In this document: one piece after another, positions 1 to 64,000 of the stretch
Layout of the letters: each line of letters starts with the position of its first letter
Position numbering within the stretch: position 1 is the stretch's first letter
DNA from: Oligoflexales bacterium
GTDB taxonomy: Bacteria; Bdellovibrionota_B; Oligoflexia; Oligoflexales; JALZUQ01
Assembly (NCBI GenBank): GCA_023301465.1
Contig: JALZUQ010000035.1
Location: 320-64,319, forward strand
Reading direction: 5' to 3'
Length of the DNA: 64,000 nt
The notes under the pieces: generated by a model
What the model was told of the DNA's origin: nothing
The model's input: the letters and a program-made list of their open reading frames with translations, nothing else
The model's database searches: none
Program-made: the position numbers and the translations under genes

Positions 1-55
1 CTTTCATCTGACCCATAAAACTAATATTGACCGCGAATTAGCGGGTAGACCACAA

Positions 56-589
56 TCACTGACAAAGAGCCTGAGTGTCTTTAGGTGCTTTGTGAAGCTT
101 ACTATTTTCTTTTAAAGCACGGTATTCAAGTAGAATTAGTTCTGTTGTTGATGTGTCTTTGTTTTCAATAAGCTTTTTACAAAACATATAATAACTAAGA
201 TATTCTTTAGGCTGTAAGTCTTGGATTTGAAAAGGTAATACAAGTTTGATCTCAGCATGTTCTTCTTTTATTTTAACAAGCTTAGATGTTAGCCCTTGAC
301 CAAAATTATTAGTCTGGTTTCTGAGAAAATTCATAAATGTTAACCCCTTGTCATAACCTGAGGTATCAACAACTTTTACTCCGGAGTCTGTAGTTCGAAG
401 CTTCAAAAGAATACTGGACTTGGAGAGTTCTACTACTTCAATATCATCTTTAACTTGAGCATATATTTGATAAGACTGTCGCCCATTAAAAGAGCTATCT
501 CGTTTATCAATAGCACTTAAATCAGAAGTATCTCGTTCACGGCATGAAGTATTTATAAATAGAATAAGTAACAACAACAAACGTAACAT
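56..589 (-). CDS. Hypothetical lipoprotein
   Basis: 177-aa ORF; N-terminus MLRLLLLLILFINTSC resembles a signal peptide II with lipobox Cys; no recognisable domain. Confidence 0.55.
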   Translation of the reverse strand: MLRLLLLLILFINTSCRERDTSDLSAIDKRDSSFNGRQSYQIYAQVKDDIEVVELSKSSILLKLRTTDSGVKVVDTSGYDKGLTFMNFLRNQTNNFGQGLTSKLVKIKEEHAEIKLVLPFQIQDLQPKEYLSYYMFCKKLIENKDTSTTELILLEYRALKENSKLHKAPKDTQALCQ

Positions 590-951
590 CTAAAAATCTC
601 CTTATTTTTAATACAATAAGACAGTGGAAACAGGTTTGCAAGTTAGTTAATGTTTGCACCCCCCACATTTGAAAGTAGAAACACAACTGTTTTCATTTAC
701 AATATACGTCCGATTACTCAGGAATTTAAAAGCAACTGCTGTCATCACCTATGACCTGCCTTGGATATTCCCATCGCTTGCAATCGACGAATAGCAGACG
801 ATCTGGACAGACCAACTTTGGCCGCAACTTTTTTTGTACTCATATCACTAGCCAGATATAAGTTTTAGTAACATGGACGCCCTTTAAGAACACACTTCCA
901 AGAACTATCCGATAATTTAAAAACATCAAATAACAGCCTACAGGAGCACCT

Positions 952-1422
952 TTAATATCTAGTAAAGAAATTCTCAAGTTTATCAGAAAAAATAAGAATC
1001 GCTAAACCAAACACCGTTGTAAAAATCGCTTTACCAAAATGCTCAAGACCAATAGCTGCACCTACCGCTGCAAGCATCCAGACAACTGACGCTGATGTAA
1101 TTCCTTTAATATTACCATTTTGGGAAAAAATAACACCACCACCCAAAAAACCAATACCTGTAATCACCTGACCTAACACCCTTGTTGGGTCTGCAACACC
1201 CCCAGTAAGACTCTTACCTATAGAAATAAAAAATGCTGTTCCCACACAAACTAAAATACAGGTTCTTACACCAAAGGGTTTATCGCGTTTTTGTCTTTCT
1301 ACTCCAAATAGAAAACCACATATACTTGCTAATATTACTTTAAGCATAAATATATTCGTCACATCACCAAAAAGGACGAGAAGAAGACTCTTTAAATCGA
1401 AGCTAAAGTCTTGCATGTTCAT
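952..1422 (-). CDS. MgtC/SapB family membrane protein
   Basis: Motifs GVERQ..KPFGVRT, DPTRVLGQVITGIGFLGGGVIF, GITSAS. Confidence 0.9.
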   Translation of the reverse strand: MNMQDFSFDLKSLLLVLFGDVTNIFMLKVILASICGFLFGVERQKRDKPFGVRTCILVCVGTAFFISIGKSLTGGVADPTRVLGQVITGIGFLGGGVIFSQNGNIKGITSASVVWMLAAVGAAIGLEHFGKAIFTTVFGLAILIFSDKLENFFTRY

Positions 1423-1657
1423 TTCAATTCCTTGATTTAATCAATTCATGAGTTATATTTATTATTTTACAACATAAAGACATAATTAAGCAATAACAGT
1501 AAGAACACCCATAGGTTGGCTCTCTCTAAGCAGTCCACAAGAAGGATTGCAGAAGATGACAATAGCAAGATTCAAACAATTGACGACCTTTATCAATATA
1601 TTCTTAAAATATTGAATTTTTTTAAGCTATGAAACCGCTACTGAACGAGAATAAAAA

Positions 1658-2386
1658 CTAGTTAAGCAGCCCAACTTCTTTTAGATCGTTTAACTGAGAT
1701 TCACTTATTTTGGACGTGGTTGGATCTTGTAAATATTTGTAAACATTTTCTTCTATGCAATATAAATCTGGCTCATGTTGAAGTTCATTTCTAACAAATA
1801 ATAAATACTGAGTTTCTTTATCAGGTCGAACATTTGTTGGTTGGTTTTTATCGTTTTTTGATGCTTCAACAGCCTTAGCAATATTGAATTCTTGCTTTAA
1901 CGCACGAAATGGTTTTTTGGTAAAAACTAAAGATTTACCTGAAATCTGATCAACACTAGCCTTACACATATCTAAAACAGCATCTTCAAAACTTAAAAGA
2001 TCTTTTAACCAAACTGAATATTCTTGAAATACATGATGGTTTAAGTTGTTTTTAATACACTCAAGAAACTGTCTAGAATATTCATTTTTACCATTATGAT
2101 CACTGCTAATACGAATAGCTGATGGTTCATATACAACCTGCCAAAAATCATATAATGCACCATTATCAATAAATCGAAATAAATTTGGTAGTCGCTTCCA
2201 AAGATCGTCCCAACGACCTTCTGCTTGCTCGTTTCCGTATTTATTAAGTTCTTCATCGTTTTTGAGTGATTCAATTGTGTTTTTTTGTAAACTATTCAAA
2301 CCATCAAATAAAAGACTATCAGCTAATTCAAACCCAACTGGTTGACGAATTAACATACTCACACTTTTTAGTAGTGCATCATTCAT
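1658..2386 (-). CDS. Putative MNIO partner protein (DUF2063/HvfC/BufC-like)
   Basis: Start overlaps the DUF692 stop (ATGA, 2383-2386); pattern LNKY...LP.LF...F...Y.P...YS.QFL...WLKDLLSFEDA resembles DUF2063-type partners. Confidence 0.6.
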   Translation of the reverse strand: MNDALLKSVSMLIRQPVGFELADSLLFDGLNSLQKNTIESLKNDEELNKYGNEQAEGRWDDLWKRLPNLFRFIDNGALYDFWQVVYEPSAIRISSDHNGKNEYSRQFLECIKNNLNHHVFQEYSVWLKDLLSFEDAVLDMCKASVDQISGKSLVFTKKPFRALKQEFNIAKAVEASKNDKNQPTNVRPDKETQYLLFVRNELQHEPDLYCIEENVYKYLQDPTTSKISESQLNDLKEVGLLN

Positions 2387-3255
2387 ACTACAGACACCCC
2401 ACTTTTCATTTGATTTAAAGCATTAGGGTAAATAGTTATATCTGATTGATTTAGTATATTATTTGCAATATTTACTTCATGAATGAGTTCATTAAAGGTT
2501 GGAATATTTTGATCTCTTTCTACAATCGTAAATTGAGGTTTCTTTTTTGTAACTAGGTATTCATATAAATCCCATACAGGTTTTGGTATATTACTCCCGT
2601 GGGAATCATAAAGCACACCATCTTCTTCGCTGCCACCAGCAAGGTGTACACCCTCTACAGAGCCGAGATTAATTTCATCAATCCATTTATAGGGATCGAA
2701 ACCAAAATTAACACTATTAATATAGGTATTTGCAAGATCCATAATCATCTTACACCCAGTTTTTTCTAAGACTTTATTTATAAATTCAGTTTCACTATAT
2801 GGGCAATTAGGAACTATAAATCTATTGGTAATATTTTCTATAAGAAACGGAACCTGAACTTGATCTTGAATTCTTGAAATGTTTTCACACACTCCATTAA
2901 AAACATTATCTGTCCAAGGCAAAGTAGTTAACTGCCCCATCTCAATTCCATTGTACTTTGTAAAGCATAAGTGATCGCTATAAAAAACGGTGTTCACCTG
3001 ATTCATAACATCTTTGATTTTATCAAGATGGCTCTGATGAAACTCACCGACCGAACCAACCGACATTTCCACACTATGAATAACAACTGGCACATTTGAC
3101 CGTTGAAGCGTTTCAAGAAAAGAGGCTTTCTTACCAAAGAAAAAACTCTCCGGAATAAGCTCAATTAAAGGAAGTTGACTAATCAGGTCATCCACTCCTT
3201 CTGTATTTGCGATTTCAAATGGCAGTTCTAAACCAACACCGAATTGTTTATCCAT
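2383..3255 (-). CDS. DUF692 family multinuclear non-heme iron oxidative enzyme (MNIO)
   Basis: 290 aa with ordered motifs ELIPE, HSVEMSVGS, SDHLCF, LIENI, MDLANTYINSVN, VHLAGG, YDSHG, IVERD matching DUF692 Fe-ligand motifs. Confidence 0.92.
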   Translation of the reverse strand: MDKQFGVGLELPFEIANTEGVDDLISQLPLIELIPESFFFGKKASFLETLQRSNVPVVIHSVEMSVGSVGEFHQSHLDKIKDVMNQVNTVFYSDHLCFTKYNGIEMGQLTTLPWTDNVFNGVCENISRIQDQVQVPFLIENITNRFIVPNCPYSETEFINKVLEKTGCKMIMDLANTYINSVNFGFDPYKWIDEINLGSVEGVHLAGGSEEDGVLYDSHGSNIPKPVWDLYEYLVTKKKPQFTIVERDQNIPTFNELIHEVNIANNILNQSDITIYPNALNQMKSGVSVV

Positions 3256-3285
3256 TTTAATACCTAATTCTTATTTCTGAGATGA

Positions 3286-3330
3286 AGTAGGTGTCATAAG
3301 TAGATTACTCAACTCATGACACCATCTACT
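3286..3330 (-). promoter_or_regulatory. Long stem-loop between precursor gene and MNIO gene
   Basis: mRNA sense GGUGUCAUGAGU-U-GA-GUAA-UC-U-ACUUAUGACACC forms a 12-bp stem plus GNRA-capped tip; no U-tract follows. Confidence 0.7.
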
Positions 3331-3353
3331 AAGTTAGACAAACTTAGGATTGT

Positions 3354-3488
3354 CTAGCGACGACCGCATCTACGACCACATCTACGACCACATTTACGAC
3401 CGCATTTACGACCGCATCTACGACCGCATCTTGCAGCAGTAGTTTTTCCAGCTTCTGTGTTACCTGATAACGTGTTTAACTTGATCAT
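3354..3488 (-). CDS. Putative RiPP precursor peptide, 44 aa: MIKLNTLSGNTEAGKTTAAR-(CGR[R/K])x6
   Basis: ATG at 3488 with GGAGG at 3501-3497 (8-nt spacing), located after the ABC transporter stop; six Cys; directly upstream of DUF692. Confidence 0.88.
   Translation of the reverse strand: MIKLNTLSGNTEAGKTTAARCGRRCGRKCGRKCGRRCGRRCGRR
3360..3431. repeat. Six tandem 12-bp repeats ACGACC(G/A)CAT(C/T)T encoding the repetitive precursor core
   Basis: acgaccgcatct, acgaccacatct, acgaccacattt, acgaccgcattt, acgaccgcatct, acgaccgcatct. Confidence 0.95.
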
Positions 3489-3510
3489 TACTCTATCCTC
3501 CGTTGAGTGT

Positions 3511-5271
3511 TTAAATATATCTGTTCGATTCATCTGCAGTTGAATCGGCAAGATTGGGATTAATGTTCGAGACTTTTGAAGACTCGAAATGAACATGATG
3601 ATCTACATCCAAATTTTTTGGAGCAATATGAGAAACAAGACAAATTGATTTATCTTGTTTTATTTTATTGAGAGCATCTACTACGTAGTTCACACTTAAA
3701 TCATCCAGAGAAGCAAATGGTTCATCAAGAAGTAATATATTTCGATCGCTTAATAATGCACGAGCTAAGGAAATTCTATACTTTTCACCTTCACTCAAAT
3801 TTTTTCCTTGATCATGGATTAATGAATTTAACCCACCTTTATCCTTAAATCGCGGCATTAAGTTTAGTTGCTCAAGAACATCAAGAAGTTCTTTCTCAGA
3901 GTAATCCTGACCTAACTCTATGTTCTCTCTTAGGGTGCCTTGAAACAAAAATGGAACTTGTTCAACATATGCAGCAAGTTTTGTAGGTAAGTAGTTGCCT
4001 TTTATTCCATGGTAACTAGAAGAGAATAAATTTTGTGTGCTGACTTTCATCGACGTAAAATCAGCACTACGCAAACCACTCAGAAACTCTAGAAAAGTTG
4101 ATTTACCACAACCGGAGTGACCTTGAATTAACGTTGTTTTACCGTTTTTTAATGCAAAATTAAACGGCTCCATCAGCATCAAACCGTCAGTGGTATGCAA
4201 CTGAATATTTTTAATTTCAATACTACAAACTTGATTATTATCTAAAAGATGATCTAGATCTTGATAAATTTCTTGCTTTGGAGGTTGAAGCAACAATGCA
4301 AGTCTTCCACCTTCAATAAAGTAAAGATTCCAATCAAAAATAGAACCAATCAATGAAAGAGCACTTGAATAAAACATTCCAATATAAAAAGGAAAAACAA
4401 GAACTTCACTCAATCCAAGTTGACCTTGATTTAGAGACCATGCAGCTCCAGACAAACAAACCGTTAAAAGAACTTGAGACACAAAAGAATTCGCACCCAT
4501 TAATGACCCAATGATTTTCGCAACTTTCATGCTTGAAAAAATAAGACTGTCAATTTTATTTTTGAATTTTTTGTTCATAAAAGACTCTGCCGAAAAAGTT
4601 CGTACCGTTCGAAAACCTTCATAGTTTTCCATAAAGCCTTGAAATATTTCACCGTGAGTTGTTCTTAATGATTCTAAAAGTGGATTTACTTTGGTTTGAA
4701 TCCACAGGTTAAGAAATGCAACTAAACTTGCAGTTATCAAACATATTGTCGCAGCAAGAGGACTATGAATATAAAAAAGAATCGTAATTCCAATTACGGT
4801 GACAAAGCTCTGAATTTGAGAAGGTATGCTTACCGTTATGAAGTCTTGAGCACTCCGTAAGTCCATAGACAAACGAGTCAACCAATCTCCACGTTGACTT
4901 TCGTCAAACGATCGAGCATTTGATTTTTGTATGGATTGTAATGCTTGTATTCTAAGACTTGCTTCGACCTTTAATGTCAACCACTCCTCTACAATTTGAC
5001 TAACCACTGATGAAACTAACAAACACCCAGCAATTACTAGACCAAAAACAATTAATGGTTTTAATAAACTAGATACATCTAGGGTTTGTCCATTTGCAAT
5101 TAAGGTTGCACCATCGGTAAAGTAAATCAAAAGTCTCGGGGGTAAAAGCCCAACCAACGAACCCAGTGCTCCAATAACAATTGCTAAACAATAACGTGAT
5201 CCAAGTTGGGATACTTGTGATTTTAGGAGTTTTAAAGAAGCGGTTGTTTGTGGTGTGTGACTAAGTTTCAT
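3511..5271 (-). CDS. ABC exporter, fused TMD+NBD, no C39 peptidase domain
   Basis: N-terminal TM helices; Walker A GHSGCGKST, signature LSEGE, Walker B LLLDE, H-loop VSH. Confidence 0.9.
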   Translation of the reverse strand: MKLSHTPQTTASLKLLKSQVSQLGSRYCLAIVIGALGSLVGLLPPRLLIYFTDGATLIANGQTLDVSSLLKPLIVFGLVIAGCLLVSSVVSQIVEEWLTLKVEASLRIQALQSIQKSNARSFDESQRGDWLTRLSMDLRSAQDFITVSIPSQIQSFVTVIGITILFYIHSPLAATICLITASLVAFLNLWIQTKVNPLLESLRTTHGEIFQGFMENYEGFRTVRTFSAESFMNKKFKNKIDSLIFSSMKVAKIIGSLMGANSFVSQVLLTVCLSGAAWSLNQGQLGLSEVLVFPFYIGMFYSSALSLIGSIFDWNLYFIEGGRLALLLQPPKQEIYQDLDHLLDNNQVCSIEIKNIQLHTTDGLMLMEPFNFALKNGKTTLIQGHSGCGKSTFLEFLSGLRSADFTSMKVSTQNLFSSSYHGIKGNYLPTKLAAYVEQVPFLFQGTLRENIELGQDYSEKELLDVLEQLNLMPRFKDKGGLNSLIHDQGKNLSEGEKYRISLARALLSDRNILLLDEPFASLDDLSVNYVVDALNKIKQDKSICLVSHIAPKNLDVDHHVHFESSKVSNINPNLADSTADESNRYI

Positions 5272-5457
5272 GTTATTTTTATATCACGGCAAAATTACTT
5301 TTTGCAATATGTCAAAACGACTATGTCATACCGCCAAGAATTCGGCCGATTTGGCATACTAAATATAGTTATCTCTAAATAGTACTCTTAGGCTGTAAAG
5401 TAAATTTTGTCTGGCACATTTTTTATTTTCATTAGAACTTAAATTAAAGCACAAAAG

Positions 5458-5991
5458 CTACCTTCTACTTAAGATTTTATAAATACCAAAACACCCAATT
5501 GAAAATTGCCAGATAAACACCTTAGAGTCTTATGCACTCGCAAATGCTCCAAGCTCTAAAATAAAACCATGAAAGTTGTATCCAAAATTTACTCCGAGCA
5601 GATAACCTACATCATTATCACTACTGTTATTAACATTTGAAATTGTTGAAATATTTGCAATCTATATAGGTGAAAGATGAAAGGCGGCAACGTCTGATAA
5701 CTCATCACCATCAAAGCTATAACTACTTGAATAATAAACCAGATCCAAACCAATACCGAGAACATGCTGTTTGGCAGAAGGTTGGGACAACATATATTTA
5801 TCATCTAAACCTAACAAAAAGACAAAAGCATACTTAAGCATTAGGTCAAATTGAGGCGTAGATCGGGCTCTTACTCCAGCTTTAATGATAGGTACATAGA
5901 CATCTTCTAAAGTCTCTTACGCATCACAACTACTATCATTTATAAATCTGATATTTTGAACAGCTATGGCATCAAAACTTATCCATTCACC
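5458..5991 (-). pseudogene. Degraded outer-membrane beta-barrel-like gene
   Basis: One minus frame reads ...YVPIIKAGVRAR...HVLGIGLDLVYY...DVGYLLGVNFGYNFHGFILELGAF...WQFSIG with in-frame stops at 5917-5919, 5662-5664, 5530-5532. Confidence 0.45.
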
Positions 5992-6200
5992 TTATCCAGT
6001 TAATGATACGCGTATTAATCGCTCTAAGTTTCAATAACTCATACAAGCAGTTTATCTTAATTATAAAACAACCTCAGAAAAATAGGAATCATTGATACGG
6101 AAAATGTTTATAAGCATTTGAGTTAGCACTCAACTTGTTATCTGACGCACTCCCTGATATAAATATAACTACTATTTTATAAGATTAGGAGTTCAGTATA

Positions 6201-6962
6201 ATGCGTCATCTATTCGTTTTAAGTATGTTTCTATTTAGTTCTATTGGTTTTTCACAGTTCGACCATGAACATAAAGCCTTAACTTCCGTACTATCAAAAT
6301 ACATGGACTCAAAAGGCCTTGTTAAATACAAACAACTTAAAAAAGACACTAAAGCGAGCAAAAGTCACCAATTTAATAAGTACCTAAACTCAATCGCAGC
6401 AGTAAGCGTGAATACATATGGGACTTGGAACAAAAACCAAAAAATGGCTTTTCTCATCAATGCATACAATGCATTTACTGTTAAGTTGATCATCAATAAT
6501 TATCCGGTAGACAGCATCAAAGATATTGGAAGCCTCTTTAAAAAACCTTGGAGAGTTGAGTTTTTTAATTTATTGGGTGGAAAAATTAAAGCACTAGATC
6601 CAATCGAACACACATATCTTCGACCTATGTACAAAGACTATAGAATTCATGCTGCAGTGAACTGTGCATCTATCTCTTGCCCACCTTTAAGAAATGAAGC
6701 GTTTGTAGCATCAAAGCTAAATAAACAACTAGACGAACAAATGACAGCTTGGTTGGTAGATACCACGAGAAATCAGTTTTCAAAAAAATCCATAAAAATA
6801 TCCAAAATATTTAGTTGGTATGAGTCGGATTTTGCAAAATGGGGAAAAGGTGTAAAAAATGTATTAAGAAGACATTTACCTGATAACCTTAAAGGGTTTG
6901 TCACTGAAAAAATTGACATCGACTATATGGGATATAGCTGGGACTTAAACGAATCAAAGTAA
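6201..6962 (+). CDS. DUF547 domain secreted protein
   Basis: Signal peptide; AFLINAYNAFTV, RIHAAVNCASISCPPL, SKIFSWY..DF, YSWDLNE; AGGAG RBS. Confidence 0.9.
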   Translation: MRHLFVLSMFLFSSIGFSQFDHEHKALTSVLSKYMDSKGLVKYKQLKKDTKASKSHQFNKYLNSIAAVSVNTYGTWNKNQKMAFLINAYNAFTVKLIINNYPVDSIKDIGSLFKKPWRVEFFNLLGGKIKALDPIEHTYLRPMYKDYRIHAAVNCASISCPPLRNEAFVASKLNKQLDEQMTAWLVDTTRNQFSKKSIKISKIFSWYESDFAKWGKGVKNVLRRHLPDNLKGFVTEKIDIDYMGYSWDLNESK

Positions 6963-6973
6963 TACTTTTTATG

Positions 6974-7004
6974 ATAGTACCGATTTATAATAAATCGGTA
7001 CTAT
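6974..7004. terminator. Perfect 14-bp inverted repeat between convergent genes
   Basis: ATAGTACCGATTTA-TAA-TAAATCGGTACTAT. Confidence 0.65.
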
Positions 7005-7678
7005 AGATTTTGATTTTTAATCCACTCCATTAAATTCATCTGAGAACCATGAGTTTTCATATTCGATAGATAACTAAGGAGAGGATTAAGATCCTCAACA
7101 TGATCAACATCTGTTAATGTTTCATCCAACAAGCCAACTTTACCTACTGTTTTTAGTTTAGTTTCTAGTTCATCAAGTGTCGTAGACTCACTATAAGACA
7201 CGCCTTGCCATAAACTAGGTTCTAATGCTTTTTTACCGCCAAATAAATAAAAACCACCATCAGAAGCAGGGCCAAAAACAAAATCTTTTGAATTGATCAA
7301 TGCATTATGTGTTGATCGCAACTGTTTTACACTTAACTGAGGGGCGTCAGATCCTAGAAAATATACTTGCTCATGCAAAGGCTTTAACTGAGAATAAATT
7401 TGACCCAAGCGATCACCAAGCCCGCCTTCTGGTTGATAAATCAATTCAAAATTATCCCAATACTCTTCACCACCTTTTTTTGCAAGACACCAATACAAAG
7501 AGCATTCTATGCCATCTTTATGCAATAATGATTTAAACTCAATTAAAGTTTCTTGAACTGCTTTGATAGAACGGTGATAAAACTCTAAAGCGTTTGCCTT
7601 CCCAATCCCCTTAGCAAGCCTAGTTTTGATGGGTGAGATGTCTGGAGTCTTTACAAAGACAGCAATTGCAACACTCAT
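7001..7678 (-). CDS. TIGR04282/DUF2064 family (CofC-like) transferase
   Basis: Start MSVAIAVFVKTP with AAGGAG RBS; KTRLA, QPEGGLGDRL, LGSDAP, GPASDGGFYL, DVDHVEDL. Confidence 0.85.
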   Translation of the reverse strand: MSVAIAVFVKTPDISPIKTRLAKGIGKANALEFYHRSIKAVQETLIEFKSLLHKDGIECSLYWCLAKKGGEEYWDNFELIYQPEGGLGDRLGQIYSQLKPLHEQVYFLGSDAPQLSVKQLRSTHNALINSKDFVFGPASDGGFYLFGGKKALEPSLWQGVSYSESTTLDELETKLKTVGKVGLLDETLTDVDHVEDLNPLLSYLSNMKTHGSQMNLMEWIKNQNL

Positions 7679-9048
7679 AAATAACTCCTTTTCGAATAGC
7701 CCATGCTTTTTCTTAGGTCTAAGCACATGATTAAAATAATGAAAGAATACACTAGGTATCTCAATACATAAGGATCACTTCCAATGATGTAATATATAAT
7801 ACTCAATAAAGATAATATTGACCAAACCCAAATAAAGTTTATTTTCGAAATAAATGGAAAACCTCCTGCCAATAAAAGAAGGAGGTACCATGGGTGCAAA
7901 GTTGGAGAACAAACCAGAAGACCAGTAGACATCAACAAAATAGATGCTTTGATTGATAGTTTGTTTTTGCAGTAAAAGTAAAATAAAGTAGCAGCGTAAA
8001 TCAACCCAAGAAAACTAACCGCAATTCGAGCCTTATCAACTCCAATACTGTTATCCATAAACGTTGACAAGAAATCAGCCAAAAACCTATGTAGAAAACC
8101 AAAAAAATACCAGTGTTTTGAAAAATGCATCGCAGAAGACAAAAAATTACCTCCTGAACTTGAATAATAACTAAAACACAACAAACCAGCCGCAACAGCG
8201 ATCATTAAAAAACTATAAACATTCTTTGTGAAACCATATTTTCTATGACCATATATGAATAAAAACGGGAAAAAAATCAACGGATACCACTTGATAAGCA
8301 CCATGGATAATATAAGAGAAAAATACAGAAGAGGTTTTTTAGTATCAAGAACCTTCTTCAAAAAAATAATGAGTAAGATACAAACGACTACATCAAGATG
8401 ACTATTAGCCAATCCTTTCAATAAAAAAAGTGGGTTGAAAATAATTAAATGCCAGTCAAAATCTCTGATGATATAAATCATCAGACTTGCCAAAACACCG
8501 ACTAACACCTTCCAGCCAATATATATTTGCCATGTGTGTGTTGGCACAAACTCATCAAGACCAGCACCACCCAACAAAAAAGGCCAAAAGTATGGATTTA
8601 AATAACTACTAATATGAAACAATACTTGTGCTAATGGTGGGTAAATAGTTGGTAAATGTGGATGATTAATATATTTTGCCCAAGACACTTCGTAGAATTG
8701 CTCCAAATTTTTTGGAGCAAAAGCATAAGGGTTTATACCGTTTGCTCCATTCAGTCCGTCCCAAATATATCGAATGTGATCTGACTCCAGAACAAAGGGG
8801 ACTCCTAATGCAATTGCCATTGTGAAAACGACACCTGTTTTCCAACTTGGCTTTTCGATAGATTTAAAAACAACAGGTATATAAGAAAAACCTAAAACGA
8901 AAATAAAAGAAATATAAATGAAATAAGAGTTTTTTAGTTCACCAAAAAATTGATCCGAAATTTTCCAAGACATGAACACCCAGTAGGATAAGGCTATCAT
9001 CAACCAAGAATAGTAGGTTCTAAGAGGTGTGTTTTTTAGTTTTCGCAT
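7675..9048 (-). CDS. Polytopic membrane glycosyltransferase (GT-C / GT87-like)
   Basis: SDHIRYIWDG..G.NPY, TIYPPLAQ, NSHLD, SPTLHPWY; many TM helices; start uncertain (9096/9048/9000). Confidence 0.75.
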   Translation of the reverse strand: MRKLKNTPLRTYYSWLMIALSYWVFMSWKISDQFFGELKNSYFIYISFIFVLGFSYIPVVFKSIEKPSWKTGVVFTMAIALGVPFVLESDHIRYIWDGLNGANGINPYAFAPKNLEQFYEVSWAKYINHPHLPTIYPPLAQVLFHISSYLNPYFWPFLLGGAGLDEFVPTHTWQIYIGWKVLVGVLASLMIYIIRDFDWHLIIFNPLFLLKGLANSHLDVVVCILLIIFLKKVLDTKKPLLYFSLILSMVLIKWYPLIFFPFLFIYGHRKYGFTKNVYSFLMIAVAAGLLCFSYYSSSGGNFLSSAMHFSKHWYFFGFLHRFLADFLSTFMDNSIGVDKARIAVSFLGLIYAATLFYFYCKNKLSIKASILLMSTGLLVCSPTLHPWYLLLLLAGGFPFISKINFIWVWSILSLLSIIYYIIGSDPYVLRYLVYSFIILIMCLDLRKSMGYSKRSYL

Positions 9049-9765
9049 GTATTGCAACTTTATTAAAGATCTCTGAAACTCCATAATAAAATACACAATA
9101 CAATATTTTAATTCCAGCCTTAATAGAGCCCGATAGTGATCCGCTTATTTTTGATTTTCCATATTTTCTTTTTTTGTAGAAAATATCAATCTCAAGGATT
9201 TTTACTCTTCGAAAGATAGCTTTAATTTGCATTTCGACATTCCACCCCCAGTTCTTATCTTGCAAGCCTAACTGCTGATAAACCCTGTATTGCATAGCCC
9301 GCATGGGCCCCATATCACTATAACGATAACCAGTAACTACAGAAATTAAAAAAGTTTGTAGCCAATTTCCAAACTTAGCATGAGGTGGCATAGCTCCTTG
9401 CTCCTGGCTTGTGCGTTGCCCAATCATCAACGTGTTCTCTTGGTCTTTTACAGTTTGATAAAAATGATCTAATTGATCCTCAGGTGAGCTTCCATCAGCA
9501 TCGAAAACAATTAATACACTATCGTGTCGTATGAGGTGTTCAGACTTTAGATAAGACACACCTGCTTGAATTGCTCCACCGTAACCCTTTACTGCACAAG
9601 TAGTCGTATGAAGCTCTGGAATTGATCTAGCGTATTCTAACCCACCGTCTGTACTACCATTATCAATCATCACAACTTGGTAGTGAGGTAATATCTTAGG
9701 AAATAGCCATTTGAGATTTTCAATCTCGTTTAAGACTGGCAATAAAATAAAGCAGTTTTTTGCAT
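9020..9765 (-). CDS. Glycosyltransferase family 2 (polyprenol-phosphate sugar synthase-like), 5' end apparently frameshifted
   Basis: PVLNE, DNGSTD, GYGGA, FDADGS, DMGPMRA, GWNVEMQIKA, GKSKISG; coupled ATG at 9765 is one base out of frame; first in-frame standard start is TTG 9742. Confidence 0.85.
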
Positions 9766-10667
9766 TAGAGTTTTCGATAGCTCAGCCCAAATCCAAAAGT
9801 GTTTTCTGTTTCTTGACGTTCATCGCTTTGCATCATTAATGCATATTCAGCCTCTATTGCTAAGCCTTTGAAAACCGTAACCCCTAAACTAGCTGTTAGA
9901 CTTGTCTGCTTTGAGTTTCGAACCTCCTCGCTTGAGCCACCAATGGTATCTCCAGGTGTAAAAGTTCTTTTTGCACTCAATTGAAACCAAGACTGAAACG
10001 GCAAACCAGCTCCTATCGAGGCTGATACGTTATAAGAGCTAAAAGTTCCATCCGCTAATGGATTGACTCCATGCCCAAAATTTAGCCAATAAGATTGATA
10101 GCCAAATGTCATTCCAAGTTCGTAGTTAAAGCCAAGCTTGCCACGATCTACAGAAGAGATCAGGTGTTCACTACCCGAAGGCACTTCATTAAACCTCTCA
10201 GACTCCATTCCAATCCTCAGGTTTTCTGAAGAGGTGGGAAGGCTGAGGCCATAGGTTAGTGCGACTCTTAAATTAATTTTTGTTCTAGGGATTCTAGTGG
10301 AAACCACTTGATTCTTATGAAAAATCGAGAGATCTGTAAACCCACCAGTTGTATGTTTATGATTTAAAGTCGTAGAATTTCTTTCTATAGCTTTATACGA
10401 ATATGATAAAGCAAAGTGAGAAGTCCAAGGTAAAAAACCAAGCCCTTGTTCTGCGTATAGGCCAGCAGTCTCTAGAGTTTGATCAAAACCAAGATTAGAA
10501 TCATCGCTGATAAATGATCCCGTTGTATGGGCATATGAAAGTTTAAAGTAATAATCATATTTACTTTTCACCCATCCATTAGAAAATGCACTTTCGGCAA
10601 AAAACAAAATTACAAATATGGATAAAATGTTTTTGAAGTGGCAAACTTTACGTCTAGGGTAGTTCAT
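9765..10667 (-). CDS. Putative outer-membrane beta-barrel protein
   Basis: Signal peptide, alternating beta-strand pattern, C-terminal FGFGLSYRKL. Confidence 0.55.
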   Translation of the reverse strand: MNYPRRKVCHFKNILSIFVILFFAESAFSNGWVKSKYDYYFKLSYAHTTGSFISDDSNLGFDQTLETAGLYAEQGLGFLPWTSHFALSYSYKAIERNSTTLNHKHTTGGFTDLSIFHKNQVVSTRIPRTKINLRVALTYGLSLPTSSENLRIGMESERFNEVPSGSEHLISSVDRGKLGFNYELGMTFGYQSYWLNFGHGVNPLADGTFSSYNVSASIGAGLPFQSWFQLSAKRTFTPGDTIGGSSEEVRNSKQTSLTASLGVTVFKGLAIEAEYALMMQSDERQETENTFGFGLSYRKL

Positions 10668-12160
10668 GCTGTTAAATTTTCCGTTTGTTTTGTTGTTTTC
10701 ACAAAGTCAATATTCAAATACTCTTTAAATAAGACATAAAGAATAAGGGCAATATTAAACATTAAGACACCAGCAATAAAGTACAATTTTTGGCTTAACG
10801 CCAAAGCACTGCTCACCACAAAAATCATTGCAACAAAAGATGAAACCATCATGTCTGACCTTTTAAATACACTGCCTTTACGCCCTTTAGGTGTTCGATG
10901 AAACACAAGCCATTTTTTATGTTTTTTAGTAGAAGCGAAAAGCCCTCTCCAATAAAACATAGCTATCTGCGTAACCAACAAAGGAAAACACAAAAAGAGT
11001 ACACATGCACGGTAAAGCCTCTTAGGAATACTTGCAGTGTTGGGTTGTGCTCTTTTTGAAGCAAACAAAAGAAAATAAACAACACTAAAGATAACCCAAA
11101 CACTTAAGTCAACCACAGCGGATAAATTTATATTGGGGCTTTGGGCCATAAAGTTTGCATAATATAAAATCCAAAACGGCAAGCAAATGATCATCAAACC
11201 AGCGATTGTAGAAATTGCATAGCCAAATAAGTTAAAAAGAACATCTAGTTTTTGGTAAAGAGACCATTGTTGATGTTTCACAATTTTTTTGCCTAGCAAC
11301 CTAAGTACTTGACCTGAGCCAAGAGCCCACCTTCTTTGTTGGATTAAAAAAGCATGAAATGTCTCTGGCAGTTCTGAAGAGCATCTATAATGATCGGCGA
11401 ACACAAGCTTAAAACCTTTCATTTGTGCTTTGTAGCTTAAAAGTAAGTCTTCGCAAACGGAATTTGAAGACCAACCATTTAGTTCTTGAAGTGCTTTTTT
11501 AGACCATATTCCCGCGGTCCCATTAAAATTAAATGCCAGTTTACGATGAAACCTACCAAAATGTTCAATATGAAAATGGATATTTAAAAGTATTTCTTGA
11601 ATTTTGGTAAGGTAGTTTTTATTTTGGTTATAATAACTCCACGCAGCTTGTACTGCGGCCACTTTAGAGTTTTTAGACTCAAACAATGGCATCATCTCAT
11701 AAAGAAAATCACTTGCAGGCCTAAAGTCTACATCAAAAATAGCAAAGTAATCTGCACCGCTTTTTTTAAGCCCGTGGTTCAAAGCTCCAGCCTTAAAACC
11801 TTCGCGATTTGAGCGGTGAATATGATTTATTTGTACAGAGTCTTCTGAGTTTTCTTTTCTTCGAATAAATTGCTGAATCAGCTTAGTTGTTTCTTCATCG
11901 TTTGAGTCATCAAGAATCTGATATTCAAGCCTGCTCTTTGGCCATTCAATTTTTAACGCCGACTCTAAAATTCCTAAGATATGTTTTGGTTCATTGAAGA
12001 CTGGTATCTGAATACAAACTAAAGGCACTTCTTCTGTGTTACTGAAGTTGAAACTCCATCTGACTAGTTTGCGTTGTGGAGTCTTGGACAGGCTCAACCG
12101 ATACAACATGGTGGAAATAAGCAAACTTTTTAAAACCCAAAATCCTATAATCAGAAGCAT
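10664..12160 (-). CDS. Processive GT2 (cellulose synthase-like / CslA-like)
   Basis: QIPVFNE, GFKAGALN, FDVDF, FNGTAGIW, EDLLLS, QQRRW (D,D,D,QxxRW) plus C-terminal TMs. Confidence 0.9.
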   Translation of the reverse strand: MLLIIGFWVLKSLLISTMLYRLSLSKTPQRKLVRWSFNFSNTEEVPLVCIQIPVFNEPKHILGILESALKIEWPKSRLEYQILDDSNDEETTKLIQQFIRRKENSEDSVQINHIHRSNREGFKAGALNHGLKKSGADYFAIFDVDFRPASDFLYEMMPLFESKNSKVAAVQAAWSYYNQNKNYLTKIQEILLNIHFHIEHFGRFHRKLAFNFNGTAGIWSKKALQELNGWSSNSVCEDLLLSYKAQMKGFKLVFADHYRCSSELPETFHAFLIQQRRWALGSGQVLRLLGKKIVKHQQWSLYQKLDVLFNLFGYAISTIAGLMIICLPFWILYYANFMAQSPNINLSAVVDLSVWVIFSVVYFLLFASKRAQPNTASIPKRLYRACVLFLCFPLLVTQIAMFYWRGLFASTKKHKKWLVFHRTPKGRKGSVFKRSDMMVSSFVAMIFVVSSALALSQKLYFIAGVLMFNIALILYVLFKEYLNIDFVKTTKQTENLTA

Positions 12161-12326
12161 GTCATATTCCTAGTGTTTAGTGCTAGAAAAATATGCAAAA
12201 TAATAAGAACTGTAAAGCTTTTATTGCTATTTATAGGACTTTAGCGGGTTTAGTGCATGATTTTAAGACGTTCATAATCACGGGTTTTCTTTAACTGGAG
12301 AAGTTGTATGGCTTTTCGTCAAATAG

Positions 12327-13418
12327 TTAAATATTTTTAATATCATTTACAACCCAGTTATAGCCCCACTCAGCCAGGTCTGAGCTTCTTAAGCTGCTAT
12401 CAATCACCGCTTTATCATTTCTGCACTCACTCAGTACATACTGGCTCAAATTTCCTAAATTTCCACCACTTAGCCTAAGAAAGTCTTCTTTGTACCAACT
12501 TGCAAACAAACTTGAGATACTAGTATTAGACCCAGAGACCCTCACTTGATTGAAATCATTAAAAAATAAGAATAAGTTTTCTTGTAGAATTTGGCTTAAG
12601 TCAGCTGAGTTATTTGGGTACATAAAGTTTCTAAGTTTCGGGCATGCCACTGCACCACATACCAGTGCCACATGGAGTTTTGGCTCTTTTCTTTGAACAA
12701 CTTCTTCATTTGGAAATGGTTGTTTTGGTGTTTCACCGAGTCTCAATATTCCAGTTTCAATACCATTCAAGGAAACATTATTATTTCCACCTATTTCATC
12801 AGGGATTTTTGTGTCAAAAACTTCCCACTCAGACCCAACAAGTAAATTTGACCTTGTTGCTGAAGGGTTATTTACAATAAATTGAATCATGGAAAGGTTA
12901 TATGCATTTGTCCAATAGGATATTTTTTGATCAGTGCTTAACGAATCAGGCTTTAAAATCGAGAGCCCTTTTATAAGAGCTTTCCATTGAGATGAAAATT
13001 GACCACGCAGTGCTGAGTAATTTACAAACCCAGAATTGGGCTCTACAACTTCCCCAAGAATTAAATTCCCGAGAACTAAAAACTGTTCATAGGTTCTTAT
13101 AGAGTCAATGTCGATAAAGTCACTTAGGCTGCTAGCTGTTTTTGGTGGTTCGTAAGTTCCACGATTATTGTTTTCTAGATACTCTTTGACACATGGGGTC
13201 AATCCAAAGCTTGAAGAATCCGCTAAAGAATCAGCCTCAGAATTGCTTGGTGCCTCAGAGTTTTCATTAAAAGGAACACCTTGCCCTTGGTTGCTACCGT
13301 TTATATTAGTATCTCCAGCATTACCATCTTCAAACTTAGAAAACTCTAGTGATTGGCATTGAGCTATAAATAAAGCAAAAGCACCTGTTATTAAATAAGA
13401 CAGCGATTTCCTGATCAT
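12327..13418 (-). CDS. DUF547 domain lipoprotein
   Basis: Lipobox-like IAQC; SYWTNAYN, LHVALVCGAVACPKL, SWYKEDF, YNWVVND. Confidence 0.8.
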   Translation of the reverse strand: MIRKSLSYLITGAFALFIAQCQSLEFSKFEDGNAGDTNINGSNQGQGVPFNENSEAPSNSEADSLADSSSFGLTPCVKEYLENNNRGTYEPPKTASSLSDFIDIDSIRTYEQFLVLGNLILGEVVEPNSGFVNYSALRGQFSSQWKALIKGLSILKPDSLSTDQKISYWTNAYNLSMIQFIVNNPSATRSNLLVGSEWEVFDTKIPDEIGGNNNVSLNGIETGILRLGETPKQPFPNEEVVQRKEPKLHVALVCGAVACPKLRNFMYPNNSADLSQILQENLFLFFNDFNQVRVSGSNTSISSLFASWYKEDFLRLSGGNLGNLSQYVLSECRNDKAVIDSSLRSSDLAEWGYNWVVNDIKNI

Positions 13419-13689
13419 TAAAAAACTCCTCTGTATATTGGTATCAGCGGGCTCTCACTGGCTGAAATGTTTTGTTAAAGCAAAAAAAGATATTCTAAGT
13501 ATAAGCTATCTCGTAGCAGATCTCCAAATATGAGCAAATATTCAATTTCATTTTATTGAAAATCACTCATTAAACCTGATAAAATAGAAAGATATTAAGG
13601 AAATAAAGATCTATCCAATACCTTTCAATTCGAAAGAATTAAAATAATTATTGTGATATAAAATTTATTCAATACAAAGGAGGCGTAGA

Positions 13690-15036
13690 TTGAAACACAT
13701 TGTGGTTATTGGAAATGGAGTGGCAGGAAGCACTGCCGCAAGGCATGTTCGAAAACGTTCGGATCATAAAGTCACAATGATTTCTGACGAAAACCCCCTA
13801 TTTTATTCTAGAACAGCTCTTATGTATATTTATATGGGACACATGACTGTCAAAGACACTCAACCATATGATTACGATTTTTGGAAAAAAAATAGAATAG
13901 ACCTTATTCAATCAAGAGTTACAAATATAAATACAAAAGACCAAGTGCTCACACTCTCTAATAAGCAAAGTGTTGCTTACGATAGTTTAGTCATTGCTAC
14001 GGGGTCATGTTCTAATAAGTTTGGTTGGCCAGGTCAAGACCTAGAAGGTGTTCAAGGGCTTTATCACCTCCAAGACCTAACAACGATGGAGAACAAAACA
14101 AAAAATGCTAAGAATGCTGTTGTTGTTGGCGGGGGACTCATCGGCATAGAAATGGTGGAAATGCTTTTAACTCGTGGCATCAAAGTTACTATGCTTGTGA
14201 GAGAAAATGGTTTTTGGACCAATGTTCTTCCAAAAGAAGACTCTGATTTTATTGGTAACCATATCTCTAAACACCATGTTGAAATGCGTTATGCTACAGA
14301 ATTAAAAGAGATCATTGATGATGGTAGTCGTCACGTAAAAGCAATCGTTACAAATAAGGGTGACACCATCAATGCTGATTTTGTTGGACTTACCGTTGGA
14401 GTGCACCCAAACACTCAAATTGTAAGTGGCACTGAGATTGAAACAGATCGCGGAATACTTGTAGACAGCAACCTCCAAACTAGCATCAAAAACGTCTACG
14501 CTATTGGGGATTGTGCACAGATACGAAAACCGGTAGCAGGTCGAAGACCTATTGAAGCCGTTTGGTATACTGGAAAGATTATGGGTGAAACTGTAGCATC
14601 ACATATTTGCGATCAACCCAAAGAGTATGATCCGGGGATTTGGTTTAACTCTGCAAAATTCTTTGACGTGGAATACCAAACATACGGAACCATATTACCA
14701 AACCCACCTGAGAACCAAGAATCGTTTTTCTGGAAAAGCTCAACAAAAGAAGTTGCCATCAGATTAAATTTCGAAAAAGACACACAACATTTTGTTGGAG
14801 CAAACCTCTTTGGAATTAGAGGGAGACATCATGTATTTCAAGATTGGATTAAAAACAAAAATACAATAAAAGAAGTTCTAGAACAGTTTGGCCACGCTAA
14901 TTTTGACCCAGAGTTTTTTAAGAAGTATGAACTAGAGATCATTGCTTCTTTCAATACAAAGTACGGTAAGAATATTTCTTTAAAGTCAAAAAAAGGTCTA
15001 GGGTTTTTAAAAGGTTTGCGTTTCTCAGGAAGATAA
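13690..15036 (+). CDS. NAD(P)/FAD-dependent pyridine nucleotide-disulfide-type oxidoreductase
   Basis: VIGNGVAG, LVIATG, VVGGGLIGIE, YAIGDCA; GGAGG RBS before TTG. Confidence 0.9.
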   Translation: MKHIVVIGNGVAGSTAARHVRKRSDHKVTMISDENPLFYSRTALMYIYMGHMTVKDTQPYDYDFWKKNRIDLIQSRVTNINTKDQVLTLSNKQSVAYDSLVIATGSCSNKFGWPGQDLEGVQGLYHLQDLTTMENKTKNAKNAVVVGGGLIGIEMVEMLLTRGIKVTMLVRENGFWTNVLPKEDSDFIGNHISKHHVEMRYATELKEIIDDGSRHVKAIVTNKGDTINADFVGLTVGVHPNTQIVSGTEIETDRGILVDSNLQTSIKNVYAIGDCAQIRKPVAGRRPIEAVWYTGKIMGETVASHICDQPKEYDPGIWFNSAKFFDVEYQTYGTILPNPPENQESFFWKSSTKEVAIRLNFEKDTQHFVGANLFGIRGRHHVFQDWIKNKNTIKEVLEQFGHANFDPEFFKKYELEIIASFNTKYGKNISLKSKKGLGFLKGLRFSGR

Positions 15037-15066
15037 TTTCGTTGATTGTAATACAAAGGGGTCGTT

Positions 15067-16407
15067 GTGAATTCAGTAGTTAGTGATAAGAAGTTTATTG
15101 AGTTATCTAGTCCACAAAAAATATGGCTTAGTGTCTTTGCATTAAGTTTATTTATGTTATTCGTGGCTTTATTTGGTGGAGGAGCTAAATACCCAAAAGT
15201 ATTTTTGATCTCTACTTTTGGAATTGGCATGTTGAGCGGGATCGTTTTTATTCGCAAGACATATGCTTATGAAACAGCTGGAATTAAAAATAATTTCATC
15301 ATGATGATGAAACACACCGCAAAAGGCAGCACTGCTTGGTTTTTTGGAATACTATTTACAAGTTTTTATGTTTGCCTCTATTGGCACGCAGACCTATTAG
15401 AAAACCTTGTGCGAATGGTAGACCCTATCAGTTACATGCTCAGAGCTAAAGCTGCTGACCAATGGTTCTTATATGGAACTTTTTATACAGCATGTGTGTT
15501 GGTGATGGGCTACAGAATGCTTCTCAAATACCGTCATTCGAGGTATCAAACTGTCAGAACATTATCCGTGATGTTTTTTCAATTAGTATTTTCTTATCTT
15601 ATCCCAAGCTTTTTAGCTAAATTAAATCAACCAGAATTTTATTTCACATATTTTTGGCCTTTAAAATATGACGCCTTATTTCCAGGGAGTGTAGCTAGCT
15701 TAAGACAATCGGGAAATGTCGGTGTTTTTATGCTTTTTTGGAGTGTCGCCATGATTGCTATTGCAACTCCATTACTGACTTATTTTTATGGGAAACGCTG
15801 GTATTGCTCATGGGTTTGCGGCTGTGGTGGCTTAGCTGAAACATTAGGTGACCCATATAGACAGTTGTCTGATAAAAGCTTAAAAGCATGGAAAACCGAA
15901 AGAGTTATGATCTACTCAGTAACTGTCTTAATAACGATTACTACAATATTAGTTTGGCTCGATTCAGTTTATGGCGGTGGCATTTTAGGAACTTTGTCAG
16001 CTAGCATGAAAAAATGGTATGGATTTTTTATTGGAGCAGCATTTTCTGGAGTCATTGGTGTTGGTTTCTACCCGCTACTTGGCAGTCGAGTATGGTGTAG
16101 ATTTGGATGCCCGATGGCAGCAATCTTAGGGATTCTACAAAAATGGTTTTCAAAATTCCGCATCACCACAAATGGTGGCCAGTGTATTTCATGCGGTAAT
16201 TGTTCTACTTACTGCGAAATGGGAATTGATGTAAGGTGGTACGCACAACGAGGTCAAGATATCTCTAGAGCTTCTTGCGTAGGTTGCGGAGTCTGTTCTT
16301 CGGTGTGTCCTCGCGGCGTTCTTAACTTAGAAAACGGACCAAAAGCGACTAGGGTTTTAGATGAAGTTTCTCTAGTCAACATGCTCCACGATAAAAACAA
16401 AGCATAA
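15067..16407 (+). CDS. Membrane 4Fe-4S binding protein (NapH/MauN-like)
   Basis: Multiple TMs; RWYCSWVCGCG, WCRFGCP, CISCGNCSTYC, CVGCGVCSSVCP. Confidence 0.88.
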   Translation: MNSVVSDKKFIELSSPQKIWLSVFALSLFMLFVALFGGGAKYPKVFLISTFGIGMLSGIVFIRKTYAYETAGIKNNFIMMMKHTAKGSTAWFFGILFTSFYVCLYWHADLLENLVRMVDPISYMLRAKAADQWFLYGTFYTACVLVMGYRMLLKYRHSRYQTVRTLSVMFFQLVFSYLIPSFLAKLNQPEFYFTYFWPLKYDALFPGSVASLRQSGNVGVFMLFWSVAMIAIATPLLTYFYGKRWYCSWVCGCGGLAETLGDPYRQLSDKSLKAWKTERVMIYSVTVLITITTILVWLDSVYGGGILGTLSASMKKWYGFFIGAAFSGVIGVGFYPLLGSRVWCRFGCPMAAILGILQKWFSKFRITTNGGQCISCGNCSTYCEMGIDVRWYAQRGQDISRASCVGCGVCSSVCPRGVLNLENGPKATRVLDEVSLVNMLHDKNKA

Positions 16408-16449
16408 AAAAAATGCCGAGACTCAAAAAATAGAGTCTCGGCATTTTTT
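16408..16449. terminator. Bidirectional intrinsic terminator
   Basis: AAAAAATGCCGAGACTC-N8-GAGTCTCGGCATTTTTT between convergent genes. Confidence 0.9.
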
Positions 16450-16474
16450 ATTTAGATTCCTACCAAATATTCAT

Positions 16475-17797
16475 TTAATATAAATCTGAAATAGAGTAAC
16501 CGTGAATTTTTTCGGCTAATTCACATAATTCTTTTTGATAAGCATCAAAGTCCATTTGTTTTTTAGCGACTTTTTCTTCTGAGGCTGCCCTTGCAATAGC
16601 CATCGACACGTCAACTAAAACTCTTGGGTCGTTTGGTTTTGGAATCAAATAGTCTTTACTTAATTCAAATACTTCGCCCTTGCCATAAAAATCTTTTACA
16701 CGTGGCGGAACCGGTTTTTTTGTTATTTCTGCAAGAGCTTTAACAGCTGCCTGCAACATTCCATTTGTAATATGAGAAGAATGAGTATCTAGAGCACCTC
16801 TAAAAATATACGGGAAACCTAAAACATTGTTTACTTGATTTGGATAATCAGACCTTCCAGTCACCATTAAAGCATTCGGCTTTACTTCTAGTGCATCTTC
16901 AGGAAGGATCTCCGGATCAGGATTTGCCATTGCAAAAACCAAAGGTGCTTCCGCCATTGCAGAAACCATTTCTTTTGTCAGCACACCACCCACTGAAACT
17001 CCAATAAATGCATCAGCAGACTCCAAAGCTTCAGCTAATGTTCGCTTTGGTGTGTTGATTGCAAATTTTTGTTTGTGCTCGTTCATGCCATTGGTTCGGC
17101 CTTGATAAATCACACCCTTACTATCGCACATCAAAATATTATTTGGATTAACTCCGAGCGTGATTAATAGGTTCGTACAAGCAGTTGCAGCTGCTCCTGC
17201 ACCATTGACGACAAGTTTTACAGTCTTAATGTCACGTTTTGTAATTTCAATAGCATTTAAAAAAGCAGCGGCTGTAATTACCGCTGTCCCATGCTGATCA
17301 TCATGAAATACAGGTATGTTCATCAGTTTTTTTAGTTGTTCTTCAATATAAAAACACTCAGGAGCTTTAATATCTTCGAGATTAATTCCACCGAATGTTG
17401 GTTCTAAAGACTTCACAATTTCAATAAACTTATCAGGATCAGACTCATCTACCTCAATATCAAAGACATTAATATCTGCATACTTCTTAAAGAGCATGCC
17501 TTTGCCTTCCATCACAGGCTTCGAAGCATAAGGTCCAATATTACCTAGGCCTAATACTGCTGAACCATTACTAATAACACCAACGAGATTAGACCGACTT
17601 GTATACCTATAAGATAAATTTTTATTCTCAAAAATTTCCAGACAAGGTGCGGCTACTCCTGGAGAATAAGCTAAACTTAAATCCTCTTGAGTATCAACAG
17701 GCTTTGACGGGATTGTTTCAATTTTTCCTGCGGGGCACTTGCTATGATATTTTAAAGCTTGTTCTTTTAACTCTTCTGCACTTAATTTTTGACTCAT
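16475..17797 (-). CDS. NAD(P)-dependent malic enzyme (no PTA-like domain)
   Basis: LAYSPGVA, PVMEGK, GGINLEDIKAPECF, FHDDQHGTA, GAGAA, GRSDYPNQVNN; 440 aa. Confidence 0.93.
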   Translation of the reverse strand: MSQKLSAEELKEQALKYHSKCPAGKIETIPSKPVDTQEDLSLAYSPGVAAPCLEIFENKNLSYRYTSRSNLVGVISNGSAVLGLGNIGPYASKPVMEGKGMLFKKYADINVFDIEVDESDPDKFIEIVKSLEPTFGGINLEDIKAPECFYIEEQLKKLMNIPVFHDDQHGTAVITAAAFLNAIEITKRDIKTVKLVVNGAGAAATACTNLLITLGVNPNNILMCDSKGVIYQGRTNGMNEHKQKFAINTPKRTLAEALESADAFIGVSVGGVLTKEMVSAMAEAPLVFAMANPDPEILPEDALEVKPNALMVTGRSDYPNQVNNVLGFPYIFRGALDTHSSHITNGMLQAAVKALAEITKKPVPPRVKDFYGKGEVFELSKDYLIPKPNDPRVLVDVSMAIARAASEEKVAKKQMDFDAYQKELCELAEKIHGYSISDLY

Positions 17798-18070
17798 TAG
17801 AGGAAACTTTCTTTATTTTATAAAGTAGAGATTATAACAGCTACTCCTAAAACTTCATGGTTTAATTCAATAAAAAACTCATATAACGTCTATCCACCAA
17901 AAAAGGAATACTTTTCATAAAGCCTCACTCATTTAAGACATGACACCAAAAAAGAAAACACCAATAAATTCAGTTGCTTTTATCCATTATTTGGTTTTTT
18001 AGGACAGAAATAGCTTGGTATGAATAAAAACACTTACTTCGATTGTTCGATTACAAACCTAACAAAAACA

Positions 18071-18691
18071 TCAATTACGCCTAAAGTGGCCCGTGATTTT
18101 CCAATCGTACAAAACATCTTCAGAAACAGTACCTGAACCAATATTATGAACAATCAATAATCTATCATTTCTGCGTTCATCTGACACAATACCTATGTGT
18201 TCTCTACCATTTAAGAGAGTCCAAGTAACGATATCACTCGGCAAAAAAATTGAACTCTCTGTCACCTTCAAAGACCACCCTAACCTTTTAAAATAGATTC
18301 TTAAATTGGGTACACGTCGATGATCTATGTTCTTATCTGTTTTTTTTAAACCCCATATTTTAGGGTATAAATTAAAATGATTTTTCATATCAAGATGCAC
18401 TTGTTTTTGTAGATCTATATCAACAGCTCTTAAAGAACGAATAACAACATCTGTGCAAACACCTCTTACAACCGGTAGATCACCATTAGGATAATTTAGT
18501 TTTTGATATGATGGATCATAGATTAAGGTTTTACCTACCTGCGATTTAGCAGCCTCTACAATTAGCTTCGTTTTACCAGTCAATTTTTCAATTTCAAGTG
18601 CCAGCACTTGATTTTCTGAAGACCAAAATAAACCAATATTAGCTATAAAAACAAAACCACTCAATACTGAAAATATCGTCCATTTCTTCAT
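18071..18691 (-). CDS. DUF1287 (YijF-like) exported protein
   Basis: YDPSY..L.YPNGD, GVCTDVVIR, DKNIDHRRVPNL, HIGIVS, HNIG. Confidence 0.9.
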   Translation of the reverse strand: MKKWTIFSVLSGFVFIANIGLFWSSENQVLALEIEKLTGKTKLIVEAAKSQVGKTLIYDPSYQKLNYPNGDLPVVRGVCTDVVIRSLRAVDIDLQKQVHLDMKNHFNLYPKIWGLKKTDKNIDHRRVPNLRIYFKRLGWSLKVTESSIFLPSDIVTWTLLNGREHIGIVSDERRNDRLLIVHNIGSGTVSEDVLYDWKITGHFRRN

Positions 18692-18849
18692 GATTATAGA
18701 GTAACATTTTTGAATGAGAAAAAATTAAGTACAGATTAATAATTAACGTTTATCTAAGCAAAATAAATACACATATATATAAATTTCTTAGGTGAAAATT
18801 GGTAAATAACACTCTCCTAAATTACCATAAAGAAATACGTGAGGTTAAA

Positions 18850-20226
18850 ATGCAGTATTTAATTTTTGGTGGCACAGGGTTCTTAGGGCAACATCTTGGA
18901 CAAAAAATTTCTAGTGATAACCCCAATACAAAAATTATTGTAGTCAGTAGAAAACCTAGTCAATATAAAGGTTATTTATCTTACCCTTGCGAGATTGTTT
19001 CATTAGATAGGTTTCTTGAAAAACCAGCTTCTATCATCGATAGACCTACTCATGTCATTAACCTAAGCGGTGCTGGTGTAATGGACAAAAGATGGAACTC
19101 CTCTTACAAGCAAATTCTTAGAAATTCTCGCATTGATTTTTCAAAAAAAATCATTGAAGCCACAGAAAGCATTTCACAATATATTCTAAGCTGGGTACAA
19201 GCTTCTGGCATTGGCTACTATGGTAATGTCAGTAAAAAAGTGACAGAAAACTCTCCAGCAGGTAAAAGTTTTTTAGCCCAACTAAGCGTCGAGTGGGAAG
19301 ATACTCTAAACACACTACCCCGAACCATCCCATGTTCAGCTATTATCAGATTAGGAATGGTGCTTGGTAGGTCTGGTGGGCCTTTTCCAATCCTGGCTGA
19401 TGTTTACCACCTTGGCTTAGGGGCAAAGTTTGGAAGCGGTAAACAGCACCTTGCATGGATACATATACAAGATGCCGTCGATCTATTTCTACATGCATCT
19501 AAACAGAATAAACGAAATCAAGTCTATAATGGTTGCAGCCCGGAAAGCACTTTACAAAAAGACTTCCACTTAGAGATGACCAAAGCAAGTGGAAGAATCA
19601 ATCCTACTATTCTTCCAAAATTTATCGCAAGAATAGTTATGGGTGAAAATGCTGAGCTTGTATACTCAGGTCAAAATGCACAACCCGAAAATGCGGTATC
19701 TAGCGGCTTTAAATTCACTCACACAAAAATATCCAACACACTAAAAAACATCTACGGAAAAGCCTATAAACAAAAAAACCTTATTCTGGAACTACATCAA
19801 TGGCTTCCTAAAAACCAAGGTGAAGTGTGGGATTTTTTTAGTGATGAAATGAACCTTGAAAAAATAACACCTGCTCAATTAAATTTTAAAGTATTGGGTA
19901 AATCAACGAACAATATTGAAACCGGCACTCTCATTGATTACAAACTCAAACTACACGGTATACCTGTAAAATGGAGAACAAAAATAACTGATTGGGAACC
20001 TGTCACCACCTTTGTTGACATGCAACTTAAAGGACCATATAAAAAATGGCATCACACTCATGAGTTTAAAAAGATGTCTGAAGGCACACTTATGGTAGAC
20101 CGAGTATTGTATAAACTTCCACTCGGATGGATTGGAGCCTTTTTTGGCTATTTACTCATAAAATGGGATTTAAAAAAAATCTTTGAATACCGAAGAAAAG
20201 CATCCAAAGATTTTTTTTCGAAATAA
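18850..20226 (+). CDS. TIGR01777 family NAD-dependent epimerase fused to C-terminal SRPBCC domain
   Basis: GGTGFLG, INLSGA, ASGIGYYG, WIHIQD; C-terminal FFSDEMNLEKITP...FVDMQLKGPYKKWHHTHEF; ATG 18850 with GAGG RBS. Confidence 0.85.
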   Translation: MQYLIFGGTGFLGQHLGQKISSDNPNTKIIVVSRKPSQYKGYLSYPCEIVSLDRFLEKPASIIDRPTHVINLSGAGVMDKRWNSSYKQILRNSRIDFSKKIIEATESISQYILSWVQASGIGYYGNVSKKVTENSPAGKSFLAQLSVEWEDTLNTLPRTIPCSAIIRLGMVLGRSGGPFPILADVYHLGLGAKFGSGKQHLAWIHIQDAVDLFLHASKQNKRNQVYNGCSPESTLQKDFHLEMTKASGRINPTILPKFIARIVMGENAELVYSGQNAQPENAVSSGFKFTHTKISNTLKNIYGKAYKQKNLILELHQWLPKNQGEVWDFFSDEMNLEKITPAQLNFKVLGKSTNNIETGTLIDYKLKLHGIPVKWRTKITDWEPVTTFVDMQLKGPYKKWHHTHEFKKMSEGTLMVDRVLYKLPLGWIGAFFGYLLIKWDLKKIFEYRRKASKDFFSK

Positions 20227-20235
20227 CTCTTTGGA

Positions 20236-21228
20236 CTAAAATCTTAAATTAGATATTTCATCAATAACATCAGGAAGAGCTGACGAATTCTTTAAGCCGA
20301 TGAGTATTCTTTTTCTTGTAATGTTCATGTTTCGTCTAGTATTTTCTACAAATGCAATCTGCACCCATTTAGGCATCCTAGCTAATAAAGCTGATATATA
20401 CACCTGATCAGAGTCGGAAGCATAACGATCAAAAATTTCAAAAGTTAACTCGGAAAATGCCGGGTATCTTGAAACAGAATAATAAAATAAATAAGAAAAC
20501 ATTGTACTCGAGATACTAGGAGGAAAAGATTTCATATGTTTAAGGATATAGGTAGCCGTCAAAGGATTTACTTTTTTGATGCTCAATTGTCTCAACTCTT
20601 CTGGTGAGGCTTGAATTAAGTACTCTAAAAATTCTCGAGAAGAACCTTTTTTCTTCATATAAACCATAGCTTTTGCAAACTCAATGTCACCTGTTTCCAT
20701 TAAACCAGATTTTAAAATTGAATAACTTGATTTCACATCATTTGCTGCAATAGCTTTTGCTAACTCTGGAATTTTAAGTTCGGCATCACGCTCATTGATA
20801 ATCAAGTGACTAACTTGTCTTTCAATAAACTCACGAACTTCTTTAGTGGGAAGCTCTGCAGCAATAGTCCATCCTGCTTTCTTAGATTCTTCTTGTGATG
20901 AGTTGACCATATCGTACATCAACCGAATAGAAGCTGGGTGTTGAATGTATGTATATAAATGAGCTGAGTTGCGGAGTAAATTCTTAGGTAATCTCGGATG
21001 GTGTGTTGCAAGGTATTGGTAGAGAATCGACTGTGTCTCCTTCCAGTTTTTATTTTTTGAAATCCATTCTTTAGCTTTTATCATTTGAGCACCACTTTTA
21101 GTAATCGCACTCCATATGACTTTCTTTAAAGGACTATTTGTATCAATTTGAATAGAACGCATATTTTGTTCTTGTACTGAAACGCACCCAAACATCATTA
21201 ACCCTAAAGCTAAAAGTAGCATTCTCAT
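20236..21228 (-). CDS. Hypothetical lipoprotein (helical-repeat-like)
   Basis: MRMLLLALGLMMFGC lipobox; 330 aa. Confidence 0.6.
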   Translation of the reverse strand: MRMLLLALGLMMFGCVSVQEQNMRSIQIDTNSPLKKVIWSAITKSGAQMIKAKEWISKNKNWKETQSILYQYLATHHPRLPKNLLRNSAHLYTYIQHPASIRLMYDMVNSSQEESKKAGWTIAAELPTKEVREFIERQVSHLIINERDAELKIPELAKAIAANDVKSSYSILKSGLMETGDIEFAKAMVYMKKKGSSREFLEYLIQASPEELRQLSIKKVNPLTATYILKHMKSFPPSISSTMFSYLFYYSVSRYPAFSELTFEIFDRYASDSDQVYISALLARMPKWVQIAFVENTRRNMNITRKRILIGLKNSSALPDVIDEISNLRF

Positions 21229-21671
21229 TTATTTTTCTCCTCAATAAAGTTTATTTCAAACTTGGTTGGTTTTAAAAATCTAATCTTATTTTTTAGACTG
21301 CTCTCATTTATCTGTGTTCTTCCATAAACACTCAAAGCAAGTATTCCACTTTCTGACTTTAGCTTAAAAGCTCTTGGAGCACTCCGTTTAATTTCACGCA
21401 CCCAATTTCCTAAGCTTAAAATACATGTCTGACTATGTTTTAAGTCACACACCAACTCAATTTGTAGATTATCGCAGACTTGAGTTAAGAGTTTACTAAA
21501 ACTGCCACTTACTTTGATATTTGCATCAGGCATTAGTATTGATTTCATCAATAATTTTTGGAACTTCATTCTCTTTTGAAGCTTCACAACCCAAAGAATC
21601 AAACCAATAGACCCTAGGCCAGCAATAATATGTAAAACTAAGTTAAATGATTCTGCCATAACACCTATCAT
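21225..21671 (-). CDS. Hypothetical membrane-anchored protein
   Basis: N-terminal TM; overlaps next gene by 4 nt. Confidence 0.5.
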   Translation of the reverse strand: MIGVMAESFNLVLHIIAGLGSIGLILWVVKLQKRMKFQKLLMKSILMPDANIKVSGSFSKLLTQVCDNLQIELVCDLKHSQTCILSLGNWVREIKRSAPRAFKLKSESGILALSVYGRTQINESSLKNKIRFLKPTKFEINFIEEKNK

Positions 21672-21873
21672 AGCCTATTTGTTACATCAGTGAATCTAGG
21701 TAAAATCACCAAAAACATAAACAGCTAATAACATTAGATTTTTTTTGTTTATTTTTACACCATTTTCATTTTTGGCGAATGTAATAAATCTCATAAAAAT
21801 AAGTTTATAAGAGGACAAAATCAGCCGAATATTGTTATAACGACATTTCAATTTTTACCTAAAGGACTGCCTA

Positions 21874-22551
21874 ATGAAGACCAGCATTAAAGGCATTGAT
21901 CAAATTTTTATAGTTTCTGCCCCCTCTGGCACCGGTAAGACCTCCCTTAATAAACGGCTAATGGAAAACCATCCAGAATATAAAATTGCGACCTCGCATA
22001 CGACTCGATCAAAAAGAGGCGTTGAAGTAGACAATGTGGACTTTCATTTTGTCCATCATAAAAAATTTAAAAAGCTCATCGCAGATGGTGAAATGATTGA
22101 ATGGGCCAATGTGTTTGGTGAGTTTTATGGCACGTCAAAAGAAATGATCGAAACCGAAATCAAAGAAGGCTTTAAACCAATTTTGGAAATTGATGTCCAA
22201 GGGTATCAACAAATAAAAAACTCCATTGAGAATCAAAAGAGTATTTTTATCCTGCCTCCTAGCATTGAAGACTTATGGACTCGACTAGAAAACAGGGGCA
22301 CTGACTCCTTTGATAAAAGGTGGAGAAGAATTAATACTTCTAAAAATGAGCTGAAGTTCTCATTTTTATATGATTTTTTTATTATTAACGACAAATTTGA
22401 AAGTGCATACAAAAGTCTAGAAGACATAATTATTCACAATAATACTTCAAAACTAATTTCAAAATCACAAGGAACAGAACATTGCGAAAAACTCATCTCT
22501 GAGTTTAAAAATTCAGAGTTACTAAATTCATTGAGACCTAAAAAATCATGA
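21874..22551 (+). CDS. gmk: Guanylate kinase
   Basis: SAPSGTGKT, SHTTR..R..E, EWANVFGEFYGT, LEIDVQG, ILPPS. Confidence 0.95.
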   Translation: MKTSIKGIDQIFIVSAPSGTGKTSLNKRLMENHPEYKIATSHTTRSKRGVEVDNVDFHFVHHKKFKKLIADGEMIEWANVFGEFYGTSKEMIETEIKEGFKPILEIDVQGYQQIKNSIENQKSIFILPPSIEDLWTRLENRGTDSFDKRWRRINTSKNELKFSFLYDFFIINDKFESAYKSLEDIIIHNNTSKLISKSQGTEHCEKLISEFKNSELLNSLRPKKS

Positions 22552-24782
22552 GTGTTATCCAAAAAGAAAAAAGTTATGACTTCAGACACAAAGCGATAGA
22601 TTTCACCGACCCAGACCTTGCTTTTGATTATTTAAGCGAACAAGTAGCTTCATATATGTCATCTCATGAACTTGAGAGTATTAAAAAAGCTTATCAGTTT
22701 GCGGCTGATGCTCATTGTGGACAAACAAGAAAAACAGGTTGCCCTTACATATCTCACCCTGTAACGGTCGCAGGTATTGTTTCTCAACTGAGACTAGATA
22801 TTAGTTCGGTTCTTGCTGCAATTTTGCACGATACCGTTGAAGATACTAGCGTCACTCTCGAAGACATTGAAAGAGAGTTTAATAAAGAAGTTGCTGATTT
22901 GGTCGCTGGATTAACAAAAATTTCAAAAATTAAGTTCAAATCTAACAAAGAAAGACTAGCCGAAAATTTTAGAAAAATGATTATCGCAATGGCTAAGGAT
23001 TTGCGTGTCATTGTTATTAAGCTCTCAGATAGACTACACAACATGCGGACAATCAATCATCTAAAACCAGAAAAACAACTTCGAATAGCAACGGAAACAC
23101 TCGATATCTACGCTCCTCTTGCAGGGAGGTTAGGAATCTATGGAATTAAGGGTGAACTAGAGGACTTATGCCTTCGGGTTATGAAGCCTGAGTTTTATAA
23201 TGAAATTAAAACGAATGTTGCAAAAAAGAAATCCGCTAGAGAATCTTATATACAACAAATTATAGACCTTATTGAAATCGAACTAAAAAAATATGGCTTT
23301 GAAGATTTTAAAGTTTATGGAAGACCAAAACACTTTTTTTCTATTTATAAAAAAATGACTGAAAAACAAGTGAGCTTTGAAGATATTCACGATTTATTTG
23401 CCTTTCGAGTTATTGTCCCCACAGTAAAAGACTGCTACGAAGCGTTGGGCATTATGCATTCTATGTGGAAACCAATGCCTAATCGATTCAAAGATTATAT
23501 AGCAATGTCAAAACCAAATATGTATCAATCACTTCATACAACTGTCATCCATGAAAGTGGTGATCCCGTTGAAATACAAATCCGAACTAAAGAAATGCAT
23601 GAGATTTGCGAGTTTGGAATTGCTGCACATTGGTCTTACAAAGAAAAAACAAAAAACACCGCTCTAAATGCAGAAAAATTTAGCTGGTTAAGACAAATTA
23701 TGGAATGGCAAAATGATTTAAAAGATCCCAGTGAATTTTTAGAAGCCGTAAAAGTAGATTTATTTGAAGATGAAATCTTTGTCTTTACACCTAAAGGTGA
23801 TGTTATCTCCCTCTCTAGAAAAGCGAGTTGTTTAGATTTTGCATTTGCAGTTCACTCTGATGTTGGCATAAAAACGACGGGTGCAAAGATTAACGGAAGA
23901 ATGGCACCGCTTAAAAAACACCTAAAGTCTGGAGATATTGTTGAAATCATCACGTCAAAAAACCAAAACCCGTCCAAAGATTGGTTGAATTTTGTACACA
24001 CATCAAAAGCAAAAAATAAAATTCGATCTTTTTTACGTGCTGAACAGCGAGAAAAAAGCAAAGAACTCGGGCATCAACTATTAGAGCAAAGCCTTAAAAA
24101 GATTAATGTAAATATTGATACAATTAAAAGTCTAAAAGAAGGCAATAATTTAGTAAAATATGCTCGTGAAAGTAATTTTGAAGACCTACTTATTGCAATT
24201 GGTTACGGCAAAATAAACTCTGAAGAACTTATCAAAAAGTCTGCTGCTACTAATAAATGGGTCATCAAAACTGAAGAAATGGATATTTCTCGTGCGATTA
24301 AACCAAATATTCAAAAAAGCAAAAACTCTCAAATTACGGTATCTGGCATAAAAAATGTGCTAGTGAATTTTGCAAGGTGCTGTGATCCGCTGCCGGGTGA
24401 AGATGTTATTGGTTTTATTACTCGTGGCAGAGGTGTAACCATACATAGAACAGACTGCAAAAAGGGCTTAGTCTCTGATCCAAAAAAAGCAGTGGAAGTA
24501 AGTTGGGGAGACAAACAACAATCAAGCGGCAAACACTTTGCGAGTATTAAAGTAATTACCGAAGAAAACCCCGGGATTTTAGCTCAAGTAACTTCAACAA
24601 TTGCAGGATGTGGAGTAAATATAAGCCGTGCAAATGTTAAGCTTGACGAAGGTGTAACAGGTCTACTTGTCTTTGAATTATCACTTACAAGCCTACAGCA
24701 GCTTCAAATGGTCATTAATAAAGTTGAGCAATTAAACTTTGTTTTAAAAGTCGAACGAACTCAAGGATCTAAAAAGCATTAA
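22548..24782 (+). CDS. spoT: Bifunctional (p)ppGpp synthase/hydrolase RelA/SpoT
   Basis: HD motif ILHDTVEDT, DRLHNMRT, YQSLHTT, TGS (DFAFAVHSDVG), CC.PLPGE, ACT domain. Confidence 0.95.
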   Translation: MSVIQKEKSYDFRHKAIDFTDPDLAFDYLSEQVASYMSSHELESIKKAYQFAADAHCGQTRKTGCPYISHPVTVAGIVSQLRLDISSVLAAILHDTVEDTSVTLEDIEREFNKEVADLVAGLTKISKIKFKSNKERLAENFRKMIIAMAKDLRVIVIKLSDRLHNMRTINHLKPEKQLRIATETLDIYAPLAGRLGIYGIKGELEDLCLRVMKPEFYNEIKTNVAKKKSARESYIQQIIDLIEIELKKYGFEDFKVYGRPKHFFSIYKKMTEKQVSFEDIHDLFAFRVIVPTVKDCYEALGIMHSMWKPMPNRFKDYIAMSKPNMYQSLHTTVIHESGDPVEIQIRTKEMHEICEFGIAAHWSYKEKTKNTALNAEKFSWLRQIMEWQNDLKDPSEFLEAVKVDLFEDEIFVFTPKGDVISLSRKASCLDFAFAVHSDVGIKTTGAKINGRMAPLKKHLKSGDIVEIITSKNQNPSKDWLNFVHTSKAKNKIRSFLRAEQREKSKELGHQLLEQSLKKINVNIDTIKSLKEGNNLVKYARESNFEDLLIAIGYGKINSEELIKKSAATNKWVIKTEEMDISRAIKPNIQKSKNSQITVSGIKNVLVNFARCCDPLPGEDVIGFITRGRGVTIHRTDCKKGLVSDPKKAVEVSWGDKQQSSGKHFASIKVITEENPGILAQVTSTIAGCGVNISRANVKLDEGVTGLLVFELSLTSLQQLQMVINKVEQLNFVLKVERTQGSKKH

Positions 24783-25345
24783 TTTCCATTAAATAGTTTT
24801 CCAAGACTTAGATATATTGTTCCATAATGAAAGCTATTCGTTACAGTATTGTAATTGTATGCAACTTGTATTGAATAGAAAAAACCTGAGTGATTAAAAT
24901 ATGTTATCCCCACTTCTGGAGAGGTGTAAAATAAGTATGAAGAGTCCTTTGAAAAGTCACTTTTTTCATTCAATGACAAAACACTGAATTTAAATGAAGC
25001 ACCAACACTCAAATAAAAAGGGTAATAAAGACGCCATAAAAATTGATTTCTATGAAGTACAGAATACAAAAAAGCATCCGTATTTTCTGTTTCTTTTAAT
25101 AATGAAAGGTGATCAAATTCAACACCTATACTAAGCTTCCATTTTTTTTCTTGTATATACCCAAAGCTCAACCCAACATTTGGCACTAAAACCTGCTCTT
25201 GAATATTTCCTTGAGTAGGAATAAATTTTTTTAAGCCTAGCCCCACACTTCCAAAAGAGTTTGAAGCAAAGTGCATCTCTTCTGCAAAGGTTGTGCTGTT
25301 TTGCACTGTGAATATTACCAATAAAAGTAAAAAAAGAACTTTCAT
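24779..25345 (-). CDS. Hypothetical exported beta-barrel-like protein
   Basis: Signal peptide, aromatic-rich alternating strands. Confidence 0.5.
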   Translation of the reverse strand: MKVLFLLLLVIFTVQNSTTFAEEMHFASNSFGSVGLGLKKFIPTQGNIQEQVLVPNVGLSFGYIQEKKWKLSIGVEFDHLSLLKETENTDAFLYSVLHRNQFLWRLYYPFYLSVGASFKFSVLSLNEKSDFSKDSSYLFYTSPEVGITYFNHSGFFYSIQVAYNYNTVTNSFHYGTIYLSLGKLFNGN

Positions 25346-25493
25346 TCATCTCTCCGTAACATTCTAAAAACTTAACCTTTATATGTATAAATTGCTATTT
25401 TCTAAAATGATTCAACATAAGTAGCGTTGTGAACTTGGACTATTTTTTATACAGAGCATATAATAAATACAAGGATCATAGGGAGTTTCATTC

Positions 25494-27269
25494 ATGAAAC
25501 AGATTACACTTTTTTTTATTTTAATTCTTATCCACGCTAACCTGTTGGCTCAAAATGAGTTGAACAGCGAAGATGAATTAAACTTTGTAGATGACTCTGA
25601 AACAGAAGAAGCCCTTAATAGTTCAACAGTCTCCTCTAAAGACGATGAATCTGAGTTGCTCCAAGGTGAAAGCATTGACGATGACTTTGATAACAGCGAG
25701 CAAGAAGAACAACAGCAGCAAGAAGAACAACAGCAGCAGCAGCAGCAGCAGCAGCAAGAAGAACAACAGCAGCAGCAGCAGCAAGAAGAACAACAGCAAC
25801 AGCAGCAGCAAGAAGAACAACAGCAACAGCAGCAGCAAGAAGAACAACAGCAAGAATACTCTCAACTAGAGAACGATGAGTTAATTAATGAGAATACTGA
25901 AAACTCGGATATAGAGTCAGCATCAAGTGTTTCAGAAAATATTGAAAACGAAAATGTAAATAATACCATAGAAAACCTAAATCCAGAGGTATCTAACAGT
26001 TCAAATGAGGATAACATTTCAGAAAGTTTTAGTTCTGAAAGTAATATCTACGATAATGAGTCGACCGAACTGGTTCAAGTTGATGATAGTACTCCCCCAC
26101 CCTCAAGCCAATTACCTGAACCAAATGAGTTTGGTGGTACTGCTAGCATTCCGGGAACGGCACGCTTATTAGCTGTAGGTGAAGCTCCAATAGAATACAT
26201 TGTCAAACCTGGAGATACCCTTTTTGATATTTGCGATCAGCTACTAGATGAACCAAACTACTGGAAGAAACTCTGGGCACTTAACACAAATATTAGAAAC
26301 CCTCATTTTATATACCCCGGTAAAGTATTACGCTTTTTTCCCGGTGATAATTCTAGACCACCGTCTATGGAAATTGTAAATAATCAAGACACAAACCCTA
26401 TTGACAGCGATAGGTTATCAAATAATGAATTAATAGACGAAAATGTCGCAGCAGTAGACCCTCTGGATGTAAGTGATTTTGAAAAGAAACTTGTTGAATT
26501 AGACGATATTAATGTTAGTTCAGATATCTTAGAAAAATTTATTTTTGCTGGTGGTTTAAGTAATAAAGATACTATTAAAGTACGTTTACCAGCAATTGTG
26601 TTTCCAGAAACTCCCGAAGTGTTAGGTGTTCATGTTGGATCTCTTGATGGGAAGCCCATTTCTGTTATTCGTAGAACTGCTATTTTTCAATCACAAAATG
26701 ATAAAATAAAAATTGGAGAGACATATAATATTCTTCGACAAGAAGATGATGTTGAAGATAGAAATGGGTCTGACGTTGGCAAATATTATACAATTGTAGG
26801 GCAATTTAAAGCTAAGAAAAAACTCAACGACGATGGCTACATGACAGGAATGATCACAGGAAATAATAATGCTGCCATCTTACCTGGAGATATTGTGTCG
26901 CCATACTTTTCAGTTGTAAGACAGGTAAAAGCAAAGACAATGTCTGAAATAAGCGGTGATGATATTGATGCTAGCATCATTGGGTTTAGCTCACCAACAC
27001 ACATACTAGGCGGCAGAGGTGATTTAGTAATCATTGACAGAGGATCAAATGAGGGCGTTAATGAAGGTCAAATTATAAATATTTATACGCATTATGGACG
27101 CTATAAAGGAGTTGGCCTAACTGAAGAATACCCAGATAAAGAAGCTGACGGTTATAGAATTGGAATTTTTCAAGCTTTATACACCACAAAAGATGTGTCT
27201 ATAGGATACATTTTAGATGTCAAAGAAGAGGTCACGATTGGTGACAGAACAATCCGTTTTGCAGGCTAG
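25494..27269 (+). CDS. LysM peptidoglycan-binding protein (TsaP-like) with acidic/poly-Q linker
   Basis: Signal peptide; YIVKPGDTLFDI...WKKLWALN.NIRNPHFIYPG; DLVIIDRG..EGV; immediately upstream of dprA. Confidence 0.8.
   Translation: MKQITLFFILILIHANLLAQNELNSEDELNFVDDSETEEALNSSTVSSKDDESELLQGESIDDDFDNSEQEEQQQQEEQQQQQQQQQQEEQQQQQQQEEQQQQQQQEEQQQQQQQEEQQQEYSQLENDELINENTENSDIESASSVSENIENENVNNTIENLNPEVSNSSNEDNISESFSSESNIYDNESTELVQVDDSTPPPSSQLPEPNEFGGTASIPGTARLLAVGEAPIEYIVKPGDTLFDICDQLLDEPNYWKKLWALNTNIRNPHFIYPGKVLRFFPGDNSRPPSMEIVNNQDTNPIDSDRLSNNELIDENVAAVDPLDVSDFEKKLVELDDINVSSDILEKFIFAGGLSNKDTIKVRLPAIVFPETPEVLGVHVGSLDGKPISVIRRTAIFQSQNDKIKIGETYNILRQEDDVEDRNGSDVGKYYTIVGQFKAKKKLNDDGYMTGMITGNNNAAILPGDIVSPYFSVVRQVKAKTMSEISGDDIDASIIGFSSPTHILGGRGDLVIIDRGSNEGVNEGQIINIYTHYGRYKGVGLTEEYPDKEADGYRIGIFQALYTTKDVSIGYILDVKEEVTIGDRTIRFAG
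25701..25856 (+). repeat. CAG/CAA-rich tandem repeat encoding (QEEQQQQ..)n
   Basis: Repeated CAAGAAGAACAA(CAG/CAA)n units. Confidence 0.95.
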
Positions 27270-27283
27270 ACAAATGTCTCTTC

Positions 27284-28207
27284 ATGACTTTTAGAGTCGA
27301 TAGTACTTTCAAGGTCATGAATAATTGCCTTACAAAAAAAATAGAACTCCTTTTTATTTCAAAATTTCTTACGCCCAATAAACGTGAACAATGGGCAAAG
27401 GTTTTTACACAACACGAGCACCCATTTTTAAATGAGAATATTCAAAATATCGTTTTTGACATCTGCAGTAATCCAGCAAAATACTTCTATAGATTTGAGG
27501 AAGATTCAGAACAACAACACATAAAGAATTTTATTTGCTGCTGCAAAAAAATATTGAACCAATCTTTATATTGGATATTCCCATCACATCCTCATTACCC
27601 TTCTCAGCTTAAAATAAACCACAAACATCAAAGTTTTTTTGCTATTGGAAATACTAGCGTCCTTACTAAAAAAATCTTCACAGTCATCGGCTCGAGAAAA
27701 ACTTCTAGCACATCGCAGAAAATTGCTAGTTTACTAGGTTTTTATATAAATGAGACCAACCACACGATTGCAAGTGGGGGAGCCATAGGCATAGATATTG
27801 CCTCGCAATTACATACTTTTAAAAACTCAGTTCAAAAAAATATATTAGTTGCACTACCTAGTGGGGTTTGCAACATTGTACCAAAATGCCATGAGCGTAT
27901 TATTAGAAACATTTCTCTAAGCGGTGGCTGCATTATCAGCACCCCCCACCCTTTTGCAAGTGCTCCAAGGTATTCGTATATTCTTCGAAATCAATTTCTT
28001 GCTCATATTTCAGAGGCTGTTTATGTCGTTCAAGCAAACAATAAGTCTGGTGCACTTTCTACAGCTGAATATGCCATAGACCATGGCATTGATGTAACGG
28101 TATGGAATGGAGAGTTAAACGATATACGATCAAAAGGATCACGTAAGCTTATTGCCGATGGCGTGCAACACTTTTCGAATGCTAAAGACTTTCCTTTTAT
28201 TGTATGA
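27284..28207 (+). CDS. dprA: DNA-processing protein DprA (divergent, short)
   Basis: VIGSRK, IASGGAIGID, RNQFLA, VVQANNKSGALSTA, GSRKLIADG. Confidence 0.8.
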   Translation: MTFRVDSTFKVMNNCLTKKIELLFISKFLTPNKREQWAKVFTQHEHPFLNENIQNIVFDICSNPAKYFYRFEEDSEQQHIKNFICCCKKILNQSLYWIFPSHPHYPSQLKINHKHQSFFAIGNTSVLTKKIFTVIGSRKTSSTSQKIASLLGFYINETNHTIASGGAIGIDIASQLHTFKNSVQKNILVALPSGVCNIVPKCHERIIRNISLSGGCIISTPHPFASAPRYSYILRNQFLAHISEAVYVVQANNKSGALSTAEYAIDHGIDVTVWNGELNDIRSKGSRKLIADGVQHFSNAKDFPFIV

Positions 28208-29046
28208 GTAACACCACATCAGAAATTGAAATCTTCATTGAATACTCGTTTAAGAAAGAAGCTGAAGCCTCAGAAATCATGATTCAAAGCAATAAATCTA
28301 TCATTTATATTACAGCGAGTAATGAGTATCGAACCCTTAAAAAAATTAATCCATTCAACATTAATGATATTAATAAATTTAGTTTAAGCCAAAATCAAAT
28401 TGCGTCTAAAAAAAACCCTAGTATTGGTGGAATTTTAAATAATAATATCCGTTGGCATTTGATAGCTCACCCAATAACGATTAATGACTACTGTATTCAA
28501 TTTCGGAAATTGAATTTTAGCCGTTTTAAACTTTCATCATTATTAAAAACAAAAACTTCACATTTTTTAAGTCATTCTATAGCAATGAAAAAAGGTTGCA
28601 TTTTTTTTGGTGAAACTTTCTCTGGAAAATCGACACTCTTACATGCAATGGTTAACCACTACCATGAATTACACAGGGTGATAATTCTTGAAAAATTTTC
28701 AGAGATATCTTCTTCGAACCCGCTATGGACTAACTTAAATTGTCACCAAAACCCTTTATCTGGCGGTAGTTCTTTCGACTTTGAATACTTACTCAAACAA
28801 ACCCAAAGACTCCGCCCAGACGTCATTGTAATCGGTGAAATTACTTCGTTTCAAAGTGATTTCTTTAAGCAACTGATGCATTCAGGGTTTCAAAAAATAT
28901 TCCTGACGGTACATGGATCCAACTTAGACGACGTCACTACAAAACTTCAAACCTCTGACAAAGAGTTATTAAAGTCTTTTTTGTTGTTTCATACAAAAAG
29001 AACTCGAGAAATTAGCTGCCTAAACCAAAAAGAATTGGAGAAGTGA
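28204..29046 (+). CDS. Minimal CpaF/VirB11-like secretion ATPase
   Basis: Walker A GETFSGKST, VIILE, QRLRPDVIVIGE, LTVHG; only 280 aa. Confidence 0.7.
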   Translation: MSNTTSEIEIFIEYSFKKEAEASEIMIQSNKSIIYITASNEYRTLKKINPFNINDINKFSLSQNQIASKKNPSIGGILNNNIRWHLIAHPITINDYCIQFRKLNFSRFKLSSLLKTKTSHFLSHSIAMKKGCIFFGETFSGKSTLLHAMVNHYHELHRVIILEKFSEISSSNPLWTNLNCHQNPLSGGSSFDFEYLLKQTQRLRPDVIVIGEITSFQSDFFKQLMHSGFQKIFLTVHGSNLDDVTTKLQTSDKELLKSFLLFHTKRTREISCLNQKELEK

Positions 29047-29115
29047 AAGCCAGGCTTTTCAAATTCAATCGCATAAAACAATATAAACACCTGTATTTAA
29101 AGAACTATTGCAAGC

Positions 29116-29143
29116 TTGCACATACACTGAAAGTCTATATAAT
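29116..29143 (+). promoter_or_regulatory. Putative sigma-70 promoter for rnc-der
   Basis: TTGCAC-N16-TATAAT. Confidence 0.5.
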
Positions 29144-29215
29144 GAGCAGCGGAAACGGCTCTTCACCATCAAATTTCATGAGAGATTCGATCGTAAAGGG
29201 CAGTAGGAAATAAAG

Positions 29216-30091
29216 ATGACTGCTGCGAATAAAACAAAAAAACTAAATAAATCAAAAATTTACGACCTCGTTGAGTCACGGTACGCTAGCACCTTCAAAA
29301 ACATCTCAAAACTAAAAAAACGAATTAAATACCAATTTAAAAACGAACACTTACTTATTGAGTCTCTAACCCATAGATCCGCGATCATTGAACTCCGATC
29401 TTTTTTAAAACAGAATATGGAAACCAAAGCAGATCCACTAAAAATCAGCAATAAGTTTGAAATTCCAAACAATGAACGCCTCGAGTTTTTAGGAGATTCA
29501 GTTCTCGGATTACTCATAAGCGATACACTTCTAAGAAGAATTGAGAGTTTTCCTGAAGGCGATCTTTCTAAAATACGAGCCTCTCTTGTAAATGAGCGAG
29601 TGCTTGCTGGGATTGGAAGAAAACTTGAAATTGGCCAATGCCTCATTCTTGGAAAGGGAGAATCAAAAGGAGGAGGACGAAACAAAAACTCTCTTCTTGC
29701 CGATGCACTAGAAGCTGTCATTGGAGCCGTTTATATTGATGGTGGAATTGGACCCTGCCATAAAATCATCAAAGCACTCTACAAGGATCAATTTTCTGGA
29801 GCTATAGACTTCCTGAGTAAGCTTGATTATAAAACTAGGCTACAAGAACTATCTCAGCAACTCTATAAAGAAACTCCAAAATATAAGATGATTGATAGCA
29901 CTGGACCAGACCATGCAAAAATATTTGAAGTAGAAGTTTCGATTCTTGGGCAAGTATACAGCACCGGAAACGGAGCCAGTAAAAAACTAGCCTCTCAGAT
30001 TGCAGCTGAAAAAGCATATAAAAAACTTAGCAAAATTCTTGCAAAGAATAGTCCTTCAAAAAAAACGAATAAGAAATCGGAGAAAAAGTGA
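29216..30091 (+). CDS. rnc: Ribonuclease III
   Basis: NERLEFLGDSVL, ADALEAVIGA, dsRBD DYKTRLQE...GPDHAKIF. Confidence 0.96.
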   Translation: MTAANKTKKLNKSKIYDLVESRYASTFKNISKLKKRIKYQFKNEHLLIESLTHRSAIIELRSFLKQNMETKADPLKISNKFEIPNNERLEFLGDSVLGLLISDTLLRRIESFPEGDLSKIRASLVNERVLAGIGRKLEIGQCLILGKGESKGGGRNKNSLLADALEAVIGAVYIDGGIGPCHKIIKALYKDQFSGAIDFLSKLDYKTRLQELSQQLYKETPKYKMIDSTGPDHAKIFEVEVSILGQVYSTGNGASKKLASQIAAEKAYKKLSKILAKNSPSKKTNKKSEKK

Positions 30092-31473
30092 GTTTAGGAT
30101 TAGTCAGTATTATTGGTAGACCAAATGTAGGTAAATCTACTTTGTTCAATAAAATAACCAAATCAAATAAAGCATTAGTTGACGACCAACCCGGAGTCAC
30201 AAGAGACACTATCTTTTCATACGCAAAGCACGATGACAAAGAGTTCTTACTTGTAGATACTGGTGGATTTGAAGAAGGCGATTTTTGTTTCCAACCCTTT
30301 TCGACTAACCTTGTCTGGCAACAAACTGTCGCTAGTATTGAACAATCTGACATGCTCATATGTTTATTTGATGGAAAATCAGGATTAAACGCTCATGATG
30401 CAGAACTTGTTAAAATTGCTAGAGAGTCCGAAAAACCCGTCATCTACGCTGTCAATAAGCTTGATTCTGAAAAACTAGAGCATCACGCATTAGAGTTCTA
30501 TCAACTTGGCATAGATAGTTTTGTACATATTTCTGCAGCTCATAACCGTGGAATCTATGAGCTATGCGATCACATTATTGAAAACTTTGAAAAGCTAGAT
30601 AGAGTAAATGACTCTGGTTCATCTAGTGAAGAACTCAGAAGAATGTCTATTGTGGGACGACCAAATGTCGGAAAATCATCACTTCTTAACAGGTTAGTGG
30701 GTACAACGCGATCAATTGTAAGCCCAGTATCTGGCACAACAAGAGACCCCGTTGATACAGATATGAAATATAATAATAAAAAATATCGTATTGTAGATAC
30801 TGCTGGTATGAGACGTAGAACAAAAATTCATGATAAACTAGAAATTCTCAGCTCTATTCGTAGCTTTCAAAGTATTAAAAACTCCGACCTAGTTGTTGTC
30901 GTCATTGACGCACAAGATGGCTTTACTGACCAAGATGCAAGACTGGTGGGCTTTGCAATGCAAGAACATAAACCCACAATGATTATCATCAATAAATGGG
31001 ACTTAATGACAAACAAAACCACAAACCTTCAAAAAGAAGTCGTGAAATCTATTAAGCTGCAATTAGGGCAATATCAATATATTCCTATTTATTTTATGTC
31101 ATGTATTAATAACTACCGTGTCCATCAAACCATGCAATATGTAGAAAAACTGTGGAACGAATCTTCAAAGAGAGTTCAAACTGCAAAAGTAAATGAAGCT
31201 TTATTAAGCATTACAAACAAACACACGCCAGCAATGAATAAGAGTATGCTCAAACGCCCACGTTTTTATTATGCTACTCAGTTTGGAACCATGCCTCCAC
31301 GGTTTATCATTAAATGTAATGTTGCTAGTCTTCTGCAGGAATCTTATAAAAAGTTTATTAATAAGCAGTTCAAACAAATGCTACAGTTTCCTAACGTGCC
31401 GATTAAGCTTGTCTTCAGAGATAAGAAAGCAGATAAAGTTCGTGCTGAGAATAAGGTTCCCGCGAGACGTTAG
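30088..31473 (+). CDS. der: Ribosome biogenesis GTPase Der
   Basis: Two GRPNVGKS G-domains, DTGG/DTAG, NKLD/NKWD. Confidence 0.96.
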   Translation: MSLGLVSIIGRPNVGKSTLFNKITKSNKALVDDQPGVTRDTIFSYAKHDDKEFLLVDTGGFEEGDFCFQPFSTNLVWQQTVASIEQSDMLICLFDGKSGLNAHDAELVKIARESEKPVIYAVNKLDSEKLEHHALEFYQLGIDSFVHISAAHNRGIYELCDHIIENFEKLDRVNDSGSSSEELRRMSIVGRPNVGKSSLLNRLVGTTRSIVSPVSGTTRDPVDTDMKYNNKKYRIVDTAGMRRRTKIHDKLEILSSIRSFQSIKNSDLVVVVIDAQDGFTDQDARLVGFAMQEHKPTMIIINKWDLMTNKTTNLQKEVVKSIKLQLGQYQYIPIYFMSCINNYRVHQTMQYVEKLWNESSKRVQTAKVNEALLSITNKHTPAMNKSMLKRPRFYYATQFGTMPPRFIIKCNVASLLQESYKKFINKQFKQMLQFPNVPIKLVFRDKKADKVRAENKVPARR

Positions 31474-31562
31474 GATTCGAACTACTGAAGAACATAAATG
31501 ATTATCACCTTCAAACCTCCTTACTATTTATATAGAATGATATGGTGTCATAACTAACTAGG

Positions 31563-32084
31563 ATGAATTTCACCATGCGTGTATATCTAGCTGAAACCAC
31601 AGAAGACGAGTGGCAGACCCTCACCTTTGAAGGAAATGCCGATCAACAGCTTAAAACCCAAGTGCCTGAAATAATTGATTATATAATTGACAAAACCATA
31701 CTGGATATTGGCAAGGTACAATCCATGGACCAAGACGGCATTCATAGCTGGCTTGAAATAATACATACGATGGATCCTGAAAAAAGAGTTTCCATTAGTA
31801 ATTGCCCAAGCCACTTCATAGACAAAGTAAACCTCATCCCCCAACTGTTAGATAATCTGCAGTTAACATCTTTATATTTGCCTGTTAATTGCACAAGCTG
31901 CAAAGGGCAGTTTGAAATTCTCTTCGAAGATTTTGAGCTCTTAAGCTCAGAAGAAGCTAGTGAGTTTATTTCAAAAGAAGAGTGCTCTAAGTGCAATGAA
32001 AAAAACCTAAAACCAATAGTCGATTTAAAAATTTTCTTAGGTTTTCACACAACAAAAAAAAGGAATCCTAATGCAAAAAAATGA
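31563..32084 (+). CDS. STAS-like protein with C-terminal Zn ribbon
   Basis: ILDIGKVQSMDQDGIHSW, NCPSHFI; CTSC...CSKC. Confidence 0.55.
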   Translation: MNFTMRVYLAETTEDEWQTLTFEGNADQQLKTQVPEIIDYIIDKTILDIGKVQSMDQDGIHSWLEIIHTMDPEKRVSISNCPSHFIDKVNLIPQLLDNLQLTSLYLPVNCTSCKGQFEILFEDFELLSSEEASEFISKEECSKCNEKNLKPIVDLKIFLGFHTTKKRNPNAKK

Positions 32085-32748
32085 AAACCCTCTCATTAGC
32101 ATAGTATTTAATATTGTCATACCATCGCTTATTTTATCAAAACTCAGTGAACAGCTTGGACCTTTACTTTGCCTCATTGTAGCCCTTCTTTTTCCTTTAA
32201 TTTACGGCCTTATCGACCTATGGAAACAAAAAAAGACCAATATGATTTCAGTATTGGGAATGCTGAATGTTTTACTAACTGGAGGGATTGGCTTGTTTCA
32301 GGTTGATAACTTTTGGTTTGCTGTCAAAGAGGCTGCTGTTCCAGCATTAATTGGAATTTTTGTTTTATTTACGGCTTCTTCAAGCAACCCGATCATGAAA
32401 ATGTTTATTTATAACGATTTATTATTTCAAAAAGAAAATATAGAAAACAAACTACAAGAGCTATTTCAAATGGAAAAATTTGACTCGTTACTTGTAAAGA
32501 TAACTTACTGGATCGGAGCATCCTTTTTTCTAAGTGCTATCTTGAACTTTGTATTTGCTAAATACTATGTAGTGAGTGCTCCCGGCTCCGAAGCTTTTAA
32601 CAACGAAGTTGGAAAATTTATGATTGTGAGTTTTATTGTTATTTCACTGCCGTGTACAGTCATTTTAATGATTGCTTTTTGGAAACTCATAAAAGGTATC
32701 CAAAGTTTAACTGGAATGAAGCAAGAGGAAATTTTAAAGGTTAAATAG
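32071..32748 (+). CDS. VC0807-like membrane protein
   Basis: NIVIPSLIL, LLTGGIGL, WFAVKEAAVP, PGSEAFN.E. Confidence 0.7.
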   Translation: MQKNENPLISIVFNIVIPSLILSKLSEQLGPLLCLIVALLFPLIYGLIDLWKQKKTNMISVLGMLNVLLTGGIGLFQVDNFWFAVKEAAVPALIGIFVLFTASSSNPIMKMFIYNDLLFQKENIENKLQELFQMEKFDSLLVKITYWIGASFFLSAILNFVFAKYYVVSAPGSEAFNNEVGKFMIVSFIVISLPCTVILMIAFWKLIKGIQSLTGMKQEEILKVK

Positions 32749-32749
32749 C

Positions 32750-32992
32750 CTAAACTGCTACTTTAGAATCTGAAGATTGAGTAAAAACTCTACCAACAAG
32801 ACCATCAATTTCTTTTGAGCGATCTATGAGTACTTCACGTAAATCCCAGTAACACTCTTCACACATTGGAGATTCATGATCTGTAAATGAGACTTCTTCC
32901 CACGCAACTAATACAGACCATGCCGTAGAAGAAAATTCTCTAGAAATTGATTTTTTTTGCTTTGAGCATACTGCACAACATTTAGCTCCCAT
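32750..32992 (-). CDS. Small hypothetical Zn-binding protein
   Basis: CAVC...CEEC; GGGGA RBS. Confidence 0.55.
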   Translation of the reverse strand: MGAKCCAVCSKQKKSISREFSSTAWSVLVAWEEVSFTDHESPMCEECYWDLREVLIDRSKEIDGLVGRVFTQSSDSKVAV

Positions 32993-33084
32993 TTTATCCC
33001 CCTAAATGAGCAAACTAACCCGAATTACATTAGTCATGTGAAACGATCTAGAAAGAATATGAAGGACATGAGGATTATTGTCAA

Positions 33085-33108
33085 TAAAAAACTGACTGGC
33101 CGGTCAGC
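33085..33108 (-). terminator. Probable intrinsic terminator downstream of TPR gene
   Basis: Minus strand GCTGAC-CGGCCA-GTCAGT followed by T-run; could alternatively be a palindromic operator. Confidence 0.5.
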
Positions 33109-33159
33109 AAAAGAACAAGCAGCCAAAATACTATATGCCATAGCTTACGAGAAGGGCTA

Positions 33160-35478
33160 TTAGTTATACACCTTAATATCAACATTTTCCACTGACGCAG
33201 GCTCACCGTAATATAGTCTTAAAATATCTTTTTTAAACTCGTGTTCTTTTATTGAGTCTACCTGAGAAGAGATCAAAGGCTTCCATATTTTTTTGCCCAC
33301 ATCTTGTGATCCTGACCTCATATGAAATAAACCTTTAATGTATTTATTGGTAAAGCTCTCAGAATGTAACTCATGTAAAACAGGTTTTACTTTTTTGGTT
33401 TGACCTTGTTTTAAATAACATAAAGCCAATGTTTGATATATATTTTCTCTATCAGAGTCTGTTGCCTTATCGTGCTCGATACACATCAATGAATACTCTA
33501 TCGCTTTTTGAGTTTCACGCCCCATCATCATTAAGCATTCAGCCATACTTGCATATGTTTTATAAAAAACATAATCATACTTATCTCTAGAAAAATCAAA
33601 TATTAACTTAAACCAGTTATAAGCACTTTCTAACTGATTCATAGATTTATAAAGCATACCGATCGTTAGGTATAAACCTGGATGATCATAATTTGTATTC
33701 AGTAATTTTGTAAGATCGCTGATACATTTATCTTCGTAAAACTCCTTCGCACACATTAAAAGTAAGTCTAAACTATTATCATTTCCTTTTTGATAAAGAA
33801 AAAATAGTTTTGACCGGAGATAAGCTAATTGAAAATGCCTATGTTCAAATACAGTACAAGTTTCTTTATAATAGTCTTCCCAGTCCATTGCTTTTAAATA
33901 CTTAAAAATCTCAGGGTCAGATTTAAAGGTTTTTTTTCCATCAGTGTACGAGTCTTCAGAAGCTAGTTCTAAATTGTCTATTTGGTGCTGTAAAAAAGCT
34001 ATATTCCAAGGGTCTTGTTTTAAATTTATATCCATTAACTGAATAGCTTCAGTATATTTACCAACACTGTTATAACATATTGATTTTACCCAATTATATC
34101 TATCAGAAGCTTCCGTTGATTTTATAAACTTCACGTCAACTTCGTCTAGAACATCCATTGCTTCAGAGTAAAGTGACTCACCAAGCAAATACTCTGCAAA
34201 ATTAACTTTCGTGATAGAGCCAAGAGGATCACAATCTAGCATTTTCTCAAAATGAAATTTTCTTTTTACTTGGCTTTGCAACCTAGTAAAAACTTGAGCA
34301 GCTGCAAAATGAACTTCATAATCTTTATCATAAAGCCGCATCAATTTACTCACATCTTCAAGTAAATAAAATCCATTGGATTCTGTATCCAATGCAGTTA
34401 GCAATTTGTCACGAAGATAGAGATATTCTTCAATGTCAACATTCTGCTGCTTTAATCTTGAAATCAATAGACACAATCTAATGCTATCATTATTTGGGAA
34501 TTCTTTATAAAAATTTATAAAAATTTCTTCAGCTGATTTTGGAGGAATACTAGTAAGTATTTGCATTGCCATTTTTGACACAAGAGCATCATTTTTAATA
34601 TCGTATTTTATGATACATTTATAAATATTAATCGCTTGATGTAAAAAGTTATTCTCTTCTAGTATTTTTGCTACAAAAACAGCTACATTAAACTGAGACG
34701 GCTCATAGTATTGCACCAATGAATTAACTTTATCAAACGCCTCTAATTGAAAAGATTTTGATTCTTCGACATTACCATTTTTAAAAGAGATCTTACTTAA
34801 GTAAAGAGATTCGAAAATTTTAATTTCATCAGGACAGTAATTTTTATTATCTTCCCACCACTTCGATAAACTTAAAATTGCTTTTTTAGCATATGTAAAC
34901 TCTTCTCTTTCCATGAAAAACTTTGCTAAGAAACGATGTGTTTCAATATTTCCGTAAACACTATATGGGGATTTTTTTTCATACATATAAAAATAATTAT
35001 CGCCTTTTTTCATATCCCCTAATTGATAATGAATTTGTGATAAAGCAAAAAACGCTGGATACCATTCCTGGTTTATTTTAATAACTTCACCGTAGCACTT
35101 TTGTGCTTCATTTAATGATTTCATTTTTTCAAAACAAATCCCACGGCAATATTGCACGACTGCTTGATCAAATTGATCATCATTTAATATGTTTTTATTG
35201 ATGTCATCTAAAATAAAATCAGGGTCTTGATGAGCACTGACAAGAGAAACCATATGATTTACCAAATCATTTGACCAAGCTTTTTCTTTTATTTGTTGTA
35301 CAAATAATTCAAAATCACCTAATTTATTTTCTAATTCGGCAAGTCGTAAAATCACTAAATAGTTTGGTGAATCCATGCTACTTGATATAAGCTCATACAA
35401 AATCTCTTTTGCTTTCTTATACTCTCCAACAAAAATCAACTTATTGGACTCTTCTAATTTTTTCTGCCAGCTATCCAT
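33160..35478 (-). CDS. Tetratricopeptide repeat protein
   Basis: Repeated TPR-like helices (e.g. YCRGICFEKMKSLNEAQKCY, LTIGMLYKSMNQLESAYNWF). Confidence 0.75.
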   Translation of the reverse strand: MDSWQKKLEESNKLIFVGEYKKAKEILYELISSSMDSPNYLVILRLAELENKLGDFELFVQQIKEKAWSNDLVNHMVSLVSAHQDPDFILDDINKNILNDDQFDQAVVQYCRGICFEKMKSLNEAQKCYGEVIKINQEWYPAFFALSQIHYQLGDMKKGDNYFYMYEKKSPYSVYGNIETHRFLAKFFMEREEFTYAKKAILSLSKWWEDNKNYCPDEIKIFESLYLSKISFKNGNVEESKSFQLEAFDKVNSLVQYYEPSQFNVAVFVAKILEENNFLHQAINIYKCIIKYDIKNDALVSKMAMQILTSIPPKSAEEIFINFYKEFPNNDSIRLCLLISRLKQQNVDIEEYLYLRDKLLTALDTESNGFYLLEDVSKLMRLYDKDYEVHFAAAQVFTRLQSQVKRKFHFEKMLDCDPLGSITKVNFAEYLLGESLYSEAMDVLDEVDVKFIKSTEASDRYNWVKSICYNSVGKYTEAIQLMDINLKQDPWNIAFLQHQIDNLELASEDSYTDGKKTFKSDPEIFKYLKAMDWEDYYKETCTVFEHRHFQLAYLRSKLFFLYQKGNDNSLDLLLMCAKEFYEDKCISDLTKLLNTNYDHPGLYLTIGMLYKSMNQLESAYNWFKLIFDFSRDKYDYVFYKTYASMAECLMMMGRETQKAIEYSLMCIEHDKATDSDRENIYQTLALCYLKQGQTKKVKPVLHELHSESFTNKYIKGLFHMRSGSQDVGKKIWKPLISSQVDSIKEHEFKKDILRLYYGEPASVENVDIKVYN

Positions 35479-35581
35479 GTAATGGTTCCTTTTTTCCTAT
35501 AGGAACTATCGACCTAGCAGCAATATTCTTAATAAATTCGCTAAATTAATTTTTTGATAATTGAAGAAAACAATGGAATTA

Positions 35582-36496
35582 TTAATTAAAATTGGTCCAT
35601 TTGTGATATTGCCAAAGCCACTGAGCGGGGTACTCTTTTACTTTTTTTTCGAATTCTGAGGCCAAAAATTGTGTCATTGCATTGACATCATTCATTTTAT
35701 TACCAAGATCGAGGTAATTCGAGTGCAATGAATACTTAAAGCGACCTTCTCGAAGACAATACATCTCACCAATCTCAGCACCCGTTTTTCTAGCAAATAA
35801 AGCCGGCCCAGAAACAAAGTCTGTCTCATAACCTAAAAAATTAACTTGCGGACCTTTTCTATTTTTAGATTTTTGATCAAAAACAAACCCAACTGCTTGA
35901 TTGTTTTTTAAAGCTTTCAAAATTGATTTATAAGAACCAAGATCAGACTCTACCCAAAGTATACGAGTCGCATTCTTTGATCTCATTTTATCTAAAACGT
36001 AGTTTGCCCATAAATATTTTGTTGGCTTTGCCAGTAGCAACGGGTTTTTAAACCCCTCAAGTAAATCACTTAAAAGCTCCCAAGCTCCTATATGGCCAGT
36101 AATGAGAATAGTGGGTTTCTCCGTAGGAATATGTTCAGAAATTTTGTGGTTTGATTTATCAAACTTAATTTTATTAGACCACATCATCCCAACAAATGAT
36201 TCTATGGTGCAATGTACTTGGTGTTTTATATATTCTTTTTTAAATTGATAATATTCTCGGCTCTTAGGTTTATAACCGAGAACATGAAAAACATTTCTAT
36301 CAAAGTAACGAGAAGGACTAAAGTCAATCATAACAAGAAGGCTTGAAATGCAACATGCTAAATATGAATATAGAACACTAGGTAAACAAGTACCTATCTT
36401 CAATAGTAGAAAAACTATTTCACCAATAAGCTTGCTAAGAAAAGGTGTTTTCATAGAATTCATTTGCTTTATAAGAAGACCTAATGAGCGGACCAC
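35582..36496 (-). CDS. Lipid A / lysophospholipid acyltransferase (LpxL-like)
   Basis: TGHIGAWEL, FVFDQ, V.FLG, YPAQWLWQYHKW; start uncertain. Confidence 0.85.
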   Translation of the reverse strand: MVRSLGLLIKQMNSMKTPFLSKLIGEIVFLLLKIGTCLPSVLYSYLACCISSLLVMIDFSPSRYFDRNVFHVLGYKPKSREYYQFKKEYIKHQVHCTIESFVGMMWSNKIKFDKSNHKISEHIPTEKPTILITGHIGAWELLSDLLEGFKNPLLLAKPTKYLWANYVLDKMRSKNATRILWVESDLGSYKSILKALKNNQAVGFVFDQKSKNRKGPQVNFLGYETDFVSGPALFARKTGAEIGEMYCLREGRFKYSLHSNYLDLGNKMNDVNAMTQFLASEFEKKVKEYPAQWLWQYHKWTNFN

Positions 36497-37328
36497 TCAC
36501 AACACCAGCAAGTCCCTCGCTTAACGCAAACTCATTTAACACATCAAACTCTTCAGGAGAATACCACTTTTTAACCGTCAAATGTTTTGGTGTCGGCCTC
36601 ATATATTGACCAATGGTTAATAACTTAACTCCAACACTTTTTAAGTCTTTAATGGTTTGTTTGATTTCATCATCTGACTCACCAAGACCCAGCATGATAC
36701 TTGATTTTGTAACAAGGTTTGGTTTTTGAGTTCTAACATAATTTAATACATCCAGAGTTTGCTTGTATCCAGCACGTGCATCACGAACTCGGTTTGTTAA
36801 TCTTTCAACTGTTTCAATGTTTTGAGCAAAAACAGTGAGCGGACTTTCAATCACTGTATTCAAGGATTTTTTATTAAATTTGAAATCTCCAGAAAGTAAT
36901 TCGATTTTAATCTTAGGGACTTCTTCTTTTGTTTTTGAGATGACCTGTTCGAGATGTGAGGCACCTCCATCTGGTAAATCATCTCGATTCACCATGGTTA
37001 AAACCACATAGTTTAAACCCATTTTTTTGCAATTACTTGCGACTTCTTTTGCTTCTGATTGATCTAAAGAGGGAGGTGTTGAAGAGGTTTTAATATGACA
37101 AAACCTACATGCTCTCGTGCAAGTATCTCCCATCACCATAAAGGTAGCGGTTCTAGTATTCCAGCACTCGCCAATATTCGGGCATTTTGCTTCTTCACAC
37201 ACAGTATGGAGCTTTGACTCCCGTAATGAGCGTTTAATTTCAAAATATGTTTTTCCAGTTGGAATTTTTGTCTTTAGCCACGCGGGCTTACGAGCCTCTG
37301 GACCTCTACCGTTGTTCATGATATCCAC
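36435..37328 (-). CDS. lipA: Lipoyl synthase
   Basis: CEEAKCPNIGECW, CTRACRFC, GQYMRPT, RSSY. Confidence 0.97.
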   Translation of the reverse strand: MDIMNNGRGPEARKPAWLKTKIPTGKTYFEIKRSLRESKLHTVCEEAKCPNIGECWNTRTATFMVMGDTCTRACRFCHIKTSSTPPSLDQSEAKEVASNCKKMGLNYVVLTMVNRDDLPDGGASHLEQVISKTKEEVPKIKIELLSGDFKFNKKSLNTVIESPLTVFAQNIETVERLTNRVRDARAGYKQTLDVLNYVRTQKPNLVTKSSIMLGLGESDDEIKQTIKDLKSVGVKLLTIGQYMRPTPKHLTVKKWYSPEEFDVLNEFALSEGLAGVVSGPLIRSSYKANEFYENTFS

Positions 37329-37349
37329 ACCTTGTTATAAGGATAAAAT

Positions 37350-38393
37350 ATGTCTTCTTCAAAGTCTCTTCATACCACATTTACAGATATTATTCTGAGC
37401 AAATGGCTAGAAATTGCAGACCATTTGCCCAAAAAGTATCAAAATAGCCAGATTGATAACATCGAAACCTTGTGGGAAATTTATACAAGACAACAAGGGG
37501 GGATTAGAACAAACCTCCTCAATACAGAGAAACATGCATGGGCCTATTTTTTTGGCTTCCACCTCAGTAACTGCTGGAGATTATTGAACTTATTAGACAG
37601 AGGCCTTCCCCCAAAACACGAGTCTTTTTGGCAAAAAAGTATGGATATCATTGATTTAGGAGCTGGGACAGGTTCAGGAACACAAACACTCCACGCATGG
37701 CTCAAATCTCATAAATATAGTGGGGAGCTGAGATCTACTTTAGTGGACTCTTCAAAAATTCTCCTCCAAAAAGCAAAACTCATTAATAGTGAGTTAAACT
37801 CAAAAACGATACGCTGTCTCATTCAAGATTACGATCTTAGAGCAAATAGGCCTAACACAACTCAAGTTTATATCTTGTCATATGTTTGTAATGAAATCAC
37901 AAAAGATGAAAAGTTGAGTGCTAGGCTCATCCATCAATTTAAAAATAAAATAAAATCTGGAGATGATTTTCATATCATTATTCTTGATAGTTCACATGAT
38001 GCAACTCATCGTGGAATGATTCATTTTAGAGATGCACTATGTGATATCGGATTAAAAATTCAATTTCCCTGCCCAAAGTCAGAAGAGTGTCCCATCATTA
38101 ATAGAATTCATTATCGCGACAGATGTTTTATGAACGCACATACAACTCCACCAAAAAAACTTTTACAGACACTCAAAAAATATAATCGTGATTCTTTAAA
38201 TTTTGATTTCATGGGTTTTGTTTTTTCTTCTAATCAAACTCAAAAAGCGATCCACAATAAATTGATAGGTCAGGTTGGCAATGAAAAATATATGGAATGC
38301 AATGGTTCCACAATTGAATACACCAATATCAAAAATCTTGATTTTGTTCGCGGAATGGACACTCCATCACCAGAATCAAAACCCAAGAGCTGA
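37350..38393 (+). CDS. Rsm22-like SAM-dependent methyltransferase
   Basis: IIDLGAGTGS, LSYVCNE, FPCPKSEECP. Confidence 0.7.
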   Translation: MSSSKSLHTTFTDIILSKWLEIADHLPKKYQNSQIDNIETLWEIYTRQQGGIRTNLLNTEKHAWAYFFGFHLSNCWRLLNLLDRGLPPKHESFWQKSMDIIDLGAGTGSGTQTLHAWLKSHKYSGELRSTLVDSSKILLQKAKLINSELNSKTIRCLIQDYDLRANRPNTTQVYILSYVCNEITKDEKLSARLIHQFKNKIKSGDDFHIIILDSSHDATHRGMIHFRDALCDIGLKIQFPCPKSEECPIINRIHYRDRCFMNAHTTPPKKLLQTLKKYNRDSLNFDFMGFVFSSNQTQKAIHNKLIGQVGNEKYMECNGSTIEYTNIKNLDFVRGMDTPSPESKPKS

Positions 38394-38646
38394 ATCAAAA
38401 AGAAGCTCTGAACCCCATAAAACAAGCTCTTAGCATGAGCTTATAAAGTTTTGATCGCTTTTTATGAACTTTGAATAGCCCATTATCTTTAGCTTTTTTA
38501 CCCTTATTTAGGGCTTCGTGGAATTTGAGAGAGTTTCTCATTTGATTCTCAATTTCTAACAGAGGTATAATTAAGTATATCCACTTTAACACAACTTATT
38601 TGGTTACTGAGAACTTCAGTTCCAAGCACTAATTTTTCGGAGCATC

Positions 38647-39732
38647 ATGTCGTTTCAAATGAAAAATGAAAATTCTATGATCAATCAAAACATTGAAAAC
38701 GTAAATTTGAAACGTACATTCCCAGAAATTATTGGAAACTCATCTGCAATTAAAAAAATCATGAGTGCTATTATTAAAATTGCTAAATGTGATGCAGCTG
38801 TTTTAATTTCTGGTGAAAGTGGAACAGGAAAAGAACTCGCTGCTGCTGCACTACATCGTCTTTCTTCAAGGCGAGATAAATCATTTATCGCATTAAACTG
38901 TTCAGCTATTCCAGAACAACTTTTAGAAGCTGAACTATTTGGGCATGAAAAGGGAGCTTTCACTGGAGCTGATAAGAAAAGAGAAGGCCTACTTGAAGCT
39001 GCAAATGGTGGTTGTATTTTCTTGGACGAAATCGGTGATATGCCTTTAAGCTTACAAGCAAAACTTTTGAGAGTTCTACAACAAAAACAATTCACGAGAC
39101 TTGGTAGTAACTCTGTTATCAATACAGATATTCGTATTATCGCCGCAACTCACGTTAATTTACGCAAAGCCATAGAGGAAGGTCGCTTCAGACAAGATTT
39201 GTATTACAGATTAAATGTTCTGCCCATTGATTTACCACCACTGAGAGCAAGAGCTGATGACATCGAACCTCTAGCACAAACGTTTCTACAAAGTTGTAAT
39301 AGAATCCACATGACACATAATCCATGTTTTTTTAACGAAGAAGTTTTAAAAGGATTTGCTCAGTATAATTGGCCTGGAAATATTCGAGAACTACAAAATG
39401 TTGTAGAAAGAATGGCTGTTTATGCAGGAGGTGGAGCACTTACAAAAGAGCATCTACCTCATGAAATTACAGACTACGCACTAGATAAATCAACTCCTCC
39501 AAATACTAACCCGAGCGAAAGATTAACTCTTTCTACACCGCAACACACAATTTCAACAGAGGACCTACCCTCTGAAGGCTTTAGCTTAAGCCAGCACATC
39601 GAAGAGCTAGAGAACCAATATATTCTTGCTGCATTAAGTAAGACCAATAACAACAAAAACCAAGCAGCAAAGCTACTTGGTTTGAATAGGACAACACTGG
39701 TCGAGAAAATAAAAAGACGAAATCTGGGTTAG
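38647..39732 (+). CDS. Sigma-54-dependent activator lacking an N-terminal sensor domain
   Basis: GESGTGKE, GAFTGA, FLDEIGD, WPGNIREL, Fis HTH LGLNRTTLVEK. Confidence 0.92.
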   Translation: MSFQMKNENSMINQNIENVNLKRTFPEIIGNSSAIKKIMSAIIKIAKCDAAVLISGESGTGKELAAAALHRLSSRRDKSFIALNCSAIPEQLLEAELFGHEKGAFTGADKKREGLLEAANGGCIFLDEIGDMPLSLQAKLLRVLQQKQFTRLGSNSVINTDIRIIAATHVNLRKAIEEGRFRQDLYYRLNVLPIDLPPLRARADDIEPLAQTFLQSCNRIHMTHNPCFFNEEVLKGFAQYNWPGNIRELQNVVERMAVYAGGGALTKEHLPHEITDYALDKSTPPNTNPSERLTLSTPQHTISTEDLPSEGFSLSQHIEELENQYILAALSKTNNNKNQAAKLLGLNRTTLVEKIKRRNLG

Positions 39733-40289
39733 ATACTCATAATTTCTTTTTCTTTTACAACAATTCTCTCATCAATTTTTTTAATAAAACTATCCGTTAG
39801 CTTTTGAATATCTCCTTGGAAATCTTTACTTTGATCTTCTGAAATCTCTTTTGCTTTTTCACTCTTTTTAATTTTATCGTTAATATCTTTTCTGATTTGT
39901 CGAACACTTACTTTTGCGTCTTCGCTCATTTTTTTGACCGATCTTACAATTTCTTTACGACGCTCTTCAGTCAGTGGAGGAATTGGAATTCTTATAATAG
40001 AACCATCGTTGTTTGGTGTTAAACCAAGATTTGATTTAATGATAGCTTTCTCTACTTCACCTAATAATGCTTTTTCAAAAGGTGCAATAGAAATGGTTCT
40101 AGCATCGGGAGTCGCTAAAGTAGCAACCTGATTTAAGGGAGTTGGAGCTCCATAATAATCAACTTTGACACCATCAAAAACAGAAATAGACGCTCTCCCG
40201 GTTCTAACTCTTGCCAAGTCACGGGATAGACCCTCTAAACGCTTTTCCATCTTTTCTTCGCATACTGCTTGCTTTTCTTCTAACATCAC
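39729..40289 (-). CDS. frr: Ribosome recycling factor
   Basis: RTGRAS, PPLTEERRKE; follows pyrH. Confidence 0.97.
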   Translation of the reverse strand: MMLEEKQAVCEEKMEKRLEGLSRDLARVRTGRASISVFDGVKVDYYGAPTPLNQVATLATPDARTISIAPFEKALLGEVEKAIIKSNLGLTPNNDGSIIRIPIPPLTEERRKEIVRSVKKMSEDAKVSVRQIRKDINDKIKKSEKAKEISEDQSKDFQGDIQKLTDSFIKKIDERIVVKEKEIMSI

Positions 40290-40298
40290 GGTCCTCCT

Positions 40299-41012
40299 CT
40301 AGCTTACGATTGTTCCATCATACTTGCCGCAAACAGCGTCACGGACACAACCCGGTTTTTCTAACTTGAAAACAATAATAGGAATCTGAGATTCCATACA
40401 CATCGTCATTGCTGTGGCATCCATAACCTTAAGGTCTCTCGATACCGCGTCTAAGTACCCTAGCTTATCAAACTTGCTTGCCGTTTTATCTAAGTTTGGG
40501 TCTTTGTCGTAAATTCCGTTAACTTTTGTAGCCTTTAAAATCACATCTGCATTTATTTCACGTGCACGTAAACTAGCGGCCGTATCCGTTGTAAAATACG
40601 GATTTCCTGTGCCAGCAGAAAAAATAACAATTCGATTTTTTTGGAGATGCTTGATCGCTTTTCTTTGAATGTATGGCTCACTCAGTTGAGCCATATTGAT
40701 AGCAGACATGACACGAGTGCGGTGCTTAAATTTACTTTCAAGAATATTTTGTAACGCCAGTGCATTAATCGCAGTAGCCAACATTCCCATATGATCCGCT
40801 GCCGTTCGTTCCATTTCCATTTTGGCTGCCCGAGCACCACGCCAAATGTTACCGCCACCAATGACAATTCCTATTTGTATACCAAGCTCTTGGACAAGGT
40901 TAATTTCTTCAGCGATTCTCTCCATTGCAGAGCCATCAATACCGTACCCTTTTGTTCCTCCAAGCATTTCACCTGAAATCTTTAATAAAATACGTTTATA
41001 TTGTGGCTCCAT
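40299..41012 (-). CDS. pyrH: UMP kinase
   Basis: LLKISGE, GGGNIWRG, GTGNPYFTTD. Confidence 0.97.
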   Translation of the reverse strand: MEPQYKRILLKISGEMLGGTKGYGIDGSAMERIAEEINLVQELGIQIGIVIGGGNIWRGARAAKMEMERTAADHMGMLATAINALALQNILESKFKHRTRVMSAINMAQLSEPYIQRKAIKHLQKNRIVIFSAGTGNPYFTTDTAASLRAREINADVILKATKVNGIYDKDPNLDKTASKFDKLGYLDAVSRDLKVMDATAMTMCMESQIPIIVFKLEKPGCVRDAVCGKYDGTIVS

Positions 41013-41035
41013 GGACTCTCGCTTTCTTAAGAAAA

Positions 41036-41929
41036 TTAGGCCTTACTTAACTGAGCAACTTCTTCTGCAAAGTTATCTACTTTTTTCTCAACACCTTCAC
41101 CCAAACCAAATCGTTTAAACGAGTCAATTGCAAGTTCTTTATTAAGATTAGTAACTACTTTAGAAACGCTTAAAGACGGATCTTTTACAAATGGTTGATC
41201 AACCAAACAAATTTCTTTGTAGAATTTGTTCATTTGACCCACAAGGATTTTATCAATCATTGCTTCAGGCTTGCCCTGCTCCAATAACTTTTTCTTTGCT
41301 AAATCTTTTTCTGTATCAAGCTCAGAAGCATCCACTTCATCTGATTTTAAATATCTCGGTGAAGACGCAGCAATGTGCATTGCAATGTCTTTAGCAAGAG
41401 ATTTTTCTTCATCATTACTAGCTTTATTTAACTGGATCATCGTTCCAATTTTGCCACCCATATGACTATAAACCTCGATGTATCCACCAGAAACCGTATG
41501 CAGTCTACGAATCTGCATGTTTTCACCTACTTTTGCAATCTTAGCAGTGATTTCAGCAGCAACAGTTGTAGAACCGTCAATAGACATTTCTAAAAGTTTT
41601 TCTATAGAGCTTACATTATTATCTAATGCATACTTACAAACACGCTTACTAAAACCTTGAAAGTCATCTGACTTGCTTGCAAAATCAGTCTCACAGTTTA
41701 GCTCTAATAAAATTGCTTTAGAGTGATCATCAGAGGTCATAACTTGAACGACACCTTCTGCCGTTGCTCTTCCAGATTTTTTTGCAGCTCTTGAAAGTCC
41801 ACGCTCACGCAACCAAAGGATCGCTTTATCCACATTTGCGTCTGATTCTTGTAATGCTTTTTTACATTCCATCATAGGAACACCGGTTTTTTCTCTTAGT
41901 TCCTTTACCATTATTGCTGTTATGGTCAT
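41036..41929 (-). CDS. tsf: Elongation factor Ts
   Basis: VKELREKTG.PMMECKKAL, ELNCETDF. Confidence 0.97.
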   Translation of the reverse strand: MTITAIMVKELREKTGVPMMECKKALQESDANVDKAILWLRERGLSRAAKKSGRATAEGVVQVMTSDDHSKAILLELNCETDFASKSDDFQGFSKRVCKYALDNNVSSIEKLLEMSIDGSTTVAAEITAKIAKVGENMQIRRLHTVSGGYIEVYSHMGGKIGTMIQLNKASNDEEKSLAKDIAMHIAASSPRYLKSDEVDASELDTEKDLAKKKLLEQGKPEAMIDKILVGQMNKFYKEICLVDQPFVKDPSLSVSKVVTNLNKELAIDSFKRFGLGEGVEKKVDNFAEEVAQLSKA

Positions 41930-41971
41930 TGCTATTCTCCGTGTCTTTATTCTTGGTAAGTTAAATTAAAA

Positions 41972-42787
41972 TTAAGTTGCAGCACCGGCTGTTTCTTTAG
42001 GGCCACTCTTTTTTTCTACGGCAACTTGATGCCCTGCTTTGTCTTTAAATCGACCGGCGTTTACACCTGTTGGTTTGCTATCATCTTGTGACTTGTCTTT
42101 GCTACGTCTACGACCAGCAATACATGAGGCTGCAGCAGCACCAACAAAGATTGAAATTGATTTTGTACTGTCGTCATTACCCGGAACAATATAGTCAATT
42201 CCTGCAGGGTCAGCGTTTGTATCCGTAATTGCAACAATTGGAATTCCTAAACGATTCGCTTCTTTTGCAGCGATTTGCTCTTTATGAGCATCAACGATAA
42301 ACATCGCACTTGGCATGCCCGGCATGTCTTTAATACCACCAAGGTTTCTTTCTAGTTTGATTCTTTCACGGTCTAAGTTCAGAGCTTCTTTTTTTGTAAG
42401 CTTCTGAAATGTTCCGTCTTGAGCCATCTTCTCTAGTCTTTTTAGACGGTGAATACTTTGTCTAATCGTTTGGAAGTTTGTCAATGTTCCACCTAACCAA
42501 CGATGGTTAATGTAGTACATGTTAGACTTATCAGCCTCTTCTCTCACGAGATCACGAGCTAGCCTTTTTGTTCCTACAAACAATACGTGACCACCTTTTG
42601 CAGTAACATCTTCTAAGAAAGCACATGCTTTGTTAAGCAAACGCACAGTCTTTTGAAGATCTACAATGTGGATCCCGTTACGTGACGTAAAAATGTAGGG
42701 TTTCATTTTAGGATTCCAGCGTCTGGTCTGGTGACCGTAGTGAACTCCTGCCTCAAGTAATTCTTTCATCGTGACTTTAACAGCCAT
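41972..42787 (-). CDS. rpsB: 30S ribosomal protein S2
   Basis: LLEAGVHYGHQTRRWNPKM; ATG 42787 with AGGAGA RBS. Confidence 0.97.
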   Translation of the reverse strand: MAVKVTMKELLEAGVHYGHQTRRWNPKMKPYIFTSRNGIHIVDLQKTVRLLNKACAFLEDVTAKGGHVLFVGTKRLARDLVREEADKSNMYYINHRWLGGTLTNFQTIRQSIHRLKRLEKMAQDGTFQKLTKKEALNLDRERIKLERNLGGIKDMPGMPSAMFIVDAHKEQIAAKEANRLGIPIVAITDTNADPAGIDYIVPGNDDSTKSISIFVGAAAASCIAGRRRSKDKSQDDSKPTGVNAGRFKDKAGHQVAVEKKSGPKETAGAAT

Positions 42788-42884
42788 AGTATCTCCTTGC
42801 CGAAGGTTTGTTGGTTTAACCCTCTGTTGCCCAGTGATGAAACTAAAGTTCACACCCTCGAACTAGAAACAACAGATCGTTGCA
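42788..42884 (-). promoter_or_regulatory. Probable rpsB 5' leader (S2 autoregulatory structure)
   Basis: CTGTTG...CAACAG stem enclosing GGGTGTG, followed by AGG..AAACC, directly upstream of rpsB. Confidence 0.45.
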
Positions 42885-43158
42885 AAATCCTAAAAATAAG
42901 GACTGCTCACACAATAAGCATTGCCACATCACAATAGCTGTGTTGCCCTGTAATCTCAATAGAATTTGCGAAGAATATCTAAATTTCCATATCACTACGA
43001 CATACCCCTAAAAAACTGAATAGATGGAAGGTATTGAGCTTGACGTAAGTAACTGTAATAAATAAGAAAATAATTTGACTTCTCCAGCTTATCAACATGC
43101 TCACCGAAACGCATATATCTAAGATTGTTTACTTTTTAATGGAGACACTACAAAAAAC

Positions 43159-44607
43159 TTGAAAGATCTCTACTACATTTTCTCAGAGCATGGGAAAGTT
43201 GGTCCACTCGATTCGTTCGAGATACGTGCAGCACTTCGTGTTGGCGAAGTGGATCCTTTTGACCTCGCGTCAAAAGAAGGCTCAAAAATAAAAAGAGCCA
43301 TTGTTGAGATCGATGAAATTTTTGCTACACCTGAAAACCAGTTTTCTCATGAAGATCATGTCGAAATAACTTTAAACAGAGCTGTTGGAGACAACCAAGA
43401 CAGAGAAGTTAGCTACCGCCCCACTACTTCCCTTATTAAAACTGCTCAGGCTGTCCCTCTTAAACAGGTAAAGAAAAAAGAACAACAAGACGCAAGAAAA
43501 GCAAAAATACAGGCTAAAAAAGTAAAAGTTGAAACCAACAAGATAAATCGAAAAGATCAGAAAAAATATCATATTCACACCCAAAAAGCTAAATATGGCC
43601 CCTTTAGTGCCAGAGACATTATTGCAAAATATAATCTCGGAGATTTAGCTTCAACAACAACCGTTCAAAAAATTGGCGTCAAATTAAAGATACCAATTGG
43701 CAAGTTTGTCAAAATATATCAAAAAAACAAAAACCCTAATATTAAAGCTAGAAATTATTATATTTCTTCATTTTTTGAAGACAAAACTTTAATAACGAAG
43801 GCCCTTTGGATTATGGTGGGGGTCGCAGCTGCTTTATTATTTTACTTTACTCTTGAAAAGGCAAAAGAAACTAGAAATATAAAAACTAAACATAAAAACA
43901 AGACGCAAGTAAATCAGAGAACCATTAAACCTGAGCCAATTAAAGCAACACCTAAAAAAACGACGATTCTTAAATCGAGGCAAAATCGTTTTGAGATAAT
44001 CTCAAATAAACCAACTAAAACTATAAATGAACCAAGACAAATCATAAAGAAAGCTAAACCCAAAAGAGTACCACGCCCCAAAAGAGTAAAGAGAACTGCT
44101 ACCACAAAGAAGAAATCAAAGGCCGTAAAACGGACAATAAAAAGATCACCACCCAAACGGATTGTTGCGAGACTTAAAAGTAAACCAAAACCATATAAAC
44201 CCCGAAGCAGCTTAAATGTTAAATCAAGACCTGAGAAGTTTACTACGATTGCAAAGTACTCAACGAAGCCTACTAAGAAAAAAGTTGTAAAGGCTAAACC
44301 AGTTGTTAAAAAAACTCCTAGCCGAAAAAACAAACCTTCCACTTCAAGCTCACTTGGGAATATTCCAAGCACCTCGGGTAAGGTGGGACAAAAAATGAGG
44401 TTTGGCCCTGTTTCCTACTCCACGTCGGCGGTAGCAAGCTGTCCAGCAAAATGCGTATTGACGTTTAATGGCCGAGGAGGGACATCTATAAGAGCTACTT
44501 TTTTTAAAGCTCGGTTTGGGTCTCTGCTATCCAGAAAAGGAGGGAAAGCCACTATTTCAGGCCTTGTATCCTCTGGAAATCGCTTTCTTCTTCAAAAAGT
44601 CGATTGA
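43159..44607 (+). CDS. Bitopic membrane protein with two GYF_2-like domains and Lys/Pro-rich linker
   Basis: YYI....KVGPLD..EI....GEV and YHI....KYGPFS..DI....GDL; TM ALWIMVGVAAALLFYF; K/P/R-rich region. Confidence 0.6.
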   Translation: MKDLYYIFSEHGKVGPLDSFEIRAALRVGEVDPFDLASKEGSKIKRAIVEIDEIFATPENQFSHEDHVEITLNRAVGDNQDREVSYRPTTSLIKTAQAVPLKQVKKKEQQDARKAKIQAKKVKVETNKINRKDQKKYHIHTQKAKYGPFSARDIIAKYNLGDLASTTTVQKIGVKLKIPIGKFVKIYQKNKNPNIKARNYYISSFFEDKTLITKALWIMVGVAAALLFYFTLEKAKETRNIKTKHKNKTQVNQRTIKPEPIKATPKKTTILKSRQNRFEIISNKPTKTINEPRQIIKKAKPKRVPRPKRVKRTATTKKKSKAVKRTIKRSPPKRIVARLKSKPKPYKPRSSLNVKSRPEKFTTIAKYSTKPTKKKVVKAKPVVKKTPSRKNKPSTSSSLGNIPSTSGKVGQKMRFGPVSYSTSAVASCPAKCVLTFNGRGGTSIRATFFKARFGSLLSRKGGKATISGLVSSGNRFLLQKVD

Positions 44608-44699
44608 TTACAAAACCTTATAAACAAAAGTTTCCGATTGACGTTCGTGCTCTCAAAGCTTATCTATATCTTCTAATGTTTTTAGTGGAGAAATAGAAC

Positions 44700-44927
44700 A
44701 TGCCAGTACCTAAGTTTAGAACCTCAGCATCCAAAAGAGATATGAGAAGGTCGCACCACGCATTGAAAACTCCGGGCATGTCTTCTTGTGACAACTGTGG
44801 AAATATCCGCATTCCACATAGAGCTTGTTCTAGTTGTGGTTTCTACAGAAAAAAGCAAGTCCTTACGGCAAAGTCTGAGCGTAACCTAGACAACTTAGGT
44901 TTCACAGACGCAGATATGAACAAATAA
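44700..44927 (+). CDS. rpmF: 50S ribosomal protein L32
   Basis: MPVPKFRTS.SKRDMRRSH, CDNCG..PHRACSSCGFY. Confidence 0.96.
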   Translation: MPVPKFRTSASKRDMRRSHHALKTPGMSSCDNCGNIRIPHRACSSCGFYRKKQVLTAKSERNLDNLGFTDADMNK

Positions 44928-44945
44928 CTTTTTTAGTTACAGCCC

Positions 44946-45869
44946 ATGCCTAACAAAAAAAAGCTTCTAGTAATGTTTCCCGGCCAAGGTTCCCAAAAAA
45001 TTGGGATGGGTCGGGATTTTTTTGATCAAAGCAAAATAGTTCAAGACTATTATGCGACTGCATCTGAGATATGTGGTGTAGACATTCAAAAACTTTGTTT
45101 TGATGGTCCAATAGAAGAGCTCACCTTAACAGAAAACCTCCAGCCAAGCTTACTTACGGCGTGCATGGCATATTGGGAAAACCTCAAACCAAACCTTAAT
45201 GAATATGAACTACACTTTGCTGGGCATAGCTTGGGTGAATATGCAGCTCTTGTCGCAGCTGGTAAAGTCGACTTTCAAAAAGCCGTATCATTAGTAAGAG
45301 CACGTGGAAAAGCAATGCAATCTGCCGTTCCAGTTGGTGAGGGTGCTATGGCTGCTGTCTTAACGACAGAACAAGATCACGTTATTGAAGTTTGCAATTC
45401 AATATCTCAAGAATTTAAAGAAGCTTGTTCCCCAGCAAATTACAATTCATCTTCGCAGTTGGTGATTGCCGGTAGCAAAAAAACCGTAACTGAAGCCGTT
45501 GACCGTTTAAAGGCTCAAAAGATTAGAGCCATCCCATTAAAGGTCAGTGCTCCATTTCATTGCTCCTTAATGAAGCCAGCTAGAGATAGAATGAAATCAC
45601 TTTTAGAAGATACACAAATTACTTCTAATTCTATAAAAGTTGCAGCAAACGTATCTGCTAAATTTCAAAGTGAGTACTCCTCTGAGTACTTGATTGAACA
45701 AATTGACCAACCTGTTCTTTGGGCTCAAACTATCCAAAACGCCATTGAAAATGACGTCACTCATTTTGTTGAATGCGGCCCTGGGACCGCCTTATCTGGC
45801 ATGCTCAAACGCGATAAACTTTCGGTTGAAATCTTAAGCTATGATGAACTCTGCTCAACTAACGATTAA
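44946..45869 (+). CDS. fabD: Malonyl-CoA:ACP transacylase
   Basis: FPGQGSQ, AGHSLGEY, VSAPFH. Confidence 0.96.
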   Translation: MPNKKKLLVMFPGQGSQKIGMGRDFFDQSKIVQDYYATASEICGVDIQKLCFDGPIEELTLTENLQPSLLTACMAYWENLKPNLNEYELHFAGHSLGEYAALVAAGKVDFQKAVSLVRARGKAMQSAVPVGEGAMAAVLTTEQDHVIEVCNSISQEFKEACSPANYNSSSQLVIAGSKKTVTEAVDRLKAQKIRAIPLKVSAPFHCSLMKPARDRMKSLLEDTQITSNSIKVAANVSAKFQSEYSSEYLIEQIDQPVLWAQTIQNAIENDVTHFVECGPGTALSGMLKRDKLSVEILSYDELCSTND

Positions 45870-45964
45870 ACCCTTCGGGTCTTAGCCTTAAAAAATAACT
45901 TCTTACACTCAAACATTAAAATTAGTATAAATACATATTAGCCCATAAACGAGGAGGAAGTATT

Positions 45965-46363
45965 ATGTCATCTAATCAAGGTTCATGTCTTTGTAAGTCA
46001 GTTCAGTATAAACTTGAAGGTGAACCAAATAGTTTCTACTTATGCCATTGCACAAGATGTCGTAAAGTTAGCGGGACAGCACATGTAGCAAACTTATTTT
46101 TTCAAGATACTTCCATAGAGTGGGTTTCTGGAAAAGAAAAAGTCAAAACATATGCACTAGCAGATAGCCATTTTAAAAATTCATTTTGCACACAATGTGG
46201 TAGCCAAGTGCCAACAACTCTCAGTAATAGTAAAGTCATGGTTCCAGCTGGAAGCTTAGACACTGATGTACACATTAAACCAAATGCTCATATTTTTTGT
46301 GACAGCCGTGCAAACTGGGAATCTAGTATTGAAAACACACCAAAATTTAGTGAAATGCCATAA
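45965..46363 (+). CDS. GFA/CENP-V family protein
   Basis: GSCLC..V.Y, CHCTRCRK..G, FCTQCGS; GGAGG RBS. Confidence 0.92.
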   Translation: MSSNQGSCLCKSVQYKLEGEPNSFYLCHCTRCRKVSGTAHVANLFFQDTSIEWVSGKEKVKTYALADSHFKNSFCTQCGSQVPTTLSNSKVMVPAGSLDTDVHIKPNAHIFCDSRANWESSIENTPKFSEMP

Positions 46364-46384
46364 AATAAATAGAATTATCCAACT

Positions 46385-47629
46385 TTATTTAAAAGAAGCA
46401 TGACAACTATCTGTTGCTTGCAAGCTCTCGATTTTTTGATCAATGAGTTTTGATAAATCATTTATGATGTCCTCTAGAGTCACAGAGCTCTTCATTTTTT
46501 TCATAGCAGAGTGCTCAGGAACAATTTCTATGTAAGGGATGAAAGTATTAAAATCATGTTCTTCTTCACCCAAATATGCAGCTGAGAGCATTAATCCTCT
46601 TAACCTATTTAGAGTTGCTGATTTTATCTTATTTGCTTGTAAGCTTAATTTCACTCTAAGATAACCTCCCCCACTTTCAACTGCAGCAAGCATCGCTTTT
46701 ATTCTTAAAAGCCCCAACAATCTAATCTTCGCTAATACTGGAGTAGTAAAGCCATGATTTAAATGTATTCCATCAAAAAGATTTCTGCCTTTAAATTTTA
46801 CAGTCTGTGAAGGGTTACTAAAAAAATAGGGTTTATCCATCAAAACCCTATTTTGCTCGTAAGAAAAACGAATAAACTTTGCAACAATTACTTTAAATAA
46901 GTTAAATTTATCATTACTTGCTAAAAGATCGTCACTTAATATATCAATTGTTTCAGTTTCAGGGGGTGATACCCATCTTTGAACTGAAGTTGAGATAGGT
47001 GGGGTTTCAATTAGCCCGCGAGAACCCAGTTGAATAAGAGCGGATTTTGTTAATAAGTGATACATTTCATGTCCAGCCTCTTGACTAAGATAATGTAACC
47101 AAAAACTTTTATCAGAAAAAACGGATAATAATTCAGCTTCAAATTCATTTTTAGCAAAAGAGATTAAAAAACGATAAACATCTTCTATCTTTCCTTTGAC
47201 TAAGAATGATTTGCGGTAGTTGTATTCAGGAGCATCTTTTATAAATAAGGGCACACCTTCTATATTTATTAGTTCTATTGAAAATTTTTCAATAGAACTA
47301 CTCATAAAATTTTTCCAAAACGGTTTTATCTCTCGAACTGTTAGAAATTTACTTTTAGCTATAAAAACAAAGCTAATTTCTTGTCCGATCTTTGCACTGG
47401 TTAAAACTTTAAAAGTAGCTCTTGGTGTTCCTGACCCAACCACCGCGATTGAAGAGAGTAGCTCATCTGGGATTGTTCTTTTTATATGAGGGTCTAAATC
47501 AACATCGGTATTTCTACTTTCTACAATGTCTTCATTCATTTGTGATAGTAAATCATCTGCAAAAGTAGATGCAGAAACACAAAAGAAACTAAGATACAAA
47601 AAGAGTGATAAACATATTTGACTCATCAA
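46385..47629 (-). CDS. Hypothetical exported protein
   Basis: Signal peptide; 414 aa; no recognised domain. Confidence 0.55.
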   Translation of the reverse strand: MMSQICLSLFLYLSFFCVSASTFADDLLSQMNEDIVESRNTDVDLDPHIKRTIPDELLSSIAVVGSGTPRATFKVLTSAKIGQEISFVFIAKSKFLTVREIKPFWKNFMSSSIEKFSIELINIEGVPLFIKDAPEYNYRKSFLVKGKIEDVYRFLISFAKNEFEAELLSVFSDKSFWLHYLSQEAGHEMYHLLTKSALIQLGSRGLIETPPISTSVQRWVSPPETETIDILSDDLLASNDKFNLFKVIVAKFIRFSYEQNRVLMDKPYFFSNPSQTVKFKGRNLFDGIHLNHGFTTPVLAKIRLLGLLRIKAMLAAVESGGGYLRVKLSLQANKIKSATLNRLRGLMLSAAYLGEEEHDFNTFIPYIEIVPEHSAMKKMKSSVTLEDIINDLSKLIDQKIESLQATDSCHASFK

Positions 47630-47817
47630 AAAGCCTTTCCAAATAGATTTAACTTAAAGGGGGCGACAAAAGAGGTAGCATTTAATCACAACGACTGCAA
47701 ATTAAATAGGCAAATCAATGGGTGGTTATATTTTTAAGGCAATGAAGTTAGCTACTTAAAGAAGACTGTTATAGAAGATGAGATAACTCGACTCTTAATC
47801 GCTATATTCCAAATGAA

Positions 47818-48231
47818 ATGTTCACTGAACGAGACAACATGACCAAAGCATCAGCGACAATACGCATTAACGCACTTCTTATAGATGGAATTACTTTATT
47901 TGTGTTTATTTATATTTTATTACCTATTGCACTACCATTACTCTTTCAGAGTAATGAGATAAGAGGTCGTGTGGGTGCAGGGTTACTTTTGCTTATATTT
48001 TTATATGAACCGTTCATGGTTAGATATTTTGGTGCAACAATTGGCCATAAATTTTTTGGACTATATGTAAAGTCTGTAAATGGATCCAATTTAACAATGC
48101 TTCAAGCTATGATGAGGAGCTTGATAAAAGGGTTTTTCGGCTTATTTTCTTTTATGACTTTTTATAGAAGCGGTAATACCATTCATGACTATTTTACAAA
48201 CTCATGTGTTTACTTAAAAAAATCAAATTAA
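47818..48231 (+). CDS. RDD family membrane protein
   Basis: RINALLID, GATIGHKFFGL.V, IHDYFTNS.V. Confidence 0.85.
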   Translation: MFTERDNMTKASATIRINALLIDGITLFVFIYILLPIALPLLFQSNEIRGRVGAGLLLLIFLYEPFMVRYFGATIGHKFFGLYVKSVNGSNLTMLQAMMRSLIKGFFGLFSFMTFYRSGNTIHDYFTNSCVYLKKSN

Positions 48232-49608
48232 TTTTGCTTCTAATGCTGTTTTATTTGCTTTGATTATTTCGACATTCACACTTTGACCAATGATATCTCG
48301 GTTACTCACAACCTTCGTCAGTCGAAACTCATTCGTACGCCCATAGTAAGTGTTCTCATACTTATCTGAACGGTAAGTAACTAGCATTTCCGTTTGCTTC
48401 CCTACTTCGGCTTGATTCAATTCAGATGTAATTACATCTTGAATTTCGTTTAATTTTTGCAGTCTCTTCGTTTTAACCGATTCTTCTATTTGATTTCTAA
48501 ATCGTGCAGCTGCAGTATTTTTGCGTGAACTATACTTAAATGCATATACAAAACAATATCTCATTTTCTTAACAAGATCTAAAGTCTGTTGAAAATCCTC
48601 GTCAGACTCTCCTGGAAAACCAACGATCAAATCTGTAGAGATGGCAAAATCAGGCTTTACAGAGCGTATCCAATCAACACGCTCATAGTATTCGGCAACT
48701 GTCACTTTTCTTTTCATGGATTTTAAAATGGTATCTGAACCAGATTGAACTGGTAAATGTAAATAATTTCCAAGCTTGGGCTCAGATAAAAATAAATCGG
48801 CAAGCTCACGACTGAAATCATGTGGGTTAGAAGTTGTAAAACGCAATTTATATAGATCATCTAACCCTGCAACTTGCTTTAAAAGATCAACGAATGGAGT
48901 TAATTTTGTATCCACGAGACCTTTTTCAAGTAAATCAAGACCATAGCTATTCACGTTTTGGCCAAGCAAGGTAATTTCTCTTGTTCCATGGGTCAAAAAT
49001 GCTTTTACCTCTTCTACAATCGTAGCAGGCATTTTTGATACTTCTTTTCCCCGAGTAAAAGGAACCACACAAAAAGTGCAGAAGTTGTTACAGCCTTGAG
49101 CAATATTAACAAATCTAGAGATAGAGTTCTTTCCGGCAATGGTTGGTTTTTCTTTTTTGAGTGCCGGATTTTGAATTGGCATTGCTTTTTGATCTTTATG
49201 AAATCCAACTGACATTTCAATTCTGTTGGATTTTATAGATTTATTGTAGAGGTCATGAATTTCAGAAATTTTTCCGGGACTTAAGATGATATCAATTCCT
49301 CGGTTTGCTTTGGCGAGACGCTTTGCCTCTGCTTGTGCAACACAACCTGTAACTGCAATTTTTAATTTAGGATTTTGTTTTTTGAGCTCATCTAGGCGGC
49401 CAAGTCTACTGAGTACTTTTTGAGTTGCTTTTTCTCGGATGTGACAAGTGTTTAAAATAATTAAATCTGCATCTGCTTCTGAATTAGCGGTTTTGAAGTT
49501 TTGATTCTGTAGAATAGAAATCATCTCTTCACTATCAGCAACGTTCATTTGACAACCCCAAGTCTCTACATGGAACTTAGGGGTAGAATTTGATACTAAT
49601 TCACTCAT
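48223..49608 (-). CDS. miaB: tRNA-2-methylthio-N6-isopentenyladenosine synthase MiaB
   Basis: TWGCQMNVADSE, NTCHIREKA, GCNNFCTFCVVP, HLPVQSGS, TRAM domain. Confidence 0.95.
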   Translation of the reverse strand: MSELVSNSTPKFHVETWGCQMNVADSEEMISILQNQNFKTANSEADADLIILNTCHIREKATQKVLSRLGRLDELKKQNPKLKIAVTGCVAQAEAKRLAKANRGIDIILSPGKISEIHDLYNKSIKSNRIEMSVGFHKDQKAMPIQNPALKKEKPTIAGKNSISRFVNIAQGCNNFCTFCVVPFTRGKEVSKMPATIVEEVKAFLTHGTREITLLGQNVNSYGLDLLEKGLVDTKLTPFVDLLKQVAGLDDLYKLRFTTSNPHDFSRELADLFLSEPKLGNYLHLPVQSGSDTILKSMKRKVTVAEYYERVDWIRSVKPDFAISTDLIVGFPGESDEDFQQTLDLVKKMRYCFVYAFKYSSRKNTAAARFRNQIEESVKTKRLQKLNEIQDVITSELNQAEVGKQTEMLVTYRSDKYENTYYGRTNEFRLTKVVSNRDIIGQSVNVEIIKANKTALEAKLI

Positions 49609-51149
49609 TTTTTTCTGTTCTTCTTTCTTGATTTTTTTGCGGCTTTTCTAGCCTTTTTAAGACGGTCTTTATCTATAGATCTTTTGGCAGGTTGCGGAGC
49701 ACCGCCCCCTCCCATTCCACCAAACAAATCACCTAATCCACCGAGACCACCACCAGCTCCACCCATAGATTGAGCTAGTTTTTTCATTTGGCCTAATTGT
49801 GACAATTGACCAAGGCCGGGAATTTTACTCATGAGGCCTTTGCCCATCATTCCCATCATTTTCTTCATGCCTTTGAACTTTTCTACTAGCTCAAAAACAT
49901 CTTTGTCTTTTCTGCCGGCACCCTTAGAAATACGATTGATACGGCTATTGTTTAAAACCGCAGGCTTTAAACGCTCTTGCTCAGTCATGGAATCAATAAT
50001 ACTTTTGATACGCACCAGTTCTTTATCGTCAAAATCTGCGTTCTCAGGGATCATATTTTGAAAAGGCAACTTTGCAGCAACGTCTTTTAATGAACCCATT
50101 TTTTGAATCATGCTGATCTGTTTATAAAAGTCTTTAAAGTTAAACTCACCTTGAAGCATTTTCATGGCATCTTGTTCTTGATCTTTGTCTGCAACTTTTT
50201 CGAAGTCTTGCATCAAACCAACAACATCACCAAAACCTAAGATTCGGCTAGCGAGACCTTCAGGTCTAAAGACCTCAATTTGTTTGAGGTCTTCCCCTAT
50301 ACCCAAGAACTTAATTGGCTTACCAGTTACTTCTCGAATACTAAGTGCAGCACCACCTCTGGCGTCACCATCAAGTTTCGTCATGATGAAACCATCAAGC
50401 TCTAACTGAGCGTTGAAAGCATCAGCAGTTGTCACTGCATCTTGTCCCATCATCGCATCAACCACTAATAGAACATGGTCCGGCTTTGTGGTTTCTTTGA
50501 CAAGTCTCAGCTCGTCCATCAACTCACTATCAATGGTCAAACGCCCTGCGGTATCAAACAAAACCGTATCGTGACCATGCTCATATGCATACTTCACTGC
50601 ATTCTGACAGATTTTATCAACGGGAGTATCAGCTTGATGAAATACCTCAACACCAATTCTATCACCTAAAACTTTTAGCTGGTTCACAGCAGCTGGCCTA
50701 TAAATATCTGCAGCTACCATTAATGGTTTGCGTTTTTTTTGTTCTTTAAAAAGCTTTGTGATTTTTGCAGTTGTAGTTGTTTTACCAGTACCCTGCAAAC
50801 CAACCATGAGAATAATTGTTGGTCGATTACTTACAAACTTAATACTTGCAGATTCTTCGTCTCCAAGTAAACCCTCTAAAGATTCTTTACATGAATTAAT
50901 AAAATGATCTTGCGGGGTCACTCTCATTTTTTCAGATTTTTTACCGGCACTTAACTTTACTTGTTCGCCCAAGCACTTTTCTTTGACAGAGCGAACGAAT
51001 TTTTTAACAACGGAATACTCAACATCAGCATCGAGCAAACTACTTCGAATTGCATCAATCGCCGGTTTGAGATTTGCTTCGTCAAGCGTGGTGACACCAG
51101 TCAGTCTTGACTTAGCCTGTTTAAACCCATTTGAAATTGAATCGAGCAT
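49605..51149 (-). CDS. ffh: Signal recognition particle protein
   Basis: GLQGTGKTTT, DIYRPAA, DTAGRL, TKLDGDARGG, M-domain. Confidence 0.97.
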   Translation of the reverse strand: MLDSISNGFKQAKSRLTGVTTLDEANLKPAIDAIRSSLLDADVEYSVVKKFVRSVKEKCLGEQVKLSAGKKSEKMRVTPQDHFINSCKESLEGLLGDEESASIKFVSNRPTIILMVGLQGTGKTTTTAKITKLFKEQKKRKPLMVAADIYRPAAVNQLKVLGDRIGVEVFHQADTPVDKICQNAVKYAYEHGHDTVLFDTAGRLTIDSELMDELRLVKETTKPDHVLLVVDAMMGQDAVTTADAFNAQLELDGFIMTKLDGDARGGAALSIREVTGKPIKFLGIGEDLKQIEVFRPEGLASRILGFGDVVGLMQDFEKVADKDQEQDAMKMLQGEFNFKDFYKQISMIQKMGSLKDVAAKLPFQNMIPENADFDDKELVRIKSIIDSMTEQERLKPAVLNNSRINRISKGAGRKDKDVFELVEKFKGMKKMMGMMGKGLMSKIPGLGQLSQLGQMKKLAQSMGGAGGGLGGLGDLFGGMGGGGAPQPAKRSIDKDRLKKARKAAKKSRKKNRKK

Positions 51150-51198
51150 ACTACTACCTGTGCAAGTTGAATCACAGGGCAGGTTAGTACAAAAAGCA

Positions 51199-52347
51199 CT
51201 ATAATTTAACCTTAAAAACCCTCTTTTTACGGTCCCAGAGGAGGTCTTTTTGTATTTTTTGAGATTTTATTGCAGGTTTGCCTAAATTTTGTGCTTTTTT
51301 GACTTGAACCCTTACCTTCCCAATGGGGAGGCGGATGTATTTTCCTCGGTTCATACTCACTTCAAACTCACCATCACTTGCAGCTAGACCCCACAATAAC
51401 TTTAAAGAATCTTTTACCGCCTCTGGAGAAACTCTTTCATGTTTACATCTTGGATGAAACATCCCTAAAGATTTTAAATACTCAACTTGTTGAGCATTCG
51501 GAGTTAGATATGGAAACTTACAGCCTCTTGCAAAACTTTTTGCTTCTAAGGGGATTTTCAAGAGAAACTCCGGAGCAGGGCTTACAGAAACAACGTAATC
51601 TTGTTTTTGTATCGGGCCTACAAGCTTAACGATTCCAAGGTGTGTGTTTTTTTTAATATAATTCACTAATAAATTTGCTTCAATTCCTATCAGACTAACA
51701 AAGTAAGACCTGATGCCTGAACCTTTATTACAAAACAAATCTTGGTTCGATTTTTCTTTCAATATTAAAGGGAGCTCTTTCGAGTCACTTGAACGAATTT
51801 GTATACATATCTCGTTAACAGATTTTTGATTTAATAAGTTTGTTTTTAATATCTGTTGACTCAGCGAAGTCATTCTACTCACACGGTAAGACTGACGTTT
51901 TAATGCGATCAAATTGGCGTTCAAACTCTTTTTAAAACCTTGGTTTATTTGAGTTGCTGTGCACACTAGGCCTCTTTTCTTTTCAATGCGAACCGAGCAA
52001 GCAGGTAATGCTTTTTTAATTCTACTCATAATAGTAGATAGTGCGTTTTCCTTTATTTTGAGCTGGTTTCCATCACAGAGACGATTAATGAATTTTTTGT
52101 CGTCTTTAAATTCTAGGCCAACATCATCAAATATTAATTCTGTAGAATTTTGTTTTTTTTGAAAATACAAATGGATAAAATCAGATTTTGATTGAGAGAA
52201 AAATAATGTAAAGGTTGCAAAACTTTTATCTTCACAAAAAGTTTCAGGAACTTTTCCTATCATGGTTTCAACTGAAACAATTTGAGCTGATTTAGCAAAT
52301 GTAAAATTTGTTAAAGTAAAAAAAAGAAAACAAAATCGAACAAGCAT
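51199..52347 (-). CDS. Hypothetical exported protein
   Basis: Signal peptide; several Cys; 382 aa. Confidence 0.55.
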   Translation of the reverse strand: MLVRFCFLFFTLTNFTFAKSAQIVSVETMIGKVPETFCEDKSFATFTLFFSQSKSDFIHLYFQKKQNSTELIFDDVGLEFKDDKKFINRLCDGNQLKIKENALSTIMSRIKKALPACSVRIEKKRGLVCTATQINQGFKKSLNANLIALKRQSYRVSRMTSLSQQILKTNLLNQKSVNEICIQIRSSDSKELPLILKEKSNQDLFCNKGSGIRSYFVSLIGIEANLLVNYIKKNTHLGIVKLVGPIQKQDYVVSVSPAPEFLLKIPLEAKSFARGCKFPYLTPNAQQVEYLKSLGMFHPRCKHERVSPEAVKDSLKLLWGLAASDGEFEVSMNRGKYIRLPIGKVRVQVKKAQNLGKPAIKSQKIQKDLLWDRKKRVFKVKL

Positions 52348-52351
52348 TGGT

Positions 52352-52774
52352 TTATTGTTCTTTAACTTGAAAAGCTAACTCTACGGACTCAAAATATAAA
52401 TTGTTTTTATTTTTTACAAGCTTCCACTTGAGTGGCTTACAATCAATAAGCCTTGTGGACTCAACAACTCTACCGCTCGTATCTTTTTTAATGAGAGTAA
52501 CTTTTGAGTTTGCTAAAGAGGATTGATCTGAAGTTGATTTTGCCCAATGATAAAGAGATGCTTGATCATCAGAGTACTTTTGAAGTTCAACGGTTTTTTG
52601 TTGTTCTCCAATATACTCAACATCTTGATCATTGATGAGACGTCCATATGGAATACCATCAATTTCTAAATGATACTCCATTTGTACTGGTTGGAAATTT
52701 GCGAACATCACAAAAGAACCCAAAGACAAAACTAGGGCCGCAGCAATTCCAACTTTTAAAATAAAACTTTTCAT
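52352..52774 (-). CDS. Tail-tube-like (T4 gp19/Afp1-like) protein with N-terminal signal/TM segment
   Basis: YHLEIDGI, VELQK, LYHWAK, VTLIKKDTSGRVV, L.DCKPLKW, FESVELAFQ; leader MKSFILKVGIAAALVLSLGSFVMFA. Confidence 0.55.
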   Translation of the reverse strand: MKSFILKVGIAAALVLSLGSFVMFANFQPVQMEYHLEIDGIPYGRLINDQDVEYIGEQQKTVELQKYSDDQASLYHWAKSTSDQSSLANSKVTLIKKDTSGRVVESTRLIDCKPLKWKLVKNKNNLYFESVELAFQVKEQ

Positions 52775-52860
52775 TCTTATCTCGATAGTACCAACTAAGT
52801 CTATAAAAAACAACGACTTACTTGATTTCACAAATGAGAAGTTTGTAAGAGTTCTTAGGG

Positions 52861-53235
52861 TTATATTCGAGCGATTGCTTCTATTTCTACAAGAACATCT
52901 TTTGGTAATCTTGCGACTTCAACACATGCTCTCGCCGGATATGGTTTTTGAAGATAACTTGCATAAACCTCGTTGACTGCACCAAAGTCCTTTAAGTCTT
53001 TTAAGAAAATTCCCATCTTCACGACATTTTTGAAAGAACCGCCTGCCGCTTCTAAAACAGCAGCAAGGTTTTTCATGACTTGCTCAGTTTGTTCGGTGGC
53101 ATTATTACCAACGATTTCACCTGACTTCGGGCAAAGTGGCACCTGCCCTGATAGAAAAAGCATATCGCCAGTCAAAATACTTTGAGAATATGGCCCAACC
53201 GCAGCTGGGGCATTACTTGTTTCAATGGGTTTCAT
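52861..53235 (-). CDS. ridA: RidA family enamine/imine deaminase
   Basis: APAAVGPYSQ, LSGQ, PARACVEVARLPKDVLVEIE. Confidence 0.95.
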   Translation of the reverse strand: MKPIETSNAPAAVGPYSQSILTGDMLFLSGQVPLCPKSGEIVGNNATEQTEQVMKNLAAVLEAAGGSFKNVVKMGIFLKDLKDFGAVNEVYASYLQKPYPARACVEVARLPKDVLVEIEAIARI

Positions 53236-54124
53236 GATTAAGTTCCTCTATTTCTTGTTTAATGGATGAAAGTATAGGCTTCACAGAAAGCGGATGTCCA
53301 GATTTTTCTAGAGCTTCATAATATTTCTTAGAGACGGCCACGTCTTGTAACGCAAGCCCAGCCTGGCATGCATGAAGAAGGATCTGCCAATTGATATACT
53401 GTAGCTTGTTTTGAGCCTGCCATATGATCTTCAACATTTTATCAAATTCACCTTGTTGCCCAAGTTGCCCCGTTAGCTCAATGATCAGCTCATTGTCGTA
53501 ATTGCCTTGCTGGAAATACGACATCAACAATTCAACTTTTGTTGATGTTTCAGATTCCTTGAGGTTTAAAACCAAAAGTTTGCCCATCCAAGAATCAAGT
53601 TGTTTTGCAGATATCTCTATCTCATCAAGTTCCATCGCGTTTTGTTGGTGAACCTGTGCAATGACGGTCCAGGCTGTACCATGATCTTTATAAATTTCTA
53701 GTGCTCTCAAAGCATTCACCTTACTTGCTTTTAAATCGCCTTGCTTAAAATCAATCATGGCCAAGTTGGTAAAAACCGATGGCTCACCAATTTGTAATTT
53801 TTCAGCCATCTGATAATAAATCTTTGCTTGAGGTAGTTTTCCACAAAAGTGATAAGCGTTGCCCAGTGCAAGTAGTGCTCTTGGGTTTGATAAATCAAAC
53901 TCCGAAGACTTTGTATTCAAAATCACACAAGCTGCTTCTGCTTGATCCATGGCACAAAGCTCTTCGATAAGATCAACCTTTTGCTCTTTTGAAAGAGTAT
54001 CTAAAGCCAAAGACGGCCCTATTTCTGATAATTGGGCAACCGTCTGAGGTGAAAATTCTTGAATATTGTTTAATTTCAACATCTTAGAAACTGTTTGTGG
54101 CACTTGATATTCTGCTGAATTCAT
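53222..54124 (-). CDS. Tetratricopeptide repeat protein
   Basis: LGNAYHFCGKLPQAKIYY, FTNLAMIDFKQGDL; ATG 54124 with GGAGA RBS. Confidence 0.75.
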   Translation of the reverse strand: MNSAEYQVPQTVSKMLKLNNIQEFSPQTVAQLSEIGPSLALDTLSKEQKVDLIEELCAMDQAEAACVILNTKSSEFDLSNPRALLALGNAYHFCGKLPQAKIYYQMAEKLQIGEPSVFTNLAMIDFKQGDLKASKVNALRALEIYKDHGTAWTVIAQVHQQNAMELDEIEISAKQLDSWMGKLLVLNLKESETSTKVELLMSYFQQGNYDNELIIELTGQLGQQGEFDKMLKIIWQAQNKLQYINWQILLHACQAGLALQDVAVSKKYYEALEKSGHPLSVKPILSSIKQEIEELNHETH

Positions 54125-54226
54125 TGTAATTCTCCAATAGCTGCTTATTTGTACGTCATCCACATAAGATGGTCAATCCTCTAAGCTTAGAAACCAGATT
54201 CTATTTTCAAATAAGAAAGTCACTTC

Positions 54227-55117
54227 ATGAACCCAATTGATATAACCATCGCCAACTGCCCAAAAAAAGAACGGCTCGATATTGCCCTCACTGGCCAGCT
54301 ACCTGAAATGTCTAGAAGAAAAATTAGAAAAATCATCGACTCAGGTGGGTGCTACTTAAATAAGAAGCGTGTTCGTGTTGCCTCAAGATTAGTGTCAAAT
54401 GGAGACCAGCTAAAACTTTACCCTCCTAATATCAAAAAAAGAGTCATCGCACCGATGAGCAAAAAAGACCTCCTCTTTCAAAATGATGATTATTTCATTG
54501 TTTGCAAACCAAGATATTTACCCAGCCAAGCGACGAGGTCTGACTCAAAAGTGCATTTATGTGCTTGGGTCGCTGAGTACTTCCCAGAGTTCAAGTCCAA
54601 GCTCAAGCTTGTACATAGACTTGACATCGAAACAAGTGGCTTAATGATAGTTGCCTTAAATATAAAAACTCAAAAATATTTTTTCGAACTTTTTAAATCT
54701 AGAGAAATTCAAAAAGAGTATTATGCTTTATGTCACGGTAAAGTGTTTTGGAAATCTAAAAGTGTCGTCGACTACCTTAGTAAAATCTCTCAACATAGCG
54801 GTAAAGTAAGAATTCTCACATCAGACGATGGATTGTTTGCAAAAACCTACTTTGAGACCATTGACCAAAAAGGTGACTTCACTCTCATGAATTGCAAGCC
54901 CTCTACAGGAAGGTCTCATCAACTTCGCATTCAACTAGAAAATCAAAGCCTACCCATCGTTGGGGATAAAAAATACGGCAACGTCATACAAAATAAAAGT
55001 GCTGACTCCCTCTATTTACATGCAAAAAAACTCAGCTTTATAGATCCAGACCAAAAAGAACAAAGTTTTGAGATAGATGTACCCAGTTACTGGGACTTAA
55101 AAAAATACTTTGCTTAA
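54227..55117 (+). CDS. RluA/RluD family pseudouridine synthase
   Basis: S4 domain RLD..L, VHRLDIETSGL, TGRSHQLR, PIVGDKKYG, LHA. Confidence 0.93.
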   Translation: MNPIDITIANCPKKERLDIALTGQLPEMSRRKIRKIIDSGGCYLNKKRVRVASRLVSNGDQLKLYPPNIKKRVIAPMSKKDLLFQNDDYFIVCKPRYLPSQATRSDSKVHLCAWVAEYFPEFKSKLKLVHRLDIETSGLMIVALNIKTQKYFFELFKSREIQKEYYALCHGKVFWKSKSVVDYLSKISQHSGKVRILTSDDGLFAKTYFETIDQKGDFTLMNCKPSTGRSHQLRIQLENQSLPIVGDKKYGNVIQNKSADSLYLHAKKLSFIDPDQKEQSFEIDVPSYWDLKKYFA

Positions 55118-56286
55118 TGCTCTGCAGGAAGTAAAAACTCTTTTGCATCCTTTTTCAAGGTCCAATACAAATTAGAGAAAGTATAAATAGCCATTGCTAA
55201 AGTCATTCCAATCAATGCGTATTTCGGCTGCATAAACATCACTGATAATGCTGTGACACCAATACAAACTACAGAGTTTACGACATTATTTAAACGGTAC
55301 GTAGGAAAATAAACGAAATAGCTAAACTGTTTCCCAATATAAAAGAGCGTCATTCCAACAATTGCTTGAATCTGAAAATCAACAACACTGATCTTCGAAG
55401 TGATTGTTAATAAAATCAAGTTTGCAAGCATTGCTAACCCAACACAAAACGCAAAATGAGAATAAACCAGAGCAAAGCCATGACCAAATTTTCTTGCTCT
55501 TTCTAAGTACGGAAAACTATCAAAGTATATCCACCAAATAAAACCAATCAATGTAAAGCCAGTAACAGTTGTCAATATACTCATGTTTTCCCATTGAGCC
55601 CCCCGCAGACCACCTACTAGTGCAATTATTGATTCACCTAACAAAATAATAGATAGTAAACCAATTCTTTCGACGAGGTGAGACTGATGTGCTCTCATAA
55701 TTTTTGAGTTTTTTGTTACAAAATAAACACCGATCATTTCACAAACAATAATTCCAACCAGAAAGTATGCTTTAAGATTTTCCTCTAAAAACATCGTTGG
55801 TACCGCAAGCAATGCACCTACTGTGATAACAACAACCATTCGTTTTGCAAAAGCTTGAAACTCGCCAGCTAAAGACGAGACATAAAAGTACTTTGCCGCT
55901 TGAATAAACCTAATAAAAGCATAAAAAATAACAAACCACTTGTATTTATAATGACCCAGAATATGATCACTAAAAACCGCAGCCATCAAGGTAAATAAGA
56001 GCATGATTGACAGTGTCACAAGCCTCATACCTCGTGTGTCCGTATCAAATTTATTTGAAAAACAAGTATGAGTAGACCAAATCCACCACAGTGGCGTAAA
56101 TGAAACAATAAATGCAACAATACTCCCCCACTCGATATGCCCTGAATGAGTATGGGCCAATATATGGGCTGAAGAGCCAATACCAGCAACAAAGACAAGG
56201 TCAAAGAACAGCTCCAACCATGTTGCGTGTCTATTTTTGTCGTAGTACTTTAACCGAGCGAAGTTTACTTTATCCACAGAATTCAC
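55114..56286 (-). CDS. Low temperature requirement protein A (LtrA) family
   Basis: ATWLELFFDLVFVA, HLVERIGLLSIILLGES, WWIYF. Confidence 0.9.
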   Translation of the reverse strand: MNSVDKVNFARLKYYDKNRHATWLELFFDLVFVAGIGSSAHILAHTHSGHIEWGSIVAFIVSFTPLWWIWSTHTCFSNKFDTDTRGMRLVTLSIMLLFTLMAAVFSDHILGHYKYKWFVIFYAFIRFIQAAKYFYVSSLAGEFQAFAKRMVVVITVGALLAVPTMFLEENLKAYFLVGIIVCEMIGVYFVTKNSKIMRAHQSHLVERIGLLSIILLGESIIALVGGLRGAQWENMSILTTVTGFTLIGFIWWIYFDSFPYLERARKFGHGFALVYSHFAFCVGLAMLANLILLTITSKISVVDFQIQAIVGMTLFYIGKQFSYFVYFPTYRLNNVVNSVVCIGVTALSVMFMQPKYALIGMTLAMAIYTFSNLYWTLKKDAKEFLLPAEH

Positions 56287-58328
56287 CTATCTATTGCATC
56301 TTGAGGCACACGAATCTCAATACGTACCTGACCAGTGTGTTTGAATTCCCTTGATATAAAACACAACTCACCTACAGATAAGTATTTCGTACTCTTAGAT
56401 ACAACTACATTGCCATCGCAGTCAATATTACTCCATTGCCACATCTCTAAAAACTCATCAGCACTCTTCCAGACTAATGAGTCTTCATCAAGCTGCTCCG
56501 TTTGATACGAAAGAGTCAAAAAGTCTGAGGTGTTTTTCATTAATAAATTAGTCGTAAGCTGAGAGTCATACAATGCACTTAACTCTAGATCACATGCGTA
56601 AATAATTTTACCTCGAAACTTATCATCAATATCGAATTCTTTATCTAAAGTGATCAAATTATCTTGTTGAGGCGAGTTCTTTGCACTGCTACTAGCAGAA
56701 CAAATCATTTTTATTCCTTGACGAGCACTTTCATAAACAAAGAAACGATCCGTTCCATTTACCTTCAAGTCACTAGCAGCATATGAGTCAATCATTTTTT
56801 TTGTGTTTTTTTGATGACGTAATTTTATATGAAATACTCCATCATCATCGTAATAATAAGAATTTTCTCTTTTGCCTTCTAAGTTAGGTAAAATAATCTC
56901 ATTAGGTTCTCGATCACTCATCACCTCACCATCTTCGGTGAAAGTCACACTATCCCCGCGGAGAAGTGGGATCGTATCACCGTGTTGAGTGAGATATCCA
57001 AGCTTAGATCGTTGACAAATGTTAGCTGTAGTAATTTGACCGTTAGCATAAAATTTTGATGTAGATTTCTGAGAAATATCACAAAGACAAACAGACTGCC
57101 TACAGCTTTCGGTTCTATCAAATAAACTCTCAATCTGAGCTTCTTTCACAACACCGGTTTCATGAAATTCAACGGCTGACTTTTGACGAATACTTTTCGC
57201 AAACATCACCACACCTAACTCACTATGGCATACAGGCACAAAATCTTGGCCCACAAAGGAAGGGAGAATTTCTACATACCTATCAGACTCAGCAACAAGT
57301 TTCAAAACGACACCGCTATCAGAAAAAGTAACGATAGTATCTTGATTTAAATAACCAGAACATTGCCTTGATACTCCTTTGATAAATTGAAGAGAATGCT
57401 CTTGATCACTTCGATCTTGTTTTTTTAGATGCAAAATGATGTTTGTGCCTTGTCTTTCAATAACCTGCCTTGATAATAAGTACTCTGAACCAAAAATTTT
57501 TATTTTTGGATTTTTTTCATTACTGGCATCATTTGCAGTCAAAAATCCATATTTTACGTAGCCATTTTCACCATAAAGGGTCTGACTGGTTCGGTATAAT
57601 TCTCCAGCTATTTTTAACACACCTGGAAAACGTATCTCATCAATTAAACTTGTGTATGTCTCATGGTTTATACTTTCAAATTTTTTAGAAAAAAGTTCTC
57701 CAGTAAAGTATCTAATTCTAGGAGATGTTGTAATTCCGTACTCTAAAACTTCGCGGTAAACAATCTCATGAATAATGACGCCTGCTTGGTGCAAGGGATT
57801 CAGTTTTTTCCAATGTGATTCATCTATATTATATCGACCTTTGCCAGACGACCGACCTTTTTGAGACAGAAGCAATTTTTCTGGTAATTGCTGTACAAGT
57901 TGAACTAACTTACAATCACTACCCGGCAATTCTAGAGGGCCATTGTCTGGTATTTCAGGTAAATGAGCATTGGTTAAATAGAGAGTTTCTGAATCAAACT
58001 CATCAAGGTAGTTGCTATATATTTCATATCGAACCCTGTCGACACTTTTTAATTTCTCAATGATTTTTTTTGCAATAGAAAACGGATTGCTTTCTTCGAA
58101 AGACCTAATTTCTAAACCTCTTTTTTGCATTTCAAAAAAATCTAGAAAACCAAAATTTTGTCCACCAAGTAATTGGTAACCAGAATCACATTGTATTCCA
58201 TCTGCTCCATTTCCAATAACAAAGGTTCCATTTTTTTCTTTGTCACCCTTCTCACTTGGTGCAAGAGTGCTTGTCTCTGCACAAGCAATCATAAAACACC
58301 AGATCAATACATATTTAATTGTTTTCAT
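56283..58328 (-). CDS. Large hypothetical lipoprotein
   Basis: MIAC lipobox; IGNGADG, W..L...QAG.IIHEIVYR, RYF; overlaps upstream regulator. Confidence 0.6.
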   Translation of the reverse strand: MKTIKYVLIWCFMIACAETSTLAPSEKGDKEKNGTFVIGNGADGIQCDSGYQLLGGQNFGFLDFFEMQKRGLEIRSFEESNPFSIAKKIIEKLKSVDRVRYEIYSNYLDEFDSETLYLTNAHLPEIPDNGPLELPGSDCKLVQLVQQLPEKLLLSQKGRSSGKGRYNIDESHWKKLNPLHQAGVIIHEIVYREVLEYGITTSPRIRYFTGELFSKKFESINHETYTSLIDEIRFPGVLKIAGELYRTSQTLYGENGYVKYGFLTANDASNEKNPKIKIFGSEYLLSRQVIERQGTNIILHLKKQDRSDQEHSLQFIKGVSRQCSGYLNQDTIVTFSDSGVVLKLVAESDRYVEILPSFVGQDFVPVCHSELGVVMFAKSIRQKSAVEFHETGVVKEAQIESLFDRTESCRQSVCLCDISQKSTSKFYANGQITTANICQRSKLGYLTQHGDTIPLLRGDSVTFTEDGEVMSDREPNEIILPNLEGKRENSYYYDDDGVFHIKLRHQKNTKKMIDSYAASDLKVNGTDRFFVYESARQGIKMICSASSSAKNSPQQDNLITLDKEFDIDDKFRGKIIYACDLELSALYDSQLTTNLLMKNTSDFLTLSYQTEQLDEDSLVWKSADEFLEMWQWSNIDCDGNVVVSKSTKYLSVGELCFISREFKHTGQVRIEIRVPQDAIDR

Positions 58329-59124
58329 AACGATGGCTCTCCAATGAAAATAATGTGGTACTTAAGTTATAAATCAAATTCCCTTGCTCTGATTTTCCAG
58401 CGAATTTTTTTGCAAAACTTTTGTTGAATTCTGCAATAAACGCTTTTGCTTCTTGAACCTGGCCTGAAGGGATTGAAAATATAGTGCTTGTAAAATCTCT
58501 GGTTGCGACTGGTTGTGTTTGCAAACTTTTTTTTGCTTTATCTAACAAAAGCAAATGCGACTTCTTAATTGCTTCAGAAGGAATATCGTGCGAAGTATGA
58601 ATAGAAGTTTCTGGAATAAACTCGCCAGATTTCTTTTTTAATAATCCTAATCTTTGTAGCCTTAAGATTGCACCTTCAACATGTATTACAGGCAATTCCA
58701 ATCTAGCACAAATTTCAGAAATCTCCATTTTAGGATTACATTCAAAAATTTCTAAAATTGCAAAGTGGTACCAGTCTTTCACTAATGAAAAAACATCTTC
58801 TTTAATCTTTATAGTTTTTGCAGAATCTAATTTTTGCTTTAATCTTTTTAAGGCAGACTCACGAGATACTTTTGACCTCCCGTGACATGATTCCACTTGA
58901 TCACAAAATAATACTTTTTTATCTTCTTCAAAACCCAAGATTCTAGCGATGTTACTTGCCTTTTTCTTTGATATCCCATGCTTAGATTTTAAAACATCAG
59001 ATAAATGAGAAGGAGTCATATCAAGCTCTTTTGCAAAACTTCTCAAAGAGTAGCTTTGATCAAAGTACTTTCTGGATTCAAGCTCTTCTAATAAGATCTG
59101 ACGATAATCCACTGAGGCATTCAC
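58315..59124 (-). CDS. TIGR02147 family (HTH + DUF4423) regulator
   Basis: YSLRSFAKEL..SHLSDVL..K.G.S, WYHFAILE, PSEAIKKSH, RDFTS, YNLS..LFSL; probable GTG start 59124. Confidence 0.85.
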   Translation of the reverse strand: MNASVDYRQILLEELESRKYFDQSYSLRSFAKELDMTPSHLSDVLKSKHGISKKKASNIARILGFEEDKKVLFCDQVESCHGRSKVSRESALKRLKQKLDSAKTIKIKEDVFSLVKDWYHFAILEIFECNPKMEISEICARLELPVIHVEGAILRLQRLGLLKKKSGEFIPETSIHTSHDIPSEAIKKSHLLLLDKAKKSLQTQPVATRDFTSTIFSIPSGQVQEAKAFIAEFNKSFAKKFAGKSEQGNLIYNLSTTLFSLESHRYENN

Positions 59125-59350
59125 TACTATTTTTTCCCTTGTTATCCTTTCACCATACAGGTTTCCAAAAACCCGTACAAATCTCAGCGAACATAGTGTT
59201 CGTTTAAAAGCCACTTATTGAATCAAATAATTCATATCAATCAATAACTATAAGTCATTGATATTAATATATATTCTTTTAAAATTGTTGTTTTTTTATA
59301 ATATTTATAGTATTTAATTAAAAATAAATTGTTTTTTAAGGAAAGCACCT

Positions 59351-60775
59351 ATGTCAGATCTAAAAGGCCTAAAAGTATTAGTAGTTGAGGACGACGAAGT
59401 TCTTAGACTTTCCTTATGTGCAACACTTCGCGACATGGGACATCACCCGGCCCATGCAAAGAACGGAGCCCAAGGAATTGACTACATCAAAGAGAACCCA
59501 AACGTTGATGTGGTTTTCTTAGATGTAAACATGCCGGTAAAAGACGGCATCGAAGCTCTTGAAGAAATCAAAGAGATTAACCCTAGGTTAGTTTGTTTTA
59601 TTATTACCGCTTACACAAATATTCAAGATGCTGTTCGAGCGATTAAGCACGGTGCTTTTGACTACATAGAAAAACCTCTTTCTAGAGAAAAAATTTCGAA
59701 TGCTTTAGAACGCTCCGTAACTGCAAACGCATTAGTTGAAGCCATCGCCCACTCAGCACCTCAGTTAAACTTTGCGAAAGATAGAAGTATTATTGGTAAC
59801 TCTTCTTCTATTGTCCAAGTTTTTGACATCATCAACAAACTCTCAAAAGTTGAAACCCCAGTCCTTATTCGAGGCGAAAGTGGCACAGGTAAAGAGCTCG
59901 TTGCGAGAGCAATACACTTTAATTCTCACCGCAAAAAAGGTCCTTTTGTTGCAGTAAACTGTGCAGCTATCCCAGAGAATCTTATTGAATCTGAGTTGTT
60001 TGGACATGAAAAAGGTGCTTTCACTGGTGCTGATAAAAAGAAAATTGGTAAGTTTCAATTTGCTGAAGGCGGCACACTTTTCTTAGATGAGATTGGCGAT
60101 ATCAGTGCAGCCATGCAAGTAAAACTTCTTAGAGTCCTACAAGAAAAACAAGTCACTACCATTGGTGGAAACAAAGAAGAAGCTACGGATGTACGCATCG
60201 TCTCAGCTACAAATAAAAACTTAGAAAAAGCGATTGCTGACGAATCTTTTAGAGAAGATCTTTTTTACCGCTTAAATATTCTTCCAATTGTCCTCCCACC
60301 GCTCAGAGACAGAAGAGAAGACATCCCCGCATTAGTGGATTTCATGATTGAGAAATTTAATAATACTCATAACCGCAAAATGAAAAAAATCGAAAAAGAC
60401 GCACTTGCAGTTTTAAGAACGTACAGCTGGCCCGGAAATATTCGTGAGCTAGAAAACGTCATTGAGCATGCGTTTATTATTGAAAACTCTGACATTATTA
60501 CTACAGCTGCTTTACCCGGAAACCTCATTGATAGACAAGGTGCATCTAGTAGTGGTGGAACACCGGGTGATGATGTAATTTTTGGCAAAGACACTGCATT
60601 AAACTATCCTGCACTTAAAGAAAAGTTTGAGCGTGAGTTTATTATCCGTGCACTAAAAGCATTTGGTGGCAAAATCAACCAAACCGCTGAGCACACAAAA
60701 ATGACAAAAGTGACCCTGCTCAGAAAATTAGATAAATTTAAGATTAACCCTAAAGAGTATAGCCAACCTCGATAG
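59351..60775 (+). CDS. Sigma-54-dependent response regulator (NtrC family)
   Basis: REC (VVEDD, FLDVNMP..DG), GESGTGKE, GAFTGA, WPGNIREL, HTH. Confidence 0.95.
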   Translation: MSDLKGLKVLVVEDDEVLRLSLCATLRDMGHHPAHAKNGAQGIDYIKENPNVDVVFLDVNMPVKDGIEALEEIKEINPRLVCFIITAYTNIQDAVRAIKHGAFDYIEKPLSREKISNALERSVTANALVEAIAHSAPQLNFAKDRSIIGNSSSIVQVFDIINKLSKVETPVLIRGESGTGKELVARAIHFNSHRKKGPFVAVNCAAIPENLIESELFGHEKGAFTGADKKKIGKFQFAEGGTLFLDEIGDISAAMQVKLLRVLQEKQVTTIGGNKEEATDVRIVSATNKNLEKAIADESFREDLFYRLNILPIVLPPLRDRREDIPALVDFMIEKFNNTHNRKMKKIEKDALAVLRTYSWPGNIRELENVIEHAFIIENSDIITTAALPGNLIDRQGASSSGGTPGDDVIFGKDTALNYPALKEKFEREFIIRALKAFGGKINQTAEHTKMTKVTLLRKLDKFKINPKEYSQPR

Positions 60776-60823
60776 ATATTTTAGAATGTGTTACTCTTCA
60801 ATTTGAAGTTGGAGGAGTAGCGT

Positions 60824-61336
60824 TTGAGAATACTTGGCATTGATCCGGGATCATCAATATGCGGCTATGGATGTATTGAAATAGCTGATACTGGTTTCCA
60901 GCACCCCAAAAATTTTCGCATCATTGAAGTTGGCACTATTAAACCACCTTCAAAAGAATCTTTTCTCCAAAGACTTTTAATCATTCATCAAGAAATCGAT
61001 TCGCTCATGCTTAGGCTTAAGCCAGAAATTGTTGCTATTGAAAAAGTTTTCGCCAAAATCAACATAAGCTCCACGATAAAATTATCCGAAATTAGAGGAG
61101 CAATTTTTTCTAGTATTTTAAAACACACTGATCAGGTTTTCTCTACAAGTCCTGCATCTGTTAAAAAAGCTATTACAGGACAAGGTCATGCCAGCAAGGA
61201 TCAAGTTGAACTTGCACTAAAGAGCCTCATGCAATTTGACCGAGGCAAACTAAGTCAAGACGCTTCGGATGCCATGGCTATTGCAGTAAGTTGTGGACTT
61301 GATTACCAGCAAACAAATATGAAAGCGGCATTATAA
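60824..61336 (+). CDS. ruvC: Holliday junction resolvase RuvC
   Basis: ILGIDPGS, VAIEKVF, VKKAITGQG.ASK.QV, DASDAMAIA. Confidence 0.95.
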   Translation: MRILGIDPGSSICGYGCIEIADTGFQHPKNFRIIEVGTIKPPSKESFLQRLLIIHQEIDSLMLRLKPEIVAIEKVFAKINISSTIKLSEIRGAIFSSILKHTDQVFSTSPASVKKAITGQGHASKDQVELALKSLMQFDRGKLSQDASDAMAIAVSCGLDYQQTNMKAAL

Positions 61337-61339
61337 TAT

Positions 61340-62575
61340 ATGAAATTTTCAAGTTTTACGGCACTTAGATATATTAACTCATCTCACAAAAATTATTATT
61401 TTTCTTGGATCACTGCACTTTCCATTTTAGGGATTGCTATCGGGATCAGTGCTATGATTCTTGTTATCTCTTTGATGAATGGCTTTGAAACAGAATTAAG
61501 AGATCGTTTTCTGGCCGCGAATGCTCATATTCTTGTTTTTCGCTATCCTTCTGGCATTGAAAACCACGAAGAAGTGACGAAGTATCTCACAGAAAAAGCT
61601 CCTTTCAAAAAAGACTTAAAAGGCGTATCGCCGTTTGTGCACTATGAGACGATGGCGAAACACGGATCTTATTCTAAAAATGTTCTAGTCCGAGGGATTG
61701 ACCCCGCAAAAAGAAGCTCCGTACAAGACCTTCAAAAATTTATCCGCCCATTTAAAAGTGCAAAATTTTTGTACCATCAAACTGGAAAAAATAATTACAA
61801 TAAATCAGTGATCATTGGTTCAGGGCTTCAAAAAGAACTCAATATTAAAATTGGCGACACCATTAAACTAGTTTCCCCAAAATCTAGTAGCATCTCTGTC
61901 TTTGAGCAATTTACAGTGAGAGGAACCTACGACTCCGGATTAGATCATTACGACGAAAAACTCGTACTTATGAATGTTCCAACCGCTCAAAAGTTTTTTA
62001 ATATGGGTCAATACGTTACCGGTTTAGAGATTGGGCTTCATGATCCGTCAAAAAGTATTGGAATCGCAAAAACTATTCGTAAAAAAATGAGCGTACAAAC
62101 CAAACCTTGGCAAAGTTTTAATTCAGCAATATTTAATGCACTAGAGATGGAGCGAGCTGTCATCGCAATGATCGCTGCACTTGTCGCTCTTGTTGCCAGC
62201 TTTAATATTTTTACAACACTCTTTGTTTCCGTAAGCCAAAAGCAAAGAGATATTTCTGTTTTTAAATCTCTAGGAGCAAAAAACCACCAAATTTTAATGA
62301 TGTTCTTAAAGCAAGGGGCTATCATTGGGACTCTCGGAGGGGTTCTTGGGGTAAGTTTTGCTTACTTATTTGCTAAAGCTCTTGTGAAATACCAGTTTAT
62401 TAAGCTACCGGACCTATACCTCGTGACTGAATTACCCATGGAGTTTAACCCTGCTGTATATTTAATCATTGCTGTTGGCGGTGTGTTTGTCTGCCTTATC
62501 GCTGGGTTATACCCGGCATGGCTTGGATCAAAGCAAGATCCCGGGGCAGGCTTTCGTAGCAACCTTTACGACTAA
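61340..62575 (+). CDS. LolC/LolE family lipoprotein-releasing ABC permease
   Basis: SILGIAIGI..MILV.S.MNGFE, VASFNI, K.RDI...KSLGA, GLYPAW. Confidence 0.9.
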   Translation: MKFSSFTALRYINSSHKNYYFSWITALSILGIAIGISAMILVISLMNGFETELRDRFLAANAHILVFRYPSGIENHEEVTKYLTEKAPFKKDLKGVSPFVHYETMAKHGSYSKNVLVRGIDPAKRSSVQDLQKFIRPFKSAKFLYHQTGKNNYNKSVIIGSGLQKELNIKIGDTIKLVSPKSSSISVFEQFTVRGTYDSGLDHYDEKLVLMNVPTAQKFFNMGQYVTGLEIGLHDPSKSIGIAKTIRKKMSVQTKPWQSFNSAIFNALEMERAVIAMIAALVALVASFNIFTTLFVSVSQKQRDISVFKSLGAKNHQILMMFLKQGAIIGTLGGVLGVSFAYLFAKALVKYQFIKLPDLYLVTELPMEFNPAVYLIIAVGGVFVCLIAGLYPAWLGSKQDPGAGFRSNLYD

Positions 62576-62687
62576 TACTTAATCGTAAAAAATTGCCTTT
62601 TTATAGCAATTTTGGGTGTACGATCGGCGTATTTAATGTAGTATCCGATGTCTATATTTTTTGCAGCGTTTAACAGGCTTGATAGAG

Positions 62688-63362
62688 ATGACTGAAGCAA
62701 AACAAATTAAAAAAATCCCAGCAGACTCCCTTCCGCTGATCTTTGCAGGTGACCTCGTCATGAGTAAGTGCCCTAACAAAGATTGGAGCGGTTTGTTTAA
62801 AAGATATGGTTTTATTCTAGAGCACTTAGCTAACGAAGATAAAACCACCAGAAATATAAAATATAAGATCATCACAGCACTGGCATTAGGATCACACGCA
62901 AAACACACGGAAGATGCCGACGAAAGAAAACATCTTTACGATTTAAAAAATGATTTGTTCTTTTCATTAGTAAGCAACAAAGAGCTCGAAGATCAATTTA
63001 AAATCAGATACCTAGCCACAAACAGGTTTCTCGTCACAAAATTTTGTGACTCATCCAAAGAAGAAAACTCTGGAATTACAGAGAAATGGAAATGGAAACA
63101 CTGCAAAAACTGTGAAGTAGATAGAAACTTTTTTAATGTCTACGCTCTTAACTACCGCTCAAAAGGTTTTGCCGCTTGCTTGTTTGCAAGCAACGACCAA
63201 AAGAGCCGCTTCGAAAAAGCGAACTTTAAAAAAGACAAACTAGAAAAGTACGCTGAAGAAATTCTTATCGGTAACTATACTTACAACTCCAAAAACATGA
63301 GTGCCTTTGAGCTAAAAGGCTTACTTGAACTCAACAGCAAACTCATAGAAAGCAAAGCATAA
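62688..63362 (+). CDS. Hypothetical protein
   Basis: Open frame with ATG 62688; CKNC motif. Confidence 0.55.
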   Translation: MTEAKQIKKIPADSLPLIFAGDLVMSKCPNKDWSGLFKRYGFILEHLANEDKTTRNIKYKIITALALGSHAKHTEDADERKHLYDLKNDLFFSLVSNKELEDQFKIRYLATNRFLVTKFCDSSKEENSGITEKWKWKHCKNCEVDRNFFNVYALNYRSKGFAACLFASNDQKSRFEKANFKKDKLEKYAEEILIGNYTYNSKNMSAFELKGLLELNSKLIESKA

Positions 63363-63363
63363 A

Positions 63364-63576
63364 ATGATGACTGAATGGACCGGGTACCTTGCTTCTTTTT
63401 TGGTGATGCTCTCTTTTTTAGCTAAAGATGTGCGTAAACTACGTATTATTAATTCTGTTGGGTGTTTGTGCTTTGTGATTTATGGAAGTCTTTTGATCCC
63501 CGTGAACTGGCCAATTATTATTACGAATGTTTTTATCATGTTGATTAATGGCAAGTATCTGTTTTCAAAAAACTAA
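63364..63576 (+). CDS. Small YgjV-like membrane protein
   Basis: GYLAS..V..SF.....LR.IN.VGC..FV.YG, P.I.TN. Confidence 0.75.
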   Translation: MMTEWTGYLASFLVMLSFLAKDVRKLRIINSVGCLCFVIYGSLLIPVNWPIIITNVFIMLINGKYLFSKN

Positions 63577-63805
63577 CTTCTGTTAAGCCCTACATAGAAA
63601 ACCAAAAACCTGCCATACCGTCTATCTATTCTTTTTTGACCTCTTGTCAAAAACATCGACACTCATTCAAATAAAAGACATTCAGTAAAAGTTAAGAGCA
63701 CGAGATTACTGTGAATTTTATGGCCCTCATTTTGCTCTATGATGCTCGTATTCACATAGTGCGAGTATAAAATTTTATGTTGTCTTGTTTTAATTGGAGT
63801 TGTTT

Positions 63806-64000
63806 ATGAAAAATTTATCAAATCTCATGTATGTTCTTGGAATAGGTTCCCTTACATTGAGCATTAGCTGTGGCAGTAACCACAAAGACGAAGCTAAAAA
63901 GTCACCTGAAGTAGAACAAAACGTTACGAATGTAAATCCTACTTCTGAAGCACCTGAAGCAGAACAAAATGTTACGAATATAAATCCTACTTCTGAAGCA
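63806..64000 (+). CDS. Lipoprotein with 16-aa tandem repeats (partial, runs off window)
   Basis: GGAG RBS; MKNLSNLMYVLGIGSLTLSISC; not in ORF track because there is no stop in the window. Confidence 0.7.
   Translation, partial: MKNLSNLMYVLGIGSLTLSISCGSNHKDEAKKSPEVEQNVTNVNPTSEAPEAEQNVTNINPTSEA
63905..64000 (+). repeat. 48-bp tandem repeat (at least 2 copies)
   Basis: PEVEQNVTNVNPTSEA / PEAEQNVTNINPTSEA. Confidence 0.9.

Follow-up and report, generated by a model that had tools for sequence, protein, structure and literature searches.

A probable RiPP precursor with tandem Cys-Gly-Arg-basic repeats, encoded with an MNIO enzyme, a partner protein and an ABC exporter in an Oligoflexales bacterium

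The range of new peptide chemistry traced to MNIO enzymes is growing fast, and the surveys of these enzymes have so far been centred on precursors that carry a signal peptide and are encoded with DUF2063 partners. According to the available parts of two sources, BufB, HvfB, FonB and NgoB convert Cys to 5-thiooxazole with the loss of 4 H per site, and the substrates of HvfB, FonB and BufB are Cys residues in repeats of the [K]-C-G type (PMC13097082; preprint 10.1101/2025.11.18.689057). In the accessible text of the first of these, FonBC is described as accepting Arg for Lys before the Cys, while a small residue after the Cys is required; the catalytic residue of FonB is given as Asp249, and the residue next to it determines specificity, with Phe found in Lys-Cys and Asp in Cys-Lys enzymes (PMC13097082). 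The scope of the captophorin survey, as far as its accessible text states, was MNIO-PME1 clusters in Pseudomonadota (preprint 10.1101/2025.11.18.689057). The available part of a broader description of the MNIO landscape names several 'adjamnio' groups, mentions that many minor precursors are unidentified because small ORFs are hard to call, and pairs precursors lacking a signal peptide with non-DUF2063 partners designated 'PME-type 2' (PMC12452194).

The locus described here lies in a stretch of 64,000 nucleotides (the window) from the genome of an Oligoflexales bacterium. On its minus strand, the window features a compact cassette of four genes, coding for an ABC exporter, a small ORF, an MNIO and a partner protein of 242 aa.

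Precursor gene and organisation of the cassette

The precursor gene (3354..3488, minus strand) encodes 44 aa and ends with the stop codon TAG (3356..3354 in minus-strand reading). Its translation is MIKLNTLSGNTEAGKTTAA followed by RCGRRCGRKCGRKCGRRCGRRCGRR. The leader comprises residues 1–19 (3432..3488) and is followed by the core, residues 20–44 (3357..3431), which reads R-CGRR-CGRK-CGRK-CGRR-CGRR-CGRR. The composition of these last 25 residues (6 Cys, 6 Gly, 11 Arg and 2 Lys) agrees with the count given in the original prediction. The leader lacks a hydrophobic core, its longest run of small or hydrophobic residues being 4, and is predicted to carry no secretion signal. Neither Pfam nor NCBIfam yielded a match for the precursor ORF.

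The original prediction had placed the start of the gene at ATG 3488 and had considered the 80-aa longest-ORF call (3354..3596) to be mis-started, and both statements hold. A Shine-Dalgarno motif GGAGG (3497..3501, minus strand) is separated from the ATG (3488..3486) by a spacer of 8 nt (3496..3489). This can be read directly from the sequence, and the identical arrangement of GGAGG, 8 nt and ATG is found in the closest relative, G001. The longer call begins within the ABC gene (3511..5271) and shares 86 nt with its 3' end, read in a different frame; the distance from the ABC stop codon to ATG 3488 is 22 nt. The extension to 80 aa is not conserved, because the precursor frame of G001 is closed by a stop codon 21 codons upstream of the ATG. 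GGAG-type Shine-Dalgarno motifs were found 5–10 nt before the chosen ATG in 20 of 22 family precursors (upstream strings read by eye), with G-runs only in front of the ATG of the precursors from L162 and L027. A plus-strand ORF of 30 aa (3350..3442) is the antisense frame of the repeat and was rejected as a gene.

The core is encoded by six tandem 12-bp units specifying CGR[RK] (3360..3431, minus strand), the sole array reported by TRF (period 12, 6.0 copies, 93% matches, score 116). The units read TGCGGTCGTAGA, TGCGGTCGTAAA, TGCGGTCGTAAA, TGTGGTCGTAGA, TGTGGTCGTAGA and TGCGGTCGTCGC. They had been described as differing only by synonymous TGC/TGT and conservative AGA/AAA (Arg/Lys) changes. Both kinds of change are present, but the list was incomplete, since the last unit also contains a synonymous AGA/CGC difference. 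The constraint at the protein level that had been deduced from this pattern is shown by the relatives (see below), whereas the window array alone, with just four variable positions, is too weak to prove it. At position 3485 of the window, one low-depth contig of an independent study has a T>C change, which would replace Ile by Val as the second residue of the leader; many relatives have Val there. Of the sequencing data compared, only the probable source run covers the whole repeat. The contigs of this second study are fragments, none of which extends across 3360..3431, and no indels were listed.

The ABC exporter (3511..5271, minus strand) is a half-transporter of 586 aa in which permease and ATPase are fused (Pfam ABC_membrane 107 bits, ABC_tran 80.5 bits). 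It scores below all NCBIfam cut-offs, with CydD as the best model (178 bits), and Pfam identified no C39 or other peptidase domain in it. ABC homologues were found upstream of the precursor in 9 of 10 genome loci, the exception being G037. No protease gene recurs in the cassette across the loci compared, and the cassette encodes neither a leader protease nor an outer-membrane export component.

The MNIO gene (2383..3255, minus strand) starts 98 nt after the precursor stop codon, and its own stop overlaps the start of the partner gene (1658..2386, minus strand) by 4 nt. Between precursor and MNIO, a strong stem-loop without a U-tract is located at 3290..3323 (minus strand). Folding of the precursor–MNIO spacer (98–101 nt) yielded −29.5 kcal/mol (z = −4.0), and 0 of 200 shuffles were as stable. 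The 100 nt after the precursor stop codon reached z ≤ −3 in 16 of 22 precursors, and U-runs follow several of them. A structured element at this place would be expected to raise the level of the precursor transcript relative to that of the enzyme genes. In a promoter and terminator scan of 900..6200, promoter-like sites were fewer than in shuffles and a canonical terminator near the precursor was not found; Rfam gave 0 matches over the whole window. Upstream of the ABC gene, a region of about 930 bp (5272..6200) contains short ORFs only, also without an Rfam match, and may comprise the promoter region or the remains of a gene. On the other side of the cassette, a gene of the MgtC family (952..1422, minus strand) follows the partner gene in the same orientation after 235 nt. 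It was considered as a cassette member, but was left out of the system because it is absent from the G001 locus.

Distribution and conserved features of the family

A phylum sample of 131 genomes, of which 95 belong to the order of the window, was searched with the window MNIO. Orthologues at E ≤ 1e-55 were obtained in 9 of the 131 genomes, including the source genome (G000), with two loci in G059. A metagenome scan with the MNIO alignment A1 returned 52 loci. Generic scans for small ORFs upstream of MNIOs revealed another 21 homologous small ORFs, which are distributed over 19 related loci.

The maximum-likelihood tree calculated with IQ-TREE comprises 64 MNIOs. The sequences had to be at least 250 aa long and to cover about 220 or more query residues, which left out L001, L196 and other fragments. 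The window MNIO belongs to a clade of 22 rows with support values of 100/99 and a branch length of 0.71, into which all precursor-associated enzymes of the tree fall. A basic ORF with a short leader and Cys repeats was found directly upstream and in the same orientation in all 20 assessable clade members; the clade was set by the enzyme tree, the relatives are not independent, and the precursor label was set after the peptides had been seen. The upstream DNA of the two other rows, L154 and L158, amounts to only 94 and 1 nt. Two members were labelled by eye, since the ORF of L159 is cut by the contig end and the ORF extension in L165 overran the small gene.

Among 59 loci with an MNIO identity below 40% (54 of them below 35%), the precursor type was found only in L165 (37%), and neither a partner of the A2 type nor an ABC gene was detected. 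Ten of these loci feature EGSCG repeats with a signal peptide instead. MNIOs outside the clade with identities of 26–32% are preceded by signal-peptide or lipoprotein precursors of the EGSCG type (10 loci). At identities of at least 37%, the partner HMM (A2) matches 24 and the ABC query 15 of 25 non-truncated loci. Precursor type, MNIO clade and partner family are co-inherited, and so is the ABC gene in most loci. In three loci outside the window clade (L179, L184 and L198), signal-peptide repeats of the PRC[GA]RRCA type lie beside MNIOs of the oxazolin-like clade; the Arg-Cys repeats may have arisen there by convergence. Long-leader precursors precede the MNIOs of the sister rows L163 and L166 and end in hydrophobic C-x-C-x-C cores (CACACLCACGI and CACVCVCACIISAA).

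The leaders of the relatives are 17–25 residues long, mostly start with M-[ILVF]-[KRN]-[EQL]-[IVFL] and are followed by C-terminal Arg/His-rich Cys repeats. The precursor of G001, whose MNIO is 77% identical to that of the window, starts with MNKLNTLSG and continues with eight CSRx units and a terminal CGR. CG[RH]R repeated 7–8 times is typical of the genomes of family f11 and of L196, CG[HRSN]R repeated 7–8 times is found in L162, L164 and L165, and the precursors of G059 contain CGR[RAS] five and eight times. More divergent units are CWRN (L026, L155, L157), CH-x-C (L168, L027), C-x-C (L159, L160, L161) and C-x-R-P-S (L028, L156). Two tandem precursor genes are present in each of G041, G043 and L196. 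In the loci L029, L030 and L196, the two tandem genes differ in repeat number or sequence.

Cys residues follow each other at a spacing of 4 in 91 of 120 intervals from 22 precursors. The 22 peptides have between 4 and 10 Cys residues each, which bears out the expectation that repeat number varies between genomes. The Cys number also differs between paralogous precursors of one locus, and repeat number therefore changes over evolutionary time. The original prediction that the repeat preserves Cys-Gly-Arg-basic does not hold for the family in these terms: Cys periodicity and basic residues are kept family-wide, but Gly and the fourth position vary. Gly is common after Cys, yet some relatives have S, H, A, W or R, and N, A, S, G or H also occur at the fourth position. 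The net charge of the core is about +12 in the window and ranges from +1 to +14 across the family.

Arg is encoded by CGT, CGC, CGA, AGA and AGG across the loci. In the C-S-R-x units of G001, Ser is encoded alternately by TCA/TCT (TCN) and AGC. These codon types are not one step apart, so that the peptide repeat has outlived the decay of the DNA repeat. Changes between the leader DNA of the window and that of G001 are mostly synonymous (TTA/CTA, TCA/TCT). A frameshift or a loss of Cys within the repeat, named beforehand as an observation that would speak against the gene, was looked for and found in 0 of 22 precursors. Judged from this comparison of sequences, in which the relatives are decisive, the precursor frame is under constraint at the protein level.

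These results also bear on the question of whether the ORF is a gene for a modified peptide at all. It could instead be a chance frame over the 12-bp repeat, as tandem repeats keep all frames open, or encode an unmodified Cys/Arg-rich peptide unrelated to the MNIO. Consistent with such an explanation, the ORF has no family match, no RNA run among the sequencing runs searched contains the stretch, and a profile of the 22 precursors gave only 1 match at E ≤ 0.01 in 5.8 billion proteins (P0001, a CWRN-type 46-mer), a number that is not informative on rarity because short low-complexity peptides cannot reach significance. However, the ORF is found at the same place and in the same orientation, with Shine-Dalgarno motifs, in all of the assessable clade members, and in G001 the peptide pattern outlasts the DNA repeat. 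As a crude control, CGxx x4 DNA patterns were collected from other places in bacterial genomes, of which there are at least 120. An MNIO or partner was near 0 of the 120 loci among the matches listed, all of them GC-rich microsatellite-like frames without a family member. We hence regard an origin as a chance frame or unmodified peptide as highly improbable. The 44-residue peptide is very likely the substrate of the adjacent MNIO, as suggested by the comparison of the loci.

A second proposal concerned the fate of the core. In the window core, a dibasic pair lies between every Cys-Gly, and the modified core could be cut at RR/RK into several products of tetrapeptide size, which would be identical as the units are identical. 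The wider family argues against this. The dibasic pair is missing from many members, and repeats of the same clade that lack dibasic sites include CWRN, CHRC/CHHC, CSCRC, CGRA, CGRS and CxRPS. Units within one peptide often differ, so that the products would not be identical. The frequent absence of the dibasic pair weakens the idea of single-unit cleavage, and so do the lack of a recurrent protease gene and the fact that the ABC protein has no C39 domain; we consider such cleavage very unlikely. The idea of the core as a multi-site metal binder, put forward alongside it, is plausible.

MNIO enzyme, partner protein and proposed mechanism

The window MNIO consists of 290 aa and matches PF05114 with 241 bits (cut-off 25). 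In the NCBIfam comparison, it obtained 211.8 bits with BufB (cut-off 310), 172.2 bits with HvfB (cut-off 360), 101.2 bits with ApyH, 62.3 bits with ChrH and 45.2 bits with MbnB (cut-off 325). It is thus below the curated cut-off of every characterised family model, and for this reason its chemistry is extrapolated. The ranking of BufB before HvfB, followed by ApyH, ChrH and MbnB, was the same for all 10 clade MNIOs scanned. Compared to solved structures, the profile of the clade matched 3bww best (1e-51), followed by TglH (6e-32) and MbnB (2e-17 or weaker). The invariant His/Glu/Asp/Asn columns of A1 presumably correspond to the metal-ligand pattern of MNIOs, which they resemble. Residues 246–249 of the window MNIO are E-R-D-Q and align to E-R-D-F of 3bww, which we take to be a Lys-Cys-type enzyme. 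The aligned clade members have E-[RW]-D-Q in 6 of 10 cases and E-[RW]-T-[SD] in the other 4 (L026, L027, L031 and L033). Because Thr replaces, in these 4 of 10, the Asp that aligns with the proposed catalytic base, the clade may not use the captophorin mechanism uniformly.

The partner protein (242 aa; ORF call and AlphaFold model) comprises a helical N-terminal domain and a winged beta/alpha C-terminal domain. It had no Pfam or NCBIfam match even at E = 10. In its AlphaFold model (pLDDT 84.2, pTM 0.80), eight helices are followed by a three-stranded sheet with helices. Foldseek searches with this model returned only TglI (8hi7_A/8hci_A) at E ≤ 0.001, with a probability of 1.00, TM values of 0.55–0.60 and 12–13% identity; NGO1945 (3dee) was next (probability 0.93). 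A partner with a DUF2063-like helical domain and an RRE-like domain is therefore encoded after the MNIO as judged by fold only. DUF2063 was found in 0 of 8 aligned partners at E ≤ 10 and in 0 of 94 family representatives at E ≤ 0.001, and a match to MbnC was not found. The window partner fits the 'PME-type 2' category as described in the accessible text of PMC12452194. An exhaustive profile search against 1.84 billion representatives (50% identity clusters) yielded 122 matches at E ≤ 0.001, of which 110 were at E ≤ 1e-10, and on account of this low number we regard the partner family as small. In 3 of the 94 representatives scanned (P0042, P0085 and P0076), the partner is fused to Fe/2-oxoglutarate dioxygenase domains of the TauD or PhyH type, which suggests an extra hydroxylation in some relatives. 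Prediction of the complex of MNIO, partner and precursor scored 0.59, compared to 0.00 and 0.01 with unrelated partners and 0.56 when the MNIO was replaced, values that we take to speak neither for nor against the complex.

Taken together, we conclude that the 44-aa ORF is probably a RiPP precursor which acts in a leader-dependent manner and gives rise to an ABC-exported polycationic peptide, with its Cys residues oxidised by the MNIO, probably to 5-thiooxazoles, and its core left intact. The leader would be bound by the TglI/NGO1945-like partner via the C-terminal domain of the latter. The partner appears to be translationally coupled to the MNIO, with which it probably forms a heterodimer. 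The MNIO would then oxidise, one after another, all six Cys residues in the (R)CGR[RK] repeats. From the nearest enzyme families, 5-thiooxazole is the likeliest product, which corresponds to a mass shift of −4 Da for each Cys and of about −24 Da for the whole peptide. Gene linkage points to the dedicated upstream ABC half-transporter as the route by which the cationic product would cross the inner membrane. The core most likely stays uncut as a multi-site thiolate/heterocycle peptide.

The product may bind metals, like bufferins and oxazolins, or act on an anionic target. The first role is hinted at by His-rich variants (CGHR, CHRCHH), the second by the extreme positive charge. Several observations count against the proposed mechanism. 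No RNA run among those searched contains the stretch, the MNIO scores are below the cut-offs of all characterised families, Thr replaces the aligned Asp in 4 of 10 clade members, and the cassette has neither a leader protease nor an outer-membrane export component. With its net charge of about +12, the core would be an odd cation binder, and the best match to the modelled fold of the partner, TglI, serves an MNIO of a different reaction.

The same precursor and cassette could also be combined with another Cys chemistry, such as formation of a methanobactin-like oxazolone-thioamide, TglH-like carbon excision or an undescribed reaction. This is a serious alternative, although a less probable one than 5-thiooxazole formation. 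In its favour are the MNIO family scores, all of which remain under the curated cut-offs, the long, well-supported branch of the clade (0.71) and the fold of the partner, which is best matched by TglI and not by a DUF2063 protein. Furthermore, the Asp of the ERD motif is followed by Gln, compared to Phe or Asp in the two captophorin groups dealt with in the available text of PMC13097082, and the Asp itself is replaced by Thr in the four enzymes mentioned above. On the other hand, BufB and HvfB are the top models for all 10 members, MbnB reaches only about 45 bits, and 3bww is a better match than TglH or MbnB among the solved structures. In addition, [basic]-Cys-Gly is the local motif processed by FonBC and HvfBC according to the accessible part of the same source (PMC13097082). 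5-Thiooxazole formation is thus preferred here.

Relation to known systems

Searches of the full-text literature yielded no description of a CGRR-type or related repeat precursor with an MNIO, although an earlier listing in a supplement is possible. In the supplementary tables of PMC12452194, the three repeat strings used for the search gave 0 matches; alignments in its PDF supplement and the data sets of PMC13097082 may list related peptides. We assign the peptide to a small family of presumably modified and exported peptides that appears to be undescribed, and regard the cassette as a new architecture of precursor, partner and export within MNIO RiPPs. It provides an orphan MNIO clade with a precursor family that has a defined start, a leader motif (M-hydrophobic-K/R-E/Q-hydrophobic) and a repeat logic, as well as with an unannotated partner family (about 120 of 1.84 billion representatives, clustered at 50% identity). 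The expected mass shift per Cys and in total makes the proposed chemistry testable. Six or more heterocycle or thiol sites on an Arg-rich backbone would be chemically unusual if the proposal is true.

The system may go further and represent a distinct class of MNIO peptides, which depends on a leader instead of Sec, has its own ABC pump and presents tandem Cys-x-Arg-x units. The product would then be a polycation with a modified Cys at every fourth residue, serving not in copper buffering but on an anionic target (membranes, nucleic acids or polyphosphate) or as a new metallophore, and its chemistry may differ from that of captophorins, given the clade members without the aligned Asp. We put this forward as a tentative proposal that has somewhat less in its favour than against it.

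Bufferins (BufABC) provide the best model for the window MNIO (BufB), and a chemistry targeting Cys is presumed for both. However, bufferins have signal peptides, DUF2282 or 6/12-Cys domains without tandem tetrapeptide repeats, and DUF2063 partners. None of these features was found in the window, and the BufB score is below the cut-off. The source genome also harbours a canonical bufferin-like locus (L001, 1176..2813 on contig C20 of G000), consisting of a 99-aa signal-peptide precursor with 4 Cys, a 272-aa MNIO and a 170-aa downstream ORF. A third MNIO gene of this genome is located on contig C8. With regard to methanobactins, the MbnB score of the window MNIO is below the cut-off of 325 and its partner has no MbnC match.

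The pearlin/3-thiaglutamate system (TglA-TglHI) shares with the window a precursor without a signal peptide and a partner whose nearest predicted fold is TglI; the window system falls into the 'PME-type 2' category in the terms of the accessible text of PMC12452194. TglH, however, acts on a single C-terminal Cys that is added by a PEARL enzyme, whereas the window core has six internal Cys residues and Arg at its end, and its four-gene cassette lacks a PEARL ligase. The profile of the window MNIO likewise matches 3bww over TglH.

Heterocycloanthracin/sonorensin (TOMM) and the radical SAM Cxxx-repeat RiPPs are similar in design, with a short leader and tandem Cys repeats, each of which is a modification site. 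In contrast to the window peptide, they are modified by a YcaO cyclodehydratase or a radical SAM enzyme and are not Arg-rich. The models TIGR03601, TIGR04118 and TIGR04333 matched the window precursor only weakly and non-significantly (E values of 0.08–1.1). Since there is no significant sequence similarity, we interpret the likeness as an analogy of design and not as membership.

The captophorins oxazolin, fontiphorin and gonophorin (HvfABC, FonABC) are likewise among the closest known systems. They also consist of tandem short Cys repeats, with K-C-G in place of the R-C-G observed here, and each Cys is a target of an MNIO acting with an RRE-type partner, as is predicted for the window peptide. 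HvfB was the second-best model for the window MNIO, with a score short of its cut-off. Captophorins have a Sec signal peptide, a five-residue EGKCG unit containing Glu, a DUF2063 (PME-type 1) partner and often DoxX, but no ABC exporter. The window cassette differs in its 19-aa non-secretory leader, its four-residue unit without an acidic residue, its partner without a Pfam match and its dedicated ABC gene. Compared to the EGKCG family of oxazolins, only the [basic]-C-G dyad is in common with the window repeat.
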